Shown here in pieces: positions 1-64,000 of a DNA stretch of 64,000 nucleotides (positions are counted from its first letter, which is position 1; every line of letters begins with the position of its first letter). The notes under the pieces are model-generated. The model made no database searches. It saw nothing but the letters and a program-made list of their open reading frames with translations, and was not told the origin of the DNA. The position numbers and the translations under genes were made by a program. The stretch is from an uncultured Chloroflexia bacterium (lineage in GTDB: Bacteria; Chloroflexota; Dehalococcoidia; Dehalococcoidales; UBA2162). The stretch lies in NCBI GenBank assembly GCA_963739865.1, contig CAVUCA010000001.1:16748-80747 (forward strand), written 5' to 3'.

Positions 1-1
1 G

Positions 2-307
2 ACTGTTACTACTAAAGGATATGGTAAACTCACTCCCGTAGAAAAATACCGGCTGCAGAAACGGGCGGGACGTGGTACCCGGACTTACCGGCTGAACGAT
101 AAGCGGGGTGAGCTCGCTGCAGCCAGGTTGGTTACGCTGAACCAGCAGGTTATGATAATTTCGGCCGACGGCATAATTATATATACACCGGTAAAGGAAA
201 TTTCTATCCAGGGCCGTACTACCCAGGGTGTCAGGTTGATGGACATAAAAGAGAATGACGGCGTTGTAGCAATTACCAATTTTGAAAAAGTGGAGAAAGC
301 AGCTTAG
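2..307 (+). CDS. gyrA: DNA gyrase subunit A, C-terminal fragment (5'-partial, continues upstream of window)
   Basis: Frame-2 translation ...TTKGYGKLTPVEKYRLQKRAGRGTRTYRLN...ISADGIIIYTPVKEISIQGRTTQGVRLMDIKENDGVVAITNFEKVEKAA* matches the terminal beta-pinwheel blade of GyrA; no start codon inside window; stop TAG 305-307. Confidence 0.8.
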   Translation, partial: TVTTKGYGKLTPVEKYRLQKRAGRGTRTYRLNDKRGELAAARLVTLNQQVMIISADGIIIYTPVKEISIQGRTTQGVRLMDIKENDGVVAITNFEKVEKAA

Positions 308-380
308 TTAACAAATTTTCAAGTATTTAAATCCACTCATAACAGATTTTACATGTTATGGGTGGATTTTTGTTTTGGTG

Positions 381-1295
381 TTATATATTCTTCCCCAGCC
401 CCGCTTCCACCGCTGTTTTGATTTGCGGTAGTGTCCAGGGATTCGCAGGCAGAGTTTTTGCTCCGTACTCGGCCAGGACCTTGATGGCTTCTACATCTAT
501 GGCCACCTGGTCCCTCGAGGCCAATATCACACCTGGATTTGCTAACTGTCCCTTATACGGACCACCTGAGATAAAAGCCTTCCGTCCGTCTGTGATGACT
601 AGATCCGGCTGCCGCCACAGGTTTACCTCGGCCAGTTTTTCTTGTAGTAATTTGCCGTGATAGCTACGCCGTTCCCCCGGATGCACGCAGCCGAAAGCCA
701 ACTTAATGGCGCCTGAAAAGTCGGCCAGACTGTGTGTTTTCAGACAAGGAAGGTATACCAGCTTATCTGCATCGTAGGCTGCCCGGGCGATGGTTACCCA
801 CTTAACATAACGTCCATTTATCTCGATTTTCACCCAATCGTTGCCCTTCTCTTCAAAAGCGATGACGGGCACGCCGAGTTCTTTTCCCAGACGGTATAGT
901 CCGACATGCTCAAAGGTGTTTCTGGTCGGACGCCAGACTGCCCCGGAACTCTCGCCGATGGTAACCTTGGCTCCGGCCTCGCGCAGGATTTCGATCACTG
1001 CCCGTAAAAATGTCTGGTCTGTCGACGCGGGTGGTGGATCGGGGCTGTTATAATTTGGTTTGACCAGGACCCTATCACCCCGGCTGATGATAGTTGATAA
1101 AGGACCTACCTGGGAAAGTGCCTTACCGATATCTTGTTTCAGGTTAGGCCCGGCTTGAAGTCTTGCTACCGGTGATGGTTTCCCTGTTGTCCGGTTGTTT
1201 TCACGCCGGCTTTTAGGGGGGACCGTCGGTGTCCCCTCCGGTACTGTATCAAACAAGTAGTGGTATATTCCCTGGGTCCTGTCGGAAAGTCCCAT
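381..1295 (-). CDS. DUF362 domain-containing protein
   Basis: 304-aa ORF; motifs DRVLVKPNYNSPDPPP...GVPVIAFEE...YLPCLKTHSLADFSGAIKLAFGCVHPGERRSYH typical of DUF362 family; N-terminal ~60 aa low-complexity, start uncertain. Confidence 0.65.
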   Translation of the reverse strand: MGLSDRTQGIYHYLFDTVPEGTPTVPPKSRRENNRTTGKPSPVARLQAGPNLKQDIGKALSQVGPLSTIISRGDRVLVKPNYNSPDPPPASTDQTFLRAVIEILREAGAKVTIGESSGAVWRPTRNTFEHVGLYRLGKELGVPVIAFEEKGNDWVKIEINGRYVKWVTIARAAYDADKLVYLPCLKTHSLADFSGAIKLAFGCVHPGERRSYHGKLLQEKLAEVNLWRQPDLVITDGRKAFISGGPYKGQLANPGVILASRDQVAIDVEAIKVLAEYGAKTLPANPWTLPQIKTAVEAGLGKNI

Positions 1296-1640
1296 TACTT
1301 CTGTCCCAACCCCCGTTTTTACTCTTGTTACCAGCAGATTATGTACTATACCACGTTTATTGTCACGCTAATATTGACCGGTGCTGTAATCTTTATTATA
1401 TAGCTTCGAATCAGGAAAAAACGCCAAATGACGGCGGCATTATCCTCATGATGCAAGTTCGTAACGAAACATTACCCGGCTCTGATATCCGCCCTGGAAT
1501 TTGAGTCTAGCCGCCGAAAGTAATGCTGGTTTCGGAGTTGATTCTCCTGGTGATATACGTTAACATTCATCCCGGCGTAATATTTAAGTTCTAACAACAA
1601 CTGTAAAAATCGATGGTTGAAGTATAAGGAGGTTCGGGAA

Positions 1641-2663
1641 TTGAAAACTGTAAAAGCTGTCATCGTTGAAAAGTACGGACAAGCAGTGCTCAAAGATATC
1701 ACCCTACGGGATTTAGGCCCGGAAGAAATGCTGGTCAAAATATCCTACTGCGGCATCGGTGGTTGCGATCCTTTTATCATCACCGGAGAAGTGGCCCTAC
1801 CTTTGCCCTGGCATATGGGTTACCAGGCATCCGGTATTATTGAAGAGATGGACTCCCGGGCGAAAGCCCGCGGCCTGAAAGTAGGCGACCGCTGCGCTCT
1901 CGACCAACTGCGTTTTTGCGGTGCCTGTTATAACTGTATGCACGGCCGGGAGACTTTCTGTGATAATCGCGAATTCCCCCACGGCTACCTGGATTCTATG
2001 ATGGCCGAATACGCCGTTTTGCATCAGCGGCAGGTCTGGAAGATCCCGGATTCTATCTCCCTGGAGGAAGCTTCACTGACTGAGGTCGTAGGTGCTTCTC
2101 TACCGGCTATCGACCTGGCTCCTTTCAAGATGGGTGACAGCGTCTATATTTCCGGTGCCGGCAGTTGCGGGCTCATTATCTTACAGCTTGCCAAACTACA
2201 GGGGGCGACTAAACTAACCATGGTTGAACCGGTTGAAGCCAAACGAAAGCTGGCCTTGAAACTCGGCGCTGACTATGTGATCGATCCCAAGAACCAGGAT
2301 ATCGTTGCTGAGGCCATGAAAATCACCGACGGCCGTGGCTATGACCGTGTCATCGAGGCTTCCGGCGAAGCCGTGGCCATCGATCCCTGTATTGAGATTG
2401 TCGCCAGGTGCGGCCGCATTGTCTTCTTTGGTATCTACCCCAGTCATTATAAATTTACCGTTGATTTGGATAAACTCTACTTTAAAGAAGCCGGGATACA
2501 GACTGTTTTCGGCCAGTCACACCTCTTTCCCCGTGCGGTCGATATCCTGCCCAAGTTAGATCTGAAATCGATGCTGGGGCCGGTCTTCCCGCTGGAAAAA
2601 TGGCAGGATGCTATCAAAGCCCATCAGACCATGCAGTATGCCAAAGTACTGATAAAGTGTTAG
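1641..2663 (+). CDS. zinc-dependent alcohol dehydrogenase family (MDR; threonine/sorbitol dehydrogenase-like)
   Basis: TTG start at 1641 preceded 8 nt by perfect SD AAGGAGG (1626-1632); protein MKTVKAVIVEKYGQ...CGIGGCD...GDRCALDQLRFCGACYNCMHGRETFCDN (catalytic+structural Zn Cys motifs), Rossmann GAGSCGLIILQLAKLQGA; ORF-track start 1617 is an upstream in-frame TTG without SD. Confidence 0.8.
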   Translation: MKTVKAVIVEKYGQAVLKDITLRDLGPEEMLVKISYCGIGGCDPFIITGEVALPLPWHMGYQASGIIEEMDSRAKARGLKVGDRCALDQLRFCGACYNCMHGRETFCDNREFPHGYLDSMMAEYAVLHQRQVWKIPDSISLEEASLTEVVGASLPAIDLAPFKMGDSVYISGAGSCGLIILQLAKLQGATKLTMVEPVEAKRKLALKLGADYVIDPKNQDIVAEAMKITDGRGYDRVIEASGEAVAIDPCIEIVARCGRIVFFGIYPSHYKFTVDLDKLYFKEAGIQTVFGQSHLFPRAVDILPKLDLKSMLGPVFPLEKWQDAIKAHQTMQYAKVLIKC

Positions 2664-2702
2664 GGTCTACAGCCTAATAAAAACATAAGGAAAATAAAAA
2701 AC

Positions 2703-2729
2703 TCCCGATGTAACCATCGGGAGTTTTTT
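2703..2729. terminator. rho-independent terminator between convergent genes (hairpin CTCCCGATG-TAAC-CATCGGGAG flanked by A-run upstream and T6 downstream; bidirectional)
   Basis: Perfect 9-bp stem 2703-2723, TTTTTT 2724-2729, AAAAAA preceding; lies between stop of + gene (2663) and stop of - gene (2752). Confidence 0.65.
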
Positions 2730-2751
2730 AACCAGGGTTCAATTTTGGGAA

Positions 2752-5114
2752 CTAACTTTTACAGGCCAGGATGGCTCGTTTCACCAGCGTTTTCGCGATC
2801 TGGACCTTGTACTTGCTGTCCACCAGGGCACAAGCTGAGGCTATGGCAGCCTTTCCGGCTTTTTCGGCGGTAGTCTCGTTGATGGCTTTCCCAACCAGGT
2901 ACTCTTCAGCCCCGGTTACCCGGTAGGGCGTGGTGTAAACAGCATTCAAACAGATACGGGCGGACTTTACTTTATTGCCTTCGCTGGTGATGTTTACGGC
3001 ACAGTTCACGATCGGGAAATCTATTGATTTCCGGATGGCAAACTTGATAAAGCTGCCATGAGTTGCACTACCGGTTTTCGGGAATTTCAATATCTGTGAC
3101 GATTTCATCGTCGTCCAATACAGTGCTGCTGTTTCCGGCCACGATGAAAAATTCATCGGCATTGATCCGGCGTTTATTGGTCTTGATCCGGGCATCCAGC
3201 GCCACCAGCGCCGGTGCCATATCCGAGGAATTGACCGCCACACAGCCGCAGTTCAAACACCGCCCGGCTTCTTTCATTGTTGCTTCTGCCGGGAGTCCTC
3301 CGATGTCCTCTACAACCAGGCTCTTCAATCTTTTTTCCATTGCGAGTTCGGGATTTGCTGCCCGTTTGCTCGCGGTCAGGTATTCGCTGTCGAAGGTCAG
3401 CGGTTGTTTTACCGCTATATTGCGGCCGGGGCTGAGCCCTTTTGCGCCCAGGTATCTACTGATGATGTCTGCCGTCCGCCGCCCCGCCGCCATCGCCCCT
3501 GCTACTGTGGACGGCCCGGTAACGAAGTCACCCGCGGCGAATACCTTCGAACCGTCGAGATTGCCATTTTCATCTATTTTTAGTTGCCCCGTCTTATTCA
3601 TAAATATTCGCAGGGATAATAGCCTTGTCCGGCTCTTCGCCTAAAGCTTTCATCACGGCATCGTATTGAGAAGAAAACTCCGAACCGCTTACCGGTACCG
3701 GCCGCGGGCGTCCGCTATCATCTGGCGGCCCGAGTTTCATCCTGGTACAGGTAAGGATGATTTTGCTTCCCTTCTTAACTGCGTTTACCGGTAAGGTCAG
3801 GAACTGGATAGTTATCCCTTCCTCCTCCGCTCGTTCCACCTCTTCGTGTACCGCCGGCATTTCTGCCTTCGTCCGCCGGTATACGATCACCGGGTCTGCC
3901 CCCAACCTCTTCAGGGTCCGGGCAATATCGATGGCGACGTTGCCCCCACCGATCACGGCCACTTTCTTGCCCGGGGTTTTGGCCTTCCCCTGGTTCATTT
4001 CTCTAAGAAAACCGGTCCCGGAGAGAAATAGTTCGTCGCCTTTGATGCCGGACTCCCGTTCCTTCCAGGCGCCGCAGGCCAGGAATACAGCGTCATATTT
4101 TTTCATCAACCCGTTGACCGTTATCTTCTTCCCGATTTCGACCCCGGTCTTGAAAGTTACCCCGGCCGTCTCTAATGCCTTCACTTGTGACCGAACAATA
4201 TCTTTGGGCAAACGGTACGCCGGAATACCATATCTCAGCATGCCGCCTGCTTCGTTTTGCGCTTCGTACACAGTCACCCGGAAACCTTGCTTCATCAGGT
4301 AATAAGCCGCAGCTAATCCCGCCGGGCCCGACCCCACCACCGCTACTTCCTTCCGGTACCGGATATGCGGTGCCTTGATGAATTCGGCAGCGTGTTCCAG
4401 TATATAGTCTCCCACCGTCCGCTCCACCCCGCGGATATTGACTACCTCGTCAAGGTGGCACCGGTTGCAGCTACCCTCGCAGGGGTGCGGGCATACCCGG
4501 CCTGTGATGGCCGGGATGGCGTTATATTGCAACAGATATTCCGCCGCTCCCTTCATATCGCCCTCGCGGAGCTTTCCCAGGTAGGTCGGGATATCGATGT
4601 TTGCCAGACAGTCGCTGATGCACGGGGTGCTTTCCACCCGGGTGCCGCCGAATATCGAATGGTACCGTCCGTCACCGATCGCCGCGTAACATGTCCGCCC
4701 GCCTTTTCTAAGGCAGTGGAACAGGTTATTCGGTACCCAGTAATACCAGCACCGGTTACTCTGGCAGATATTGCCGGCGATGGTGCCCTGCTCCCGTATA
4801 TGAGGGGAGGCAGTTTTGCCGGCAGCTTCGGCCAACAATGGGCAATACTTCTTGATGGTGTCGCTATTAGCGATATCTTCCAGGCGGGTTAAGGCCCCGA
4901 TTTTGATATTCCGGCTTTCGGCTTTAATATAATCGAGCCCGGTTATGTCCTTGATATTGACAACTACCTCGGGTGATTCCGGTAGTATCCCGTCTTTCAT
5001 CTGTCCCAGCAGGTCGGTGCCGCCGGCGATGATCTTTGCCTTTCCACCGGCTTCTTCGAGAACTGAAGCTGCTTCGCTGATTGAAGTTGCGTTTAGATGC
5101 TTAAAATTTTTCAT
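2752..5114 (-). CDS. Mo-hydroxylase FAD-binding subunit (CoxM/XdhB-like) with an inserted GltD-like 2x[4Fe-4S]/FAD/NAD(P)H oxidoreductase domain; reading frame interrupted twice (ORFs 3594-5114, 3068-3601, 2752-3243)
   Basis: N-term MKNFKHLNATSISEAASVLEEAGGKAKIIAGGTDLLGQMK...TIAGNI (FAD-binding PCMH domain) then CPHPCEGSCNRC, VAVVGSGPAGLAAAYYL, KKVAVIGGGNVAIDIARTL, ...VFAAGDFVTG (GltD-like), then SSDMAPALVALDARIKT...EIVTDIEIPE (rest of FAD domain) and ...FAIRKSIDFPIVNCAVNI...AEEYLVGK (CoxM C-terminal domain). Frame switches at ~3598 (T3 run) and ~3075 (T4 run) each break a conserved domain mid-way; out-of-frame N-terminus of ORF 2752-3243 is W/R-rich junk. Confidence 0.6.
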
Positions 5115-5118
5115 TTTC

Positions 5119-7572
5119 TTATGCCTTTCCCAGTGCTTTTAGGACTTTATCCGGTGTCATCGGCATATCGTTCACCCACTTGCCGGTGGCATTGTAGACC
5201 GCCGGTACGATCAGTGTCGGTACTACCGTGGCGACGTCTTCCCCTATCCCCACCAGGCCGTACGGTCCGTAACCCATCCCGCTTTCCACCAGTAAGGTAT
5301 CAATCGGTCCTACATCCAGTATGGTATTTACTTTGTAGTTCAACAGGTTTCCGTTCAACATGATGCCGGTGTTCTTGTCATGGACCACTTCTTCACTTCG
5401 CCCTCGTCCTACCGCCATGTAGGTACCGCCGTACTGCTGGGCTTCGCACCCTTCCCAACTTATCACTTTACCGACGTCATTTACGTTAACCACCCGGGTT
5501 ATTTCCACATCTCCGGTCTCCGGGTCTACTTCCACTTCCATAAAATGAGCCTGGCGGCACAACCGCAACCGGGCTCCCGAATAAGCTCCCCGCTGTATCT
5601 GGAACGAACTGGCAAACATCGGCGGCCGGAAGGGATATCCAGTGATTTTCTCCCCCGCATTCATCGGCTCCCCGTGCGGAGAAAGCAGCGGCCCCATCGC
5701 CCCGGACGGCCCCATGAACTCCGCCATGGTTTTTTGGTTCTTTGGATTAGCCTTTTCATAAATAACACTGTCCTTGATATCCAGGTCTTCCGGCTTTTTA
5801 CCCGGGAAAGCCGGGGGGAAACTGCCGAACTGCGACTGTCCGGTAGGACTGGTCGCTGATTCCAGTATTTTCTGTTTCAATAATCGTGCTGCATTCCGGA
5901 TGGCATAACCGTTGATGGACATGTTGGTTGATGAATCCGGGGTCATTGTGAAAAACCCGGTATCGGCATGCGGCCGGTAGTATACATCCTCAACCTTCAT
6001 TCCAAGTTCGTCGGCGGCTACCTGGCAGTAGGCGGTTTCGGAGTTCACTCCCACGTCCGCCCGGCAGCCCATGATCGTCGCTGTCCCGTCATTTCGTTCG
6101 ATCATGATGGCGATTTCGCCCGACCCCGCTGAGTCTTCCCATTCATGTGTCCAGGTCATGGCAATACCATGCATTTTGCCATTGGCCAATTTTTTCATCC
6201 CCGGTTTATGCCATTTCTTTTGCCAGCCGATCGCCTTTATCCCTTTATCGATGCATTCCTGCAAACTGTCTCTGACTACGAAACCCATCTCGGCTTTACG
6301 CTTATTCAGCCAGGCCATATCATGGCCGTGGGCGCCGTCATTTTTCAGGGCGACTGCCACCGGGTCCATTCCCAGTGCCGCTGCGACCTGGTTAAAAACC
6401 ATGGTCAGGCTGTGGCAGTTGGCATTCTGTTCACAGCGGGTGGGAACGGTCGGCCCTTTATTTACCCGCACCGCCTCCAGTCTCCCGTACACGTTCGGGA
6501 TGCTGGTATTATCAATGAGGTGTTTTACAATGCCGAAAGCCGGCATGTTCTGGTTCACCATCACCCCGCGTTCTTTTACTGCGGTGATCTTGCCGTCTTT
6601 TTTAAAGCCGACCTTGAAATAGTAGACCCCCACATCCATTTCCCCGCCGTAAAAGTCCTCTCTACGGTTAAAGGTCCACTTCACCGGCCGGGCGGTTCGC
6701 TTGGCAATAACGGCGGCACAGTAGTGCCCGCCCATATTCCAGGGCATCTGCGACCAACCGCCGAAGCTGGCCCCCTGGTACAGGGTGTGTATCTGTATTT
6801 TATTCATCGGGATGCCGCCGAACCAGGAGGCGATCGCCCGTTTACAGATATGCGGCCGCTGGTGTTTCAACCAGACTTCAGGGTATTCCCCATTCCACTG
6901 GAAGACGCCGCAAGGACGTTCCGGGCCGATCCAGGTGTTATATCCCTGCTTTAGTTTGAACTCAATGACTTTATCGGCCTCGGCGAATCCTTTTTCCACG
7001 TCGCCGTGCTTTTCAATGGCCATCGCTTCGGCATACAAATTACCATCGGGATAATTCTCCGGGTCAACCAGCGGTGCTCCCGGTTCCAGGGCTAGTTCCG
7101 GGTCGAGGATGAACGGCCGTACTTCCCAGACGACTTCTATCAGCGATAAGGCCTGTTCGGCGATTTCTTCGCTGTCAGCCGCCACGGCCGCACCAACTTC
7201 TTCACCCTGGAAATGGGCAACTCTGGGAATGACCGTTACCGGCGAGGGTTCATGTCCGCCCAGGTCCACGGTTGGCGGAAGCTCTGTATCGTCATATCGC
7301 AGGACCGCCCTGACTCCCGGATAAGCTTCGGCTTTGCTTGTGTTCATACTTTTAATTTCCGCATGGGGATACGGCGAGGTCAGGAACCGCAGGTGCAGCA
7401 TACCGGGTAGTTTTACATCCAGGGTATATTTGGCTTGTCCGGTAGCTTTCTCATAACCATCTATCCGGCGGACCCCCCGCTTCCCCACCTGGCGGTATTC
7501 TTTAAGGGGATATTTGTCGTGCCTGGTATTATCAAATAATTCCTGTATCTTGGCCATCTCATCTTGAGGCAT
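5119..7572 (-). CDS. xanthine dehydrogenase/aldehyde oxidase family molybdopterin-binding large subunit (CoxL-like)
   Basis: 817-aa ORF, ATG 7572 with SD GGAGGAAG; N-terminal a/b hammerhead and Mo-pterin binding regions typical of family; 1-nt gap to upstream 2Fe-2S gene, 4-nt gap to downstream FAD gene. Confidence 0.9.
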   Translation of the reverse strand: MPQDEMAKIQELFDNTRHDKYPLKEYRQVGKRGVRRIDGYEKATGQAKYTLDVKLPGMLHLRFLTSPYPHAEIKSMNTSKAEAYPGVRAVLRYDDTELPPTVDLGGHEPSPVTVIPRVAHFQGEEVGAAVAADSEEIAEQALSLIEVVWEVRPFILDPELALEPGAPLVDPENYPDGNLYAEAMAIEKHGDVEKGFAEADKVIEFKLKQGYNTWIGPERPCGVFQWNGEYPEVWLKHQRPHICKRAIASWFGGIPMNKIQIHTLYQGASFGGWSQMPWNMGGHYCAAVIAKRTARPVKWTFNRREDFYGGEMDVGVYYFKVGFKKDGKITAVKERGVMVNQNMPAFGIVKHLIDNTSIPNVYGRLEAVRVNKGPTVPTRCEQNANCHSLTMVFNQVAAALGMDPVAVALKNDGAHGHDMAWLNKRKAEMGFVVRDSLQECIDKGIKAIGWQKKWHKPGMKKLANGKMHGIAMTWTHEWEDSAGSGEIAIMIERNDGTATIMGCRADVGVNSETAYCQVAADELGMKVEDVYYRPHADTGFFTMTPDSSTNMSINGYAIRNAARLLKQKILESATSPTGQSQFGSFPPAFPGKKPEDLDIKDSVIYEKANPKNQKTMAEFMGPSGAMGPLLSPHGEPMNAGEKITGYPFRPPMFASSFQIQRGAYSGARLRLCRQAHFMEVEVDPETGDVEITRVVNVNDVGKVISWEGCEAQQYGGTYMAVGRGRSEEVVHDKNTGIMLNGNLLNYKVNTILDVGPIDTLLVESGMGYGPYGLVGIGEDVATVVPTLIVPAVYNATGKWVNDMPMTPDKVLKALGKA

Positions 7573-7573
7573 C

Positions 7574-8080
7574 TTACTTCCTCCCCCGCAACAAGCTGGC
7601 GGCTTCTATCACCGCTTTGATATGTTGCGGATAGCTGCCGCAACGGCAGATATTTCCGGCTAAGGCTTGTTTGATCTCTTCCTCGGTCGGGTCCGGATTC
7701 CTGTCCAACAGGGCTTTTGCGGTGACAATGAATCCGGGAGTGCAGTATCCGCACTGCATGCAGCTATATTTTACATAGGTTTCGATCAGCGGATGTTTTG
7801 CCCGGGTGATGCCTTCGATCGTCTCGATTTTCTTACCGTCGCATTCGATCGCCAGTATCATACAGGAGAGCACCGGCCGCCCCTCCATTATCACCGTGCA
7901 AGCCCCGCAGGCTCCTTCATCACAAAAGGCTTTCGTTCCTGTCAGCCCGAGGACATCGTGGAGGACATATTGCAGCGTCCAGGTCGCTTCCACGCCCGCT
8001 TCATATAAGTCCCCGTTCACTTCCAGCTTGATCTTTGCCTCGTTGAGTAACTCTTTCTTCTTAACTGTCGTCATATTCAA
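7574..8080 (-). CDS. (2Fe-2S)-binding small subunit of Mo-hydroxylase (CoxS-like)
   Basis: 168 aa; plant-type ferredoxin Cys cluster CDEGACGACTVIMEGRPVLSC plus second cluster motif CRCGSY; first gene of minus-strand operon. Confidence 0.9.
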   Translation of the reverse strand: MNMTTVKKKELLNEAKIKLEVNGDLYEAGVEATWTLQYVLHDVLGLTGTKAFCDEGACGACTVIMEGRPVLSCMILAIECDGKKIETIEGITRAKHPLIETYVKYSCMQCGYCTPGFIVTAKALLDRNPDPTEEEIKQALAGNICRCGSYPQHIKAVIEAASLLRGRK

Positions 8081-8212
8081 GTCATCTCCTTAGGACAGGC
8101 TTGCATCGTTGAAGGCCAATCCTGCCGTAAATGTAGTGGAAAAAACAATGAAACTTTTTGATTATACATAACACACTTGATTTTGACTAGATTGAAGTTG
8201 GCTATTTCGATA

Positions 8213-8251
8213 CAAAAAACATGAAGCGGGGTGGTACCACCCCGCTTCATG
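8213..8251 (-). terminator. rho-independent terminator of htrA (13-bp stem CATGAAGCGGGGTGG-TACC-CCACCCCGCTTCATG followed on minus strand by TTTTTTG)
   Basis: Perfect GC-rich hairpin 8220-8251 with A6 run 8214-8219 on plus strand = U-tract on minus strand, 46 nt downstream of htrA stop. Confidence 0.65.
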
Positions 8252-8297
8252 TTACACAGGAGTCCAATAAGGAGGAACACAGTATTAAAAAATCACT

Positions 8298-9446
8298 TTA
8301 ACGGTCTCCCCAGGGTAGGACAAAGTCGGGTATGTTCGAGTCCGGTGTAACTGATGAATTAGTTGTCTGGGCTGCCAGGGTGACGTTAATACTGACTGTG
8401 GCACCATCACGTACGATAGTAAGCGTTACCTCATCCCCCACCCGTTTTGTCTTGAGATAACTTTGCAGATCGGTAACTTTGGCGACGGTTTGCCCGTCGA
8501 TTGCGGTGATGATGTCTCCGTCTGAATTCGGAGTACCGTCACGTCCGGTTCCGGCACCTATCAGGCCGGCTTTGTCGGCCGGACTGCCGGAAACGGTTTC
8601 CACTACATATACGCCCTGGTTTACCGTCAGGCCGATTTCTTCTGCAGTACTTTGACTAAGGTCCATACCACTGATGCCCAGCCAAGGTTTGACGATTTTT
8701 TCACCGGCGATCAACTCATCCAGCACTGCTTTGGCTACACTGGAAGGTACCGCGAAACCGATCCCTGTCCCTTCGCCTTCGATTGCCGTATTGATACCGA
8801 TCACTTCACCGTTGGAATTAAGCAGGGGGCCTCCCGAGTTGCCGGGTTGAATCGTGGCATCGGTCTGTATCATCCCGGTTAGTGCACTGCCTTCTACGCT
8901 CCGATTTAAACCGCTGACAATACCGGTGGTAATAGAATTGGTCAACCCGTAAGGGCTGCCGATGGCGATTGCCAACTGGCCTGGTTGGACATTTATTGAA
9001 TCTGCCAGGGTTAGTGGTACGATATTTGCTACCAACGCCGCATCTACTTTGATCAACGCCAGATCATCTTTAGAATCTGTCCCCAGTATTGTTGCCTGTT
9101 CGGTGTTGCCATTGGCAAAGACGACCTGGACATCAGTAGCGTCTTCGACCACGTGGTTATTCGTCAGGATATGGCCTTCCTTATCGACAACAAATCCGGA
9201 ACCTTGTCCTTCCGTGGAAAAAGCACCGAAGCCGGTGGTTTGTGTTTTCACGATGATTTCCACTACAGCCGGGCTGGCAGTATCATAAATACTGGTAATC
9301 GTAGTTTCATTTACCAGCGTTTCATTCGAAGCAGCCGCAGCTTTTTGTAATGGTTCACTCTGATTGTTGGTTATAAGGACGAAAATAGCTGCAGCAACCA
9401 GCAAGACTGATACCGCCGCTGTGAACCGGAGAAGCCATTGCTTCAT
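8298..9446 (-). CDS. htrA: trypsin-like serine protease HtrA/DegP family with C-terminal PDZ domain
   Basis: GSGFVVDKEGHILTNNHVVEDA (His), DLALIKVDA (Asp), GNSGGPLLNSNGEVIGINTA (Ser) catalytic triad motifs; PDZ region; start moved to ATG 9446 (MKQWLLRF...signal/TM) which has strong SD GGAGGAGG; ORF-track start 9500. Confidence 0.85.
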   Translation of the reverse strand: MKQWLLRFTAAVSVLLVAAAIFVLITNNQSEPLQKAAAASNETLVNETTITSIYDTASPAVVEIIVKTQTTGFGAFSTEGQGSGFVVDKEGHILTNNHVVEDATDVQVVFANGNTEQATILGTDSKDDLALIKVDAALVANIVPLTLADSINVQPGQLAIAIGSPYGLTNSITTGIVSGLNRSVEGSALTGMIQTDATIQPGNSGGPLLNSNGEVIGINTAIEGEGTGIGFAVPSSVAKAVLDELIAGEKIVKPWLGISGMDLSQSTAEEIGLTVNQGVYVVETVSGSPADKAGLIGAGTGRDGTPNSDGDIITAIDGQTVAKVTDLQSYLKTKRVGDEVTLTIVRDGATVSINVTLAAQTTNSSVTPDSNIPDFVLPWGDR

Positions 9447-9711
9447 CTCCTTTACCTCCTCCCTTTGATGATTCCGGCAAGCCATCGGCAGCCACTCCAA
9501 TTCCCGTGGAATGGCTGCCGAACCTTGCCACCCCAGGACTCCTTAATATTCGCGTAAAAATGTTTAGGAATTATTAAGAAACTAGAACCGGCATGGTATA
9601 CTGGATTCCTGCCGATTTCACTTGGATAATCGACCATAGTGCACTATTACAACTTCAGTAAATTATTTCGAATTTTAAGAATGGTGTTTATCAATCGGAT
9701 CAAGTAAATAT

Positions 9712-10368
9712 ATGGGCTTGGAAGTTATTACTATTAGGTGGCCGATAGTGAACGGCTATCTTCTGAAGACCGGGCATAGCTTTGTCCTTATCGATTCCGG
9801 GTTTTCCTGGCAGCGCTATATCCTGCGTAGCGCCTTAAAAAAAGCCGGGTGTAATCCGGGTGATCTTAAACTCGTGGTAATAACACATGCTGATTTCGAC
9901 CATACCGGTAATTGTGCCTGGTTGCAAAAAACATATAAGGCCCCCATCGCCCTCCACCCCGCCGAAGCACCGGTGGTTGAAAAGGGATGCATGTTCCTCA
10001 ACCGTAAAAACCAGAGAGGGGCTTTATCCCGGACTGTCATTTATCTGGTCGGCTTGTTGATTTTCAGGCGCTTCAAGCCGGATATTTATCTATCCGAGGG
10101 AGAAGACCTGTCCCGTTTTGATCTGGACGCCAGGGTATATTACCTCCCCGGACATTCCCGTGGTTCGATAGGTATCATGACCGGTGAAGGTCAGTTTTTC
10201 TGTGGCGATTTGCTTACGAATGAGGGCAAGCCCGGAAAAAGTACCCTGGTCGACGATGCTTCTGAAATGGATGCCAGTATTGCAAGACTGAAAGTTTTAA
10301 GTATAAGTATTATCTTCCCGGGACACGGTTTACCTTTCACCATGGCCCAATACATCGACACGAAATAA
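9712..10368 (+). CDS. MBL-fold metallo-hydrolase
   Basis: 218 aa; VVITHADFDHTGN (HxHxDH motif), downstream His/Asp ligands (YLPGHSRGS, FPGHG). Confidence 0.8.
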   Translation: MGLEVITIRWPIVNGYLLKTGHSFVLIDSGFSWQRYILRSALKKAGCNPGDLKLVVITHADFDHTGNCAWLQKTYKAPIALHPAEAPVVEKGCMFLNRKNQRGALSRTVIYLVGLLIFRRFKPDIYLSEGEDLSRFDLDARVYYLPGHSRGSIGIMTGEGQFFCGDLLTNEGKPGKSTLVDDASEMDASIARLKVLSISIIFPGHGLPFTMAQYIDTK

Positions 10369-10490
10369 CTATCACCGGTTAATTCACTTTTTTAGCAAGA
10401 ACGGTCAAGAACCTTATTTCGTTTTCAGTTAAATTGGATACATGAGGTAAAGATACGGAAAACTGGGAAAAGATCAAAGCTGTACAGCGA

Positions 10491-11372
10491 ATGCAGGATT
10501 ATATCGAAAAACATATTACCGAACCGATTACCCTGCTTAATCTAGCCCGGGCTGCCGGTTATTCACCATGGCATTCTGCCCGGATTTTCCGGGACGTGAC
10601 CGGAAAAGCTCCTTTTGAGTATATCCGGGAACTGCGGCTGTCGTGCGCGGCCGTCAGACTCCGTGATGGTGACGACCGGATTATCGATATTGCCTTGGAT
10701 TTTGTCTTCGGCTCGCATGAGGGTTTCACCCGGGCTTTCTCGAAACAGTTCGGCATGAGTCCGCGGGAATACTCCCGGACAAGGCCGCCGATCCGCCTTT
10801 CTATGTTGGACCGGGCCCGTGATTATTACCTCAAATTACAGAAAGGAGAAATTGTTATGACGGAAAAAAAGAAACCGAATACGGTGTTCGTCCAGGTTGT
10901 CGACCGGCCGCTCCGTAAATTGATACTGAAACGCGGTACCAAAGCTACCGGATATTTTGAATACTGCGAAGAACACGGTTGCGATATCGACAGTTTTTTG
11001 GGAACCATCAAAGACGCTCTTAACGAGCCGATGGGCGTCTGGCTGCCCCAAAACCTGCAGCGTCCCGGTACCTCGACTTATGCAATGGGGGTTGAGATGC
11101 CTGCCGATTATACCGGACCGGTCCCCGATGGATATGAGATGATCGACCTTAAGCCGTGTAAAATGATGGTTTTCCAGGGTCCGCCCTTTAAGGATGAAGA
11201 GTTTATGGAAGCCGTCGGTGACCTCTGGGAAGTCATGAAGATCTACGATCCCGGAATATACGGCTTCGCCTGGGCGGATGAAGACGGGCCGCGGTTCCAA
11301 CTATCACCCCAGGGATATCGCGGTTATATCGAAGGCCGGCCTGTCCGCCAGCTCAATATCAGGAAAAAGTAA
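10491..11372 (+). CDS. AraC family transcriptional regulator with C-terminal GyrI-like effector-binding domain
   Basis: N-terminal dual HTH (LARAAGYSPWHSARIFRDVTGKAPFEYIRELRL...GFTRAFSKQFGMSPREY) followed by ~170-aa GyrI-like domain. Confidence 0.85.
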   Translation: MQDYIEKHITEPITLLNLARAAGYSPWHSARIFRDVTGKAPFEYIRELRLSCAAVRLRDGDDRIIDIALDFVFGSHEGFTRAFSKQFGMSPREYSRTRPPIRLSMLDRARDYYLKLQKGEIVMTEKKKPNTVFVQVVDRPLRKLILKRGTKATGYFEYCEEHGCDIDSFLGTIKDALNEPMGVWLPQNLQRPGTSTYAMGVEMPADYTGPVPDGYEMIDLKPCKMMVFQGPPFKDEEFMEAVGDLWEVMKIYDPGIYGFAWADEDGPRFQLSPQGYRGYIEGRPVRQLNIRKK

Positions 11373-11395
11373 AAAAGAGGTAACTCAATGTTATA

Positions 11396-11425
11396 GGAGC
11401 GGTCGCTGGACCGCTCCTTTTTTAT
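11396..11425 (+). terminator. rho-independent terminator after AraC-family gene (GGAGCGGTC-GCTG-GACCGCTCC + TTTTTTAT)
   Basis: 9-bp perfect stem 11396-11417 followed by T-tract 11418-11424. Confidence 0.6.
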
Positions 11426-13303
11426 TTCGTCACGATCTTCGCTTTACAGGCGGGGATGATAGCCTGGAGTCCGCAGGTATTGCACGGCCCGTTCCGGCAG
11501 TCATTGGTCTCTTCCGCCCTCAAAGCCCGCTGGTACTCCTCTTTCAGGAAAGCGGGACTTACACCAATATCAATATGCTCCCAGGGTAAAGGTTCATCTA
11601 GTGAACGTTCCCGGCTGGCATAAGAGTCGGGATCGATACCGCATTCGGTAAACGCTTTTTGCCAGATAGCATAGTTGAAATGCTCGCCCCAGGAATCGAA
11701 CAAAGCTCCTTGTTTCCAGGCTTGATATATCACTTTTCCTATACGCCGGTCGCCGCGTGACATCACGGCCTCTAATTGACTGACTTTCGGGTCGGACCAG
11801 GATAATCTGATCGCTTTACGGCGGACGATCTGGTGGAGGAGTTGTTGTTTAGCGGTTAATGCCTCCTCACTTTCCCGTTTTACCCATTGAAACGGAGTAT
11901 GGGGTTTGGGTATGAATGTGGAAAGGTTAACCCGGATCTGGATAGGCCGGCGGCTGACTTTCTGCCCTTCCGTAAATACTTTATTTACGAGATTGCCGAT
12001 TTCCTCAACATCCTCGTTGGTTTCCCCCGGCAGGCCGAGCATGAAATAAAGCTTGAGCCCGCCCCAGCCTTTGGAGAAAGCCGCCGTGGCTGTGGTCAAT
12101 AAATCGTTTTCTGTCACTCGCTTATTGATAGTGCGGCGCATGCGCTCGCTGCCGGCTTCGGGGGCAAAGGTTAACCCGGTCTTCCGGTGTGACGGTAAGC
12201 ATTCCATCAGGTCAACGGAGAAGCTGCCGATATACAGGCTTGGCAAAGATATCGCCAAATCGGGATATTGCTGCGTCAAACTGGTTACCAGTTTCCTGAT
12301 ATCCGAATAATCACTGCTGCTTAAAGAAACGAGGGAAATCTCATCGTAACCGCAGTTCGAAATCACTTCGCCTACTGCACTTAGTACTTCTTCGACCGGT
12401 CTTTCCCGGACCGGGCGGTAAATCGTTCCTGCCTGGCAGAAACGGCAGCCGTTGCTGCACCCTCTTTGTATCTCCACGGCCCCCCGGTCATGGACCACTT
12501 CAATGAAGGGCATGACCGGTTTGGTAACCGGCGGGGGAAGCTGGGGAATTATTCTCCGCTGGATGCGTTCTTTTGCCTCGGGAAATAAAGGTTTTATACT
12601 TTGAAAAAGTCCGTCTGCTTTATATTCGACTTGATAGAGGCTGGGCACATAGATACCGGCGATTTCAGCAAAATGCTGCAGGATATCCTGTCTTGTTTCT
12701 GTCGGTTTACCACTGTCCTTGCGGATCTACCCTGTCTCGTAGTTGCTCGACGATTTCCAGGATGACTTCTTCGCCGTCACCGATGACGAAGAAATCGATA
12801 AAATCCGCCATCGGCTCTGGATTCAATGCACCGCTCCCGCCGGCGATGATCAGGGGATGAGATGCATCCCGGTCCGACGCCATTAATGGGATTCCCGCCA
12901 GGTCCAGCATATTCAGGATATTGGTGTAGGTAAGTTCATGTCCCAGGGAAAAACCGAGGACGTCGAATTTCCGCAGCGGCGTCCTGGACTCCAAGCTGAA
13001 CAATGGTATCTTAGCTTCCCGCATTGCGGCGGCCATGTCAACCCAGGGCGCGAATACCCTTTCGGCAAGGACATCAGGCTGCCGGTTGCAGATATCATAA
13101 AGGATCGGTACTGCCATATTGGACATCCCGATCTCATAGACATCAGGATAAGCCAGTGCGATCCTGATGGGAGTTGCTTCCCAGTCCTTCTTAATGATAT
13201 TCCATTCCCCGCCGGTATACCGTGCGGGTTTATTCACCTGGTGTAAAATACGGTCGAGGTTTTTCAGTTCATTCACGGTTCGGTTATCCATCCAGTTCTG
13301 CAA
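11422..13303 (-). CDS. radical SAM protein with N-terminal B12-binding-like domain (TIGR03960-like family); frame interrupted once (~12705-12715) between ORFs 12707-13303 and 11422-12648
   Basis: N-part: GGEWNIIKKDW...IALAYPDVYEIGMSNMAVPILYD...FDVLGFSLGHELTYTNILNMLDLAGIPL...IIAGGSGALNPEP; C-part: EVVHDRGAVEIQRGCSNGCRFCQAGTIYRP (CxxxCxxC). Second frame read upstream of its first ATG gives GKPTETRQDILQHFAEIAGIYVPSLYQ, i.e. continuous protein; the two frames are offset by one nt within CCGCAAGGACAGTGG. Confidence 0.7.
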
Positions 13304-14075
13304 AATCGAACTTCATGCCATCTGTGGCCGAGATTACTTTAATTCCGGTGTCCTGGCTCAAACGTTCGGCGATTTCTTTGGGCTTGGCTTGCCACATTGT
13401 CATTCCGAAGTGGGTAAGAATAGCTGTTTTGGGTTTTAATGTTGAGATGATATATGCGGCATCAGGCACGGCAAGGTGTTCGATTGGTAGCCTCCTGTCC
13501 CCGCCGTAAAATCGCGGTTCGGTAAACAGGGTGTTGATTATCAACATCTCTGCTTGATAGTGTTCCACGATTTCTTTGAAAAACAGGGTATCGGCAATAT
13601 ATGCGAATGTATGCCTTGGTGTCCGGAAAACCATCCCGTATGTCTCCACCGGATGGGTATGCCGTACCGGCGTAGTGAATGTGACGTCGCCTATTTGATA
13701 GGATTTTTTTTCTTCCAGGACTTCAATTCCGTCCAGGCTTTTTTTAAGGTAAGAGAATAAGACGGGTTCCGGTCCGAGGGCATCTGCCGGCGCAAAAAAA
13801 TAACCATGCCGGCGGTGTCCGCCATCAGTCATGGCCTCCACCATCACATTTACATCACCGGAATGGTCCAGGTGACGGTGCGAAACAATAATCGCATTCA
13901 GCCGGTCGGCCTTAAGTTGACGCCTCGTGGATTGGACGATACAGCCGGGACCGGGATCCAATAAGATCTCATTCCCGCCCAGATTCATCCATATCCCCCC
14001 CGAAGCCAGGACCTGGCTGATAATCATAAACCGGGCGCCTCCCGTCCCCAGGAAGGTCAACGAATCTCCGGGCAA
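13284..14075 (-). CDS. MBL-fold metallo-hydrolase (beta-lactamase-like), overlaps start of downstream radical SAM gene by 20 nt
   Basis: 263 aa; LTFLGTGGARF...IIVSHRHLDHSGD (HxHxDH), ...ILTHFG; operonic with radical SAM gene. Confidence 0.75.
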   Translation of the reverse strand: MPGDSLTFLGTGGARFMIISQVLASGGIWMNLGGNEILLDPGPGCIVQSTRRQLKADRLNAIIVSHRHLDHSGDVNVMVEAMTDGGHRRHGYFFAPADALGPEPVLFSYLKKSLDGIEVLEEKKSYQIGDVTFTTPVRHTHPVETYGMVFRTPRHTFAYIADTLFFKEIVEHYQAEMLIINTLFTEPRFYGGDRRLPIEHLAVPDAAYIISTLKPKTAILTHFGMTMWQAKPKEIAERLSQDTGIKVISATDGMKFDFAELDG

Positions 14076-14121
14076 TCCGGTTTTTTCTTTATCTTTAATG
14101 TTATTCGTCCTTAACCATGAG

Positions 14122-16835
14122 TTACTTAATGATGATCCTGGCGTCTACTGCCCAGTAACCTTCGCCCTTAGCCCGTACACTGACCGGATTAAGGTCGAGT
14201 TCGGCGATTTCCGGTACGTCTTCTACCATCGCCGAAACCCGCAGCAGAAGCTCCTGTACCGCTTCCGTATCGCTCGGCGGCGCTCCCCGGTAACCGCTGA
14301 ATAATTTGGTCATTTTTAATGAACTGATCATTTCGGCGGCGTCCGAATCGGTGATGGGATGCAGTTTGAAGATAACATCCTTGAGTAATTCGGCGAAGAC
14401 ACCACCCGAACCGAACATGATCAGGGGGCCGAATGACGGGTCCTGCGTGACCCCCACGATGGTCTCGATCCCGCCGGTTACCATCCGCTGTAAGGTAACC
14501 CCGGACATCTCTTTCTCCCGGCCCAGCTTCTTCAGGTTTTTCCGGATCGTCTCGTAGGCTTCTTCTACACCGGCCTCCGAGGTTATGTTCAGGACAACGC
14601 CGCCGACATCCGTCTTGTGCGTGATGGTGGGTGATGCCAGTTTGACGGCGAGCGGGAAGCCGAGTTTTTTCGCCGCGGCCTTCGCTTCGGCAGGAGTAGT
14701 TGGCGGCGGCGATTTTTGCCTGTTGAATGCCGTAGCAATCCAGTAACTCGGCTACCTGACTGGCAGAGAGATGTACCGGCCGTTCGGTACTGTTTTTCAA
14801 TACGGTTTCCACCAATTGGCGGGCATCAGCCTTTCGTATATCTTTGAAAACCGGGATTTTTCCCATTGGTTTGCGCCGAATTTCCGAATATTCAACGGCT
14901 CTTTTGAGCGCCGAAATAGCTTCTTCCGGGAAGGTATACAGAGGGATGAAGTGCCCCTGGGCGCTAAGTTGGGCACTAATACCTTTCTGTCCGATAAAGC
15001 ATCCCAGTAAGGGTTTCTTAGCCCGCCAAAATACCGGCGCCATCCGCCGTAGATGTTTCTTCCATATCTTTTGTTTCCACCACGATCGGCGGCACGAAGA
15101 TGGTCAAAACGGCGTCGATATTGTCATCGGCGGCCAGTACTTTCAGAATTCCTTCGTACTCTTCTGCCGTTGCCCCGGCCGTGGTGTCCATGGGATTGCC
15201 CAGGTTGATATCACGCTTTAACGACGGCTTGATTTTTTCCTTGGTTTCGGCACTCAACTCGGGCACTTCCAGGCCGTTGAGTGAAGCCGCGTCCGCCGCC
15301 ATGATACCCGGGCCGCCGCCGTTGGTTACGATTGCGATTCTTCTTCCCTTGGGCAGCGGTTGGGTGGATAAAAATGTCCCCAGGTTGAAGAGTTCTTCTA
15401 CTGAATTCACCCTGATGATACCGGCATTTTGGAAGAGGACATCCGAAGCCACATTCGATGAAGCCAAAGCTCCGGTATGTGACGAGGCCGCCCGGGCGCC
15501 GGCGGCGGTCATGCCGCCTTTTACCGCAACGATCGGTTTTTTCGCCGATACCCTGCGGGCGATCCGGGTAAACCGGCTGGAATCACCGAACGACTCGATA
15601 TATAACAATATCACCTTCGTCGCCGGGTCCTGTTCCCAATACTGCAGCAGGTCATTGGATGATACATCACCGCGGTTGCCGACGCTGACGAAAGTAGATA
15701 TCCCCATATTCAGGTTCTTGGCGTGTTCCAGGATGGCCAGGCCCATGGCGCCGCTCTGGGATAGGAAAGCGACACTGCCTACCGCCGGGTATACCTGAGA
15801 GAAGGTAGCATTGAGTTTGATCGCGGGGTCGGTATTGATGACCCCCATGCAGTTCGGGCCGATCAGGCGCATCCCGTAACTGAGGATGATGCTCCGGAGT
15901 TCCTCTTCTTTGGCTAGCCCTTCCGCACCACGCTCTCTGAAACCATCCGATATCACGATCAGGGCGCGAACTCCCTTCCGCCCGCATTCGTCAGCAACCT
16001 TGGGCACGATGGCTGCCGGGACCGCGATAATGGCCATATCCACTTTATCGGGAATATCCAGTACCGAGGGATACGATTTTACGGAGAGGACCGAATTGGT
16101 ATTGGGGTTAACCGGATAAACCGTCCCGGAAAAGCCGTTATATAAGATACAGCGCATCAACAGGTTGCCGATCGTGCCGGGATTACGTGCCGCCCCGATG
16201 ATGGCCACCGATTTCGGGTTGAGTATCGGTTGTAACGAAGTGACGATGGCATCACGGTCACGTTCCGCCTGCTTCGCATCGGCTTCCTTGGTTTGTTTGA
16301 TCGGGAAGGTGATATGGAATTCACCGGCTTGCAGTTCGCTGGACATATGGAAGCCATAGTCCAGGAATGCTCCCATCAGATATGTATTCTGGCCTAAGAC
16401 GTAGGCTTCGAAAGTGGAAATATCATTTTTCCGGGCTGTGTCCACCAGGGCATCGATGAGTAAAGTAACCAGGCCGGCATGCTGGTAAGCATCTTCGACG
16501 GCAAAAGCTACTTCCGCCGAACTCTTATTAGGTAAACGGTAATAATGTGCCACAGCGATGATTTTCCGGTCCTGCCGGGTCCCGGTTTCCGCCACGTACG
16601 AAAAAGAGTTCCGGTAATCTACGGTACAATAACGGAGGGCATCGCCTTCGGTCATTTCTTTCTTAATCGTATGAAAACGGAAGTACCTGGTTTTCTCACT
16701 CAACCGTGAAATAAATGACAGCCATAAAGGCACGTCGCTTTTTTCAGTAGCTCGCAATAATACTTTCCGCCCGTCCTTGAGGATCTCTTCGCGGCGGTAC
16801 TTTATCAGGTCTTGGGTGATTTGTGCTTCAACCAT
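14122..16835 (-). CDS. GNAT acetyltransferase fused to ADP-forming acyl-CoA synthetase (Pat/AcuA-like protein lysine acetyltransferase architecture, alpha+beta ATP-grasp); frame interrupted twice (ORFs 15018-16835, 14189-15043, 14122-14508)
   Basis: N-term GNAT (…RYFRFHTIKK…AFAVEDAYQHAGLVTLL), then CoA-binding/ligase-CoA domains (KSVAIIGAAR…GPNCMGVINT…VSVGNRGDVS…), then ATP-grasp region (AAKKLGFPLAVKLASPTITHKTDVGGVVLNI in third frame, …GPLIMFGSGGVFAELLKD…). Shifts near 15040 and near 14700 (GCC repeat / T5 run); out-of-frame tail of ORF 14189-15043 is Arg-rich junk. Confidence 0.65.
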
Positions 16836-17051
16836 TAGGCGCTAACCTCCATGTATAACTTTTATCAGTCTAAAACCGCCTCCATTGAATGTCAACCTAT
16901 CCCGTCTGTTTTGATAATAAACAGGTTCCTTAATTCCTTCCGCAGAATTTTTATATGTCTTCACTGCGGGTCACCTCTAGTATAATGTTTTTGACCTCAT
17001 GCCTGTCCTCAGTTAAAATGTGACCGGTATCTATTCGAGGAGCTTGTATTG

Positions 17052-17531
17052 ATGACAGAACAATTATGGGCGCCCTGGCGGGTCGAATATATCCAGGCAA
17101 AGAAACCCGAAGGCTGTATTCTGTGTGAAAAACCGAAAGAGGAATGTGATGAAGCAAACTATCTCCTGTTCCGGGGAAAGTACAATTATATAATTATGAA
17201 CAGCTTCCCGTACAATCCCGGGCACCTGATGGTAGCGCCATACCGGCATACGGCTACTCCGGAAGATTTAACAACCGAAGAATTACATGAACACACCGAG
17301 TTGTTATGCCGTTGTCTCAAACTGCTTCGTGAAATATACAATCCCAACGGGTTTAATACGGGGATGAATATCGGTAAAATTGCCGGTGCGGGTATTGATG
17401 GGCATATCCATACCCATATCGTCCCACGCTGGCAGGGCGATACCAATTTCATGCCGGTCATCGGTGATACCCGGGTGATTCCGCAGGCGTTAAACGAAAC
17501 TTATAAAAAGTTGAAAGAACACCTGAGGTAA
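17052..17531 (+). CDS. HIT family (histidine triad) hydrolase
   Basis: MTEQLWAPWRVEYI…CILC…NYIIMNSFPYNPGHLMVAPYRH…GIDGHIHTHIVPRWQGD (HxHxHxx); ATG 17052 with SD GAGGAG upstream. Confidence 0.85.
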   Translation: MTEQLWAPWRVEYIQAKKPEGCILCEKPKEECDEANYLLFRGKYNYIIMNSFPYNPGHLMVAPYRHTATPEDLTTEELHEHTELLCRCLKLLREIYNPNGFNTGMNIGKIAGAGIDGHIHTHIVPRWQGDTNFMPVIGDTRVIPQALNETYKKLKEHLR

Positions 17532-17577
17532 ACCCGTTTATAATAAAGCGGCTCAGGTTATTCAGGAGGGGATAAAC

Positions 17578-18039
17578 ATGACCAAAGAGAATTCTATCAG
17601 TTCCTGGAAAGTGACCCAGGTCGGCGTTGTGGTAAAAGATGCGGAAAAAGTAGCGCAAAGATTGACTGAATTAGGGTTCGGCCCTTTCGAAACCATGAAA
17701 CTACCGCCCGACCGGCAGGAGTTATTCCGGGGCAAACCTGCCTTAGCCGATGCCAAAATCATGGGGGCCCCGTTCGGCGGTTTACAGATCGAGCTGGTAC
17801 AGCCGTTAGCGAAAGAGTCGCCCCATCGCGAATACCTTAACAGTAAGGGCGAAGGCATTCAACATGTCCTGATAACCGTTGATGATATCGAAAAAGAGAT
17901 CAAGCGGTTGACTGACAAGGGTTGTACCGTGCTCCTTGATATACGCATGCCCGGAGGACGCCATGGCGCCTATATCGACCTGAATGCCGGAGGGATTATC
18001 CTGGAGATGTTCGAGCAGGGGCCGGGGCCGCAAAAGTAA
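17578..18039 (+). CDS. VOC family protein (glyoxalase/bleomycin-resistance/dioxygenase fold)
   Basis: 153 aa, paired bab bbb modules (VTQVGVVVKDAEKVAQRLTELGF… GIQHVLITVDDIEKEIKRLTDKG); SD CAGGAGGGG upstream. Confidence 0.8.
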   Translation: MTKENSISSWKVTQVGVVVKDAEKVAQRLTELGFGPFETMKLPPDRQELFRGKPALADAKIMGAPFGGLQIELVQPLAKESPHREYLNSKGEGIQHVLITVDDIEKEIKRLTDKGCTVLLDIRMPGGRHGAYIDLNAGGIILEMFEQGPGPQK

Positions 18040-18066
18040 AGCTGTGGTCAGGTTAGTAAGGAAACG

Positions 18067-18822
18067 ATGATGAAACTCGAGGGTAAGGTGGCGTTGATCA
18101 CCGGGGCAGGTACCGGCATCGGCCAGGCCATTGCCGCCCTGTTTGCCAGGGAAGGCGCCGACATTGCGGTTAACGATATCGATATGCCTTCCGCGGAAGC
18201 AACTGCCGCCCGCATCAGGCGCCTGGGACGCAAAGCTATCAGTGTGGTAGCTGATGTTTCCAACGCCGGCCAGGTAGGGGCAATGGTGTCCCGGGTTATT
18301 GAAGAAATGGGCGGCGTTCATATCCTGGTCAATAATGCCGGCGTCCCGGAATACGGTACAATGATCGAGGAACAAACCGCAGAACGCTGGGACCGGGTGA
18401 TCGCCGTCATTTTACGCGGTACTTATTTGTGCAGCCGTCGTGCCGGCCAATGGATGTCCAGCAATGGTGGGGGATGGATCCTCAATATATCTTCCGCCGC
18501 TGGAATTTCCGGCTCATCGCATGTACCCGGGTACAGCGCCGCGAAAGCCGGGGTAATTAATCTCACCCGTTCGCTGGCAGCCGATTGGGGTAAATATAAG
18601 ATCAATGTAAATTGCATTGCCCCGGGTATTATTGACACCCCGACCACCCGGCGGACCATCTCTGCATGGTGGACCCCGGAACAGGTAAACCGGCGGATCC
18701 CCCTGGGCAGGGTGGGAGAAGTTGAAGACGTAGCTAATGCGGCTTTATTCCTGGTGTCCGCTGAGGCCGGTTACATCACGGGAATAACACTGCCGGTGGA
18801 CGGCGGTTGGTTGACTGATTGA
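18067..18822 (+). CDS. SDR family oxidoreductase (FabG-like 3-oxoacyl reductase type)
   Basis: KVALITGAGTGIGQAIA (TGxxxGxG), NNAG, catalytic S…YxxxK (SSAAGISGSSHVPGYSAAKAG), PG motif IAPGIIDTP. Confidence 0.9.
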   Translation: MMKLEGKVALITGAGTGIGQAIAALFAREGADIAVNDIDMPSAEATAARIRRLGRKAISVVADVSNAGQVGAMVSRVIEEMGGVHILVNNAGVPEYGTMIEEQTAERWDRVIAVILRGTYLCSRRAGQWMSSNGGGWILNISSAAGISGSSHVPGYSAAKAGVINLTRSLAADWGKYKINVNCIAPGIIDTPTTRRTISAWWTPEQVNRRIPLGRVGEVEDVANAALFLVSAEAGYITGITLPVDGGWLTD

Positions 18823-18845
18823 AAGAAAGACGAAAGATAAGGATA

Positions 18846-18918
18846 TGCCCCCAATGGAATTCGAATCCATGTCTACACCTTGAAAGGGTGTCGTCCTAGG
18901 CCTCTAGACCATGGGGGC
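18846..18918 (-). tRNA. tRNA-Glu (anticodon UUC), CCA not encoded
   Basis: Minus-strand sequence GCCCCCA-TG-GTCTAGAGGCCTAGGAC-G-ACACC-CTTTCAA-GGTGT-AGAC-ATGGA-TTCGAAT-TCCAT-TGGGGGC-A folds into canonical cloverleaf: 7-bp acceptor, D-arm like E. coli tRNA-Glu, anticodon loop CTTTCAA (TTC), T-loop TTCGAAT. Confidence 0.85.
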
Positions 18919-18940
18919 GCGATTTAGAAGTATAACAAAG

Positions 18941-19564
18941 ATGACAGTACCGGGCAACTCCCAGATGAAAACCTCTCCGGAAAACAATAAGGATACTCCA
19001 AAAAAATCCGGGGTATTGAAGAAGTTTATTGTCCCGGCAATAACCATTTTACTGGTTATCGTGATTTCGGTGGTATTATTTGTCTATCGGCACGAGATCG
19101 AGGGCCTGAAAGAATACGCCTATCTGGGTGTTTTTGTCGTTAGCCTGCTCAGCAGTGCCACCGTCGTTGTTCCCGTACCCGGGGTGGCGGTATTTATCCC
19201 TCTTTTAGCCACGCTTAATCCGGTAATGGTCGGCGTCATCGGTGCCGCCGGCAGTATCATCGGCGAACTTACCGGTTATGCCGCCGGTTACAGCAGCCGG
19301 GACCTGGCGAGTAAAGGCAAGTTTTATCAGCGGGTTGAAAAGTGGATGCAAAAACGCGGCAGCCTGATCATTTTCCTGTTTTCTTTTCTCCCAGTCTTAC
19401 CCCTGGATGTGGCCGGCATCGTTGCCGGGGCGCTGCACTATCCGTTGTGGAAATTCATGCTGATAGCCTGGATCGGCAAGACGTTAAAGTATATTGCCTT
19501 AATGGTCGGGGCAGCCTGGGGCGTACAGTGGCTGATGCCCTGGATAAACCGCTTTATGGGTTAG
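18941..19564 (+). CDS. DedA/VTT (SNARE-associated) family membrane protein
   Basis: Multi-TM protein with DedA signature …FLPVLPLDVAGIVAGALHYPLWKFML…; ORF-track start 18911 would overlap the tRNA, so first ATG clear of tRNA (18941) chosen; 18965 also possible. Confidence 0.7.
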   Translation: MTVPGNSQMKTSPENNKDTPKKSGVLKKFIVPAITILLVIVISVVLFVYRHEIEGLKEYAYLGVFVVSLLSSATVVVPVPGVAVFIPLLATLNPVMVGVIGAAGSIIGELTGYAAGYSSRDLASKGKFYQRVEKWMQKRGSLIIFLFSFLPVLPLDVAGIVAGALHYPLWKFMLIAWIGKTLKYIALMVGAAWGVQWLMPWINRFMG

Positions 19565-19613
19565 CAGGATAATGTCTTCAGTTGACGAAATTCCGTCACC
19601 GCCCCGGCAATCA

Positions 19614-19967
19614 TTACGGGAAATAGACCATATCCAGGAATTCTTTTTCCTCGATGATCTTGTTGAGTTCTTCCCGTTCGCCAGGGTCTGATATCGGTTC
19701 GACTTCCGAATACGTTGCCCCGTCTCTCTCTGCGGTGTGCCAGCCTTTGATATAACCCGGAACCGAGGCATATACCCAATTACCGGCGCCGCAGCAGGAA
19801 TTTTCCAGTACGGCTTTCCCGGTCAGATAGAGTATTTCCCGGCCTTTATAGGGCATCCTGACTTCTTTGAACATCACATAATAACCGGCAATCCCGATCA
19901 GGATTTCCTTCCCCGGTTCCAGGTGCTTAAATTCTACGGTTGTGTTTTGTGCTGTGCCGGACGGCAT
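19614..19967 (-). CDS. hypothetical protein (117 aa, CC-G-A-G-N-W motif), translationally coupled downstream of NifU-like gene
   Basis: ATG 19967 with SD AAGGTGA; 11-nt gap after upstream gene stop; no family recognised. Confidence 0.55.
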   Translation of the reverse strand: MPSGTAQNTTVEFKHLEPGKEILIGIAGYYVMFKEVRMPYKGREILYLTGKAVLENSCCGAGNWVYASVPGYIKGWHTAERDGATYSEVEPISDPGEREELNKIIEEKEFLDMVYFP

Positions 19968-19978
19968 CGGATATCACC

Positions 19979-20218
19979 TTATTCTTCTTCGGAGTCGCTC
20001 ACGGCGACTACTTCCTTGACCTCGGGCAATTCCTGTTTGAGGATTCTTTCGATGCCCATTTTTAAGGTCATGGTAGAAAACGCTCAGTGGCCGCAGGCAC
20101 CGGTCAATTTTACTCTGACCGTACCGCCTTTTACATCGACCAGTTCTACATCGCCGCCGTCGGCTTGCAGCCCGGGCCGGATCTTGTCCAGGACTCCCTG
20201 GATAGTCTCTTTGGTCAT
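19979..20218 (-). CDS. NifU-like (Nfu-type Fe-S scaffold) domain protein with in-frame TGA at the second Cys of the CxxC motif: candidate selenoprotein (79 codons incl. TGA at 20084-20086)
   Basis: Strong SD AGGAGG 7 nt before ATG 20218; translation [44 protein letters not shown][TGA][34 protein letters not shown] aligns to Nfu C-domain …GxCxxCxxSxxTLKxGIE… with TGA replacing second Cys; ORF continues in frame 34 codons after TGA to TAA; not in ORF track because of the TGA. Confidence 0.6.
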
Positions 20219-20305
20219 GAAAACCTCCTTGGGGTTATCACGGTTGGTCTATAAACCGATATTAACATAACAGATTATTGTGGTCAATTTAGACAACAAA
20301 CCGGA

Positions 20306-20779
20306 TTATTTTTCCGGCTGGTTTGGCCGGCAGCCGGCAGGAGAAACCGTCAGCACCGGGATGTGAGAATGACGTACCACTTTTTCCGCCACGCTGCCCA
20401 TGAACCACCGCCCGATGCCGGAACGGCCGTGGGTACTCATGATGATAAGGTCGACCTGATTGTCTTCGGCATATTTCATGATCGTATCCCCCGCCCAGCC
20501 CGTCACCACCTCCGCTTTCACCGGCAGGCCATCCTTCTTCAGGTTTTCGGCGGTCTTGGCGATGTATGTTTTCGCCGCAGCTTCCACGTCCCGCATCAAG
20601 CTGACGGTATCGATGCCGGCTTCAGCATAGGAAGCCATATCGGCGGCATGGATCGGCTCCACTACTCTCAACAGGATAATTTCCGGGACCTGGCATCCCC
20701 GGGCAATCGTCTTCACATGTTCCAGACTGCACTCGGAAAACTCGGACCCGTCCAGCGGTGCTAATATCTTATTATACAT
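20306..20779 (-). CDS. universal stress protein UspA family
   Basis: 157 aa; MYNKILAPLDGSEFSECSLEH…DLIIMSTHGRSGIGRWFMGSVAEKVVRHSHIPVLTV (ATP-binding G-2x-G-9x-G(S/T) motif); SD AAGGAG. Confidence 0.85.
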   Translation of the reverse strand: MYNKILAPLDGSEFSECSLEHVKTIARGCQVPEIILLRVVEPIHAADMASYAEAGIDTVSLMRDVEAAAKTYIAKTAENLKKDGLPVKAEVVTGWAGDTIMKYAEDNQVDLIIMSTHGRSGIGRWFMGSVAEKVVRHSHIPVLTVSPAGCRPNQPEK

Positions 20780-20811
20780 ACGTGCTCCTTTTTATAATAA
20801 ATGATTCTATT

Positions 20812-21123
20812 TTACCTGGATATTTTAAGTTGCAGGCTTCTCAATTCGCCGGCGGACTTGATATTTACCCCTTTCAAGGGGGAGACCATGCCAAAGAAGG
20901 TGCTTTTCATTATTTTCCGGACGAATGTGTTGACAACGACGGCTTCACCATTCAGTATGATGCGGATGTCATCCCCATCAAGGGTTAGATCCAGGTCCTT
21001 GACCGGCCCGGTGCCGTCCAGCGATGCCAGCATGCCGCACACCGTGTGTTCAATAAAAGAATCGACAAACCGTTCGAAGTTGATATCTATCCCATTTACC
21101 TGCAGACAAATCCGGCTGGCCAT
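20812..21123 (-). CDS. hypothetical protein (103 aa)
   Basis: ORF with SD GCGGAGAAAAG; balanced composition, no recognised family; opposite-strand ORF 20801-21301 is S/P/R-rich and rejected. Confidence 0.45.
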   Translation of the reverse strand: MASRICLQVNGIDINFERFVDSFIEHTVCGMLASLDGTGPVKDLDLTLDGDDIRIILNGEAVVVNTFVRKIMKSTFFGMVSPLKGVNIKSAGELRSLQLKISR

Positions 21124-21263
21124 CAGTGCTTTTCTCCGCTTGATTCCTACACGTATTGTTATTATACACGAATATCCCCGGGGATGGGCCGGTTATTGTG
21201 AAAGCGGAAAACCTGAAGATGATGGCCGGTTTCACCTGGGAACACGGGTGTTGCCGTTAATCA

Positions 21264-21297
21264 CAAAGGGCTCCCCGAATCACCGGGAAGCCCTTTG
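21264..21297 (-). terminator. hairpin downstream of lipoprotein gene (CAAAGGGCTCCC-CGAATCACC-GGGAAGCCCTTTG), weak U-tract
   Basis: 12-bp near-perfect stem 24 nt after stop of 21322-22179 gene; followed by TTGTT on plus / TGTGATT on minus strand. Confidence 0.4.
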
Positions 21298-21321
21298 TTA
21301 AAAACCCCGTGTTTGGTTAAT

Positions 21322-22179
21322 TTACTCTGTTAAAGACTGTTCGGCGGCATTTGCCGCTTCCGGCGGGAGAACGATGGTTACCGGTTGATTGTAGCCGGAG
21401 TACTTGACGGTCATGACCATATCGATAATCATCTGCTCATAACCTTCGGTACTGCTGCCGAAGTCTTCCTCGTTCATTTCCATGAGGATGGTCATTTCCA
21501 TCTTGGCCGGAAGATAAGTATCCACGGCCAGCCACTCGGTGATGGACATCGACTTAAACACTTTGGATAAGTCAACATCTGCCAGGGCGTCAGCCCCGGT
21601 TTGAGCGCCTAGTTGAGAACCGATAAAGTCGGTCAATGCGGCCATGTCCGGCGTGATTTCCAGCATATAGCATTCGATGCCGTCGACGTTCCCCTTTCCC
21701 AGGGACGTGGTCTTGACGGCGGTTTTCAACAACTGTATCTGCTGCTCGAGTTGGTTCTGCTGCGTCCACATGCTGTCGTCCAGCCTGGACTTGATCCATT
21801 GTTCGGCAAGTCCGGCCATGCCTATTTTCATGTACATCCAGTCATCGACAATGTACATATCAGTTGATATATTCTGAGCCCCCAGTTCCGGGATATCCAT
21901 GTCCAAAGTTATCGCCATCGCCATTTCGGTTTCCGGGATGTTCACCAAGCCGTTAGCCTTCATATTCATCTGGTAGCTGACGGGTTCTTCGCCGCCCACC
22001 GCGTCCAGGTCCATGGTCATATCCATGTCCATTTTAACCGTGGTTATAGCGTCGTAAGCGCCAAGCGCATTAGCAACGATCTGTTCTTCACTAAGGGAAG
22101 CAGTACTGCTGCAGCCCATCACGGTGACGAACAGGACCAGAGACAGGGATACCTTCAAGATTTGCCTGATAAAAGCCAT
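21322..22179 (-). CDS. putative lipoprotein (signal peptide + lipobox LVLFVTVMGCSS)
   Basis: 285 aa; N-terminal MAFIRQILKVSLSLVLFVTVMGCSSTAS; Met/Asp-rich mature domain, no family recognised. Confidence 0.7.
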   Translation of the reverse strand: MAFIRQILKVSLSLVLFVTVMGCSSTASLSEEQIVANALGAYDAITTVKMDMDMTMDLDAVGGEEPVSYQMNMKANGLVNIPETEMAMAITLDMDIPELGAQNISTDMYIVDDWMYMKIGMAGLAEQWIKSRLDDSMWTQQNQLEQQIQLLKTAVKTTSLGKGNVDGIECYMLEITPDMAALTDFIGSQLGAQTGADALADVDLSKVFKSMSITEWLAVDTYLPAKMEMTILMEMNEEDFGSSTEGYEQMIIDMVMTVKYSGYNQPVTIVLPPEAANAAEQSLTE

Positions 22180-22291
22180 TAAACCTCCTTAAACCATAAA
22201 GACAAGTAAATTCAGAATAGAAGACTTGAAAGCCCTCATATTTTCGATTCTATCTATGTGATATAATCCGGTCAATCACCAGAACGTACCT

Positions 22292-23146
22292 TTGACATCA
22301 CGGACGGTAGTGGGTATAGTGGCTTTTGTGTTCAAATTAAGACGAATCCCGGCCTTTCTGATAGTACTAACGTTTATCCTGATTTCCTGTACCGGCGCCC
22401 CGCCCGGCACCACCACGGCCGCTCCGCAAGCGGCGGCAGAATATGAGTACCAGGTGGTCAAATCCTACCCCCACGACCCGGCGGCTTTCACCCAGGGCCT
22501 GGTTTTTACAGCGGGTCAGCTTTATGAAGGGACGGGCCTGGTGGGGCGGTCATCAATACGGCGGGTGGAACTGGAAACGGGAGCAGTTTCGCAGGCCTAT
22601 GACTTGCCGTCGCCTTATTTTGGGGAGGGCGTTACGGTTCTTGACAGCCGGCTTTACCAGTTGACATGGCAGTCGTATACCGGTTTCGTATATGATCCGG
22701 CAACCCTGAAAAAGTTAAGCGAGTTCACTTACAAGACGGAGGGCTGGGGGTTGACCCATGACGGCAAACACCTGATCATGAGCGACGGGACGTTGACCCT
22801 GTATTACCTGGATCCGGATACCCTGCAGGTTAACCGCCGCCTGGAGGTGCAAAATGTCCCGCAGCATCTCGGTACCGTCAAACTCAACGAACTGGAATAT
22901 ATCGAGGGCAGGATATACGCTAATGTCTGGCCGTCGTCTTATCTCGTCATCATCGATGCCGGAACCGGCCGTGTCACCGGCTGGGCCGACCTGTCGGGAT
23001 TAATCCCGGAGGTCCCGGCAGGTACTTCGATAGATGTCCTCAACGGCATCGCTTACGACACCGAAGGCAAGCGGCTGTTCGTCACCGGCAAGTTATGGCC
23101 GCGGCTGTATGAGATCGAACTTATTCCGGTTTCAGTAGTTAAATAG
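22292..23146 (+). CDS. glutaminyl-peptide cyclotransferase (plant/bacterial beta-propeller type glutamine cyclotransferase)
   Basis: Y…VVKSYPHDPAAFTQGLVF…LYEGTGLVGRSSIR…SPYFGEGVTV…LYQLTWQSYTGFVYD…WGLTHDGKHLIMSDGT…LNELEYIEGRIYANVW propeller-blade motifs of the QC family; N-terminal signal/lipobox LISCTG. Confidence 0.8.
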   Translation: MTSRTVVGIVAFVFKLRRIPAFLIVLTFILISCTGAPPGTTTAAPQAAAEYEYQVVKSYPHDPAAFTQGLVFTAGQLYEGTGLVGRSSIRRVELETGAVSQAYDLPSPYFGEGVTVLDSRLYQLTWQSYTGFVYDPATLKKLSEFTYKTEGWGLTHDGKHLIMSDGTLTLYYLDPDTLQVNRRLEVQNVPQHLGTVKLNELEYIEGRIYANVWPSSYLVIIDAGTGRVTGWADLSGLIPEVPAGTSIDVLNGIAYDTEGKRLFVTGKLWPRLYEIELIPVSVVK

Positions 23147-23187
23147 CGAGATTATCTTATAATGGGAATAGCGAGAGAACGGCACAT

Positions 23188-24231
23188 ATGGAAACAGTAC
23201 TGCTGGGACTGAATACGGAAGAGCTTAGCCAGCTGGCTCAGGAAGAGGGGGCACCGGGGTACCGCGGCCGGCAATTGGCCGAATGGATATACCACCGGCA
23301 CGCCCACGCCTTTGAGGAGATGACTGATTTGCCGGCGGAGCTGCGGTCGCGGCTGGCAGGAAAGTACCGGGTCGGCCGAGCCGGCCTGGTGACGGCCCGC
23401 CGGAGCCGGGACGGAACGGTCAAACTGCTCCTGAAAATGGGTGATGGGGCGCAGGTGGAAACGGTGGGGCTGCCGTATGAAGCCCGGTTTAGCTGCTGTG
23501 TTTCGACCCAGGTCGGCTGCGTGGTCGGCTGCCCTTTCTGTGCTACCGGATTAGGCGGCTTCATCCGCAACCTGACGGCCGGGGAAATTGTGGGGCAGGT
23601 ACTGGCAGTGGAGGAGGCGACCCGGGACGGGCAGTCAAGCCGCGAACGCATCGACCATGTGACCTTCATGGGGATGGGCGAGCCGTTGTTCAATTACGAA
23701 GCCGTCCTTAAAGCCCTGCATCTGCTCAATGTGGAAAAGGGCATCGGAGCCCGGAACCTGACCGTAAGTACGTCCGGTTATATCCCCGGCATCCTTAATC
23801 TGGCGCAGGAAAATCTACAAATCACGCTGGCTATTTCCCTGCACGCAGCCACTGACGAACTCCGCCGCCGGCTGGTTCCCGGCATGGCTAAGTGGACGGT
23901 CGGAGAACTCATCGACGCCGCCCGGGAGTATGTCCGCCGGACCGGCCGTAGGATCACCTTTGAATACTGCCTGCTGGCCGGGGAAAATGACAGCCTGGAG
24001 CAAGCCCGGCGGTTGGCCCATTTACTGCACGGATTGAACTGCCACGTGAACCTCATCCCTTATAACCGGGTGTCCGAACTCGGCTTACAAGCTTCGCCGG
24101 ACCAACAGGTCCGGGCATTCCGCGAGTTGCTGGCGGCGGCCGGCATCCAGGTCACCCAACGGCAGGAAAAAGGGGTGGATATCGAGGCAGCCTGCGGCCA
24201 ACTGCGCCGCCGTACCGGTAATCACCCGTAA
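23188..24231 (+). CDS. rlmN: 23S rRNA (adenine2503-C2)-methyltransferase RlmN (radical SAM)
   Basis: 347 aa; …CCVSTQVGCVVGCPFCATG (CxxxCxxC), MGMGEPLFNYEAV, C-terminal conserved …AACGQL. Confidence 0.9.
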   Translation: METVLLGLNTEELSQLAQEEGAPGYRGRQLAEWIYHRHAHAFEEMTDLPAELRSRLAGKYRVGRAGLVTARRSRDGTVKLLLKMGDGAQVETVGLPYEARFSCCVSTQVGCVVGCPFCATGLGGFIRNLTAGEIVGQVLAVEEATRDGQSSRERIDHVTFMGMGEPLFNYEAVLKALHLLNVEKGIGARNLTVSTSGYIPGILNLAQENLQITLAISLHAATDELRRRLVPGMAKWTVGELIDAAREYVRRTGRRITFEYCLLAGENDSLEQARRLAHLLHGLNCHVNLIPYNRVSELGLQASPDQQVRAFRELLAAAGIQVTQRQEKGVDIEAACGQLRRRTGNHP

Positions 24232-24375
24232 CCATCAGATGCCCCCCGGCTCATCCCGCCCCGCCTCCCTGTCATTGTGAGGTACGAGCGCAGCACTCTG
24301 AACTTGTTTCAGAATCCAGTCGGTACCGTCATGAAAGAGGTTAGCTCCTTAGTAATCCGTACTGCCTAAATGATT

Positions 24376-25023
24376 TTAAGGTTGGGCTTGACCGGAATAA
24401 TCATTAGTGCACCGCTCAAACCATCCGGACACCATGCAGATGCTATTTTCCTGTTGCGCCTGGGATTCCCGGCGGGCGGCTGCCCAGGCCCGGATATCTG
24501 CATCCGGTACGGCAAGCTGTTGTGCGACTTCGATGGTACGTTCGGTGACGATGCGGCCGTGGAAATCAAAATGGTCGACCATCGCCTCCACCCCCCGGGC
24601 GATCGCTTCCATACGGCCGGCTGCAGGCGGGACTTGCAGTGCGCCCGGCCGGGGATTTTCTTTCAGTACCGCCTCCACCCGGCGGCAGACATCCTCGATG
24701 GTAAAAGGTTTCACCAGGTAGTCGGCGGCCCCTTTTTTCATCGCCCGCACCACGGTCGCGGCATCGTTGAGGGCAGAAACTATAATGACCGGCAGATTGA
24801 GCCGGGATACTTTTATGATATCGAGCATCTCCAGGCCGGACATCCCGGGCAGCATGATATCCAGCAATACCAGGTCAAAGGAATACCGGGACAACAACTC
24901 CAGGGCCCGGCCGGTATTCACGGCGGTGACACAGGAGCAGTCCCTGGGCGCTAAAATATCGCCCAGGACCTTGCCGACAAGCGGTTCGTCATCGATAATC
25001 AAGACCCTGGTATTCTCAGTCAT
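24376..25023 (-). CDS. response regulator (REC domain + ~95-aa C-terminal region of unknown type), immediately downstream of giant surface-protein gene
   Basis: RVLIIDDEP…DLVLLDIMLPGMSGLEML…PVIIVSAL…DYLVKPF; SD AAGGAG; 63-nt gap to upstream gene. Confidence 0.8.
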   Translation of the reverse strand: MTENTRVLIIDDEPLVGKVLGDILAPRDCSCVTAVNTGRALELLSRYSFDLVLLDIMLPGMSGLEMLDIIKVSRLNLPVIIVSALNDAATVVRAMKKGAADYLVKPFTIEDVCRRVEAVLKENPRPGALQVPPAAGRMEAIARGVEAMVDHFDFHGRIVTERTIEVAQQLAVPDADIRAWAAARRESQAQQENSICMVSGWFERCTNDYSGQAQP

Positions 25024-25086
25024 CAGCCTTTTCTCCTTAACCGGGCCGGAATTTTGCTACGGTATTACTACTAAAGCGATTAATCT

Positions 25087-28000
25087 TTAAGCTTTCGATG
25101 CCTGTCTCCGTTTCCTTAACAGTAAGATGATAAGAATGATCACAACCAGGACGATTCCTATGGCTGCAGTAAGTAACCAGTTGATCCTTCCGCTGGTATT
25201 ACCGGAGATAGTAAAGCTGCCAGCCAGGCTGCCGGCCGCTACTTGATAAATACCCGGTTCGTCCCGGACAACGGTAAAAACGACCGTCCGGTTTTCTCCG
25301 GCAGCCAGGTCAACGGCCTTTTCCTCTACAGGTACGCCGTTTATCCGGAGAGCCAGGATATAACTACCCGGGGTACCACCGGTATTTGCCAGCGTAACCG
25401 ACACCTTGATAGTAGAACCGGGGTGGCTTTCCGGTACATCGATAGTTAAGTTCGTGACGGAAAATGCCGCCGGGGCCGGGGCTTGCGGAGCGGTAACGGT
25501 AAAGATTCCGGCCAGGCCGTCGATATCGACATGATATTCACCGGGGATTTCCCGGGTGACGGTGAAGACCACCGTACGGCGTTCGCCCGCAGCCAGGTCT
25601 AGCGGTATTTCAGTTGTTTTCACACCGTTGATCACCAGGATAGAGGTATGACGGCCGGCTGAACTACCGTTGTTGACAACGGCTGCAGTGATGGTAACCG
25701 CTTGTCCGGGGGCAACTGCAGCCGGGGAAACTGATAAAGAGGAAGAAGTAAAAACCGCCGGCGGGATTGAAAGCACCGCAAAAGTAGTGAAGTGGGCGAT
25801 TTCTGCAGTAATGGTATGCCGGGTAGTATCCAAGGTGCAGTCCAGATACATCCAGACCCCGGTAGCCTCATCATAATAAGCCCAAACCAGGGCTTCATCG
25901 GAAATCACGGCAGGGAGGGTATCGTTTGTGTAATCATATTCCAGGACAGCATAAGGACTAAAAACAGCACCGGTAGGCCCGAAGTTATAAGCCGTCCCGA
26001 TGATAGAGGCGCCGGTAGGGGTGGCGGGTGGACTATCGTTTACGGTGCCGGTTAACGAGGCGAGGGGCAGGCCTTTATGATCTCTGGCTTGAGCCCCAGC
26101 CGGGATGGAGAGGGACAAGCGTCCGTCGGCAGACACTAACTTGATGTCGGAAACGGCCTTGCCGTTTAGATCGAGACTATAGAAAGTCCGGGTACCACAG
26201 AAGTCGGCCTGGAGATAATTTACCACCGGCACGGCCGGAAGTGGGGCAGGGAGCAACGACGTAGTGGAGGCGACGTACACCGACATATGGTCGAGCAACA
26301 GGCCGATGGTATACATCTCCCCGGCCAGGCCCAGCACGGTGCCGCCCGGTTCGTAGGCGGTGCCGTCGACCGTTCCTGATTTCCCGGCCAGTTCATAATG
26401 TCCGGTTAGCTTATTCCGGTAATAGATATAAGGCCGGCTGCCGGCGGCTACTGTTACTACGGCGGTGAAGTCCTGGGAGAAACTGACCTGCTGTTCCGGG
26501 TTGCCCATCTCGATCACCACCGCCGTTGGCGGCAGGGTACTTTGCATTTCGGTATCTGGTTTCACTATCCGCGGCGGGTAAATTACACCGCCATAAATCT
26601 GGCCGGCAGCGTCCGTTAAGGCTGTCCCCGGCGGGATAACCACCTCTACCGCCGCTTCCATCCCGGAATCCGGTACGGCCCCGGCCGCAGTGGTCAACGT
26701 CACCTGCACCGGGATAGTGCCTCCCGCCCCCGGTTCGATGATGCCGGCGGTGCTGATCTCCTGTCCTCCTTCAAGCCCGGCCGGCTCCGGGGCCATCACC
26801 GTGTATTTGACGGTGCTAACCGTGTTCGTACCTGCAGCCGTGGTCACCTGTACGTCGTAAGTGCCTTCCGTCAGGGCAGGAAAATCGGCGGTGATGAAAG
26901 TGCTGCTATTAACCGTGAAGCCGGCAGCGGTATGGCCGCTCAAAGCAACCGCGGCAGCCCCGGCGAAATTCGCACCATATAAGCGCACTCCGGCTTGCGG
27001 GTGGCCGCTGACGGCAATGCCGGGTATCAAATTGGTCACCACCGGCAGGGGCTCTGGCAGGGCATGCACGGTGTACGCTGCCGTGCTCAGGAGAGATGTC
27101 CCGTAAGCGTTACTGATACGGACGTAATAACTCCCTGGCGGCGTCCCCGTTGCCACCGTGGCCGTGATTTCGCTGTCGCTGATGACGTTTACGTCTGCCA
27201 GTGACAACACGTTTTCCCGGCCGACCAGACATACTACCGCGGCTCCCCCGGCTGCAAAATTACACCCCGTCGATATGAGGGTCCGGTCCCGGCCGTTGTC
27301 CCCGTCCGGCGGGTTAAGGCCGGTCACCAACGGTACACGAGCGGTAGTGGCCAGGCTGACCACGTTGCTGACAGGCGAGGTGTTCGGTATCTCGTCCTGA
27401 ACTTTGATGGCGAAGTAGTAAAGGGTGCCTGGTTTCAGGCGGCCGACGGTGAACGATTCCGTTTCTCCACCCGCTGCCGGCGATAATTTATTATGTACTG
27501 TGTCGGCGGCAGCGAAGTTGCCGTCATCAATGGGAGAGGTAGACTGTTTGATGATATATTTGCGGGCAAAGCCGGTGTCCCCATCATCTCCGGTGGCGGT
27601 CCAGGTCAATAACACACTGGAAGACGCAGGGTCACCGGCCGAAACAGCCAGACTAGTGACGGCCGCCGGGGCAGTGTGATCGGGCGCATTGGTACTCAAC
27701 GTCGACGCTTCGAGATAACTGATGCCCGACCGCAGTTCGCCGTCGACTACACTCAGCCCGAAATAATATTTCGTCCCCGGCTGCAATCCTTTCACCAGCA
27801 TCTGCTGAGCCGTATTTTCCGGGACCGGTTCACCGGACATACATTTCGCTTTCGTCCAGGTTGCCGGGGTATCCAGGGGCGAGGTGTCATAACGGAAGTC
27901 GTACCGGTCGCCCTTCCAGATACCGCCCCCCGTCCATGCCAATACCACCGCATCACAGGCCGCCTGGCCGGCCGAAGGTGCGGTTGGTGCCTTCAGGTGC

Positions 28001-30333
28001 CACGGGTCATTAACTATATCGCCGCGGCACTGCCCGGCTATTTCAGCTTGATTTACCGTGCCCCACCAGTTGCCGGTAGCATCTACCGTGATACCATCCA
28101 GATTGTTCTCCATGCCCCCCGCAAGGTTGCCGCTGACAGCGGCGTAGTGGACGCTGATCCCGGATGGCACGGTGTTTTGCTTGTCGAGTTGGCCGAAACG
28201 GATACCCACCCGGTTCCCGGTAAAAGTCCCGCCCTTGATGGTTACCCCGGCCAGCGTTGCCGGCCGGCTGCTATAGCTGGCGACGTCCATTCCGGTCCCC
28301 CGTGCTTTCACCGCCAGTCCGGTGCCGTTGTCCGAGCCCACCCCGTTGCCGGTGACAGTCAGGTCATTGAAAGTAAGGTTGGCGTAATCGCCGTACTTCA
28401 GGTTGATATCGATGCCGGCGTTAACGGGATCGGCCCAATCAGGCGACAGGGAGGTATCACCGTTGTCGGTGACGGTAACCTCGTTAAATACGGCGTCGGA
28501 TAATTTTTCAGCATAAAAACCCTTGATGGAGTTGCGGTTGAAAGTGGAACGGTTGATTTCGATATCACGGGCGTTGGTCCCGGTATTGCTGTTATTGAAG
28601 AAGATGATGCCGTAAGCCATGTTTTCGAAGACGGAATCGTTGATGATTACATGTTCGAGGCTGGAAAAATCGTCCAGGAGGACGCCCGACTCGGTGGTAC
28701 CGGAGGAGCGGGTGCCGCAAATGCGGACGTTATCCAGTTCCAGCCAGGAAATCTGTATCCCGGGGCGGGGCAGGATGCCGGGTAATTGTGCCCCGGTAAC
28801 ATTGTCCTGGTGCGTTCGTATCAGCAGTCCTTTCAGCACGATAGGGGAGTCTTCGACGCCCGAAGTGCTGATGACGACAACCGGTTTATAACTGTAAGGC
28901 GAGCCTTTTATCAAGGCTGGCGCAGCCGTGTTCTGCAGGATAGTGCCGGTGATATCATCATGCCCGGCCCCCTGGAGAGTAAGGCGGCGGTTGATATCGA
29001 TATTCTCGTCATAAATGCCAGCCGCGATGGTGATCGTATCGCCGTCGGCAGCGGTCTCAATCGCTTCCTGGATGGAATCGTTAGTATACCAGTCCCAGGC
29101 TCCCGTATGAGCATCGGCAACATAATCGGCCCCCCACCACGGGGAATGGTCTACCCCGGCACTGACGGTAGCGGCAATCTCAGAGCTAATGTTGGTGCCG
29201 AACCAGTTGCCGGTACAATCGAGGACTCCCGTGGCGCCAGCCGGCAGGTAGACATTCAGGTTGGAATTCAGGCTGAAATGATTTCTATTAACGTGTATGA
29301 AATCATGGGTGAAATTGCCCCTGTCATCAGCCACGGCAAGGGCGTTCCAGCAAGAAGTAATGGTATTCCCGGTGACATTCACCGGCCCGGTAAAATCACT
29401 GGCCCACAAAGCAATGCCGCCCTCACCGGAATTATGAGCGGTATTGGCATTGGTGATGCGGTTTTGTGAGATTATGACATCACTGGACGGACTGGCCAGG
29501 TTGATGCCTTTCTTCACGATATTGGTCAGCGTGTTGCCCGAACAAAGAAAATTATCAACGCGGTCCAGATCGATCCCGCCGCAGGTATTCAGCAAGACGT
29601 TCCCGGAAACGGCGCTGTTGGTTATGGAACCAACCTGCATGGCGGCCGCGTCACTGAAATTTTCGAAGCGGTTGTTCCTGATCTGCCAGCCGGAACTACG
29701 CAGGAAGGCATTGCCGCTGGTCTTATAGATGCCCATGGACTTCACACCGTTAGCAAAACCGGTGAAGATATTGTTCTCGATGACCACATTGTTGGTGGTA
29801 ACCGGTGTTCCCTTGGATTTTTCCTGAGCTTGAACGATACCAGCCGTGTTTGTGACATCAGGACGGCCGGTAAAACTAAACCCCTTAATCGTAATATCGT
29901 AGATAACCGGCCCGCCGTCAAAACTCAGGGATATGGTCCGCAGCGGCCAGGAACCGGAATTGTCCGACTGCCAGACAGCCTCGGGATAGCGCAGGCTGGT
30001 GTTGGGGTCAATGTCAACGTTCGGCCCCAGCAGCGTAACCGGTTTGGTGAGGATGATATTTTCGTGATATGTCCCGGCGGCCACGTTGATGGTGGCGCCG
30101 GCCGCCGCCAAATCAGCGGCATGTTTGATGGTAAGCCAGGGGCCGGTGTCTCCGAGGCTCCAATCTGTACTGTTATCAGAATCGGCCCATATCTGAGAAC
30201 CATTGCCGAATTCATTGCTGCCGGCGGGAGAAACGTAACATACATCAGGTACCCAGGCTGAGGCCGGCAGCGGGTTGAGCCAGCCGGTGCATATAATCAG
30301 GGCAAACAAGATTATCAGAAATTTCTGTTTCAT
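25087..30333 (-). CDS. giant secreted cell-surface protein (~1748 aa): signal peptide, right-handed parallel beta-helix repeats, 2x Fn3-like, 2x IPT/TIG, 2x CARDB, C-terminal TM anchor + KRRQ
   Basis: ATG 30333 (MKQKFLIILFALIICTGWLNPLPASA) with SD GGAGGA 7 nt upstream (ORF-track GTG 30348); NNVVIENNIFTGF…QIRNNRFENF beta-helix repeats; CARDB modules (…VTITAAVVNNGSSAGRHTSILVINGVKTTEIPLDLAAGERRTVVFTV…; …VSVTLANTGGTPGSYILALRINGVPVEEKAVDLAAGENRTVVFTV…); C-term WLLTAAIGIVLVVIILIILLLRKRRQASKA. Confidence 0.85.
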   Translation of the reverse strand: MKQKFLIILFALIICTGWLNPLPASAWVPDVCYVSPAGSNEFGNGSQIWADSDNSTDWSLGDTGPWLTIKHAADLAAAGATINVAAGTYHENIILTKPVTLLGPNVDIDPNTSLRYPEAVWQSDNSGSWPLRTISLSFDGGPVIYDITIKGFSFTGRPDVTNTAGIVQAQEKSKGTPVTTNNVVIENNIFTGFANGVKSMGIYKTSGNAFLRSSGWQIRNNRFENFSDAAAMQVGSITNSAVSGNVLLNTCGGIDLDRVDNFLCSGNTLTNIVKKGINLASPSSDVIISQNRITNANTAHNSGEGGIALWASDFTGPVNVTGNTITSCWNALAVADDRGNFTHDFIHVNRNHFSLNSNLNVYLPAGATGVLDCTGNWFGTNISSEIAATVSAGVDHSPWWGADYVADAHTGAWDWYTNDSIQEAIETAADGDTITIAAGIYDENIDINRRLTLQGAGHDDITGTILQNTAAPALIKGSPYSYKPVVVISTSGVEDSPIVLKGLLIRTHQDNVTGAQLPGILPRPGIQISWLELDNVRICGTRSSGTTESGVLLDDFSSLEHVIINDSVFENMAYGIIFFNNSNTGTNARDIEINRSTFNRNSIKGFYAEKLSDAVFNEVTVTDNGDTSLSPDWADPVNAGIDINLKYGDYANLTFNDLTVTGNGVGSDNGTGLAVKARGTGMDVASYSSRPATLAGVTIKGGTFTGNRVGIRFGQLDKQNTVPSGISVHYAAVSGNLAGGMENNLDGITVDATGNWWGTVNQAEIAGQCRGDIVNDPWHLKAPTAPSAGQAACDAVVLAWTGGGIWKGDRYDFRYDTSPLDTPATWTKAKCMSGEPVPENTAQQMLVKGLQPGTKYYFGLSVVDGELRSGISYLEASTLSTNAPDHTAPAAVTSLAVSAGDPASSSVLLTWTATGDDGDTGFARKYIIKQSTSPIDDGNFAAADTVHNKLSPAAGGETESFTVGRLKPGTLYYFAIKVQDEIPNTSPVSNVVSLATTARVPLVTGLNPPDGDNGRDRTLISTGCNFAAGGAAVVCLVGRENVLSLADVNVISDSEITATVATGTPPGSYYVRISNAYGTSLLSTAAYTVHALPEPLPVVTNLIPGIAVSGHPQAGVRLYGANFAGAAAVALSGHTAAGFTVNSSTFITADFPALTEGTYDVQVTTAAGTNTVSTVKYTVMAPEPAGLEGGQEISTAGIIEPGAGGTIPVQVTLTTAAGAVPDSGMEAAVEVVIPPGTALTDAAGQIYGGVIYPPRIVKPDTEMQSTLPPTAVVIEMGNPEQQVSFSQDFTAVVTVAAGSRPYIYYRNKLTGHYELAGKSGTVDGTAYEPGGTVLGLAGEMYTIGLLLDHMSVYVASTTSLLPAPLPAVPVVNYLQADFCGTRTFYSLDLNGKAVSDIKLVSADGRLSLSIPAGAQARDHKGLPLASLTGTVNDSPPATPTGASIIGTAYNFGPTGAVFSPYAVLEYDYTNDTLPAVISDEALVWAYYDEATGVWMYLDCTLDTTRHTITAEIAHFTTFAVLSIPPAVFTSSSLSVSPAAVAPGQAVTITAAVVNNGSSAGRHTSILVINGVKTTEIPLDLAAGERRTVVFTVTREIPGEYHVDIDGLAGIFTVTAPQAPAPAAFSVTNLTIDVPESHPGSTIKVSVTLANTGGTPGSYILALRINGVPVEEKAVDLAAGENRTVVFTVVRDEPGIYQVAAGSLAGSFTISGNTSGRINWLLTAAIGIVLVVIILIILLLRKRRQASKA

Positions 30334-30661
30334 AGATTTATCCTCCACAGACCAGCCTACGGAACGTAAGTCAAACCTGGCTGGGAGGATTCTACAACTG
30401 TAATGATGAACAATCTCTTAACTTCGTACCGGAAAATCTGAACATTGTCTGAATATTTTTAATCACCCTCTCCAGTAATCTGGAGAAGGAACTCTATCCT
30501 CGATGTAGACTGGAAAATTCATGGTAAGGCAGGTGTCCCGTCGGACGAAATCCAGCTATATCTACCCCCGGATCAAGTCCGGGGCAAACTTTTGGAAAAA
30601 GAAGAGGAACCCACGAAACAACCTGAAGCTAGTTTACAAGGTTTGTTGAAACAACCTCAGA

Positions 30662-30733
30662 CACGATTTGAGGCTAAATTCTATTTCCCCCTCACTTGCG
30701 TCTCTTGCCGCGAGGGGCGAGAGCAGAACGAGG
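30662..30733. repeat. conserved leader element (copy A) CACGATTTGA…CTCT..CC-loop-GAGGGGCGAGAG…; homologous to 62184-62246 and 56781-56820
   Basis: Direct alignment of 30662-30733 with 62184-62246 (~75% identity over ~70 nt) incl. imperfect inverted repeat CTCTTGCC/GGGGCGAGAG with compensatory differences relative to TCTCTCCC/GGGGCGAGAGA. Confidence 0.6.
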
Positions 30734-30835
30734 TATTTTTCCTTTTCTAAGGGTAGGCGCGGGGATCTGTCCCTACAAACTAAAAACTGAAATATCAATA
30801 ACAAATCAGTAATAGAAGAAATGTTCGAATAATTA

Positions 30836-30871
30836 TCATGTATAGTACCAGTGTTCTAAGGGTTTGTCAAT
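30836..30871 (-). promoter_or_regulatory. putative sigma-70 promoter + conserved operator-like motif for giant surface-protein gene (minus strand: TTGACA-AACCCTTAGAACACTGG-TACTAT)
   Basis: -35 TTGACA (30870-30865), 17-nt spacer, -10 TACTAT; 26-nt block TTGACAAAYCCTTAGAACACYGG is repeated at 62486-62461 upstream of MATE gene; implies ~500-nt 5' leader. Confidence 0.4.
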
Positions 30872-31064
30872 ACCCCTTTTTAAAAAATACTTAAAAACGG
30901 AGAGGGAACACGGACAATCCCCTGTTGTCCATGAATCACCGCTACCGGTGAGGCGATGCCATTAGCTTATCCGACGCCGCGCTAACAGGGGTGGCAGGTT
31001 TCTTTCCGGAGGGGTGGTACAGTTTAATCCGGAAAACGCACACGGCCGCACCAGTCATACTAAG

Positions 31065-32936
31065 CTACTTCTTCTCCTCGGTTTTAGGGGCGTTTTGCGA
31101 TATCATTTGAGACATCCAGGCGTTGAATAAGTTGCCGCTCATGCTCCCTTCCCCACCGCTAACCAGCGTTTGTGGGACAATCTGAATCTTACCGGCGGCT
31201 ATTTCCTGGATTAGTTTGATTATCGCCACGTTCTGCTGACCAATTGCGTCCTTCTGAGAATTGTAGGCTGCAGCGATGCCTTCACCTTCAATCCTACTCC
31301 GGTAGGAATTACCGTCAGCCACCAGTATAGTGGATTCTTTCGTACCCTGAGCTCTGAGAATCACAGAACGTCTTTCCCCGTCCGCTTCCCTGACTTTGGC
31401 TTCAGCTCTATCATTATTGATATCAATCGAAAGCTTGGCGTCAATAACATCCTTCTGTTTATCACCCCTCGAAGCCTTCTCCATGACCGCAATCCGCTTT
31501 TCCTGCGCAAGAGCCTCCTGGTCATATTGAGCCTGTTGCTGATTGGCGATCTCTTTCTTGGTTTGGGTGTCGAGCAACTCTTTGGGGATATCAATATAGG
31601 CAATTAGTAGATTCTGCGCTTCGACGTTGTATTCGGAGAACTTCTCCTTTGCATGCGCGAGTGCTTCCGTCTGTAAGTCCGTTCTACTCTGGAAGAAGTC
31701 AATCGCTTTCTTTTCACCAGCTTTGTTCCTGAATGAGGAGTCAATTAGCGGATGTACGATTTGGTCGATGAGATTCACGACCGACCCGAATCGTGCGATG
31801 ATGTACGCCGCATTAGCCGGTTGAATTCGAATGACCATTCTTACATTTACTTCCAGTTGAAAGCCATCTTTGGACGTGACCTTCAAGGGGTCGAACTTGT
31901 ATAGAACGCCTTCGTCTGCAAGGCCAGGTTGTCGGGCACCTTTTACTTCGGTCCCGATTCGCCCCTCGGTAGCCCAGTCGATGGTAACAGCCGAGGTAGG
32001 GACAGGGTAAGCAGTGAAAGCGATAGTATTCAGGTTGTATTTACCCGGAGCTATTGGCTCTCTCCATATCCCCCGGGTGAGTTTGTCGGTAGTTAAAATC
32101 TTCTCGACATCCTCGTGAATCGGCCCACCGAACCTTCCCTCCGTAGTAGAAGGCTCCGGCCCTTCGATCGCTCTCTCCAATTCCATCCCCACATTGGACC
32201 TGATTACAGCAACGTATCCAGGTGGTACCTCCGCTACGTTTTCAGCCCGGATACCAAAGAGGAGAGGGTTAATGTAATATTTGCCCGGTTGTAATGTATC
32301 CAATTGCGGACCTCGATATCCATTACCCTCTATGAAAAGTTGCCCATTTTGATAGAATTTATGGTCCACCTCAGTACCGTCGTCATTTCTGGCCTTCGGA
32401 GCGATGATAAATCCCGGCGGTAAGGGAATACCATCGATCGCTACTGCAATACCAACCGTATTCTCGGCTATCGCAACCGCATTAGCTATCGTGACCGAGA
32501 ACAACCTGGTGTTAATCCTGTAAGTTCCCGGGCGCAGAATCCCGACCTGCGGGCCTTTCTTACCATGATTAACGAGAAACATAGTGGCGTCTTGAAACTG
32601 ATTGCACTCAACTTCGTCACCCAGAACTCTGCCTTTAGGTAAGGGTTCTCCATCAATAGCTTCGATCAGTCCGACACTCGCCACATCAATTGCAATGACA
32701 GGGACTTTGGCGATCGACCAGACGATCGGTAATCTCCAGTAGAGGCCGGGCATCAACGTCCTGGCTAGAATTCCTATTTCCCCACGGCGGGCGATAATCT
32801 GTCCTTCAGGCATACTATTACCAAGCATCTTCCTGGTAACAATACCGACTTGATTAGGGCCAATCAAACAAAAACCGGGAAGGACAAAAACCAGGAAAAG
32901 TAAAATGACGATACCTAAGATAACCCATCCCAACAT
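31065..32936 (-). CDS. SPFH/band-7 domain protein, flotillin-like (N-terminal TM, SPFH domain, long C-terminal coiled coil)
   Basis: ATG 32936 (MLGWVILGIVILLFLVFVLPG…) with SD AGGAGGA; ORF-track start 32969; C-terminal QQQAQYDQEALAQEKRIAVMEKA coiled-coil as in YqiK/flotillins; no adjacent NfeD gene. Confidence 0.8.
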   Translation of the reverse strand: MLGWVILGIVILLFLVFVLPGFCLIGPNQVGIVTRKMLGNSMPEGQIIARRGEIGILARTLMPGLYWRLPIVWSIAKVPVIAIDVASVGLIEAIDGEPLPKGRVLGDEVECNQFQDATMFLVNHGKKGPQVGILRPGTYRINTRLFSVTIANAVAIAENTVGIAVAIDGIPLPPGFIIAPKARNDDGTEVDHKFYQNGQLFIEGNGYRGPQLDTLQPGKYYINPLLFGIRAENVAEVPPGYVAVIRSNVGMELERAIEGPEPSTTEGRFGGPIHEDVEKILTTDKLTRGIWREPIAPGKYNLNTIAFTAYPVPTSAVTIDWATEGRIGTEVKGARQPGLADEGVLYKFDPLKVTSKDGFQLEVNVRMVIRIQPANAAYIIARFGSVVNLIDQIVHPLIDSSFRNKAGEKKAIDFFQSRTDLQTEALAHAKEKFSEYNVEAQNLLIAYIDIPKELLDTQTKKEIANQQQAQYDQEALAQEKRIAVMEKASRGDKQKDVIDAKLSIDINNDRAEAKVREADGERRSVILRAQGTKESTILVADGNSYRSRIEGEGIAAAYNSQKDAIGQQNVAIIKLIQEIAAGKIQIVPQTLVSGGEGSMSGNLFNAWMSQMISQNAPKTEEKK

Positions 32937-33537
32937 CTTCTTCTCCTCCTTTAAAGACCGATCGTTCACCCCGAGGATTAAAGACTACAGCGGGGACCTT
33001 TTACCCGGCAGCGATGATACCACAAAGACATTCCATATCACAAGAAATAGGCATCGGAACGTTTAATATCTGAACAAAACATCGTTTTGTGACTTTATAA
33101 TCGATTTCAAACTACACACTACCGTTTCTTAAGTTAATACCCCTCAGAAAAATGGAATACTACGTCTTTAGTGCCGATACCGACTGGATTCTGAAACAAT
33201 TTCAGAATGACATTTGACGGTGTTTGCGGACAACCTCATATGAGACTTCTCATAATGACAGGGGGCAAAGGCGGGAGACTCTGGGCTACAGATACAAAAC
33301 TTTAGTATCTTTTATTTTCATTCTCGCCAGGTAAGCACAACTTCATATCATATCGGATATATTGATACTAAAGACTCACAATGATGGGACTTCCGTCTAC
33401 CAACAATAGGACGTTTTTAGCTTATTTTAGAATCCGGTTCCAAGCCACAATAAAGGTAACCATAACTGACCGGTTTCACCGTTAGTATTTCAAGAAAGGC
33501 ACCGAAGCAGGGTTGCGGATATAGGGGAAAATTCACT

Positions 33538-35640
33538 GTGCCGTTAAGCAAGAAAATCTTAATTATCGTCGTCTCTTTGATCTTTCTATCGTTTCTCTTT
33601 ATTGGTTTGATAACCATCTTTATAATGAACAACAATTACCTTTCCCTGGAAAAACAAAGTGTGGAACGTAATGTCAGCCAGGTGATAAATTCCATCGATA
33701 CCATCAAGAACGACCTGGCGGTTAGTACCCCGGATTGGGCGCATTGGGACGATACCTATGAATTTGCCAGGGGCACCAATCCTACTTATATTGAGCGTAA
33801 TATCACGGAATCAACCTTCGAAAGCAACCAGATCAACCTCATTGTAATCCTTGACCGCGAACAAAATATCCTTTTCGAAAGAGCCTATGACTATCATGAA
33901 GAGACTGACGTAGTTATCTCTCCGGAATTGCAGGCTCTAATAACGGACCCTCTGGTAGCAATTCATAACGATGCGTCGCCAGGTACCACCGGCTTGTTAC
34001 AAACATCAGCAAATTTTCCCCTATTGGTTTCCGCCTATCCTATCCTTGACAGCCTGGGGCAAGGGCCCAACAGCGGCACCTTGATATTCGGCGTATTTCT
34101 GGATACCGCGGCCATCAATGAAATTGCCGACCTGACCATATCGGACGTCTCGCTTTACCTGGTGAATGATCCGGCATCGTCCGAAGAAATTTTGGTCGTC
34201 AAAGATTCGCTTACCACGGAAGAGCTTGTGGTTACCAGGCCCATCGACCGAAATAGTGTGGCCGGATATACGGTGATTAAAGATATTTTTAACCATCCTG
34301 CCATGATTTTAAAGGTAACCAGAAGCCGAGCTATTTACCAACAGGGACAAGCCACTTTCTTAGTATTCGGCTTGACCATGGCTGTTTCCAGTATTATTTT
34401 TGGTGTCCTGGAATTGTATATTTTAAGAAAGACCATTATGTCCCGTTTCAATATGATTTCCAGGGGGGTGAACTTTATCGGAGAGACGGGTGATATCTCG
34501 AAGCGTATCTCCATCGGCGGGACCGATGAACTACGCCACCTGGCAGATAACATCAATCATATGCTGGAAAAGATCACTGAAACGGAAAGTCAGCTCCGTT
34601 TTCAGAAGAAAAGATTCGACCGAATCCTCGAATTCAATCCTGCGGTGATTCTGATATTCGATGCGAATACGGTACTGCTTTCGGTGAACAAGGCATTTTG
34701 CACTCTTTACGATGTGAGGGAACATGATGCCGTGGGGAAAAATATAGCGGACTTTATACCTCAAGAAATAATAACCGGGATATCTCCTCTAGTTACTGAT
34801 GTCGAAGGCTCCGTATTCGACACGGAAATAAAACTACAAACCGGCGGCAAGGAAAGACTATTTAGCGTCACTATTATTACGCTATTTGCCGGGGAATATC
34901 TCCTCCTGGCCTGGGATATCACACAGCAGCGCCAGGACATGGACCGGATGTACCTGACCGACCGCTTAGCGACCATCGGCGAACTGACCTCCGGTATCGC
35001 TCATGAACTGAATAATCCGTTAACCAGCGTGATCGGGCTCTCCGGCTTAATGCTGGAAGCGGAATTACCAGTTGACATAAAAGAGGATTTACAAACAATA
35101 TACCAGGAAGCGAAACGTACTTCAGATATTGTGAAAAACATGCTGGCCTTCGCCCGTAATCACCCGGCGGCCAAGCAATCTATCGATGTGAATACCACAC
35201 TAATCAACACCCTGAATATGCGTACCTACGAACAGAATCTAAACAAGATCCAGGTAGTCAGGCAATTGGCGGAGAACTTACCACAAGTCAAGGCGGATGC
35301 TTTCCAGTTACAGCAAGTATTCCTGAATCTAGTAGTAAACGCAGAGTATTTTATGAGAGAAGCACACGGCGGCGGTTGTTTGATCGTAACAACCGAACAA
35401 GCAGCGAGTAATATCAAAATATCATTCCGTAATGACGGCCCGGAGATACCAGTAGAGATACAAAAGCATATTTTTGACCCCTTCTTTACCACGAAACCGG
35501 TGGGTAAAGGAACAGGTTTAGGATTGAGCATCAGTTACGGCATTATAACCGCACACAACGGCCGGATGTACGTAGAGAATCTACCGGGGAAAGGGGTTGT
35601 CTTTACCATCGAACTGCCAACAAACGGCAAGATGCACTAA
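33538..35640 (+). CDS. sensor histidine kinase (TM – large extracytoplasmic sensor domain – TM – HAMP – PAS – HisKA – HATPase_c)
   Basis: GTG start (weak SD); two TM segments flanking ~230-aa periplasmic region; HAMP (…RISIGGTDELRHLADNINHMLEKI); H-box ELTSGIAHELNNPLTSV; N/G boxes NLVVNAEYFM…DNGPEIP…FDPFFTTKPVGKGTGLGLSISYGII. Confidence 0.8.
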   Translation: MPLSKKILIIVVSLIFLSFLFIGLITIFIMNNNYLSLEKQSVERNVSQVINSIDTIKNDLAVSTPDWAHWDDTYEFARGTNPTYIERNITESTFESNQINLIVILDREQNILFERAYDYHEETDVVISPELQALITDPLVAIHNDASPGTTGLLQTSANFPLLVSAYPILDSLGQGPNSGTLIFGVFLDTAAINEIADLTISDVSLYLVNDPASSEEILVVKDSLTTEELVVTRPIDRNSVAGYTVIKDIFNHPAMILKVTRSRAIYQQGQATFLVFGLTMAVSSIIFGVLELYILRKTIMSRFNMISRGVNFIGETGDISKRISIGGTDELRHLADNINHMLEKITETESQLRFQKKRFDRILEFNPAVILIFDANTVLLSVNKAFCTLYDVREHDAVGKNIADFIPQEIITGISPLVTDVEGSVFDTEIKLQTGGKERLFSVTIITLFAGEYLLLAWDITQQRQDMDRMYLTDRLATIGELTSGIAHELNNPLTSVIGLSGLMLEAELPVDIKEDLQTIYQEAKRTSDIVKNMLAFARNHPAAKQSIDVNTTLINTLNMRTYEQNLNKIQVVRQLAENLPQVKADAFQLQQVFLNLVVNAEYFMREAHGGGCLIVTTEQAASNIKISFRNDGPEIPVEIQKHIFDPFFTTKPVGKGTGLGLSISYGIITAHNGRMYVENLPGKGVVFTIELPTNGKMH

Positions 35641-35646
35641 CCATGT

Positions 35647-36090
35647 TCAAGAAGCTGTCACCAGGCTATTAAGCTTGTGCAGCATATGTTTCAGATGGGT
35701 TTGCGACCGGGGACGGCGTATCAGCCCGGCGATCTGCCCGAGAATCCCGTAAGGCAACTTGATATGCTCCGTAATCGTGACTAAGGTCCCCGCCGGAGTG
35801 GGTTCCAGGGTATACCTTTGCTCATAACCTTGCACAAAATTTCCGGAGGTCATTTTAATGGCAACACTTTCATGCGGCACCCATTCGGTGACCACGAAGT
35901 GTAATTTCAGGAGAATCCCGCCAGCCTTTTCTTCGAAATAGAAAGAAGTCCCTAAACCACTATGCTGCGGGCTGGTATAGCGAAGGTTATTGATAGTAAG
36001 GCACCACTGCTGCATCTGCTCCAGGCTGACCAGGAAAGGCCAGACCTGCTCCGGTGATGCGGCTATTACAGTCGAACGATGGATTTTCAT
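35647..36090 (-). CDS. SRPBCC family protein (polyketide cyclase/Bet v1-like fold)
   Basis: 147 aa; MKIHRSTVIAASPEQVWPFLVSLEQMQQW… typical START/Bet v1 N-terminus. Confidence 0.7.
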   Translation of the reverse strand: MKIHRSTVIAASPEQVWPFLVSLEQMQQWCLTINNLRYTSPQHSGLGTSFYFEEKAGGILLKLHFVVTEWVPHESVAIKMTSGNFVQGYEQRYTLEPTPAGTLVTITEHIKLPYGILGQIAGLIRRPRSQTHLKHMLHKLNSLVTAS

Positions 36091-36295
36091 GATTAGTGTT
36101 ATTCTATCAGTTTCCGGAAGAAATGGAGAAAAATACAGCGTTTCTTTCCGGAAGTGCTACTTTAAACCATCCGGATGACCGCAGAAACGACCCTCTGCTT
36201 CAAGATAACCCTGACGATATCAGTAGTCGGTAATTTGACATTTTTCCGCTGCCGTGCAAAACTCTGGCCAGAATATTTTAGAGGAGTGAACTGCG

Positions 36296-36742
36296 ATCAA
36301 CCGGCAGCAATTCCTGGAATACGCCGACCATTTCAACAACAAACGGTGGGACAAAGTCGTCAGTTACTTCTGTCCGGATGTCACCGTGGAATATCCGGAC
36401 AATTTTCAGGGGGCGCAGATCCCCGGCCTGACCGGCAGAACGCTGCACGGACCGGCGGAGTTCATCGCCAACTACGAAACGATCACCGCTGATGTGCGTG
36501 AGGTGTTGAACGTGGGCGTTTTTCTTTCCCGGGGCCGGCATTTCTGTGTCGAACTGATCACCGAGTTCCACGTATTCCGGGATCCACCGGCAGGTTCGCC
36601 CCGGCAATGGAAGAAGGGTGATATCCTCATCCTGAACCAGAATGTCCTTTACGACCTGGATGAGCAAGGGAAGTTCAAGCGCATCCGCATCTTTCATCAC
36701 CGCCACCTCGACCCGGCGATACTCAAACAAAAAGCAAAATAA
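36296..36742 (+). CDS. SnoaL-like/NTF2-like domain protein (start codon uncertain)
   Basis: In-frame from stop at 36287: (TA)INRQQFLEYADHFNNKRWDKVVSYFCPDVTVEYPDNFQG…; SD GAGGAG at 36281-36286 but no ATG/GTG/TTG within 30 codons (ORF-track GTG 36386 would truncate the conserved N-terminus); possible start-region error; antisense ORF 36278-36748 rejected. Confidence 0.5.
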   Translation: MNRQQFLEYADHFNNKRWDKVVSYFCPDVTVEYPDNFQGAQIPGLTGRTLHGPAEFIANYETITADVREVLNVGVFLSRGRHFCVELITEFHVFRDPPAGSPRQWKKGDILILNQNVLYDLDEQGKFKRIRIFHHRHLDPAILKQKAK

Positions 36743-36994
36743 ACGCAAGTTTTACCGACTACTTTGGTGAGGCGTCGTTATTAGCTTCAACTTTACTAAA
36801 ACTTCTTTAGTATATCCTTCGGGTCAATCTATATCTTCTGCGCCGGTAGTTGTCGTGGGGCAGGAAATAACCGTTATCCCGATACACATGGGTATCCAGC
36901 GTCATCATCCATCCGGATTCAGCCGACAGCGGCCAACCAACACGATATTGGAGATCGTAGCCGGGAGTAGATACTGTGGAAACGGATCCCGCAG

Positions 36995-39139
36995 CTACGC
37001 CCGGGATGACATTTCAGGAATAGGCCTGATGTCATTCCGGACTAATATTGAAAAAGGCACTTTTATATCCGGATGATAGGATGGACCATTTTGGCATCCG
37101 GCCAGGAGCCGTAGTATTTCATCATATCTTCCGGCGGCTTTTTTTGCAGCCATGCTTTTTCGAATTCGGCGTAAGGCTGCGCTCGCGCTGAAACGGTCTT
37201 TACGTTCCGCCTGCCGCAGGGCTGCCGTCGGCTCTTCATCGGCCGTCCAGGTGGCGGCATCGTAAGCTACGTGGTATACATTTCGCGCTGCCCAATCCGA
37301 GATAATCTCATCCCGGATATCGTTAACGACCGCCTGCGGTTCCCGTTCCAGGACATCGCCGTAACCATAGCCGCCGGCCTGCGACCCGCCGCCCACCAGC
37401 GCCCCCTCATATAGCAATCCCTGGTTGCCTTCGGCGGGGAATTCTTGGATCACGTCCCGCTTGAGGACTTCCTCCGGGGTGGTGGGGATGTTCTTTTCGC
37501 CTTTGGCCATTAGTTCGAGGAGGTTGCTGCGGTTGATGCCAGCGCCCGGGGTGGGATATCCGGGATATCCGCCGAAAAGGCCCTGCCCCACGAGCATTCT
37601 GGCATGGTCTCCCCTACGTTCGACGTTGCCTTTGACATAAGGAACGCCGTAGACGACGCTGGCCATGTACCCGGAGGCGCCGCCGCGGAATTTGCCATGG
37701 CCGCAGCTATCTTTGCGGTGTTTCTGCCAGAGGTGGAAGACCGGTTCGTTGACTTCGGTCTCTTCGCCGTCGGTACCCGGGGCATGTACGGCGGAGCGGA
37801 AGACGGCGCTGTTCATGCCGTCCGAGTCCACTCGGCCGCCCTGCCCACCCGTGTTACGCGTCCATCCGCCGCCCCCGCTGACGAAGGGGACCCCCCACTG
37901 GTTGATGCCCGAGCCGATGCCGCCGCCACCCCCACCACCGCCCCCGGAAATGCCGTTGATGGGCGCAGCAATCTCATATTTATCATCACTGGAGAACATC
38001 ATAGAAGCGAATATCTTGGGCAGCAGTTCGTTATTCAGTTCGCCCACGGGCGGGGCCAGCGAGATGGCCGCATCCCAGTTCGGGCTGATGATAGTGCCGT
38101 CCGGGATCTTGAAATCCACGGGAACCAAGGTCCCGGAACATACCGGCAGGTCCCAGAAGCCGTGGGAATACATGTGCAGGGCAGCGTAGCAGACAATGAC
38201 CCAGGGCATGCAGTTCCAGGCGGTATCGGTTTCGGGAGAAGTGCCGGTATAATCGAACAAGATATGGTCGCCTTTTTTATAAGCGGTACAATATATGCGC
38301 CACAATCCCGGGTACGGCCCTACCCCGCCGTTGAAACAGATATTACGGTAGATGCCGTCATGCCAGCGGCTGATCCTTAGTTTAGCGCCTTCCTCAGACA
38401 CGATAAGGATGCGGCGCAGCAAACCGAGGATGAAGCCGCCGCCCTTTTCATCGGCTAACTGCTGGATGCGCGTACGCAGCCGGTCGGCGGCGGTAACTCT
38501 CCCCTTCAGGTCCAGTAATTGCTGCCGGGGGGCGCGGGAAATGAAATTCACCATCATCTCCACGAGGTCATCCTTGAGGATATAGTTTTCGGCGATCTTG
38601 ATGGGAGTCAAGCTCATCCCTTCGTCATAGCGGCTCTTTGCACCGGGAATCATACCGCCGGGCATGGTACCGCCGGTTTCAGCGATATGCGTACCGGCGG
38701 AGGCCCAGGCGATGAGTTCCCCTTTATGGAAGATGGGCATCAACGCCAGTTGGTCGCAGTTATGTATGCCGCCGTAGGTAGCTTCGCTAGCATAAAAGAT
38801 GTCGCCTTCGTGGACGCCGACGCCGGGATTATTTTTGAAATTACGCATGATCCATTTGATGGGGTTCTGGGCTGTGACGCTGTGGATAAAAGTGCCCAGG
38901 CAAGCACCCACGAGATCGCCCTGGGCGGTATGCAGCCCGACGATGAGGTCGCCGCCGATGATCCAGTCCGAATTACCCACTTTCATGAATACTTCCTTGC
39001 ATTCGGCGAGGATCATGGTCAACCGCTGGCTGCAGATCTCATAATCGCCAGGTTGCAGCAGCTTAAGGCCTTCTGCTTCCTCATTGGTGATGGGATCGGG
39101 TTTCAGAAATGCCATGACTTCATTTTTTGACGGCCGCAT
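36995..39139 (-). CDS. hydantoinase B/oxoprolinase family protein (HyuB-like; acetone/acetophenone carboxylase catalytic-subunit type) with Gly-rich insertion
   Basis: 714 aa; family-typical motifs (…DPITNEEAEGLKLL…NSDWIIGGDL…HGFWDLPVCSGT…); unusual insertion ISGGGGGGGGGIGSGINQWGVPFVSGGGGWTRNTGGQGG. Confidence 0.85.
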   Translation of the reverse strand: MRPSKNEVMAFLKPDPITNEEAEGLKLLQPGDYEICSQRLTMILAECKEVFMKVGNSDWIIGGDLIVGLHTAQGDLVGACLGTFIHSVTAQNPIKWIMRNFKNNPGVGVHEGDIFYASEATYGGIHNCDQLALMPIFHKGELIAWASAGTHIAETGGTMPGGMIPGAKSRYDEGMSLTPIKIAENYILKDDLVEMMVNFISRAPRQQLLDLKGRVTAADRLRTRIQQLADEKGGGFILGLLRRILIVSEEGAKLRISRWHDGIYRNICFNGGVGPYPGLWRIYCTAYKKGDHILFDYTGTSPETDTAWNCMPWVIVCYAALHMYSHGFWDLPVCSGTLVPVDFKIPDGTIISPNWDAAISLAPPVGELNNELLPKIFASMMFSSDDKYEIAAPINGISGGGGGGGGGIGSGINQWGVPFVSGGGGWTRNTGGQGGRVDSDGMNSAVFRSAVHAPGTDGEETEVNEPVFHLWQKHRKDSCGHGKFRGGASGYMASVVYGVPYVKGNVERRGDHARMLVGQGLFGGYPGYPTPGAGINRSNLLELMAKGEKNIPTTPEEVLKRDVIQEFPAEGNQGLLYEGALVGGGSQAGGYGYGDVLEREPQAVVNDIRDEIISDWAARNVYHVAYDAATWTADEEPTAALRQAERKDRFSASAALRRIRKSMAAKKAAGRYDEILRLLAGCQNGPSYHPDIKVPFSILVRNDIRPIPEMSSRA

Positions 39140-39201
39140 ATTTTCCCTGCCTTTCGGTTATTTCCAGGAGACTTAATTTCCTGGAAATATGCCCATTTTT
39201 C

Positions 39202-41376
39202 CTATTCGATGATGCCGCTGCGGTATTCATTCATCCGGAATGTCCGGCCCGGGGGGATGACGGTATTGGTATCCGGGGATTCGATGATGACGGGCCCTTC
39301 CAGGACATTGCCCGGTTCGAGCAGGTCCTGTTCGTAAAGGGGGGTGGGTTGATACCGCCCTGTTTCCTCCCAGAAAGCTTCCCGCTGCCCTTTATAAGCG
39401 GCAGCCGGGGGTTTAGCACTTTTAAGTGTCAACCTGGGAATTTCGAATTTCGGTGTCACGTAGCAGGACTTGAGGATAAATGAAGAAATATCGACACCGC
39501 CCTGGGGATATACTGCCAGGGGGCTGTAGGCTTCGCTGTATTCTTTTTCGAACTGCCGGTAGACTGCCTGAGCATCGTCCAGGTTTTTCATGAATAGGCG
39601 GGGCGAGGAGACCCGTTTCATATTCAATTGCCCGCCGTAACGCATTTCCAGTTCCAGGGTAAAAATGGCCTTTTCGGCGGAAATGCCCTGGCCGACCAGG
39701 TCGCGCACGGCCCGTTTTTGCAATTCCAGGACGACTTCGTTAAAGCTTTCGAAATCAGCGGCATATTCCAGCGAACCCGGTTTAATCAAGGGCAGGTGCC
39801 GGGACATTTCGTAAAACTGCACCATGTCCATCACGGCCGAGCCCAGGGCACAGAAAACCGGGGAATTAGGGAAGGTGACGACGCGGGGGACACCGGTGCC
39901 GAAGGAATAGCCGCAGCAGTGGGTAGGCCCACCCCCGCCGAAAGCGAAGACGACAAACTCTTTGGGATCGTAACCCCGAAGGACGGTCTCCTTAAAAATC
40001 TCGCCGCCCATATTGCCGTCGACTACTTTTTTGATCAGCCGGGCAGCCTGTTCGACATCGACACCGAGCGGCCGGGCGATTTTCTCTTTGATGGCATTGA
40101 TGGCTTTCTCACGGTCAAGTTTGATCTTACCACCGTGGAAATAGTCCGGGTTAAGGTAACCCAGAACCACATCGGCATCGGTGACGGTCGGTTCCGTTCC
40201 GCCCAGGTCGTAACAAGCCGGCCCGGGCATGGAACCGGCACTTTGCGGCCCAACCTCCAGTTGATTCCCCAGGATAGGATTGATGCGGGCGATGGAACCG
40301 CCGCCCGCCCCGATGGAGCGGGACTCGAGCATGGTGATCTCGACGCCCCAGCGGTCGATCACCGGCCGGAACTGGTAGAAGTTAGGGCTGCCGTTCACGA
40401 CCAGGCCCAGGTCGAAACTGGTGCCGCCGACGTCGGTGGCAACGATATTCCGATATCCTTGCATTTTACCGAGATAGCCGGCCCCGATAATACCGGCGAC
40501 CGGCCCGCCGTTATATGTATTCAAAGCCGTGGTGCGGAATACTTCCGCCATGCCGCCGCTGTTATGTACCATCATCATGGCCCGTTTATATCCCGAACTC
40601 CGCAGCTCATCGCTCATGCCCTTCAATTCATCGGACATGGAACGCTGAAGATAGGCGCTGAGCATGGTGGCGACCATACGGGGGTATTCCCGCCAGCGCG
40701 GCAGTACTTCACTGGAGAGAACGACCAGCATACTGCCCAGGTAACATTCGGGATACTGCCGCCGCACCAGGTCGCGGATCTGCTGTTCATGCAGCGGATT
40801 AGCATAGCTGTTGATGAGGCAAATCACAAAACCCTGGGCGCCCTGGTTTACCAGGTAACGGAGTTTTGCCAGGGTATCTTCTTCATCCAGCGGCCGGATA
40901 ACCTTGCCGTTGGCGGCGACCCTTTCTTTCACGCCCACGATCATATGGCGGGGGATGACGGGCACCGGTTTGTTCATACGGGGCAGGTTACGCATCTCGC
41001 TGATGGGAATGCCGTCGCCCCACGAACCACCCCGGCCGGCTGACAGGGTATCCTCGAAACCCTCCGTGGTAAACAGGCCGAGGCGCGGCCCTTTCCGTTC
41101 GATGAGCCGGTTGATGGCCATGGTAGTGGAATAGAGGATCATTTCCGTGGAATCCAGGAGTTCCTCCAGGGGAATATCAAGCAAAGCCACGGTTTCCCGC
41201 AGGGCCTGCATGAAACCTTTCGACAGGTCGTAGCCGGTGGTAGGGGCTTTTCCCGAAACGATTTTGTCGTTATAAATAATAACGCAATCGGTAAAAGTGC
41301 CCCCGATATCCACGTTGATGCTGGCGCGCTGTTTTACCATGTTCGTACTATCTGTTTGTTGCCTGGACTGGGTCAT
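39202..41376 (-). CDS. hydantoinase A/oxoprolinase family protein (HyuA-like; N-terminal ASKHA ATPase fold)
   Basis: 724 aa; INVDIGGTFTDCVII…ATDVGGTSFDLGLVVNG… (two ATPase nucleotide-binding motifs); SD GAGGAGGG. Confidence 0.85.
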   Translation of the reverse strand: MTQSRQQTDSTNMVKQRASINVDIGGTFTDCVIIYNDKIVSGKAPTTGYDLSKGFMQALRETVALLDIPLEELLDSTEMILYSTTMAINRLIERKGPRLGLFTTEGFEDTLSAGRGGSWGDGIPISEMRNLPRMNKPVPVIPRHMIVGVKERVAANGKVIRPLDEEDTLAKLRYLVNQGAQGFVICLINSYANPLHEQQIRDLVRRQYPECYLGSMLVVLSSEVLPRWREYPRMVATMLSAYLQRSMSDELKGMSDELRSSGYKRAMMMVHNSGGMAEVFRTTALNTYNGGPVAGIIGAGYLGKMQGYRNIVATDVGGTSFDLGLVVNGSPNFYQFRPVIDRWGVEITMLESRSIGAGGGSIARINPILGNQLEVGPQSAGSMPGPACYDLGGTEPTVTDADVVLGYLNPDYFHGGKIKLDREKAINAIKEKIARPLGVDVEQAARLIKKVVDGNMGGEIFKETVLRGYDPKEFVVFAFGGGGPTHCCGYSFGTGVPRVVTFPNSPVFCALGSAVMDMVQFYEMSRHLPLIKPGSLEYAADFESFNEVVLELQKRAVRDLVGQGISAEKAIFTLELEMRYGGQLNMKRVSSPRLFMKNLDDAQAVYRQFEKEYSEAYSPLAVYPQGGVDISSFILKSCYVTPKFEIPRLTLKSAKPPAAAYKGQREAFWEETGRYQPTPLYEQDLLEPGNVLEGPVIIESPDTNTVIPPGRTFRMNEYRSGIIE

Positions 41377-41426
41377 GTTCCCTCCTCATCCCAAACGGTC
41401 AAATTAGATTCCGTGGGGCAGGTGGT

Positions 41427-41759
41427 TTATTCGGCCGCATATTTCGCTTTCAGCTTGTCTACATCCAGTTCAATGTCATAGGTAACAGGGTGCCCGGGCG
41501 GCAAAACTTCATTTTCCACCATGACGGCGCAAACCGGGCAATAGAATTCGATGATGCGGCAGAGTTCCGGGTCGGGGGCAAAGCTGTTGTCGGGTAGGAC
41601 GGGGTTATAGACGGTGCGGGGGTCCCGGTCGTAGACCAGGCAGCCTTTCTTATAATTCTCCCGGGCAGAAATTAACTCACGGCCGCAGCGGTTGCAGCAC
41701 CATTTTTCGGTGTCCAGGTCGATGTCCAGGTATTCCGTAATCCGTATTTTTCGTCCCAT
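41427..41759 (-). CDS. acetone-carboxylase gamma-subunit-like small zinc-ribbon protein
   Basis: 110 aa with CCNRCGRE…CPVCAV (CxxC…CxxC), size and position between two HyuA-like genes as in apcB/acxC. Confidence 0.65.
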   Translation of the reverse strand: MGRKIRITEYLDIDLDTEKWCCNRCGRELISARENYKKGCLVYDRDPRTVYNPVLPDNSFAPDPELCRIIEFYCPVCAVMVENEVLPPGHPVTYDIELDVDKLKAKYAAE

Positions 41760-41762
41760 GGC

Positions 41763-43808
41763 TTACTCCAATTCCATCAATCCGTTGAGATATTTATCCA
41801 CGGTATATCTACTACCGGGCGGCACAATGATGGTGGTATGAGGGCTTTCGATAAAAGCCGGCCCCTTAATCACATTACCGCACGCCAGCTTGCCTTCGTC
41901 ATAGAGTGGGGTGGATTGGGGTTCCCCGTGGAAATATGCCGTCCGCCGGCCTTTTAGTGCTGGTCCCGGGTTTTCCCCCGCCTCAGCGTACACGGTGAAT
42001 TCGGGATCCGCCAGGTGGCAGGATGCCTTAAGGCGGAATTCCCGTACCGTGATTTTATGGTTTTTTTCACATGCAGTTGCCCGGTCCCGGTAAAGGTCCA
42101 ACAGGCCTGTAACATCAGCGTTATCCCGGAGCTGCAGCAGTGGCCATCTAACCGGGGTTAAGGCTGGTACACCTTCCGAAATCATCATTAATTCCAGGAC
42201 AAGCGAGACCCTGGTTTTCTCGAAGCCTTCCCCTTCCATGTCGAAATAAGCATCCGCCTGTATCTGCCGGACAATTTTGTTAAACTCCTCGCGCACCGCT
42301 TCCCCGGTTCCGGTCAATTCCAGGTTGGCGACAGTACTGTAATTATGTAGAATGTCGGTACACGAAGAGCCGAAGGCACAGAACTGGGCACCGAAGCGGA
42401 AAAAGCGGATTTTACCGATCCCGGCGGCCCGGGCGATACCCGGACACAACAGGCCGCCGCTACCGCCGAAAGCAAACATTTCCAGTTTTTCAGGATCGAT
42501 AGCTTTCTCGGTGGTGAATTTAGTTACCAGGCCGGCACAATTCCGGGTGATAACATCAAGTGCCATTTCAGCGGCTTTAGCCTCGGTAGTTTTAAGAGGG
42601 TCAGCCAGGCGACGTTTTACGGCCGCCCGAGCTTTCGCCGTATCCAGTTTGCGGCGGCCGCCCAGGAAATAGTCGGGGTCGATATAACCAAGGGTAACCC
42701 AGGCGTCAGTAGTACAGGCATTAGTGCCGCCCAGGCCGAAACAAGCCGGCCCGGGGATGCCGCCCATACTTTCCGGCCCGGCGGTCAATTTTCCGTCGCG
42801 GCCTACTTTCATCACTGAGGAACCGCCGCCTCCGATAGAGACGGTCTCGATGGCTGATTCTCTCACGGGAACACCGCCCAGGTCTTTTTCGCGGGTGTAA
42901 GCCGGTTCTCCACGGGCGATGATACCCACATCCGTACTGGTGCCCCCGATATCGACGGTAACCACGTTTTCAAGGCCGTATTTCCGGGCCAGGAAAGCGG
43001 CGCCGAAAAGCCCGGCGGCCGGTCCGGAATCACAGGTGTCGATAGCTTTGGTCTTAGCGACACGGCACACGCCGCCGGTGGCATGGACAATCAGCAGGGG
43101 CCATTTGAAGCGGTTGTTCCTGAGATCATCATCGGCTTTGTAAAGATAATGTGCCATATCCTGGTGGATATAGGCGTCGATGAGGGCGGCGTTGGTGCGA
43201 TAAAAGTCATCGATCTCGGTGCTGATCTCGGTGGAGAGTAATAAAGGCACAGTGCCCAGGTAATGGGCCGGGTAGTTGGCGAGGACAATTTCCCGGACCA
43301 ATTTTTCATGAGCCGGATTCAGCGGCGAGCGGGCGAGACTCACCACGATGCGGCGGGCGCCCCTTTCCAACAAATCCTTCACGGCCGCCAAAACTTCAGT
43401 GCTTGAAGGCGGTTTGACCGGGACGCCGTGTTCGTCCATCTCTTCAGCGATGCCGACCACCATGTCTTTGGGAACCAGGAAATCAACGGCCGGATTAGTC
43501 GCTTCCGGCGGGGCATAAGCATTGATGCCAATTCCCCCGGTTACCAACAGGCCTAACTTGGGGCCGGACTTGTTGATGAGGGCATTGGTACCGATGGTTG
43601 TGGAAAGGCGTACCGTGTCCGTGTGCGGTAGTAAACGGCTGGCAGATTCATAGCCTAATTTTTTTGCCGCTTCCTGGATACATTCCATGAAACACAGGGT
43701 CAGGTCGTGAGGTGTAGTCGGTACTTTTACCAGTTCGATTTTTCCGTTGCCGTGTACAAAACCGTCGGTAAAAGTCCCCCCGGTGTCGATATCGATGCTG
43801 TATCCCAT
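41763..43808 (-). CDS. hydantoinase A/oxoprolinase family protein (second HyuA-like paralogue)
   Basis: 681 aa; MGYSIDIDTGGTFTDGFV…VTVDIGGTSTDVGIIARG…; SD GAGGGGGG. Confidence 0.85.
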   Translation of the reverse strand: MGYSIDIDTGGTFTDGFVHGNGKIELVKVPTTPHDLTLCFMECIQEAAKKLGYESASRLLPHTDTVRLSTTIGTNALINKSGPKLGLLVTGGIGINAYAPPEATNPAVDFLVPKDMVVGIAEEMDEHGVPVKPPSSTEVLAAVKDLLERGARRIVVSLARSPLNPAHEKLVREIVLANYPAHYLGTVPLLLSTEISTEIDDFYRTNAALIDAYIHQDMAHYLYKADDDLRNNRFKWPLLIVHATGGVCRVAKTKAIDTCDSGPAAGLFGAAFLARKYGLENVVTVDIGGTSTDVGIIARGEPAYTREKDLGGVPVRESAIETVSIGGGGSSVMKVGRDGKLTAGPESMGGIPGPACFGLGGTNACTTDAWVTLGYIDPDYFLGGRRKLDTAKARAAVKRRLADPLKTTEAKAAEMALDVITRNCAGLVTKFTTEKAIDPEKLEMFAFGGSGGLLCPGIARAAGIGKIRFFRFGAQFCAFGSSCTDILHNYSTVANLELTGTGEAVREEFNKIVRQIQADAYFDMEGEGFEKTRVSLVLELMMISEGVPALTPVRWPLLQLRDNADVTGLLDLYRDRATACEKNHKITVREFRLKASCHLADPEFTVYAEAGENPGPALKGRRTAYFHGEPQSTPLYDEGKLACGNVIKGPAFIESPHTTIIVPPGSRYTVDKYLNGLMELE

Positions 43809-43860
43809 GTTCCCCCCTCATTGGATATGCCGGATAAACACCTGAAACCTGTTAATATAT

Positions 43861-44865
43861 TTAACTTGAGTTAATTAACCTGGCTATTTCCTGTATGGTT
43901 TCCACACCGGCAGTATAAGGTATTTCACCATCCGTAGTAATAAACCAGCCCCGCCGGTTATCCGACATCGGAATATCAGCGAGGGTTACGGCATCAGCCG
44001 GTTTATCAAGTACTGCTGTGGGGATGTTAAGGCCGCAGCAAATCTTACGGCCAGCAGCGGCCTGCTGCACAGCAGCACCGTCCACATCAGTACCCAATGA
44101 TACGCCGTCAGACTGCAAATCGATGACCGGGCGGATATTGTCCGGAGTACAACCCGGAGTCAGCAGCAGCGACCGCACATTATAAAAGCGGACGACATTC
44201 CAGATACTCTTCAACGGGGCGGCGGCGGACGTGAGGCTGGATGCATCCAGAGAACCCAACATTCCGTCGTTGATTACGACCACATCTGCCCCGAGTTCAC
44301 AGTAGGTGCGGCACAATTTAAGGCCGATGCTGCCGGCGGCGGCAATAACCTTGATGGCCTCAGCTTTGCCCTGCCGTAAATCTACCGCCAGATTTTCACC
44401 ATATAAGTGCCGGGCCAGGGTAAACGGCCCGGTAACCATACCGAGCAAGGCTATCTGTTTACCTCTCAGGATGTTGATCCTTTTGAAAGCCTCGATACAA
44501 ACGGGCAGCCGGCCTCGCTTTTCCAGGCCGGGAATATCTATCTTTTCCATACCGGTACCGCCAGGAAAAGGATGACTGACTACCTGTGGTAAAGCATCCC
44601 CGTTGTCCGGCCAGGAAACCTCACAGCCGCAAGCTTCGGCTTCCAGGCTGGGATCAAAAACGACGGTGATAGCGTCGTAGCTGAACAACTCCTGGGCGTT
44701 TAATAGAGCAGTGGATAGTAAACCGGGTTCTGATAGCATGTCCACAACGGGAAACTGTTCCAGTTTGGCGGCAAAGGTGCATACCCAGGGAAGGAAAGGA
44801 AGGCGGGGCAGGTCTTTCAACAGGAAAAGGTCTTTGACCAGCGCTTTTGAAGATATATCAGTCAT
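43861..44865 (-). CDS. uroporphyrinogen decarboxylase (URO-D) family protein (MtaA/CmuA-like methyltransferase/decarboxylase fold)
   Basis: 334 aa; overall match to PF01208-type architecture (…VTGPFTLARHLYG…GADVVVINDGMLG…); first gene of the minus-strand cluster. Confidence 0.75.
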   Translation of the reverse strand: MTDISSKALVKDLFLLKDLPRLPFLPWVCTFAAKLEQFPVVDMLSEPGLLSTALLNAQELFSYDAITVVFDPSLEAEACGCEVSWPDNGDALPQVVSHPFPGGTGMEKIDIPGLEKRGRLPVCIEAFKRINILRGKQIALLGMVTGPFTLARHLYGENLAVDLRQGKAEAIKVIAAAGSIGLKLCRTYCELGADVVVINDGMLGSLDASSLTSAAAPLKSIWNVVRFYNVRSLLLTPGCTPDNIRPVIDLQSDGVSLGTDVDGAAVQQAAAGRKICCGLNIPTAVLDKPADAVTLADIPMSDNRRGWFITTDGEIPYTAGVETIQEIARLINSS

Positions 44866-45081
44866 GGTGCCGTTATATTAACGCTTCATTGATTCCGATT
44901 CAAGCGATGCGGCAAGGGGTGCAGCTTGATTTGATACCCACATCGGGGGCAGCCCCGGTATTTTACCCGGTGGCCGGTAAGCCGTATAATCCCGTTAGCT
45001 TAAACAATTATCCTCAACATGGCAGCATTATTTACTACTGACAACGATGTTGCGAAGTACTTTAGTTAGAGGAGGACAATC

Positions 45082-45937
45082 ATGGTGGCAAGTGAAACGA
45101 AAGTAATCATGGACGGGTTGATTTTCCCGGAATGTGCCGCGCTGGCATGATGGCCGGCTCTGGTTTTCCGACATGCTGGACCGCAAGGTGATCGTCATCA
45201 ATCCCGACGGTAAGCCTGAGGTAGTGGCCGAGGTACCGGGGCAGCCGGGGGGCCTGGGGTGGCTGCCGGACGGCCGGCTGCTGATCGTCTCGATGTTCGA
45301 CCAGCGCCTGCTGCGGCTGGAGGCTGGTAGCCTGACAACGGCGGCCGACCTGAGCAAAATAGCGAGAGGGAACCTCAATGATATGGTGGTGGATGTGCGG
45401 GGCCGGGCGTATATCGGGGATTGGGGCTTTGTGGGGGCACGCCCGAAGGACCACGTGACCACGGGAGATGTGATGCTGGTAACCCCCGAGGGGAAAGCCC
45501 GGGTCGTTTCGGATCAATTACAGTTCCCGAACGGGGCGGTAATCACGGCAGATAACAAGACTTTGATCGTTGCCGATTCTTATGGTTATAACCTGTCGGC
45601 ATTCGATATCCGGAGTGACGGGACACTGACGAATTACCGTGTCTGGGCGGACATGGGAAAAACGGTGATCCCGGATGGGATCTGCCTGGATGCCGAAGGA
45701 GCGGTTTGGGTGACCAATTCGGCCGGCAATGACGTAATCCGGGTAAAAGAAGGCGGCGAGGTTTTGGGCAGGGTCACGGTTACCTCCCGGGCTTATGCCT
45801 GTATGCTGGGCGGCCCGGATAGAAACCTGCTGTACCTGACGACGGCAGCACCGGGCATGTTCGCCGACCTGAAAGACAAACGCAGCGGGCGCATCGAAGT
45901 GATTCCGGTAGAGGTACCGGGCGCCGGGCTGCCGTAA
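45082..45937 (+). CDS. SMP-30/gluconolactonase/LRE family protein; frame interrupted once at ~45136
   Basis: ATG 45082 with SD GAGGAGG; MVASETKVIMDGLIFPEC|PRWHDGRLWFSDMLDRKVIVINPDG… restores the canonical …F.PE.PRW…G.L.FSD motif if the extra G at ~45136 is removed; ORF track shows only the downstream part (45134-45937). Confidence 0.7.
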
Positions 45938-45983
45938 AGAATCCGGGTTAAATATTTTAATTACAGGACTTCAGGGGAGGGCT

Positions 45984-47333
45984 ATGTTTACCAGGGAATT
46001 AGTTAAATTCATCCATAAGACGGAATATAAAGACTTACCGGTTGAGGTGGTCAAGGCGGCCAAACCGGCGATACTCGACCTGCTCGGAGTGGCGATCGCG
46101 GGCAGTCAAGAACCGTCCGGGAAAATAATTGGTGAGATGGTCAAACAAACGAAGTCTATCCCGGAGGCGACCGTTATCGGGGGTGGGTTCAAGGCTAGCT
46201 GCAGCGCGGCCGCCCTGGCCAATGCCACCGCCGGCCATGTGCTGGACTGGGACGACTGCCTGGACTTCCCGGACGTGGGGCTGGCGCATCCCACGACCAG
46301 TATCATCCCGGCCGTCCTGGCACTAGGCGAAAAATTACATATTTCCGGGAAAGACCTGATTACGGCATATGTCCTGGGATTGGAAGTCTATGCTAAGATC
46401 GGGCTGCTGCGGCGGAAAGCCTACCATTCCGGCTCCGGGTGGGAGTGGACGGGGGTGCTGGGGGTGATGGGGTCGGCGGCTGCAGTATCGAAAATACTGA
46501 AACTGGATGAGAAAAAGACGGAGATGGCGCTGGGTATCGCCGCTTCCTCCGCGGGCGGACTGACGCGGAATTTCGGCACCATGGCCGGGCATCTGCACTC
46601 CGGTAATGCCGCCCGCAACGGCATCGAAGCGGCGGTCCTGGCTGACATGGGCTACAACGGGGTGGAAAACGTCATCGAAGTACCTTCCGGATTTTATAAC
46701 CTTTTCGCCGGCACTGACGTCCCGCTGACGGACGAAGTGATGCGGGAAAACATCAATGCCCTGGGCAATCCCTGGAATATCATCGAGCCCGGGTTGATGT
46801 TCAAAGCTTTCCCCATCGCCCATATCAGCCATTTCGGGGTCGAGGCGGCTTTACAATTGAGAGAGAAATACCCGTTCGACTGGCAAAAAATCGAGGAGAT
46901 CGAATTCCGCATCCCTCCCTTCATCCAGCGGGCGGTCTGGTATAAGGACCCGCAAACGGGGATACAGGGCAAATTCGGCCTGGGCTATTGCCTGTGCCGC
47001 GCCCTGGTGCAGGGGAAGATCAATATCACCGATTTTACCGATACGGCGGTAAACGACCCGGCCATCCGGCAGTTGATGAGCAAGATCAAATGGGCCGGCC
47101 TTGAACAGGATGCCGGGGTGGGGCCGTTCGGCTGCCAGGAAATAGTACTGAAAATGAAGGACGGCAATACCTGCAACTGTAAGGTCGAACACCCGCGCGG
47201 CGAGCCGCAAAACCCGTTGACCCATGAACAATCAGAGGCCAAGTTCCGGGACTGTGCCCGACATGCCCATTACGAGGAAAAAAGAACCGCACAGATCCTG
47301 GAACTGGTGATGAACCTGGAGAAAGATGGATGA
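45984..47333 (+). CDS. MmgE/PrpD family protein (2-methylcitrate dehydratase-like)
   Basis: 449 aa with family-typical N-terminus MFTRELVKFIHKTEYKDLPVEVVKAAKPAILDLLGVAIAGS. Confidence 0.85.
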   Translation: MFTRELVKFIHKTEYKDLPVEVVKAAKPAILDLLGVAIAGSQEPSGKIIGEMVKQTKSIPEATVIGGGFKASCSAAALANATAGHVLDWDDCLDFPDVGLAHPTTSIIPAVLALGEKLHISGKDLITAYVLGLEVYAKIGLLRRKAYHSGSGWEWTGVLGVMGSAAAVSKILKLDEKKTEMALGIAASSAGGLTRNFGTMAGHLHSGNAARNGIEAAVLADMGYNGVENVIEVPSGFYNLFAGTDVPLTDEVMRENINALGNPWNIIEPGLMFKAFPIAHISHFGVEAALQLREKYPFDWQKIEEIEFRIPPFIQRAVWYKDPQTGIQGKFGLGYCLCRALVQGKINITDFTDTAVNDPAIRQLMSKIKWAGLEQDAGVGPFGCQEIVLKMKDGNTCNCKVEHPRGEPQNPLTHEQSEAKFRDCARHAHYEEKRTAQILELVMNLEKDG

Positions 47334-47523
47334 TATCGCCCGGCTGGCGGTGCTGTTATAAACTTTTAAACCACTTATAATTAAGGTATAAATAGTGAAA
47401 GATAGCAATCCCGGGCCTGCTGGAGAGGCTGCCGGACTTTTTAAATGTCCGGGGGCTTTAGGCCGGGGGGATGCTGTACGGTCGAAGTCCTTTTACCGGG
47501 TAAATTATGCAAAGGGGGGGCAA

Positions 47524-49362
47524 ATGTCAACATTCAGAAACCGTATTCTAAAGGTCGATCTTTCCACTTCTACATTCTCGGAAGAATCCTTCGACGAAAG
47601 GGTGGTACATGACTATCTAGGAGGCCGCGGCTTCGGGGCGAAGATGCTTTATGACCGCCTGCAACCCGGCACCGACCCGCTGGGAGAAGACAACCTCCTG
47701 ATATTCGTCGCCGGGCCGCTGGCGGGGACGCATGCGCAGTCTTTCTCGCGGACGAAGGTATTCTTCAAATCACCACTCACCGGCGGTTATTTCAAGAGTG
47801 CTGCCGGCGGCTTCTGGGCGCCGGAACTCAAGTATGCGGGTTTCGACGCCATCATTGTCCGCGGCATCGCCGAAAAACCGGTCTATCTCTGGGTGCACGA
47901 TGGGAAATATGAGCTGCGTGATGCCGGTTACTTGTGGGGGCTGGATTGTGATGACACGCATACTTTAATACGTGAGGAATTGCACGATCCCAGGGTCCGC
48001 CTGGCCTGTATCGGCCCGGCGGGAGAGAACGGGGTGCGCTACGCCGGGATATTTACCGACCGCCGGGCAGCAGGGCGCGGGGGTGGCGGCATGGTGATGG
48101 GGGCGAAGAAACTGAAGGCCATTGCCTGCCGCGGCGAACAACCGGTGGAAGCAGCGGACAAGGAAGCCTTCGCCAGTGCCATCAAGGAACAACTGGCCGC
48201 GTACCGGGCGAACCCGGCCTGCGTTAATTTCGCTAAGACGGGGACCCAGATCGCTGAATTTACCAATCTCCTGGGAATGTATCCGGTACGGAATTTCCGG
48301 GAAGGGGTTCTACCTAACTGGCAGGCGATCGAGGGCGATGCCTATGCGAAGTTAAGAGCCCGTAAGGAAGGTTGCTATGCCTGTTCCGTGCATTGCGGCA
48401 ACCTGACCCGGGTTTATACCGGAGAATATGCCGGAGCCTGGACGGAAGGCCCGGAATATGAATCAACCTGGGCTTTTACCGGGCCGATGGGTAAAGCGGA
48501 CATCGGGTTGACCATCGCCGCCGACAAACTTTGCGATGACATGGGAATGGATACCATCACCGCCGGGTCGACGATCGGCTTTGCTTATGAACTGTTCGAG
48601 AAAGGCCTTATCACCAAGAAGGATACCGGCGGCATCACCCTGAAATACGGCGACAACCGCCACGTGATGGACCTGCTCCGGCAGATCGCTTATAGAAAGG
48701 GATTTGGCAACCTCCTGGCGGAAGGGTCCATCCGGGCAGCCCGCCAGCTTGGACATGAGGCGGAAAAGTACGCCATCCAGGTAAAAGGGTTGGAACTACC
48801 GGCATACGACCCGCGCGGCGCCAAAGCCCACGGCCTTAACCTGATGACCTCCAATATCGGAGCCGACCATAACTCCGGTTACGGCGGCCAGGAAGTGTTC
48901 GGTTCACCGGTCCCATTCCCCGTGGACCGTTTTGAAGTCAAGCGGAAAGGGGAACTGACGAAGTGGAACCAGGACCAGACGGCGATGTTGGAGACGGGCA
49001 TCATCTGCAGCTTCGTGCCCTCCTGGGGCGGCATCACCGAGGAAGTATTCGGTAAACTGATGGCGGCCGGCACCGGCACGGCGGATTTTGCAGACGTGAA
49101 GTACCTGTGGACGGTTGGCGAGCGCATCTATAACCTGGAGCGGATGTTCAATGTCCGCGAAGGTTTCGGCAGTAAAGATGATGTGATGCCGGAACGCTTT
49201 TCTACGGAGACGCTGCCGGAGGGGCCGTCGAAAGGCCATATCTTCGAGCAAAATGAACTGCGCCGGGACTATTACCTGGCACGGGGTTGGGATGTAGATA
49301 CCGGGATCCCCGGCAGAGTGAAACTAGAGGAATTAGGCCTGGCTTATACGATCGGGAAATAA
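47524..49362 (+). CDS. aldehyde:ferredoxin oxidoreductase (tungsten-containing AOR family), paralogue 1
   Basis: ATG 47524 with SD GGGGGGG (ORF-track start 47395 lies upstream without SD); MSTFRNRILKVDLSTSTFSEE…; [4Fe-4S] ligands EGCYACSVHC; C-terminal AOR domains. Confidence 0.9.
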   Translation: MSTFRNRILKVDLSTSTFSEESFDERVVHDYLGGRGFGAKMLYDRLQPGTDPLGEDNLLIFVAGPLAGTHAQSFSRTKVFFKSPLTGGYFKSAAGGFWAPELKYAGFDAIIVRGIAEKPVYLWVHDGKYELRDAGYLWGLDCDDTHTLIREELHDPRVRLACIGPAGENGVRYAGIFTDRRAAGRGGGGMVMGAKKLKAIACRGEQPVEAADKEAFASAIKEQLAAYRANPACVNFAKTGTQIAEFTNLLGMYPVRNFREGVLPNWQAIEGDAYAKLRARKEGCYACSVHCGNLTRVYTGEYAGAWTEGPEYESTWAFTGPMGKADIGLTIAADKLCDDMGMDTITAGSTIGFAYELFEKGLITKKDTGGITLKYGDNRHVMDLLRQIAYRKGFGNLLAEGSIRAARQLGHEAEKYAIQVKGLELPAYDPRGAKAHGLNLMTSNIGADHNSGYGGQEVFGSPVPFPVDRFEVKRKGELTKWNQDQTAMLETGIICSFVPSWGGITEEVFGKLMAAGTGTADFADVKYLWTVGERIYNLERMFNVREGFGSKDDVMPERFSTETLPEGPSKGHIFEQNELRRDYYLARGWDVDTGIPGRVKLEELGLAYTIGK

Positions 49363-49366
49363 GACG

Positions 49367-49636
49367 TTGAAGATCGAAGTATTATTCTTCGGGCGCGCCC
49401 GTACCATTACGGGCGCCGCCCGGAAAACGGTAAACATCAGTGAAGGGGTGAAGTTAGCGGACCTGTTCCGGCTGCTGGACTGCCGCTATGACAACAAATT
49501 CAGCGGTGAATTTAAGGATTTTAAAGGGCTGATGGTTATGATAAACGGCCGTCATTACAACTCGGTCGGCGGCCCGGATGCCCCGCTGAACGATAAAGAT
49601 ACGGTGGCTATCATGCCGGCGGTGGTGGGGGGGTAA
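49367..49636 (+). CDS. MoaD/ThiS family sulfur-carrier protein (C-terminal Gly-Gly)
   Basis: 89 aa, MKIEVLFFGRARTITGA…DTVAIMPAVVGG*; 4 nt after AOR stop. Confidence 0.8.
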   Translation: MKIEVLFFGRARTITGAARKTVNISEGVKLADLFRLLDCRYDNKFSGEFKDFKGLMVMINGRHYNSVGGPDAPLNDKDTVAIMPAVVGG

Positions 49637-49931
49637 ATTTCCGGCCGTGCTTGACCACCACCGTCGGCTGGTCGCGCCGGTAGACGGAAAATACCCCCGG
49701 TGAGGTCTCGATCACCCGGGTGTGGTAGCCGTGTTTGTGGTATTTAAGGGCTTCTTTATTGGCGGCATTTTTGTTGTCACAGGTGTGTTTGAGCAGGAAA
49801 AGGCGGCCGTTGAAAAATTTCTGCGCCGGGGTACCGGTAGCCCCGGTAATCGCAGGGATGCCGGTACGGCCGATGTCCCGGGTTTGTTGCTCGAAAGCCC
49901 TCGCTTTGATTTCTTTTTCGTCATCGAACAT
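49611..49931 (-). CDS. hypothetical protein (106 aa; C-terminal PPPPPA)
   Basis: ATG 49931 (MFDDEKEIKARAFEQ…) with SD GAGGAGGG 8 nt upstream; ORF-track start 49955; 3' end overlaps MoaD gene convergently by 26 nt. Confidence 0.45.
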   Translation of the reverse strand: MFDDEKEIKARAFEQQTRDIGRTGIPAITGATGTPAQKFFNGRLFLLKHTCDNKNAANKEALKYHKHGYHTRVIETSPGVFSVYRRDQPTVVVKHGRKFTPPPPPA

Positions 49932-50102
49932 CGAGGCGACCCTCCTCTTCACCACATAGGTAATAGTTGACGGAATACTATCTTATAACATCATCAAGGC
50001 ATTTATTAACAGTATTACCGATGAACCGGATAAATTCATTATAATAAAAATACGGGGATGTTTCTTAACAACGTAAGGGAAAAACACCATGATCAAGTCC
50101 GA

Positions 50103-50131
50103 TTGACAAATTGACGGATAGTATATAGAAT
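50103..50131 (+). promoter_or_regulatory. putative sigma-70 promoter of AOR paralogue 2 (TTGACA-17 nt-TAGAAT)
   Basis: TTGACA 50103-50108, 17-nt spacer, TAGAAT 50126-50131; leaves ~160-nt structured 5' leader before ATG 50298. Confidence 0.45.
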
Positions 50132-50297
50132 GCCGTACAATGATGGTCACATAGGACTGGACTTGCTGTCACCTAACGGGCAAGTGACATCCCCTTTCCG
50201 GGCACTTCATAAGTAGGTAATCAGGATACTAATAAGGAAAGAAGTGGGCTGGAGAAACACTTATTACCTTAAGTTTTATGCAGGAGGGAGTAATACA

Positions 50298-52268
50298 ATG
50301 GCAGAAATCAACCGACCCGATGATAATAAAAGCGGTCCCGGAAGGCCGGGCGGCCCTGGTGGGCCGGGAGGACCTCCGGGAGGCCCCGGCGGCCCTCCCG
50401 GTTTCCCCCCCATGCCTTCTTTCCCTGAAGTAGCCGGCGGCTATAACGGCAAGTTATTAAGAGTTAATCTCACGGCCGGTTCCGCAGTTACGGAAAAATT
50501 GAGTTACGATTTTTGCCGTAAATATATGGGCGGGGCCGGATTCGTCACTTATTTCCTGTGGAAAGAATTGAAAGCCGGCATTGATCCGCTTGGTCCGGAG
50601 AATAAACTCATCTTCGCCCTGGGGCCGGTATCCGGTTTACAGCTTCCCGGGGCTGCCAGGTTCTGCATCGGCACCAAATCCCCGTTAACGGGTACGATCG
50701 CCAAATCCGAATCCGGCGGTTTTATAATGGCCGAATTAAAACGGGCCGGGTTCGATGCGATTATTATCGAAGGTAAAGCGGCCAAGCCGGTATACCTCTG
50801 GGTCCAGGATGGCAAGGCGGAGATCAAAGACGCCGCTAATCTATGGGGCAAAGAGACCAAGGAGACCCGGGATATCATCAGGACCGAGTTAGGCGACGAC
50901 CACATCCAGGTAGCTTCGATCGGCATCGGCGGGGAGAATCTGGTACGGTACGCCTGTATCATGGGCAGCCTGTATGATGCCGCGGGGCGGGGTGGCACCG
51001 GGGCGGTGATGGGTTCGAAAAACCTGAAAGCGATCGCTATCCGGGGACATCAGCAGCCCGCCGTGGCCAACGACGAAGCGATCAAGGCGATCCGGCAGCA
51101 GATGATGGCCCGTCCGTCGCCCATGTCACAACTGGGGACCGGCGGCCCGGACATGGTGATGGGCATGAACTCGGGCAACCTGCCGGTGCGTAATTTCCGT
51201 GACGGCATGTTCCCCGATGTGGAAAAGATCCATGCCGGAGTCATCAAAGATACTATCCGCGTCAAGATGGAAGGCTGTTATGCCTGCCCGGTACGCTGCA
51301 AGAAAGTCGTCAAGTTCGAAGAGCCGTACCCCTGCGACCCCGAATACGGCGGGCCGGAATATGAGACGCTGGCGGCATTGGGTTCCAACTGCGGGGTGAA
51401 CGACCTGAAAGCTATTTGCAAGGGCAACGAACGATGTAATGCCTATTCCATGGACACTATCTCGACTGGAGCGACCATTGCTTTTGCCATGGAATGTTTC
51501 GAAAAAGGGCTGATCACCAAAAAAGATACCAACGGCCTCGAACTGCGGTTCGGCAATGCCGAAGCGATGCTGCAAGCCATCGAACTGATCGCCCGGCGGG
51601 AAGATTTCGGCGGCCTGCTGGCGGAAGGGACCAAGCGCATGTCCGAGAAGATCGGCAAAGGTTCGGCGGACTTTGCCATGCATACGAAGGGCCTGGAACC
51701 CGGGATGCATGACCCGCGGGCGAAGCAGTTGCCGGGGCTGGGCATCGGTTATACCCTCAACCCGCACGGTGCCGATCACTGTTTCAGCATGGGCGGCGGC
51801 ACCGGGCCCATGGGCCTGGACCAGATGCACCAGTACGGCATCCTGCACCCGGTCCCGGATGATTATGGACCCAGCCGTATGGCAGTCTATAAATTGACCC
51901 ACAGCCTGGGAGCGGTTAAGGACTGCCTGGCCACCTGTATGTTCGCTTCGCCCAATGATACCGGTACCGTGGAGCTGGTCAAAGCGGTTACCGGATGGGA
52001 TACCGGGAGCGTAGAATTGATGAAGATCGGCGAGCGGGTGCTGACCCTGATGCGCTTGTTCAATGTGCGTGAGGGCTTCACCGCAGCCGATGACACTTTA
52101 CCGAAACGTTTCTACGGCCCCAAGACTGATGGGCCGTTAGCCGAGCAGTCGAAAGGTTTTGATAAAGAAAAGATGGATAAAGCCCGGGGTTATTATTACT
52201 TTTTCATGGGCTGGGATGCTGCCGGCGTACCCACTAAAGAAAAGGTCGCCGAACTGGGTATCGAATAA
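50298..52268 (+). CDS. aldehyde:ferredoxin oxidoreductase (AOR family), paralogue 2, with ~45-aa Pro/Gly-rich N-terminal extension
   Basis: ATG 50298 with SD CAGGAGGGAG; MAEINRPDDNKSGPGRPGGPGGPGGPPGGPGGPPGFPPMPSFPEVAGGYNGKLLRVNLTAG… then canonical AOR; [4Fe-4S] ligands EGCYACPVRC. Confidence 0.9.
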   Translation: MAEINRPDDNKSGPGRPGGPGGPGGPPGGPGGPPGFPPMPSFPEVAGGYNGKLLRVNLTAGSAVTEKLSYDFCRKYMGGAGFVTYFLWKELKAGIDPLGPENKLIFALGPVSGLQLPGAARFCIGTKSPLTGTIAKSESGGFIMAELKRAGFDAIIIEGKAAKPVYLWVQDGKAEIKDAANLWGKETKETRDIIRTELGDDHIQVASIGIGGENLVRYACIMGSLYDAAGRGGTGAVMGSKNLKAIAIRGHQQPAVANDEAIKAIRQQMMARPSPMSQLGTGGPDMVMGMNSGNLPVRNFRDGMFPDVEKIHAGVIKDTIRVKMEGCYACPVRCKKVVKFEEPYPCDPEYGGPEYETLAALGSNCGVNDLKAICKGNERCNAYSMDTISTGATIAFAMECFEKGLITKKDTNGLELRFGNAEAMLQAIELIARREDFGGLLAEGTKRMSEKIGKGSADFAMHTKGLEPGMHDPRAKQLPGLGIGYTLNPHGADHCFSMGGGTGPMGLDQMHQYGILHPVPDDYGPSRMAVYKLTHSLGAVKDCLATCMFASPNDTGTVELVKAVTGWDTGSVELMKIGERVLTLMRLFNVREGFTAADDTLPKRFYGPKTDGPLAEQSKGFDKEKMDKARGYYYFFMGWDAAGVPTKEKVAELGIE

Positions 52269-52398
52269 TATCACATCGCCGGGAGAGGTTGTACGGGCAA
52301 CAACTTTTCCCGGCTGAAATACTGGTAAGTGTGTATGCAGCCTGGAAAAGGGACGTTATACAGGTGTTACCAGGCAATGCTGTGCAAGGGAGGGTACG

Positions 52399-54251
52399 AT
52401 GTCACTGACTGGAGGTTACACCGGGAAAATTTTAAGGGTTGATCTCAGTACCGGCAAAATCACGACGGATACCCCGGACGAGGAGACCTACCGCAAGTTC
52501 CTGGGCGGAAACGGCCTGGGGTCAAAATACCTGTACGATGAGATTCCACGAGGTACGGAGTGGTCCGACCCGGATAATCTGCTTATGTTCATGGGAGGGC
52601 CGCTGTCCGGTACCCGGGTAAGCGGCTCCGGTACCTTCTCACTGGTCACCAAAGGTCCGATGACCAACATGGCCGGGCTATCGCAAGCCAACGGTTTTTT
52701 CGGGGCCTTTATGAAGTTTGCCGGCTTTGACGGCATCATCGTTAAGGGTAAAGCCGAACACTGGTCTTATCTTTATGTTCATGACGGCACCGCTGAAATT
52801 CGCGATGCCCGGCACCTGGCGGGGAAAGATACCTGGGAAACCGAAGATGCCGTAAAACAGGAAATCGGGAACCAGTGCAGCGTCTACACCATCGGCCCGG
52901 CGGGGGAGCACCTGGTGCGGTTTGCTGCGGTGATCGGGGACCACGGCCATGCTGCCGGACATAACGGCACGGGGGCGGTGATGGGCGTGAAAAAGCTGAA
53001 AGCCATCGTGGCCGAACGCGGCAAAGGGACGGTGAAAGTAGCCAATCCGGAACTTTTGGCAGAAAAAGCGACGGCCTTGATCGAAAATGCCATCAAACTG
53101 GACCCTATGCTGGAAAAGTGGGGCACCGCTTTTATTTTCCCGCGTATCTACCGGGGCGGGGCATTGCCGGTGAAAAATTACACGACTAATATCTTCCCGG
53201 AGCCGGAGCGGTTCGGCGGCGATGTTATCCGGACCAAGTTCAAAGTCACGACCACGACCTGCTGGGCGTGCCGCATGAGCCACTGCCGGATGACGGAAGT
53301 GACCGAAGGTCCGTATAAGGGGTTTGTCGGTGAAGAACCGGAATACGAAGGCCTGGCGGCGATGAGTTCGGTCATCGGCCAGGAAGACCCCGGGGCGGCC
53401 ATCATGTTAGCCAATCAGGTAGACCGCCTGGGCATGGACATCAACGAAAGCGGTTACCTGATCGGCTGGATCATGGAATGTTACGAGAAGGGCTGCTGAA
53501 GCAAAGCGACCTCGACGGCATGGAGATGAAGTGGGGCGATGCCGAGGCCACGCTCAAGATGCTGAAGAAGATCGCCAACCGGGAAGGCTGCGGCGATTTG
53601 TTCGGGGAGGGCGTGAAACGGGCGGCGGAGAAGGTGGGGGGAGAAGCCCTGGATTGTGCGATATTCACCAAAAAAGGGGCTTCGCCGCGCGGGCACGACC
53701 ACCGGGCGCGCTGGTCCGAACTTATCGATACCTGTTTATCCAATACCGGTACCGTGGAACTCAGCGGCGGCTTCCCGCACCCGGAGCAAGTCGGGCTGAC
53801 GCCCCTGCCGATGCAGGACCAGTTCAATGCTGTGGCGGTAGCGGTGATGAATGCCAAACTCAATGGGCGGCGGCAGTTCGAAGATTCTCTGGGCATCTGT
53901 TTCCTGGGGGCCCAGGACCTGCAGTTGCTTATCGATACCCTGAATGCTGCCACGGGATGGAATTTCGATATCCGTGAAGCCCTGGATGCCGGCCTGCGCA
54001 TCATAAATCAACTCCGGGTTTTTAATTTCCGGCACGGACTGAGTAAAGACCTGGAAGCACCTTCGGCCCGCTACGGTTCGGTCCCGGTCGACGGCCCGGC
54101 GCAGGGGAAAAATATCATGCCCTACTGGGAGGAGTTACGCAGTAAATACTACGCCCAGATGGGCTGGGACGCGGACACCGGCAAGCCGACCCGGGAAACC
54201 CTGGAAAAGTACGGCTTGGGGCATACTTTCTCAGAATTGAAAATACAATAA
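52399..54251 (+). CDS. aldehyde:ferredoxin oxidoreductase (AOR family), paralogue 3; frame interrupted once at ~53493
   Basis: ORFs 52399-53499 and 53478-54251 are N- and C-halves of one AOR: …IMECYEKG|LLKQSDLDGMEMKWGDAEA… is continuous if one C is restored in GGC(C)TGCTG; Cys motif TTTCWACRMSHC. Confidence 0.75.
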
Positions 54252-54364
54252 AACATTTTTACGGTATTTATTCTAACTGGTGAGGAGTTCTGATACGAGG
54301 CGGCTCCTTATTGAACCATTTGGCGTATGTTGTCAATCACGCTAGAGTCATGGGATAATCTTAT

Positions 54365-54802
54365 ATGACCAGACGCTCTATAAAGAAAAGAAAACTCAGA
54401 ACAAAAGCCCATCAAGTTTACGGTGGAGCCGGAGCTACTGGTAAAAATAACCCGCCAACAACTGCTGAGCAAACAGGCGACAATCCCCTGGATGTAAGTC
54501 ACCAAAAACTTGAAGTCACGAATATTGGCCTGGCACCTGAAGCGGGACAAACACCGCAGGGGATTGAACACGTTGAGCCTGAACAAGGATCACCGCCGTT
54601 GATCAAGGCATCGGACTTATTTACCTTCACGAAACGTACCTTGTCTGCTGAGGCGCGGGAAATACTTGCCAGGGTTGACGAAGGCGGCATACCCTTGATA
54701 GTAACACAGAATCTCGAGAGAATCGCTAAAGAGCACGGTATCGAGATCAGTAGAAAAATGACTCCGAATGATATAATCAGGCGGTTGCGCAATTTAGCCT
54801 GA
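54365..54802 (+). CDS. hypothetical protein with C-terminal Rho-N/HeH-like motif
   Basis: 145 aa; basic N-terminus, C-terminal …LERIAKEHGIEISRKMTPNDIIRRLRNLA resembling Rho termination factor N-terminal (HeH) motif. Confidence 0.45.
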   Translation: MTRRSIKKRKLRTKAHQVYGGAGATGKNNPPTTAEQTGDNPLDVSHQKLEVTNIGLAPEAGQTPQGIEHVEPEQGSPPLIKASDLFTFTKRTLSAEAREILARVDEGGIPLIVTQNLERIAKEHGIEISRKMTPNDIIRRLRNLA

Positions 54803-54859
54803 ATGAGTTGTACAACAGGGCAACCGATATTGCGATACCTGCCTGTTAAAGGAGCCAAC

Positions 54860-55042
54860 ATGGTGAAAGGTGTGGAATTTATTATTGATGATGTGGGACA
54901 GAAAAAGGCCGTTCTAATTGACCTTAAGCAACATAGAGAGATTTGGGAAGACTTCTATGACACCCTCCTGGTGAAAGAGAGAGAATCTGAGCCGCGAGAA
55001 TCTCTCAAAGAAGTCAAAAAGAAACTCCTTGGCCGGCCTTAA
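54860..55042 (+). CDS. type II antitoxin (Phd/YefM- or RelB-like small protein) – intact
   Basis: ATG 54860 with SD AAAGGAG (ORF-track start 54803); MVKGVEFIIDDVGQKKAVLIDLKQHREIWEDFYDTLLVKERESEP…; stop TAA abuts GTG of toxin ORF. Confidence 0.65.
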   Translation: MVKGVEFIIDDVGQKKAVLIDLKQHREIWEDFYDTLLVKERESEPRESLKEVKKKLLGRP

Positions 55043-55303
55043 GTGTCCCAATATTAAATAGTTTTCGCCCGCTCGGCTCGAAAGGAACTTCAAGCTATTT
55101 CTAGTAATGTTGCGGGACGTATCCTGGAGAAAGTTGAGTTACTTTCGTCAAACCCCAGGCCTTTCGGCTGTAAGAAATTTCGCGGACATTCCAGTCTTTG
55201 GTGAATACGGATTGGTGAATACCGCGTAATTTACAGCATTGACGATGATAAGCATGTTATCGATATATCAGTTGTCCGGCATAGAAGTGAAGCATATCGG
55301 TAA
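55043..55303 (+). pseudogene. RelE/ParE-family toxin inactivated by two in-frame nonsense substitutions (TAA at 55055-55057, TGA at 55202-55204)
   Basis: Single frame reads VSQY*IVFARSARKELQAISSNVAGRILEKVELLSSNPRPFGCKKFRGHSSLW*IRIGEYRVIYSIDDDKHVIDISVVRHRSEAYR*; matches RelE/ParE consensus (…F..A.KEL.KL…NP…G.K.L.G…LWRIRIGDYRIIY.ID…V.IL.V.HR); stops sit where K (AAA) and R (CGA) are expected. Confidence 0.65.
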
Positions 55304-55419
55304 TAACTTCAACGCAACAAAATCTCCCGCCTTGATTGACATAAATCCCGGGTAAATCTAGAATGGGTGCCATGTTAAGGGTTAAATAATTGCGAATAAA
55401 CCGCAAGGAGTGTGGCGAC

Positions 55420-56736
55420 ATGGCAGAAGCCCGGAAGATTTCCAAAGAAGACCAACAACTGAAAGACGCTATTCAGAAGAAGCACGGCAAGAGCGTCGAA
55501 GAGCTGCGCAAGGAGCGCGAAAAGCGGCTCTGGGATGCCCTGGAGTTGAAAGTACCGGACCGGGTACCGGTGATCTTCGGGGGCACTTTCTTTGCCTGTA
55601 AATTGGCCGGGATACCGTACTCGGCGGCTTATTACGATACCGCGGCCTGGAAGATGGCCTTCAAGAAGATGATCGTGGAAATAGACCCGGACTCGTACGG
55701 CTGGGAGCCGCGGGAGTCGGGGGTAGCTTTGGAAGCCCTGGCCACGAACTACACCCGTTGGCCGGGCGGCACCCTTCCCCCCGACGTGCCCTTCCAGATC
55801 GCCGAGAAAGAATACATGAAGGAAGAGGAATACGATATCTTCCTGACCGACCCCACCGACTACATGATACGTTACCTGCTGCCCCGGGTGTACGGGTCCC
55901 TGCAGCCGCTAGCCAAATTACCGCCCCTGATGGGTTTCGGGGCAAACGTCGAGCCGATCGCCCGCATACTAGCCTCGCCGGAATTCGTACCGGTGGTCAA
56001 GGCGATGCAGAAGGCCGGTAAGGCCGAAGCCAAACGGGAAAAGACCATCAGCACGATGATACAGGAAATGGCGGACCTGGGCTTCGCTGAACCCTTCCCC
56101 GCCCGCGGCGGCATCATGCCCCCCTTCTCCGGTTTCTCCAATACCTTCCGCACCTTCAACGGCGTGGTAAAAGACATGTACCGCCGCCCGGAAAAACTCA
56201 AAGCGGCGCTGCAGTTGATGCTCGATTTCCGCATCGCCCGCGCCACCCCGGCCGTCAAGCAAAAAGGGCGCCCGGCGATCGGCAGTTCGGGCGAAGCCCA
56301 CCGCGTTTCCGATGAATTCTTCTCCAACAAGCAGTTTGAGGAATTTGTCTGGCCTTACTGGAAGCAGGCTATGGATAAGACTTTTGAACTGGGTTACGAT
56401 ATCGTTTCCATGTTCTTCGAGGGGAGACGGGACAAGCAACTGCATTATTTCACCCAGTATCCCAAGCGCAGCATGCTGATCCGTTTCGCCGAATCCGATA
56501 TCTTCCGCGCCAAGGAGATGCTGGGCGACAAGGCCTGCATCATGGGCAACGTACCCATCGCCATGCTCCAGGTGGCCTCGCCTTCCGTAGTAGAGGAATA
56601 TTGCAAGAAGCTCATCGAAAAGGTGGGCAAGAACGGCGGCTTCATCCTGCGCTGCTCGACCGATTTTACCCAGGATGCCCGGCCGGAGAACGTCAAGGCC
56701 ATGATCAACTCGGTGGAGAAGTACGGGAGATACTAA
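55420..56736 (+). CDS. uroporphyrinogen decarboxylase (URO-D) family protein (second paralogue, ~438 aa)
   Basis: ATG 55420 with SD AAGGAG 9 nt upstream; C-terminal …CIMGNVPIAMLQVASPSVVEEYCKKLIEKVGKNGGFIL typical of URO-D/MtaA family. Confidence 0.7.
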   Translation: MAEARKISKEDQQLKDAIQKKHGKSVEELRKEREKRLWDALELKVPDRVPVIFGGTFFACKLAGIPYSAAYYDTAAWKMAFKKMIVEIDPDSYGWEPRESGVALEALATNYTRWPGGTLPPDVPFQIAEKEYMKEEEYDIFLTDPTDYMIRYLLPRVYGSLQPLAKLPPLMGFGANVEPIARILASPEFVPVVKAMQKAGKAEAKREKTISTMIQEMADLGFAEPFPARGGIMPPFSGFSNTFRTFNGVVKDMYRRPEKLKAALQLMLDFRIARATPAVKQKGRPAIGSSGEAHRVSDEFFSNKQFEEFVWPYWKQAMDKTFELGYDIVSMFFEGRRDKQLHYFTQYPKRSMLIRFAESDIFRAKEMLGDKACIMGNVPIAMLQVASPSVVEEYCKKLIEKVGKNGGFILRCSTDFTQDARPENVKAMINSVEKYGRY

Positions 56737-56780
56737 TACAGAAACACTAAATATCTAAATCCAAAAAAAATCGAAATACC

Positions 56781-56941
56781 TCTCACTCTAACTCTCTCCC
56801 GTAAGGGGCGAAAGGACTAACGATTCGGGTTCGCTCCTTCTCCCTTTGATGGGAGTCCCGACTCATCCTATTCGTACGGGATGCCATATAAATGGGTCGA
56901 CTCGCAGTCGAAGGAATCGGCAAAGGCCGGGATGAGGGTGA
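56781..56941. repeat. copy B of conserved hairpin-module element, interrupted by ~62-nt internal insertion
   Basis: 56781-56866 aligns with 62203-62280 (CTCTCCC…GGGGCGA.AG…CCTTCTCCCTTTGATGGGAG) and 56922-56941 (AAGGCCGGGATGAGGGTGA) aligns with 62280-62298; 62 nt between have no counterpart; lies between convergent gene ends. Confidence 0.55.
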
Positions 56942-56945
56942 TTCG

Positions 56946-57425
56946 TTATACCTGGTTGAGTTTTTCGATAACAGCTTGACAGAATGTCTGGCCTTCTTCA
57001 AGCGTGGTTCCACCGGGGCTGCCTTTGATCAGTAAACCGGGTTCGACCACCTTCATTTTGAGCGTGTTTTTCAAGGTATTAGTGATGAACCCGACCCCTT
57101 CCCCACTACCGCTCCACCCGTAAGAACCGAACGCTGCGCCAAGTATTTTCGATAGATCTACCTTTCCTCCCATGTTTGCCCGCCCCATGTCGGTGAGGAA
57201 ATCCTGGACCGGAGTCATGATGCGGCTGTAGTGCGTCGGGGAGCCGATAATGACTGCATCAACGCCGCCCAATACCCTGATCAGGTCGAAGTGGTCTTCA
57301 TTTGCTTTCGAAATACGCTTGAAGACAACGTCGAAGCCGGCAGTTTTTAACCGGGAATCGATGATTTTCGCGAGCGCCTCGGTATTCCCGGTCTGAGTTT
57401 CGTAAACGAGCAATACCTTTTTCAT
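56946..57425 (-). CDS. flavodoxin
   Basis: MKKVLLVYETQTGNTEALAKII (FMN phosphate-binding loop T/SxTGxT), 159 aa; SD GGGGGAGGG. Confidence 0.85.
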   Translation of the reverse strand: MKKVLLVYETQTGNTEALAKIIDSRLKTAGFDVVFKRISKANEDHFDLIRVLGGVDAVIIGSPTHYSRIMTPVQDFLTDMGRANMGGKVDLSKILGAAFGSYGWSGSGEGVGFITNTLKNTLKMKVVEPGLLIKGSPGGTTLEEGQTFCQAVIEKLNQV

Positions 57426-57450
57426 ATATACCCTCCCCCTGAGATATCTT

Positions 57451-57789
57451 TTATAGCACCTGGGTCGCTTCTTTGGGCTTGGGCACTTTCACCACCAGGA
57501 AGCGAAGTACCCGGCTGCCCTGGTTGTACCAGCAGTGGACGATTTTGGCCGGGCTCTTGACCAGGTGGTCGGGGCCGACTTCCTGTTTTTCATCACCGAT
57601 TTCTACGATTCCCGTGCCTTCCAGGACATAGAAAAATACATCCACCGGGGTGATATGCCGTTTCAGTTTTTCCCCCGGCTGCAGGGTAATCAGGTTTACC
57701 ATGGCATTATCGGTATCATACAGTTTGCTGACATGCACTTTATGCGGGTTGTCGATAGCAGGCGCGGTTTTGGCATTCACGATTTCCAT
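57451..57789 (-). CDS. cupin domain protein
   Basis: 112 aa; …PGEKLKRHITPVDVFFYVLEGTGIVEIGDE… two-His cupin motif region. Confidence 0.7.
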   Translation of the reverse strand: MEIVNAKTAPAIDNPHKVHVSKLYDTDNAMVNLITLQPGEKLKRHITPVDVFFYVLEGTGIVEIGDEKQEVGPDHLVKSPAKIVHCWYNQGSRVLRFLVVKVPKPKEATQVL

Positions 57790-57805
57790 TTTTGAACTCC
57801 TTTGA

Positions 57806-58144
57806 TTATTTCTCCCAGGTTTGCATTACTTCGTATTCATTGCGCCACTTGATTTCGAAAGGCAATTTCCCCTGCCACTTTTCGTTCATTTCGGCTAAAG
57901 CATCAGCAACTTCGGAGCTCTTGACGAACCCTGCCATGGCGGCCTGGTCTTTAAATTCAAAAATCGTGAGGTATCCTTTTTGCCCGTTGGTGCTGGTTTG
58001 CACCCGGCAGCGGGTGGCTTTCATTAAGCCGGGGTATTTCATGGCCATGGGGATATGGACGTTAAAATACCAGTCATTGAATTCCGCTTCCTTTTCCGGG
58101 TTGCATTCCTGCGAGATGACGACGATAGCCTTATTTTCCAGCAT
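57806..58144 (-). CDS. hypothetical protein (possible ABM/Dabb-like stress-responsive alpha-beta barrel)
   Basis: 112 aa; weak resemblance only. Confidence 0.45.
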   Translation of the reverse strand: MLENKAIVVISQECNPEKEAEFNDWYFNVHIPMAMKYPGLMKATRCRVQTSTNGQKGYLTIFEFKDQAAMAGFVKSSEVADALAEMNEKWQGKLPFEIKWRNEYEVMQTWEK

Positions 58145-58189
58145 AGCTGCTACTCCTATAATGGATAATGCTAATAAAATACGATGATA

Positions 58190-58234
58190 ACAGACGAAGA
58201 ACCCTGGTATCCGGGTTTGTTGCCCGGATACCAG
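58190..58234 (-). terminator. rho-independent terminator of hcp (CCTGGTATCCGGG-TTTGTTG-CCCGGATACCAGG)
   Basis: Perfect 13-bp inverted repeat 58202-58234, 10 nt after hcp stop, followed on minus strand by TTCTTCGTCTGTT. Confidence 0.55.
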
Positions 58235-58243
58235 GTTGATTAT

Positions 58244-59810
58244 TTACCCGCCGAGGATAGCCTTCATATCTGCTTCCGGTGTAGAAATCGGTTTGATATT
58301 GAATTTCTCCACCAGGACCTTTAGGACGTTGGGCGAGATGAAGGCCGGCAGTGAAGGCCCCAGGTAGATATTCTTGATGCCCAGCGAAAGCAGGGTCAGC
58401 AGGATAGCCACGGCTTTCTGCTCATACCAGGAAAGGACCAGGGTCAGCGGCAGGTCGTTGACGCCGCACTTGAAAGCACCGGCCAGAGCCAGGGCGACCT
58501 GGATGGCCGAGTAAGCATCGTTGCACTGACCCATATCCATGATACGGGGCAGGCCGCCGATCTCACCGATATTCAGGTCGTTAAAGCGGTACTTGCCGCA
58601 GGCCAGGGTCAGTACCACGGTATCGGCCGGGGTTTTCTTGACGAAATCGGTATAGTAATTGCGACCGGGTTTGGCGCCGTCACAGCCGCCCACCAGGAAG
58701 AAGTGCTTGATGGCGCCGGATTTCACGGCGTCAATGACTTTATCGGCCACGCCCATGACGGTATTGCGGGCGAAGCCGGTGGTAACCTCGGTGCCGCCGT
58801 TGATGCCGGTGAATTGCTTGTCTTCCGGCCAGCCCCCAGCTCCAGGGCTTTCTTGATGACCGGGGAGAAGTCCTTCTTCCCGTTCTTTTCCGGGATATGC
58901 TGTACACCGGGATAGCCCACCACTGAGGTGGTAAAGATGCTATCGATATAGGATTTCCCGCGGCATCATGATGCAGTTGGTGGTAAAGAGGATCGGAGCA
59001 GGCAGATTGGCAGAATTCCTTCTGCTGGTTCTGCCAGGCGGTGCCGAAGTTGCCCTTGAGGTGGGGGTATTTCTTCAGTTCGGGATAGGCGTGGGCGGGC
59101 AGCATTTCGCCGTGGGTATAGATATTGATGCCTTTCCCTTTGCTCTGTTCCAGCAGCTCTTTCAGGTCGAGTAAATCATGGCCGGTGACGACGATGAAAG
59201 GCCCTTTTTCGACCTTCAAAGTGACTTTGGTAGGGACGGGATGCCCATAGGTGGAGGTATTGGCTTCATCCAGCAGGGCCATGCATTTCAGGTTGACCTG
59301 GCCGAATTCCATGATCAGGGACAACCACTCATCCACACTGTGATTCTCACCCACCGCCAGCAACCCCTTGTAGAACCAGCCCGAGACCTCAGGATCGTCT
59401 TTACCGAGGACATGGGCGTGCAAGGCATATGCCGCCATGCCTTTCAGGCCGAAGATGAGCGCCGAACGGAGCGAGGTCGTATCCGTCTCGCCGTGATACA
59501 GGGCTTCGGTGTCATAGTCGGCGCTGCCGCCGAGTTTCGCCTTCTCTTTGGCTACGGCCTCGCGGTATTCATCGATGCGGGCGGGGTCGAAGTCCACATT
59601 CGTCAGGGTGGCGAAGAGGGCCTCCATCACCAGGACATCGACTGCTTTCCCGGGTGATCTACCTTTGGCAGCCCGGGCCAGGCCGATCAGGGCCGCTACC
59701 AGTTGGTCTTGTTTATGGGCGACTTCCGGTTTCTTACTGCAGACACCGACCTTGGTACAACCGGTGCCCCCGGCAGTTTGTTCGCATTGAAAACAGAACA
59801 TTTCAGCCAT
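58244..59810 (-). CDS. hcp: hybrid-cluster protein / hydroxylamine reductase Hcp; frame interrupted twice (~58985 and ~58840; ORFs 58740-59810, 58723-58923, 58244-58756)
   Basis: [29 protein letters not shown] (N-terminal cubane Cys cluster), …[14 protein letters not shown] | …[30 protein letters not shown] | …[35 protein letters not shown]…; second shift lies in a C5 run (GGCCAGCCCCCAGC). Confidence 0.8.
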
Positions 59811-59882
59811 TGTTATCCCTCCATATTTTCGCGGTTACTTTGTTATTTGCTACTAATATAATAGAATGACTTAGAGAAAGCG

Positions 59883-59896
59883 GTAACGTACGTTAC
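59883..59896. promoter_or_regulatory. perfect 14-bp palindrome GTAACGTACGTTAC in hcp–hcpR divergent intergenic region (candidate Crp/Fnr-type HcpR operator)
   Basis: GTAAC-N4-GTTAC dyad, 21 nt upstream of hcpR ATG and ~75 nt upstream of hcp ATG. Confidence 0.5.
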
Positions 59897-59917
59897 TAAA
59901 GATCCGGAGGATGAAAA

Positions 59918-60610
59918 ATGTACCGGGAATGGCTGAAAGCACTGCGCCAGGCACCCCTGTTCCGAGGAATCGAAGATGAAGCTCTGAATGCCATGCTGGA
60001 CTGTATGAAGCCCCGGGTATATCAGTATAAACAAAGAGAAATCGTTGCCTTTCACGGCCAGCCGTTCCAGGGCATCGGCATTATCGCCAGCGGGAGAGTA
60101 TCCCTGAATAAAGAAACGGTGTCCGGCAACCGTATCATCCTGAATATGCTGGATGCCGGCGACATTTTCGGCGAGATGGTGGCATTTTCCGATACCAAAG
60201 CCTGGCCGGTGACGGTTATTTCGCAGGATGATTCCTGTTTACTATTCTTACCTCCGGAAAAGGTCCTGGGGAATTGTGCCAATATCTGTGCTTCACACAG
60301 TACGCTCATTATGAATACCCTGAAGATACTTTCCAACCGTGCCTTGATGTTAAATCAGCGGATCGAACATTTGTCGGCGCGCAGCATCCGGGGTAAAGTC
60401 AGCCGCTACCTGGTGGACTTGTATACCCAGGCCGGCGGTAATACGTTGACGGTACCTATGAAAAGGCATGAACTGGCCGATTACCTGAATATCCCCCGGC
60501 CGTCGTTATCCAGGGAGATGAGCGGCCTGCGTGACGAGGGTGTGATCGATTTTAGCGGTTCTGAGATCATAGTGAAAAAGCTGCCGGTGCTGGAATCATA
60601 CCTCGAATAA
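59918..60610 (+). CDS. Crp/Fnr family transcriptional regulator (HcpR-like, divergent from hcp)
   Basis: cNMP-binding-like beta-roll (…LFRGIEDEALNAMLDCMKPRVYQYKQ…GDIFGEMV…) and C-terminal HTH …ELADYLNIPRPSLSREMSGLRDEGVI; SD GGAGG. Confidence 0.85.
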   Translation: MYREWLKALRQAPLFRGIEDEALNAMLDCMKPRVYQYKQREIVAFHGQPFQGIGIIASGRVSLNKETVSGNRIILNMLDAGDIFGEMVAFSDTKAWPVTVISQDDSCLLFLPPEKVLGNCANICASHSTLIMNTLKILSNRALMLNQRIEHLSARSIRGKVSRYLVDLYTQAGGNTLTVPMKRHELADYLNIPRPSLSREMSGLRDEGVIDFSGSEIIVKKLPVLESYLE

Positions 60611-60613
60611 AAC

Positions 60614-61999
60614 CTAAAGGCGTTTTTTCATCCAGCGGCCGGTGAAGAAGTAGGCCGTATATGCGGCCGTACTGATCAAAGCACTGATGATCATCGCCCA
60701 GCGGATGCCGTAGATCTCCAGCCCGGTGTGTTGTGACAACCAGAAAGCCAGGGGAAGCTGCACGGCCCACATAGTGACGATGCTGACGATCATATTCGGC
60801 CAGGTATCGCCGGCCCCGGCGATGCAGTTTTGCAGTATCATGGCGAAACCGGAGATCAGGTAACCGGCGGCGGCGATGCGCAGGAAGGCAGCCCCCAGGG
60901 ATATCAGGCCGGCCTCGCTGGAAAAGATGCCGATGATACTTTCCGCCCACAGCAGGATCACGGCGGCACAGACGGCCATGAAGATTTCTACTAAGGCGAC
61001 GGCCAGCCAGGCGCTTTTCTTCGCCCGGGCAGGTTGTCCGGCCCCGAGGTTCTGTCCGATGAGGACGCCGGCCCCGGTACCAAGGCCCATACCGGGGACG
61101 AAGAGGAACATTTCCACCCGGCCGGCCAGGCTGTGCGCAGCCAGGGCCAGGGTCCCGAAGGGGATGATCAGCCGCATCAGGAGCATGCTGCCGAAAGCCC
61201 CCTGGATATTCATGGCCACGGCGGGGAGGCCGATCTTGAAGATGCGCCAGATGATGTTCCAGTTGATACGCAAGTCCTGCGGGATAAGGCGGATGCGGGT
61301 GCGGCCACGGAACATGACCCAGATGATGGCGATAGCACCCAGTACCTGGGCCAGCACATTACTCAAGGCAGCCCCGCCGACCCCCATGCGGGGGAATACC
61401 CAGAGGCCGAGGACGAGGAAGGGGCAAAGTGTCACATGAATAACCCGAATGCCCGCTTCGATGATCATGGGGGTGACAGTATCACCGGCAGCCTGAACGG
61501 CGTACAGACTCATCATCAGCAGTTCCATGCCTACCCAGCCGGTCAACATCACCCGCAGATAAGCCGTCCCCTGGGCGACCACCGCCGGTTCAGTACCGAA
61601 TAGGCCTAATACTTTTTCCGCCAGCAGCAGGCCGATAACCGTGATGGCGGTGCCGAAACATGCCCCGAGTATGAGGGCCTGTCCGGCCACACGGGCAGCC
61701 TCCTGCGGGTTGCCGGCGCCGATATAACGGGCGATCATCGCCCGCACCCCGGTGAGGATACCCATATCCAGCGAGAAGACCATCATGACGATGATGTTGG
61801 CAAGGCCGACACCGGCGATAGCGTCCGAACCCAGCTTCCCGATCCAGATCATATCGACGATCTGGCCGGCCGTCCACAGCCCTTCCATGAGCACCATTGG
61901 CCACGAAAGTAAAAGTAAGTTACTGATGACGGAACCTTTGGTCCAGTCTTTCTGGCGAAGACTGGTTTTGGGGGCTGGGGCGGTGGTTTTCGACGCCAT
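60614..61999 (-). CDS. MATE family efflux transporter
   Basis: 461 aa, 12 predicted TM helices, N-terminal MATE signature region (…ISNLLLLSWPMVLMEGLWTAGQIVDMIWIGKLGSDAIAGV…). Confidence 0.85.
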   Translation of the reverse strand: MASKTTAPAPKTSLRQKDWTKGSVISNLLLLSWPMVLMEGLWTAGQIVDMIWIGKLGSDAIAGVGLANIIVMMVFSLDMGILTGVRAMIARYIGAGNPQEAARVAGQALILGACFGTAITVIGLLLAEKVLGLFGTEPAVVAQGTAYLRVMLTGWVGMELLMMSLYAVQAAGDTVTPMIIEAGIRVIHVTLCPFLVLGLWVFPRMGVGGAALSNVLAQVLGAIAIIWVMFRGRTRIRLIPQDLRINWNIIWRIFKIGLPAVAMNIQGAFGSMLLMRLIIPFGTLALAAHSLAGRVEMFLFVPGMGLGTGAGVLIGQNLGAGQPARAKKSAWLAVALVEIFMAVCAAVILLWAESIIGIFSSEAGLISLGAAFLRIAAAGYLISGFAMILQNCIAGAGDTWPNMIVSIVTMWAVQLPLAFWLSQHTGLEIYGIRWAMIISALISTAAYTAYFFTGRWMKKRL

Positions 62000-62183
62000 G
62001 ATTTGCAGTATCCTTTTTTTCAGGTGCGTTAATGGTAGCAGATAGGAGGAAAAAGATAAATGGGAGATAAAAACTCAAAGAAATAAGCGCAAAATTCAAA
62101 GCAAGTACCAGATACCAGGGGAAAAATGATCCTCTGTTATGACTGGCGGGACCCCGGTCAGCCCTTGAAATAACAATCTCAGG

Positions 62184-62405
62184 CACGATTTGAATCTGAT
62201 TCCCCTCTCTCTGACTCTCTCCCACAGAGGGGCGAGAGAACTAGCGTTCAAGGTTAGCCCCTTCTCCTTTTAATGGGAGAAGGCCGGGATGAGGGTGACT
62301 AATAATCCACAATTACTACCTCTCTCCCGCACTAGAGCTAGAAGACCATCAATCTCGTGGTTAGCCCCTTCTCCCTTTGATGGGAGAAGGTTGGGATGAG
62401 GGTGA
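62184..62405. repeat. conserved leader element copy C: core (62184-62246) plus two tandem hairpin modules TTAGCCCCTTCTCC(C)TTT(G/T)A(A)TGGGAGAAGG..GGGATGAGGGTGA (62254-62298, 62361-62405)
   Basis: Direct sequence comparison with 30662-30733 and 56781-56941; modules contain perfect 9-bp inverted repeat CCTTCTCCC/GGGAGAAGG. Confidence 0.6.
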
Positions 62406-62451
62406 AAACCTGGAATTAATACTTATTATTTTATAAACTAACTCGGGTTCT

Positions 62452-62486
62452 TATATGATAGCGCCGGTGTTCTAAGGATTTGTCAA
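62452..62486 (-). promoter_or_regulatory. second copy of promoter/operator-like motif (minus strand TTGACA-AATCCTTAGAACACCGG-CGCTATCAT), upstream of MATE gene; overlaps last codons of histidine-kinase gene
   Basis: 24/26 identity with 30871-30846 block; -10 candidates CGCTAT (17-nt spacer) or TATCAT (19 nt). Confidence 0.35.
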
Positions 62487-63884
62487 GACTGACTGACGGC
62501 CTTACCCGGCAGATAAACCGTGAACGTGCTGCCCTTGCCGGACTTACTTTTCACCTCGATGCGGCCGCCGTGGAGTTCGGCGATGCGCTTGCAGATGGCC
62601 AGCCCCAGCCCCGCCCCCCCGTCTTTCTCCATTCCCTCCTGCTCCACCCGGTAGAACCGTTCGAAGATATGGGGCGAGGTGCTTTGCCGGGATGCCGATG
62701 CCGGTATCGCTGACGGCTGCCAGGAAAAAGCCGTCCTCCTGCGATAACGACAGCGTGACCGTGCCCCCGGTGGGGGTATAACGCACGGCGTTGCCGGCCA
62801 AGTTGAGGAAGCACTCCCGCAGGCGGGTCTGGTCGCCCCGGATACGGAAATTCCCGGCCATTTCCGGGATATCGGTGTGGAAGATGATGCCCTTTTCGGC
62901 GCACAGCCCGGCAACCCCCGCCGCGATATCTTCCAACAATTCCTTAAGGTCGAATGCTTCTTTGATAATACCGCTGCCGTTTTCCGAGCGGGCCAGGAAT
63001 AAGAGCCGGTTGGCCATCGCCGAAACATGGGTGATTTCACGGGATACCGTTTCCAGTGCTTTCTGGTACTCCTTTCCGCTTCTACCTTTAGTTAAAGCCA
63101 GGCTGGCTTCCGCCTGGGCGATCGCCAGTGGTGTCCGCAGTTCATGAGAAATGTCGGCCGTGATCTGGCGTTCGGCATCAAAGGCATTCTCCACCCGGTC
63201 GAACATCTGGTTCATAGAAGTTGCTAATGCCCCTAATTCATCTTGACGGCCCACGTCGAACCGTCCTTTCAAGTCTTTCACCGTCATTTCCCGGGCGGCC
63301 CGGGTGATCGCCTGCAGCGGCTGCAGCATGCGCCAAACCAGGAAGAAGCCCAATATGCCGGCTGCCAGTAAGGTAATGCCGGCAGCGATGATAGTCGTAC
63401 GGCGGAAGATACCGGTAAGCGATGCCTGGCCGGTATCGGATTGAGTAGCGACTACCAGTTTCCGGTCGGCGGGGTCGTTTTTCGAGATGAAAAGGTAAAG
63501 CCACATCCCCTCCCCGTCCGTATTACCGGGGCCGGTGAGGAGATTCCGGTCAACCAGGATCGGCTTCCCGCCGAAAACTTCTATCTTCACCGTAAGGTTG
63601 TCCGCTGCCGACTCCAGTAAACGGAAAACCGGGATCTGCATCCCGGTGTATCCGGTATCTACTCCCATCTGGCCGGTAATGCTGGTAAAACCGTTGATGC
63701 GGCCGCTGCCATCCGCTAAAAAGGCGATATCGGCGATGCGCATATCATACGGTGTGACGATGTTCCGGGATAAACCTTCGACTAAAAAGAAGTAGCTGGA
63801 GATACCGAATAAGGCTACCAGCACCGTCACGATGAAAAGGTACCAGGCGGTAAGCCGGAATTTGATATTGTTAAAAATTTTCAT
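62483..63884 (-). CDS. sensor histidine kinase (2 TM, periplasmic domain, HAMP, HisKA, HATPase_c); frame interrupted once at ~62700
   Basis: ATG 63884 ([23 protein letters not shown]…) with SD AGGAAAG; H-box [13 protein letters not shown]; N-box [11 protein letters not shown]; G-boxes …[13 protein letters not shown]|[39 protein letters not shown] continuous if one C is removed from CTCGCCCCAT run; ORFs 62544-63929 + 62483-63040. Confidence 0.75.
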
Positions 63885-63921
63885 CTTTCCTGAGGTTGTC
63901 AGAAAACTAAAATTAACCCCC

Positions 63922-63992
63922 ATTCCCACGGAGGTGGGAATCCAGAGTCAGGCACAAAATCAAGCATCTGGACTCCCGATCGAGTCGGGAGT
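63922..63992. repeat. pair of short GC-stem hairpins (ATTCCCAC-GGAG-GTGGGAAT and ACTCCCGA-TCGAG-TCGGGAGT) plus third GTGGGAAT at window end
   Basis: Perfect 8-bp inverted repeats at 63922-63941 and 63972-63992; motif GTGGGAAT recurs 63993-64000. Confidence 0.4.
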
Positions 63993-64000
63993 GGGAATAC

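Follow-up and report, generated by a model that had tools for sequence, protein, structure and literature searches.

The closest described systems to the repeats under study are the BoxC elements of the 1990s (Bergler 1992) and the PIT elements of the Maher laboratory (Hoyne/Maher, 2000), both as cited in PMC4666352, and the TMECO motifs of Escherichia coli. The three are equated by Holder et al. (2015, PMC4666352), who give for them the pattern CCCTCNCCC N3-6 GGGNGAGGG N3 GGGNGAGGG. TMECO motifs, reported from 262 proteobacterial genomes, lie in intergenic DNA in both orientations and in inverted pairs, at loci with an excess of variability, and are linked neither to transposons nor to phages or plasmids (PMC4666352). 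The isolated strand forms triplexes in vitro with Tm values of 70-82 C, a G-quadruplex having been excluded by NMR, and the triplex went undetected in double-stranded DNA or in vivo (PMC4666352). Purine-motif triplexes do not form in RNA, and the TMECO motifs display neither promoter nor terminator activity (Holder et al. 2015, PMC4666352).

We have analysed a stretch of DNA of 64 kb (the window), in which an initial annotation had described a family of structured leader elements, represented by a core and two 45-nt modules in one flagged region (region C, with core copy C) and by a second core (copy A). Two alternatives were put forward in it, namely that the family is a cis-regulatory RNA or that it is a MITE-like repeat; the latter comes closest to the truth, BoxC, PIT and TMECO being interspersed repeats, whereas the regulatory RNA family is unsupported. 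We estimate at roughly 0.8 the probability that the modules at 62203-62405, and likewise their decayed relatives (30684-30729 and 56780-56944), belong to the BoxC/PIT/TMECO kind of interspersed DNA repeat and do not regulate the genes for the MATE pump and the 1753-aa protein.

Three intrastrand triplex motifs in region C

The sequence strings on which the initial annotation was built are present in the window where it had placed them. The modules, at 62252-62298 and 62359-62405, share 91% identity, with 107 nt from one to the next. The core hairpin, on the minus strand, and the two modules, on the plus strand, correspond to three complete intrastrand triplex motifs (Table 1). In each, two 9-nt arms, C-rich and then G-rich, enclose a loop; after a further loop of 3 nt comes another G-rich arm, the mirror image of the one before. 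The core and the first module form an inverted pair, as do the type A and type B copies of E. coli. The core carries a G x A mismatch, the same as in the E. coli 'mm'-type TMECO, and in the second module every Watson-Crick pair and every triad is legal; the perfect 9-bp stem that had been attributed to both modules is a property of the second, the first having 8 bp plus a T.G pair.

The motifs were located using a strict rule. It asks for a pyrimidine arm of 9 nt and, after a loop of 3-8 nt, for an all-purine complement in which one mismatch is tolerated; a loop of 2-4 nt then leads to a third arm, running antiparallel to the purine one, whose triads must be G*G, A*A or T*A, a single exception being allowed. 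Over the 64-kb window this rule retrieves exactly three matches, all within the flagged region, and none in 20 composition-preserving shuffles; a relaxed version adds a fourth motif in the window. The hairpin arms of the three motifs have 0-1 mismatch, the second loop is always of 3 nt, and none of the antiparallel purine-motif triads is illegal. The 24-nt tail of the modules has no chance match in 100 shuffles, and a third, degenerate match to it lies at position 56918.

The literal TMECO pattern is not matched by the window motifs. Since their arm differences are coordinated triad changes, they are not strictly TMECO but a variant in sequence of the same kind of motif, and because of this departure from the literal pattern triplex formation by the A-containing variant is inferred. 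A G-quadruplex reading of the G-rich arm was set aside, the NMR exclusion concerning TMECO and not the window variant.

Table 1. Positions, strands and composition of the features discussed, in the window and in metagenome contigs (L127-L131).
Feature	Position	Strand	Composition or remark
Spacer with copy A	30349-31064		716 nt; between the genes for a 1753-aa beta-helix/CARDB/fn3 protein and a Band-7 protein, both minus
AACAACCT/CACGATTTGA element, full, copy A	30616..30680	-	
Triplex motif of copy A, decayed	30684..30729	-	hairpin arm and GTGAGGGGG tail left
Promoter-like block, copy A	30842..30870 (block to 30873)	-	sigma-70-like TTGACA-17-TACTAT, upstream TG
Copy D minus-strand motif, slightly degenerate	56780..56814	-	CTTTCGCCC / CTTAC / GGGAGAGAG / TTA / GAGTGAGAG
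Copy D plus-strand motif	56836..56944	+	GGGAG and AAGG separated by an insert of ~66 nt, unique in sequence
MATE efflux gene	60614..61999	-	start at 61999; one flank of region C
Spacer with region C	62000-62482		483 nt; between two minus-strand genes
AACAACCT/CACGATTTGA element, right half alone, copy C	62170..62196	-	left half missing
Triplex motif 1 (core)	62203..62238	-	CTCTCGCCC / CTCTGT / GGGAGAGAG / TCA / GAGAGAGGG; strict motif search
Triplex motif 2 (module 1)	62260..62298 (search match 62260-62295)	+	CCTTCTCCT / TTTAAT / GGGAGAAGG / CCG / GGATGAGGG + TGA
Decayed minus-strand motif of the second 107-nt unit	62318..62345	-	local alignment with copy D
Triplex motif 3 (module 2)	62367..62405 (search match 62367-62402)	+	CCTTCTCCC / TTTGAT / GGGAGAAGG / TTG / GGATGAGGG + TGA
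Promoter-like block, region C	62455..62489	-	TTGACA 62486-62481; TATCAT 62460-62455 after 20 nt, or CGCTAT after 17
HAMP/HisKA/HATPase kinase gene	final codons end 62483	-	other flank of region C
Promoter-like block, homologues	L127:214-242, L128:1503-1531		
AACAACCT/CACGATTTGA element in metagenome contigs	L127:74-100, L128:1797-1855(-), L129:107-165, L130:11751-11809, L131:1142-1200		

Genomic setting, duplication and decay

Both spacers lie between minus-strand genes, the best named relatives of the MATE protein being proteins of Chloroflexi/Dehalococcoidia MAGs. The notion of leaders downstream of a shared plus-strand promoter does not survive this arrangement: as nothing is encoded downstream on the plus strand, a leader on it has no gene to lead, and the sole strong promoter-like block that the two spacers share is on the minus strand. 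Homology between copies A and C is real, as it extends over a 74-nt block common to both (A 30650-30723 versus C 62172-62238; 70% identity, E 4e-7 in a pairwise search); what had been taken as a single 70-nt core is, however, the right end of a distinct element, AACAACCT/CACGATTTGA, joined to a triplex motif unrelated to it. Likewise, the arm difference between A and C that had been considered base-pair-preserving is one-sided, the 3' arm GGGGCGAGAG being identical and the 5' arm alone differing, and is thus not compensatory covariation. A mosaic of short repeat modules is the most fitting description of each spacer.

Further copies do exist, namely a degenerate core plus a split module at 56780-56945 (copy D) and a core with its flank in metagenome contig L129. 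The copy D locus (56775-56945) sits between convergent genes of the URO-D and flavodoxin families. Given the decayed second minus-strand motif at 62318..62345, region C is a tandem duplication of a 107-nt unit made up of a minus-strand triplex motif, a spacer and a plus-strand triplex motif. Copy A has decayed to the point of failing even the relaxed triplex or hairpin rule. The duplicated unit with one decayed arm, the 66-nt insertion in copy D and the decay of copy A are all signs of local instability.

A number of additional features were observed in these surroundings. The ~66-nt insert of copy D (56856-56921) has small palindromes of its own, GAGTC..GACTC and TCGACTCGCAGTCGA, and is without a second copy in the window and in the loci retrieved. 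The copy A spacer contains a remnant hairpin on the minus strand (30466-30495), CCTTCTCCAG-ATTA-CTGGAGAGGG followed by TGA, which resembles a triplex motif devoid of the third arm. An inverted repeat pair, 24268-24345 (+) and 33160-33265 (-), with 48 nt at 85% complementarity and comprising CCCTGTCATT(G/A)TGAG and the palindrome TTCTGAAATTGTTTCAGAA, brackets an 8.8-kb segment with the 1753-aa protein gene, copy A and the Band-7 gene. Two minus-strand genes are each split into two overlapping frames: the kinase gene (62483-63929), with positions 1-76 and 54-108 of the HATPase_c profile in different ORFs, and a prismane/hybrid-cluster gene (58244-59810), with positions 1-271 and 346-513 of the Prismane profile in different ORFs; these are pseudogenes or assembly indel errors.

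The AACAACCT/CACGATTTGA element and the promoter-like block

A metagenome scan with AACAAYCTCAGRCACGATTTGA returned five contigs (L127-L131), which together with copy A define an element of ~65 nt, AAACAACCTGAAGCTA...GTTGAAACAACCTCAGRCACGATTTGARGCTAAA, whose left boundary is sharp; in copy C and L127 its right half alone is left. Triplex motifs follow directly after the element in copy A, copy C and L129, and do not in L127, L128, L130 and L131. It is placed upstream of unrelated minus-strand genes, coding for the MATE pump, the 1753-aa secreted protein and DnaE2-like polymerases, the latter in L129 and L130, both of which have no clear promoter-like block. The predicted consensus fold amounts to -11.5 kcal/mol on the minus strand versus -2.3 kcal/mol on the plus strand, with 17 pairs on the minus strand, several of them G.U, and with z-scores of -0.7 to -2.75 (minus) and +0.5 to -1.2 (plus). 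No double compensatory change is found in five sequences of the element, and an Rfam scan of the five contigs yielded tRNA alone. The element, which occurs in several gene contexts, is thus predicted to fold weakly as a minus-strand hairpin, and it is in this altered form that one part of the RNA idea survives. A reading as CRISPR repeat or att site was dropped by eye, there being no array and no integrase. An A-rich sequence of the AAATCCTAAG / AAATATCTAAATCC type also recurs by these elements, at 56740-56790 in the window and to the right of the AACAACCT element in L128, L130 and L131, and may be a further short repeat family.

The promoter-like block shared by A and C spans 41 nt with 83% identity, and in region C its -35 hexamer is overlapped by the stop codon of the kinase gene. 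The block (TTGACA, 17-20 nt, TATGAT/TACTAT/TATCAT) is located 150-330 nt away from the AACAACCT/CACGATTTGA element, on the far side, in copies A and C, in L127 and in L128, and more loosely in L129. Its spacer holds GAAC-N4-GT(A/G)C, one or two mismatches away from a LexA box of the Gram-positive type, and in the window the block and the AACAACCT module are upstream of a DinF-like MATE pump. A reading of this sequence as LexA box is retained as a lead alone, considering the 1-2 mismatches, the overlap of one half-site with an extended -10 and the absence of the block from the MATE spacers of relatives; the same holds for a putative SOS link.

Distribution across phyla and homology to the E. 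coli elements

The module string GGAGAAGGnnGGGATGAGGGTGA is found unchanged in at least 120 loci from about 10 phyla by record title, with one genome per species. Among the matches listed are Dehalococcoidia/Chloroflexota, Gamma-, Beta- and Alphaproteobacteria, Thermodesulfobacteriota, Planctomycetota, Verrucomicrobia, Atribacterota, FCPU426, Poribacteria, Fermentibacteria and Omnitrophota, and two cultured isolates (Acinetobacter sp. ANC 4470 and Planctopirus hydrillae). The listed copies have in common CC(C/T)TTCTCCC-loop-GGGAGAAGG-nn-GGGATGAGGGTGA and often adjoin an inverted sister unit, CCCCTCACCCTnnCCCTCTCCC-loop-GGG(A/GC)GAGGG. Motifs fall inside long open frames in 33% of cases versus 83% for random positions, and are thus depleted there. 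In the window, in other genomes and in E. coli alike, the motifs are multi-copy and intergenic, in both orientations and in inverted pairs.

Using as query a consensus-like pair from locus L080, the element was detected in 4911 of 5426 complete E. coli genomes, at a median of 8 places per genome, for example between cpsG and wcaJ and upstream of fabI. The fabI copy is TMECO #9 (entry 9 of Table 1 in Holder et al. 2015, PMC4666352), and the window core is collinear with this K-12 sequence at ~84% identity, 31 of 37 columns matching, the first loop and the G x A mismatch included. Of the five substitutions, three belong together as a coordinated change of a single triad (C-G*G to T-A*A), another turns T*A into A*A, and the last is in loop 2. 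Homology to the E. coli copies is found for the modules as well, with respect to type-B copies.

These data also bear on the trivial reading that we are dealing with chance similarity of low-complexity CT/GA-rich sequence. The arms are indeed simple purine or pyrimidine runs, and a BLAST search with 101 nt taken from the window itself, run against plasmids and E. coli, gave CT-rich noise alone, unrelated CT-rich stretches of E. coli and Neisseria being matched. Chance of this sort is, however, hardly credible in view of the three strict motifs against none in shuffled sequence, the equally unmatched module tail, the recurrence of an identical module string in so many genome loci and the collinearity of the core with TMECO #9 down to its first loop.

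Covariation of the third arm

Within 0.87 Mb around the 120 listed loci we examined 796 pyrimidine/purine hairpins. The number of illegal triads in the third arm is bimodal, with at most one in 213 of the 796 and the remainder centred on 4-5. Each type of purine arm is paired with its mirror, as in GGGAGAGGG/GGGTGAGGG (24 copies), GGGAGAGGA/AGGTGAGGG (22), GGGAGAGGA/AGGAGAGGG (4), GGGGGAAGG/GGATGGGGG and the window's own GGGAGAGAG/GAGAGAGGG. In asymmetric arms the relation is that of a mirror and not of a direct repeat, a pattern which fits an antiparallel third strand, as this needs the mirror. All three arms covary across the variants (C-G*G to T-A*A); the main class, of 118 copies, was preselected by the search pattern, so that the independent evidence for covariation comes from the other classes alone, and copies within one genome are non-independent events. 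As purine-motif triplexes do not form in RNA (PMC4666352), the constraint on the third arm points to single-stranded DNA and not to a transcript. Judging from the sequences, the three-arm covariation fits a DNA triplex of the purine type and not an RNA fold.

Orthologous spacers and the question of an RNA leader

We have examined three relatives (L123, L124 and L125) whose MATE proteins are 79-80% identical to that of the window and which keep the kinase-MATE-Crp-prismane gene order. Triplex motifs, AACAACCT element and promoter-like block are all missing from their kinase-MATE spacers, which match the window over the last ~90 nt before the ATG alone (74-77% identity). The locus is thus variable between related genomes, as judged from the one orthologous locus compared, at ~80% protein identity. 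The relatives' spacers carry another repeat, TTCGACAGGCTCAGTATGAGCGGACTTGCCAGCAGAACA.CCTGC..TACCTTACA, at L123:3595-3710, where it is tandemly doubled, and at L125:2062-2125; a portion is also present in contig L131, which is unrelated (minus strand, ~361-387 of the 1015-1705 segment).

The absence of the motifs from these spacers is of direct relevance to the proposal of a cis-regulatory RNA leader, in which the hairpins would be transcribed from the minus-strand promoter-like block within 5' UTRs of ~450 nt (MATE gene) and ~490 nt (1753-aa protein gene) and would exert control by attenuation, RNA stability or ligand binding. In both A and C the motifs lie between this block and the start of a minus-strand gene, so that transcription into a long 5' UTR is possible, and the same module order recurs in L127, L128 and L129. 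Nevertheless, both motif orientations occur within one spacer, a copy is found between convergent genes, and the downstream genes are unrelated to each other; the same element adjoins genes of every sort in E. coli and across ~10 phyla, and for the TMECO motifs of E. coli earlier tests revealed neither promoter nor terminator activity (PMC4666352). A fixed position or orientation relative to a regulated gene, conserved in orthologues, is not displayed by the motifs. Compensatory base-pair changes in support of an RNA fold are also missing, as the A versus C change is one-sided and the covariation of the family follows DNA purine-motif rules. Finally, Rfam offers no family, since scans of the whole window at the gathering threshold and of both spacers at E<=10 gave tRNA and noise alone. 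A leader function of this kind is therefore improbable, although a local RNA-level effect of the motifs is possible.

Spread of the repeats

The manner in which such units would move from one place to another was addressed by inspecting the surroundings of the 120 listed loci. Clustering of the ORFs within +/-4 kb reveals no recurring transposase or nuclease family, the largest clusters of neighbours belonging to the ABC-F, kinase/regulator, SDR, CoA-transferase and GFO families. In 2.9 million viral contigs there are no matches to the motif string, nor to a second pattern.

A non-autonomous element of the MITE or REP/REPIN type, mobilised by a trans-acting transposase such as a Y1/HUH enzyme encoded elsewhere in the genome and having the inverted pair as terminal or subterminal hairpins, would concern the spread of the repeats and is compatible with the main explanation. 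It would agree with a repeat that is multi-copy, intergenic and polymorphic for presence or absence, with the likeness of the inverted pairs to REP doublets, and with the fact that in some genomes, such as at the Methylophaga loci, the motifs sit in longer genome-specific repeats. Yet neither the gene neighbourhoods nor the viral contigs bear it out, Holder et al. report no transposon, phage or plasmid link (PMC4666352), and the near-identity across phyla is unlike what lineage-specific REPs display. The REP/REPIN type would also require the classical tag, GTAG/CGTC, which is absent from the sequence, in addition to the recurrent transposase. Inverted motif pairs could pass as the inverted repeats of a MITE; among the relatives compared no empty site is close enough in sequence to delimit a target-site duplication. 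Altogether, we regard mobilisation by a transposase as unlikely.

A joint reading, to which we also give rather little weight, combines copying of the A-variant by a host-independent single-stranded-DNA mechanism with a composite module of the lineage that would deliver a promoter, with a possible LexA-like operator (GAAC-N4-GTNC), and a structured 5' UTR. Its first part draws on the near-identity of a ~40-nt element in ~10 phyla with no transposase, phage or plasmid partner, and its second on the combination of the minus-strand promoter-like block, the triplex motifs and the AACAACCT/CACGATTTGA hairpin element, set before a DinF-like MATE pump, a large secreted protein and a DnaE2-like polymerase.

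Proposed mechanism and implications

In the preferred explanation, that of interspersed DNA repeats of the BoxC/PIT/TMECO kind, the G-rich strand would become single-stranded during replication, repair or transcription, upon which the hairpin would take the third arm into its major groove, yielding an antiparallel purine-motif triplex of G*G-C, A*A-T and T*A-T triads. The units would be structural repeats of a selfish or neutral nature, tolerated for the most part between genes and destabilising the spacer in which they reside; in the window they form a mosaic together with the AACAACCT/CACGATTTGA element and the promoter-like block. Their spread might proceed, as a guess, by copying of single-stranded DNA, via template switching or a trans-acting enzyme. 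We infer that any effect on neighbouring genes is small.

For annotation, these results imply that the hairpins should be masked as BoxC/TMECO-like repeats and not listed as candidate riboswitches or sRNAs, which removes a recurrent false positive of intergenic scans. The window is also an added data point for a repeat kind that is not confined to Proteobacteria. The three-way covariation of the arms, as required by an intrastrand DNA triplex, sharpens the question of how such a repeat spreads across phyla with no known mobile partner. The practical importance is modest.

Comparison with known systems

H-DNA-forming mirror repeats have in common with the window motifs the homopurine/homopyrimidine mirror symmetry and a link to genetic instability. 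In H-DNA, however, the structure arises from a long mirror repeat in supercoiled duplex, whereas in the window the third strand is provided by the same strand beside the hairpin and is thus intrastrand.

The REP and REPIN sequences mobilised by RAYT/TnpA-REP are likewise short, G+C-rich palindromic intergenic repeats, often in inverted doublets. REPs are lineage-specific and their classical tag is GTAG/CGTC; the window repeat, on the contrary, lacks this tag and has no Y1 transposase near the 120 listed loci, is near-identical across phyla and has an extra third arm under a mirror-symmetry constraint.

The window spacers, being variously combined short modules (triplex motifs, AACAACCT element and promoter-like block), also recall the BIMEs of enterobacteria, which are bacterial interspersed mosaic elements made of REP/PU palindromes and defined linker motifs (see also PMC3333891). 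The REP/PU palindromes and linker motifs are, however, absent from the window spacers.

The comparison with BoxC, PIT and TMECO is the closest. Two differences are to be noted: the arms of the window motifs have A in place of G (GGGAGAAGG/GGATGAGGG and GGGAGAGAG/GAGAGAGGG), triplex biophysics concerning TMECO oligonucleotides alone, and the host of the window is probably Chloroflexota/Dehalococcoidia-like, whereas those reported for TMECO are proteobacterial. In both, the three arms measure 9 nt, loop one has 3-6 nt and loop two 3 nt, the triads are of the purine-motif type and the 'mm' G x A mismatch occurs; in both, the loci are variable and the motifs intergenic, in either orientation; and in both, the motifs come as inverted pairs that combine two loop types, one of which is CCG.
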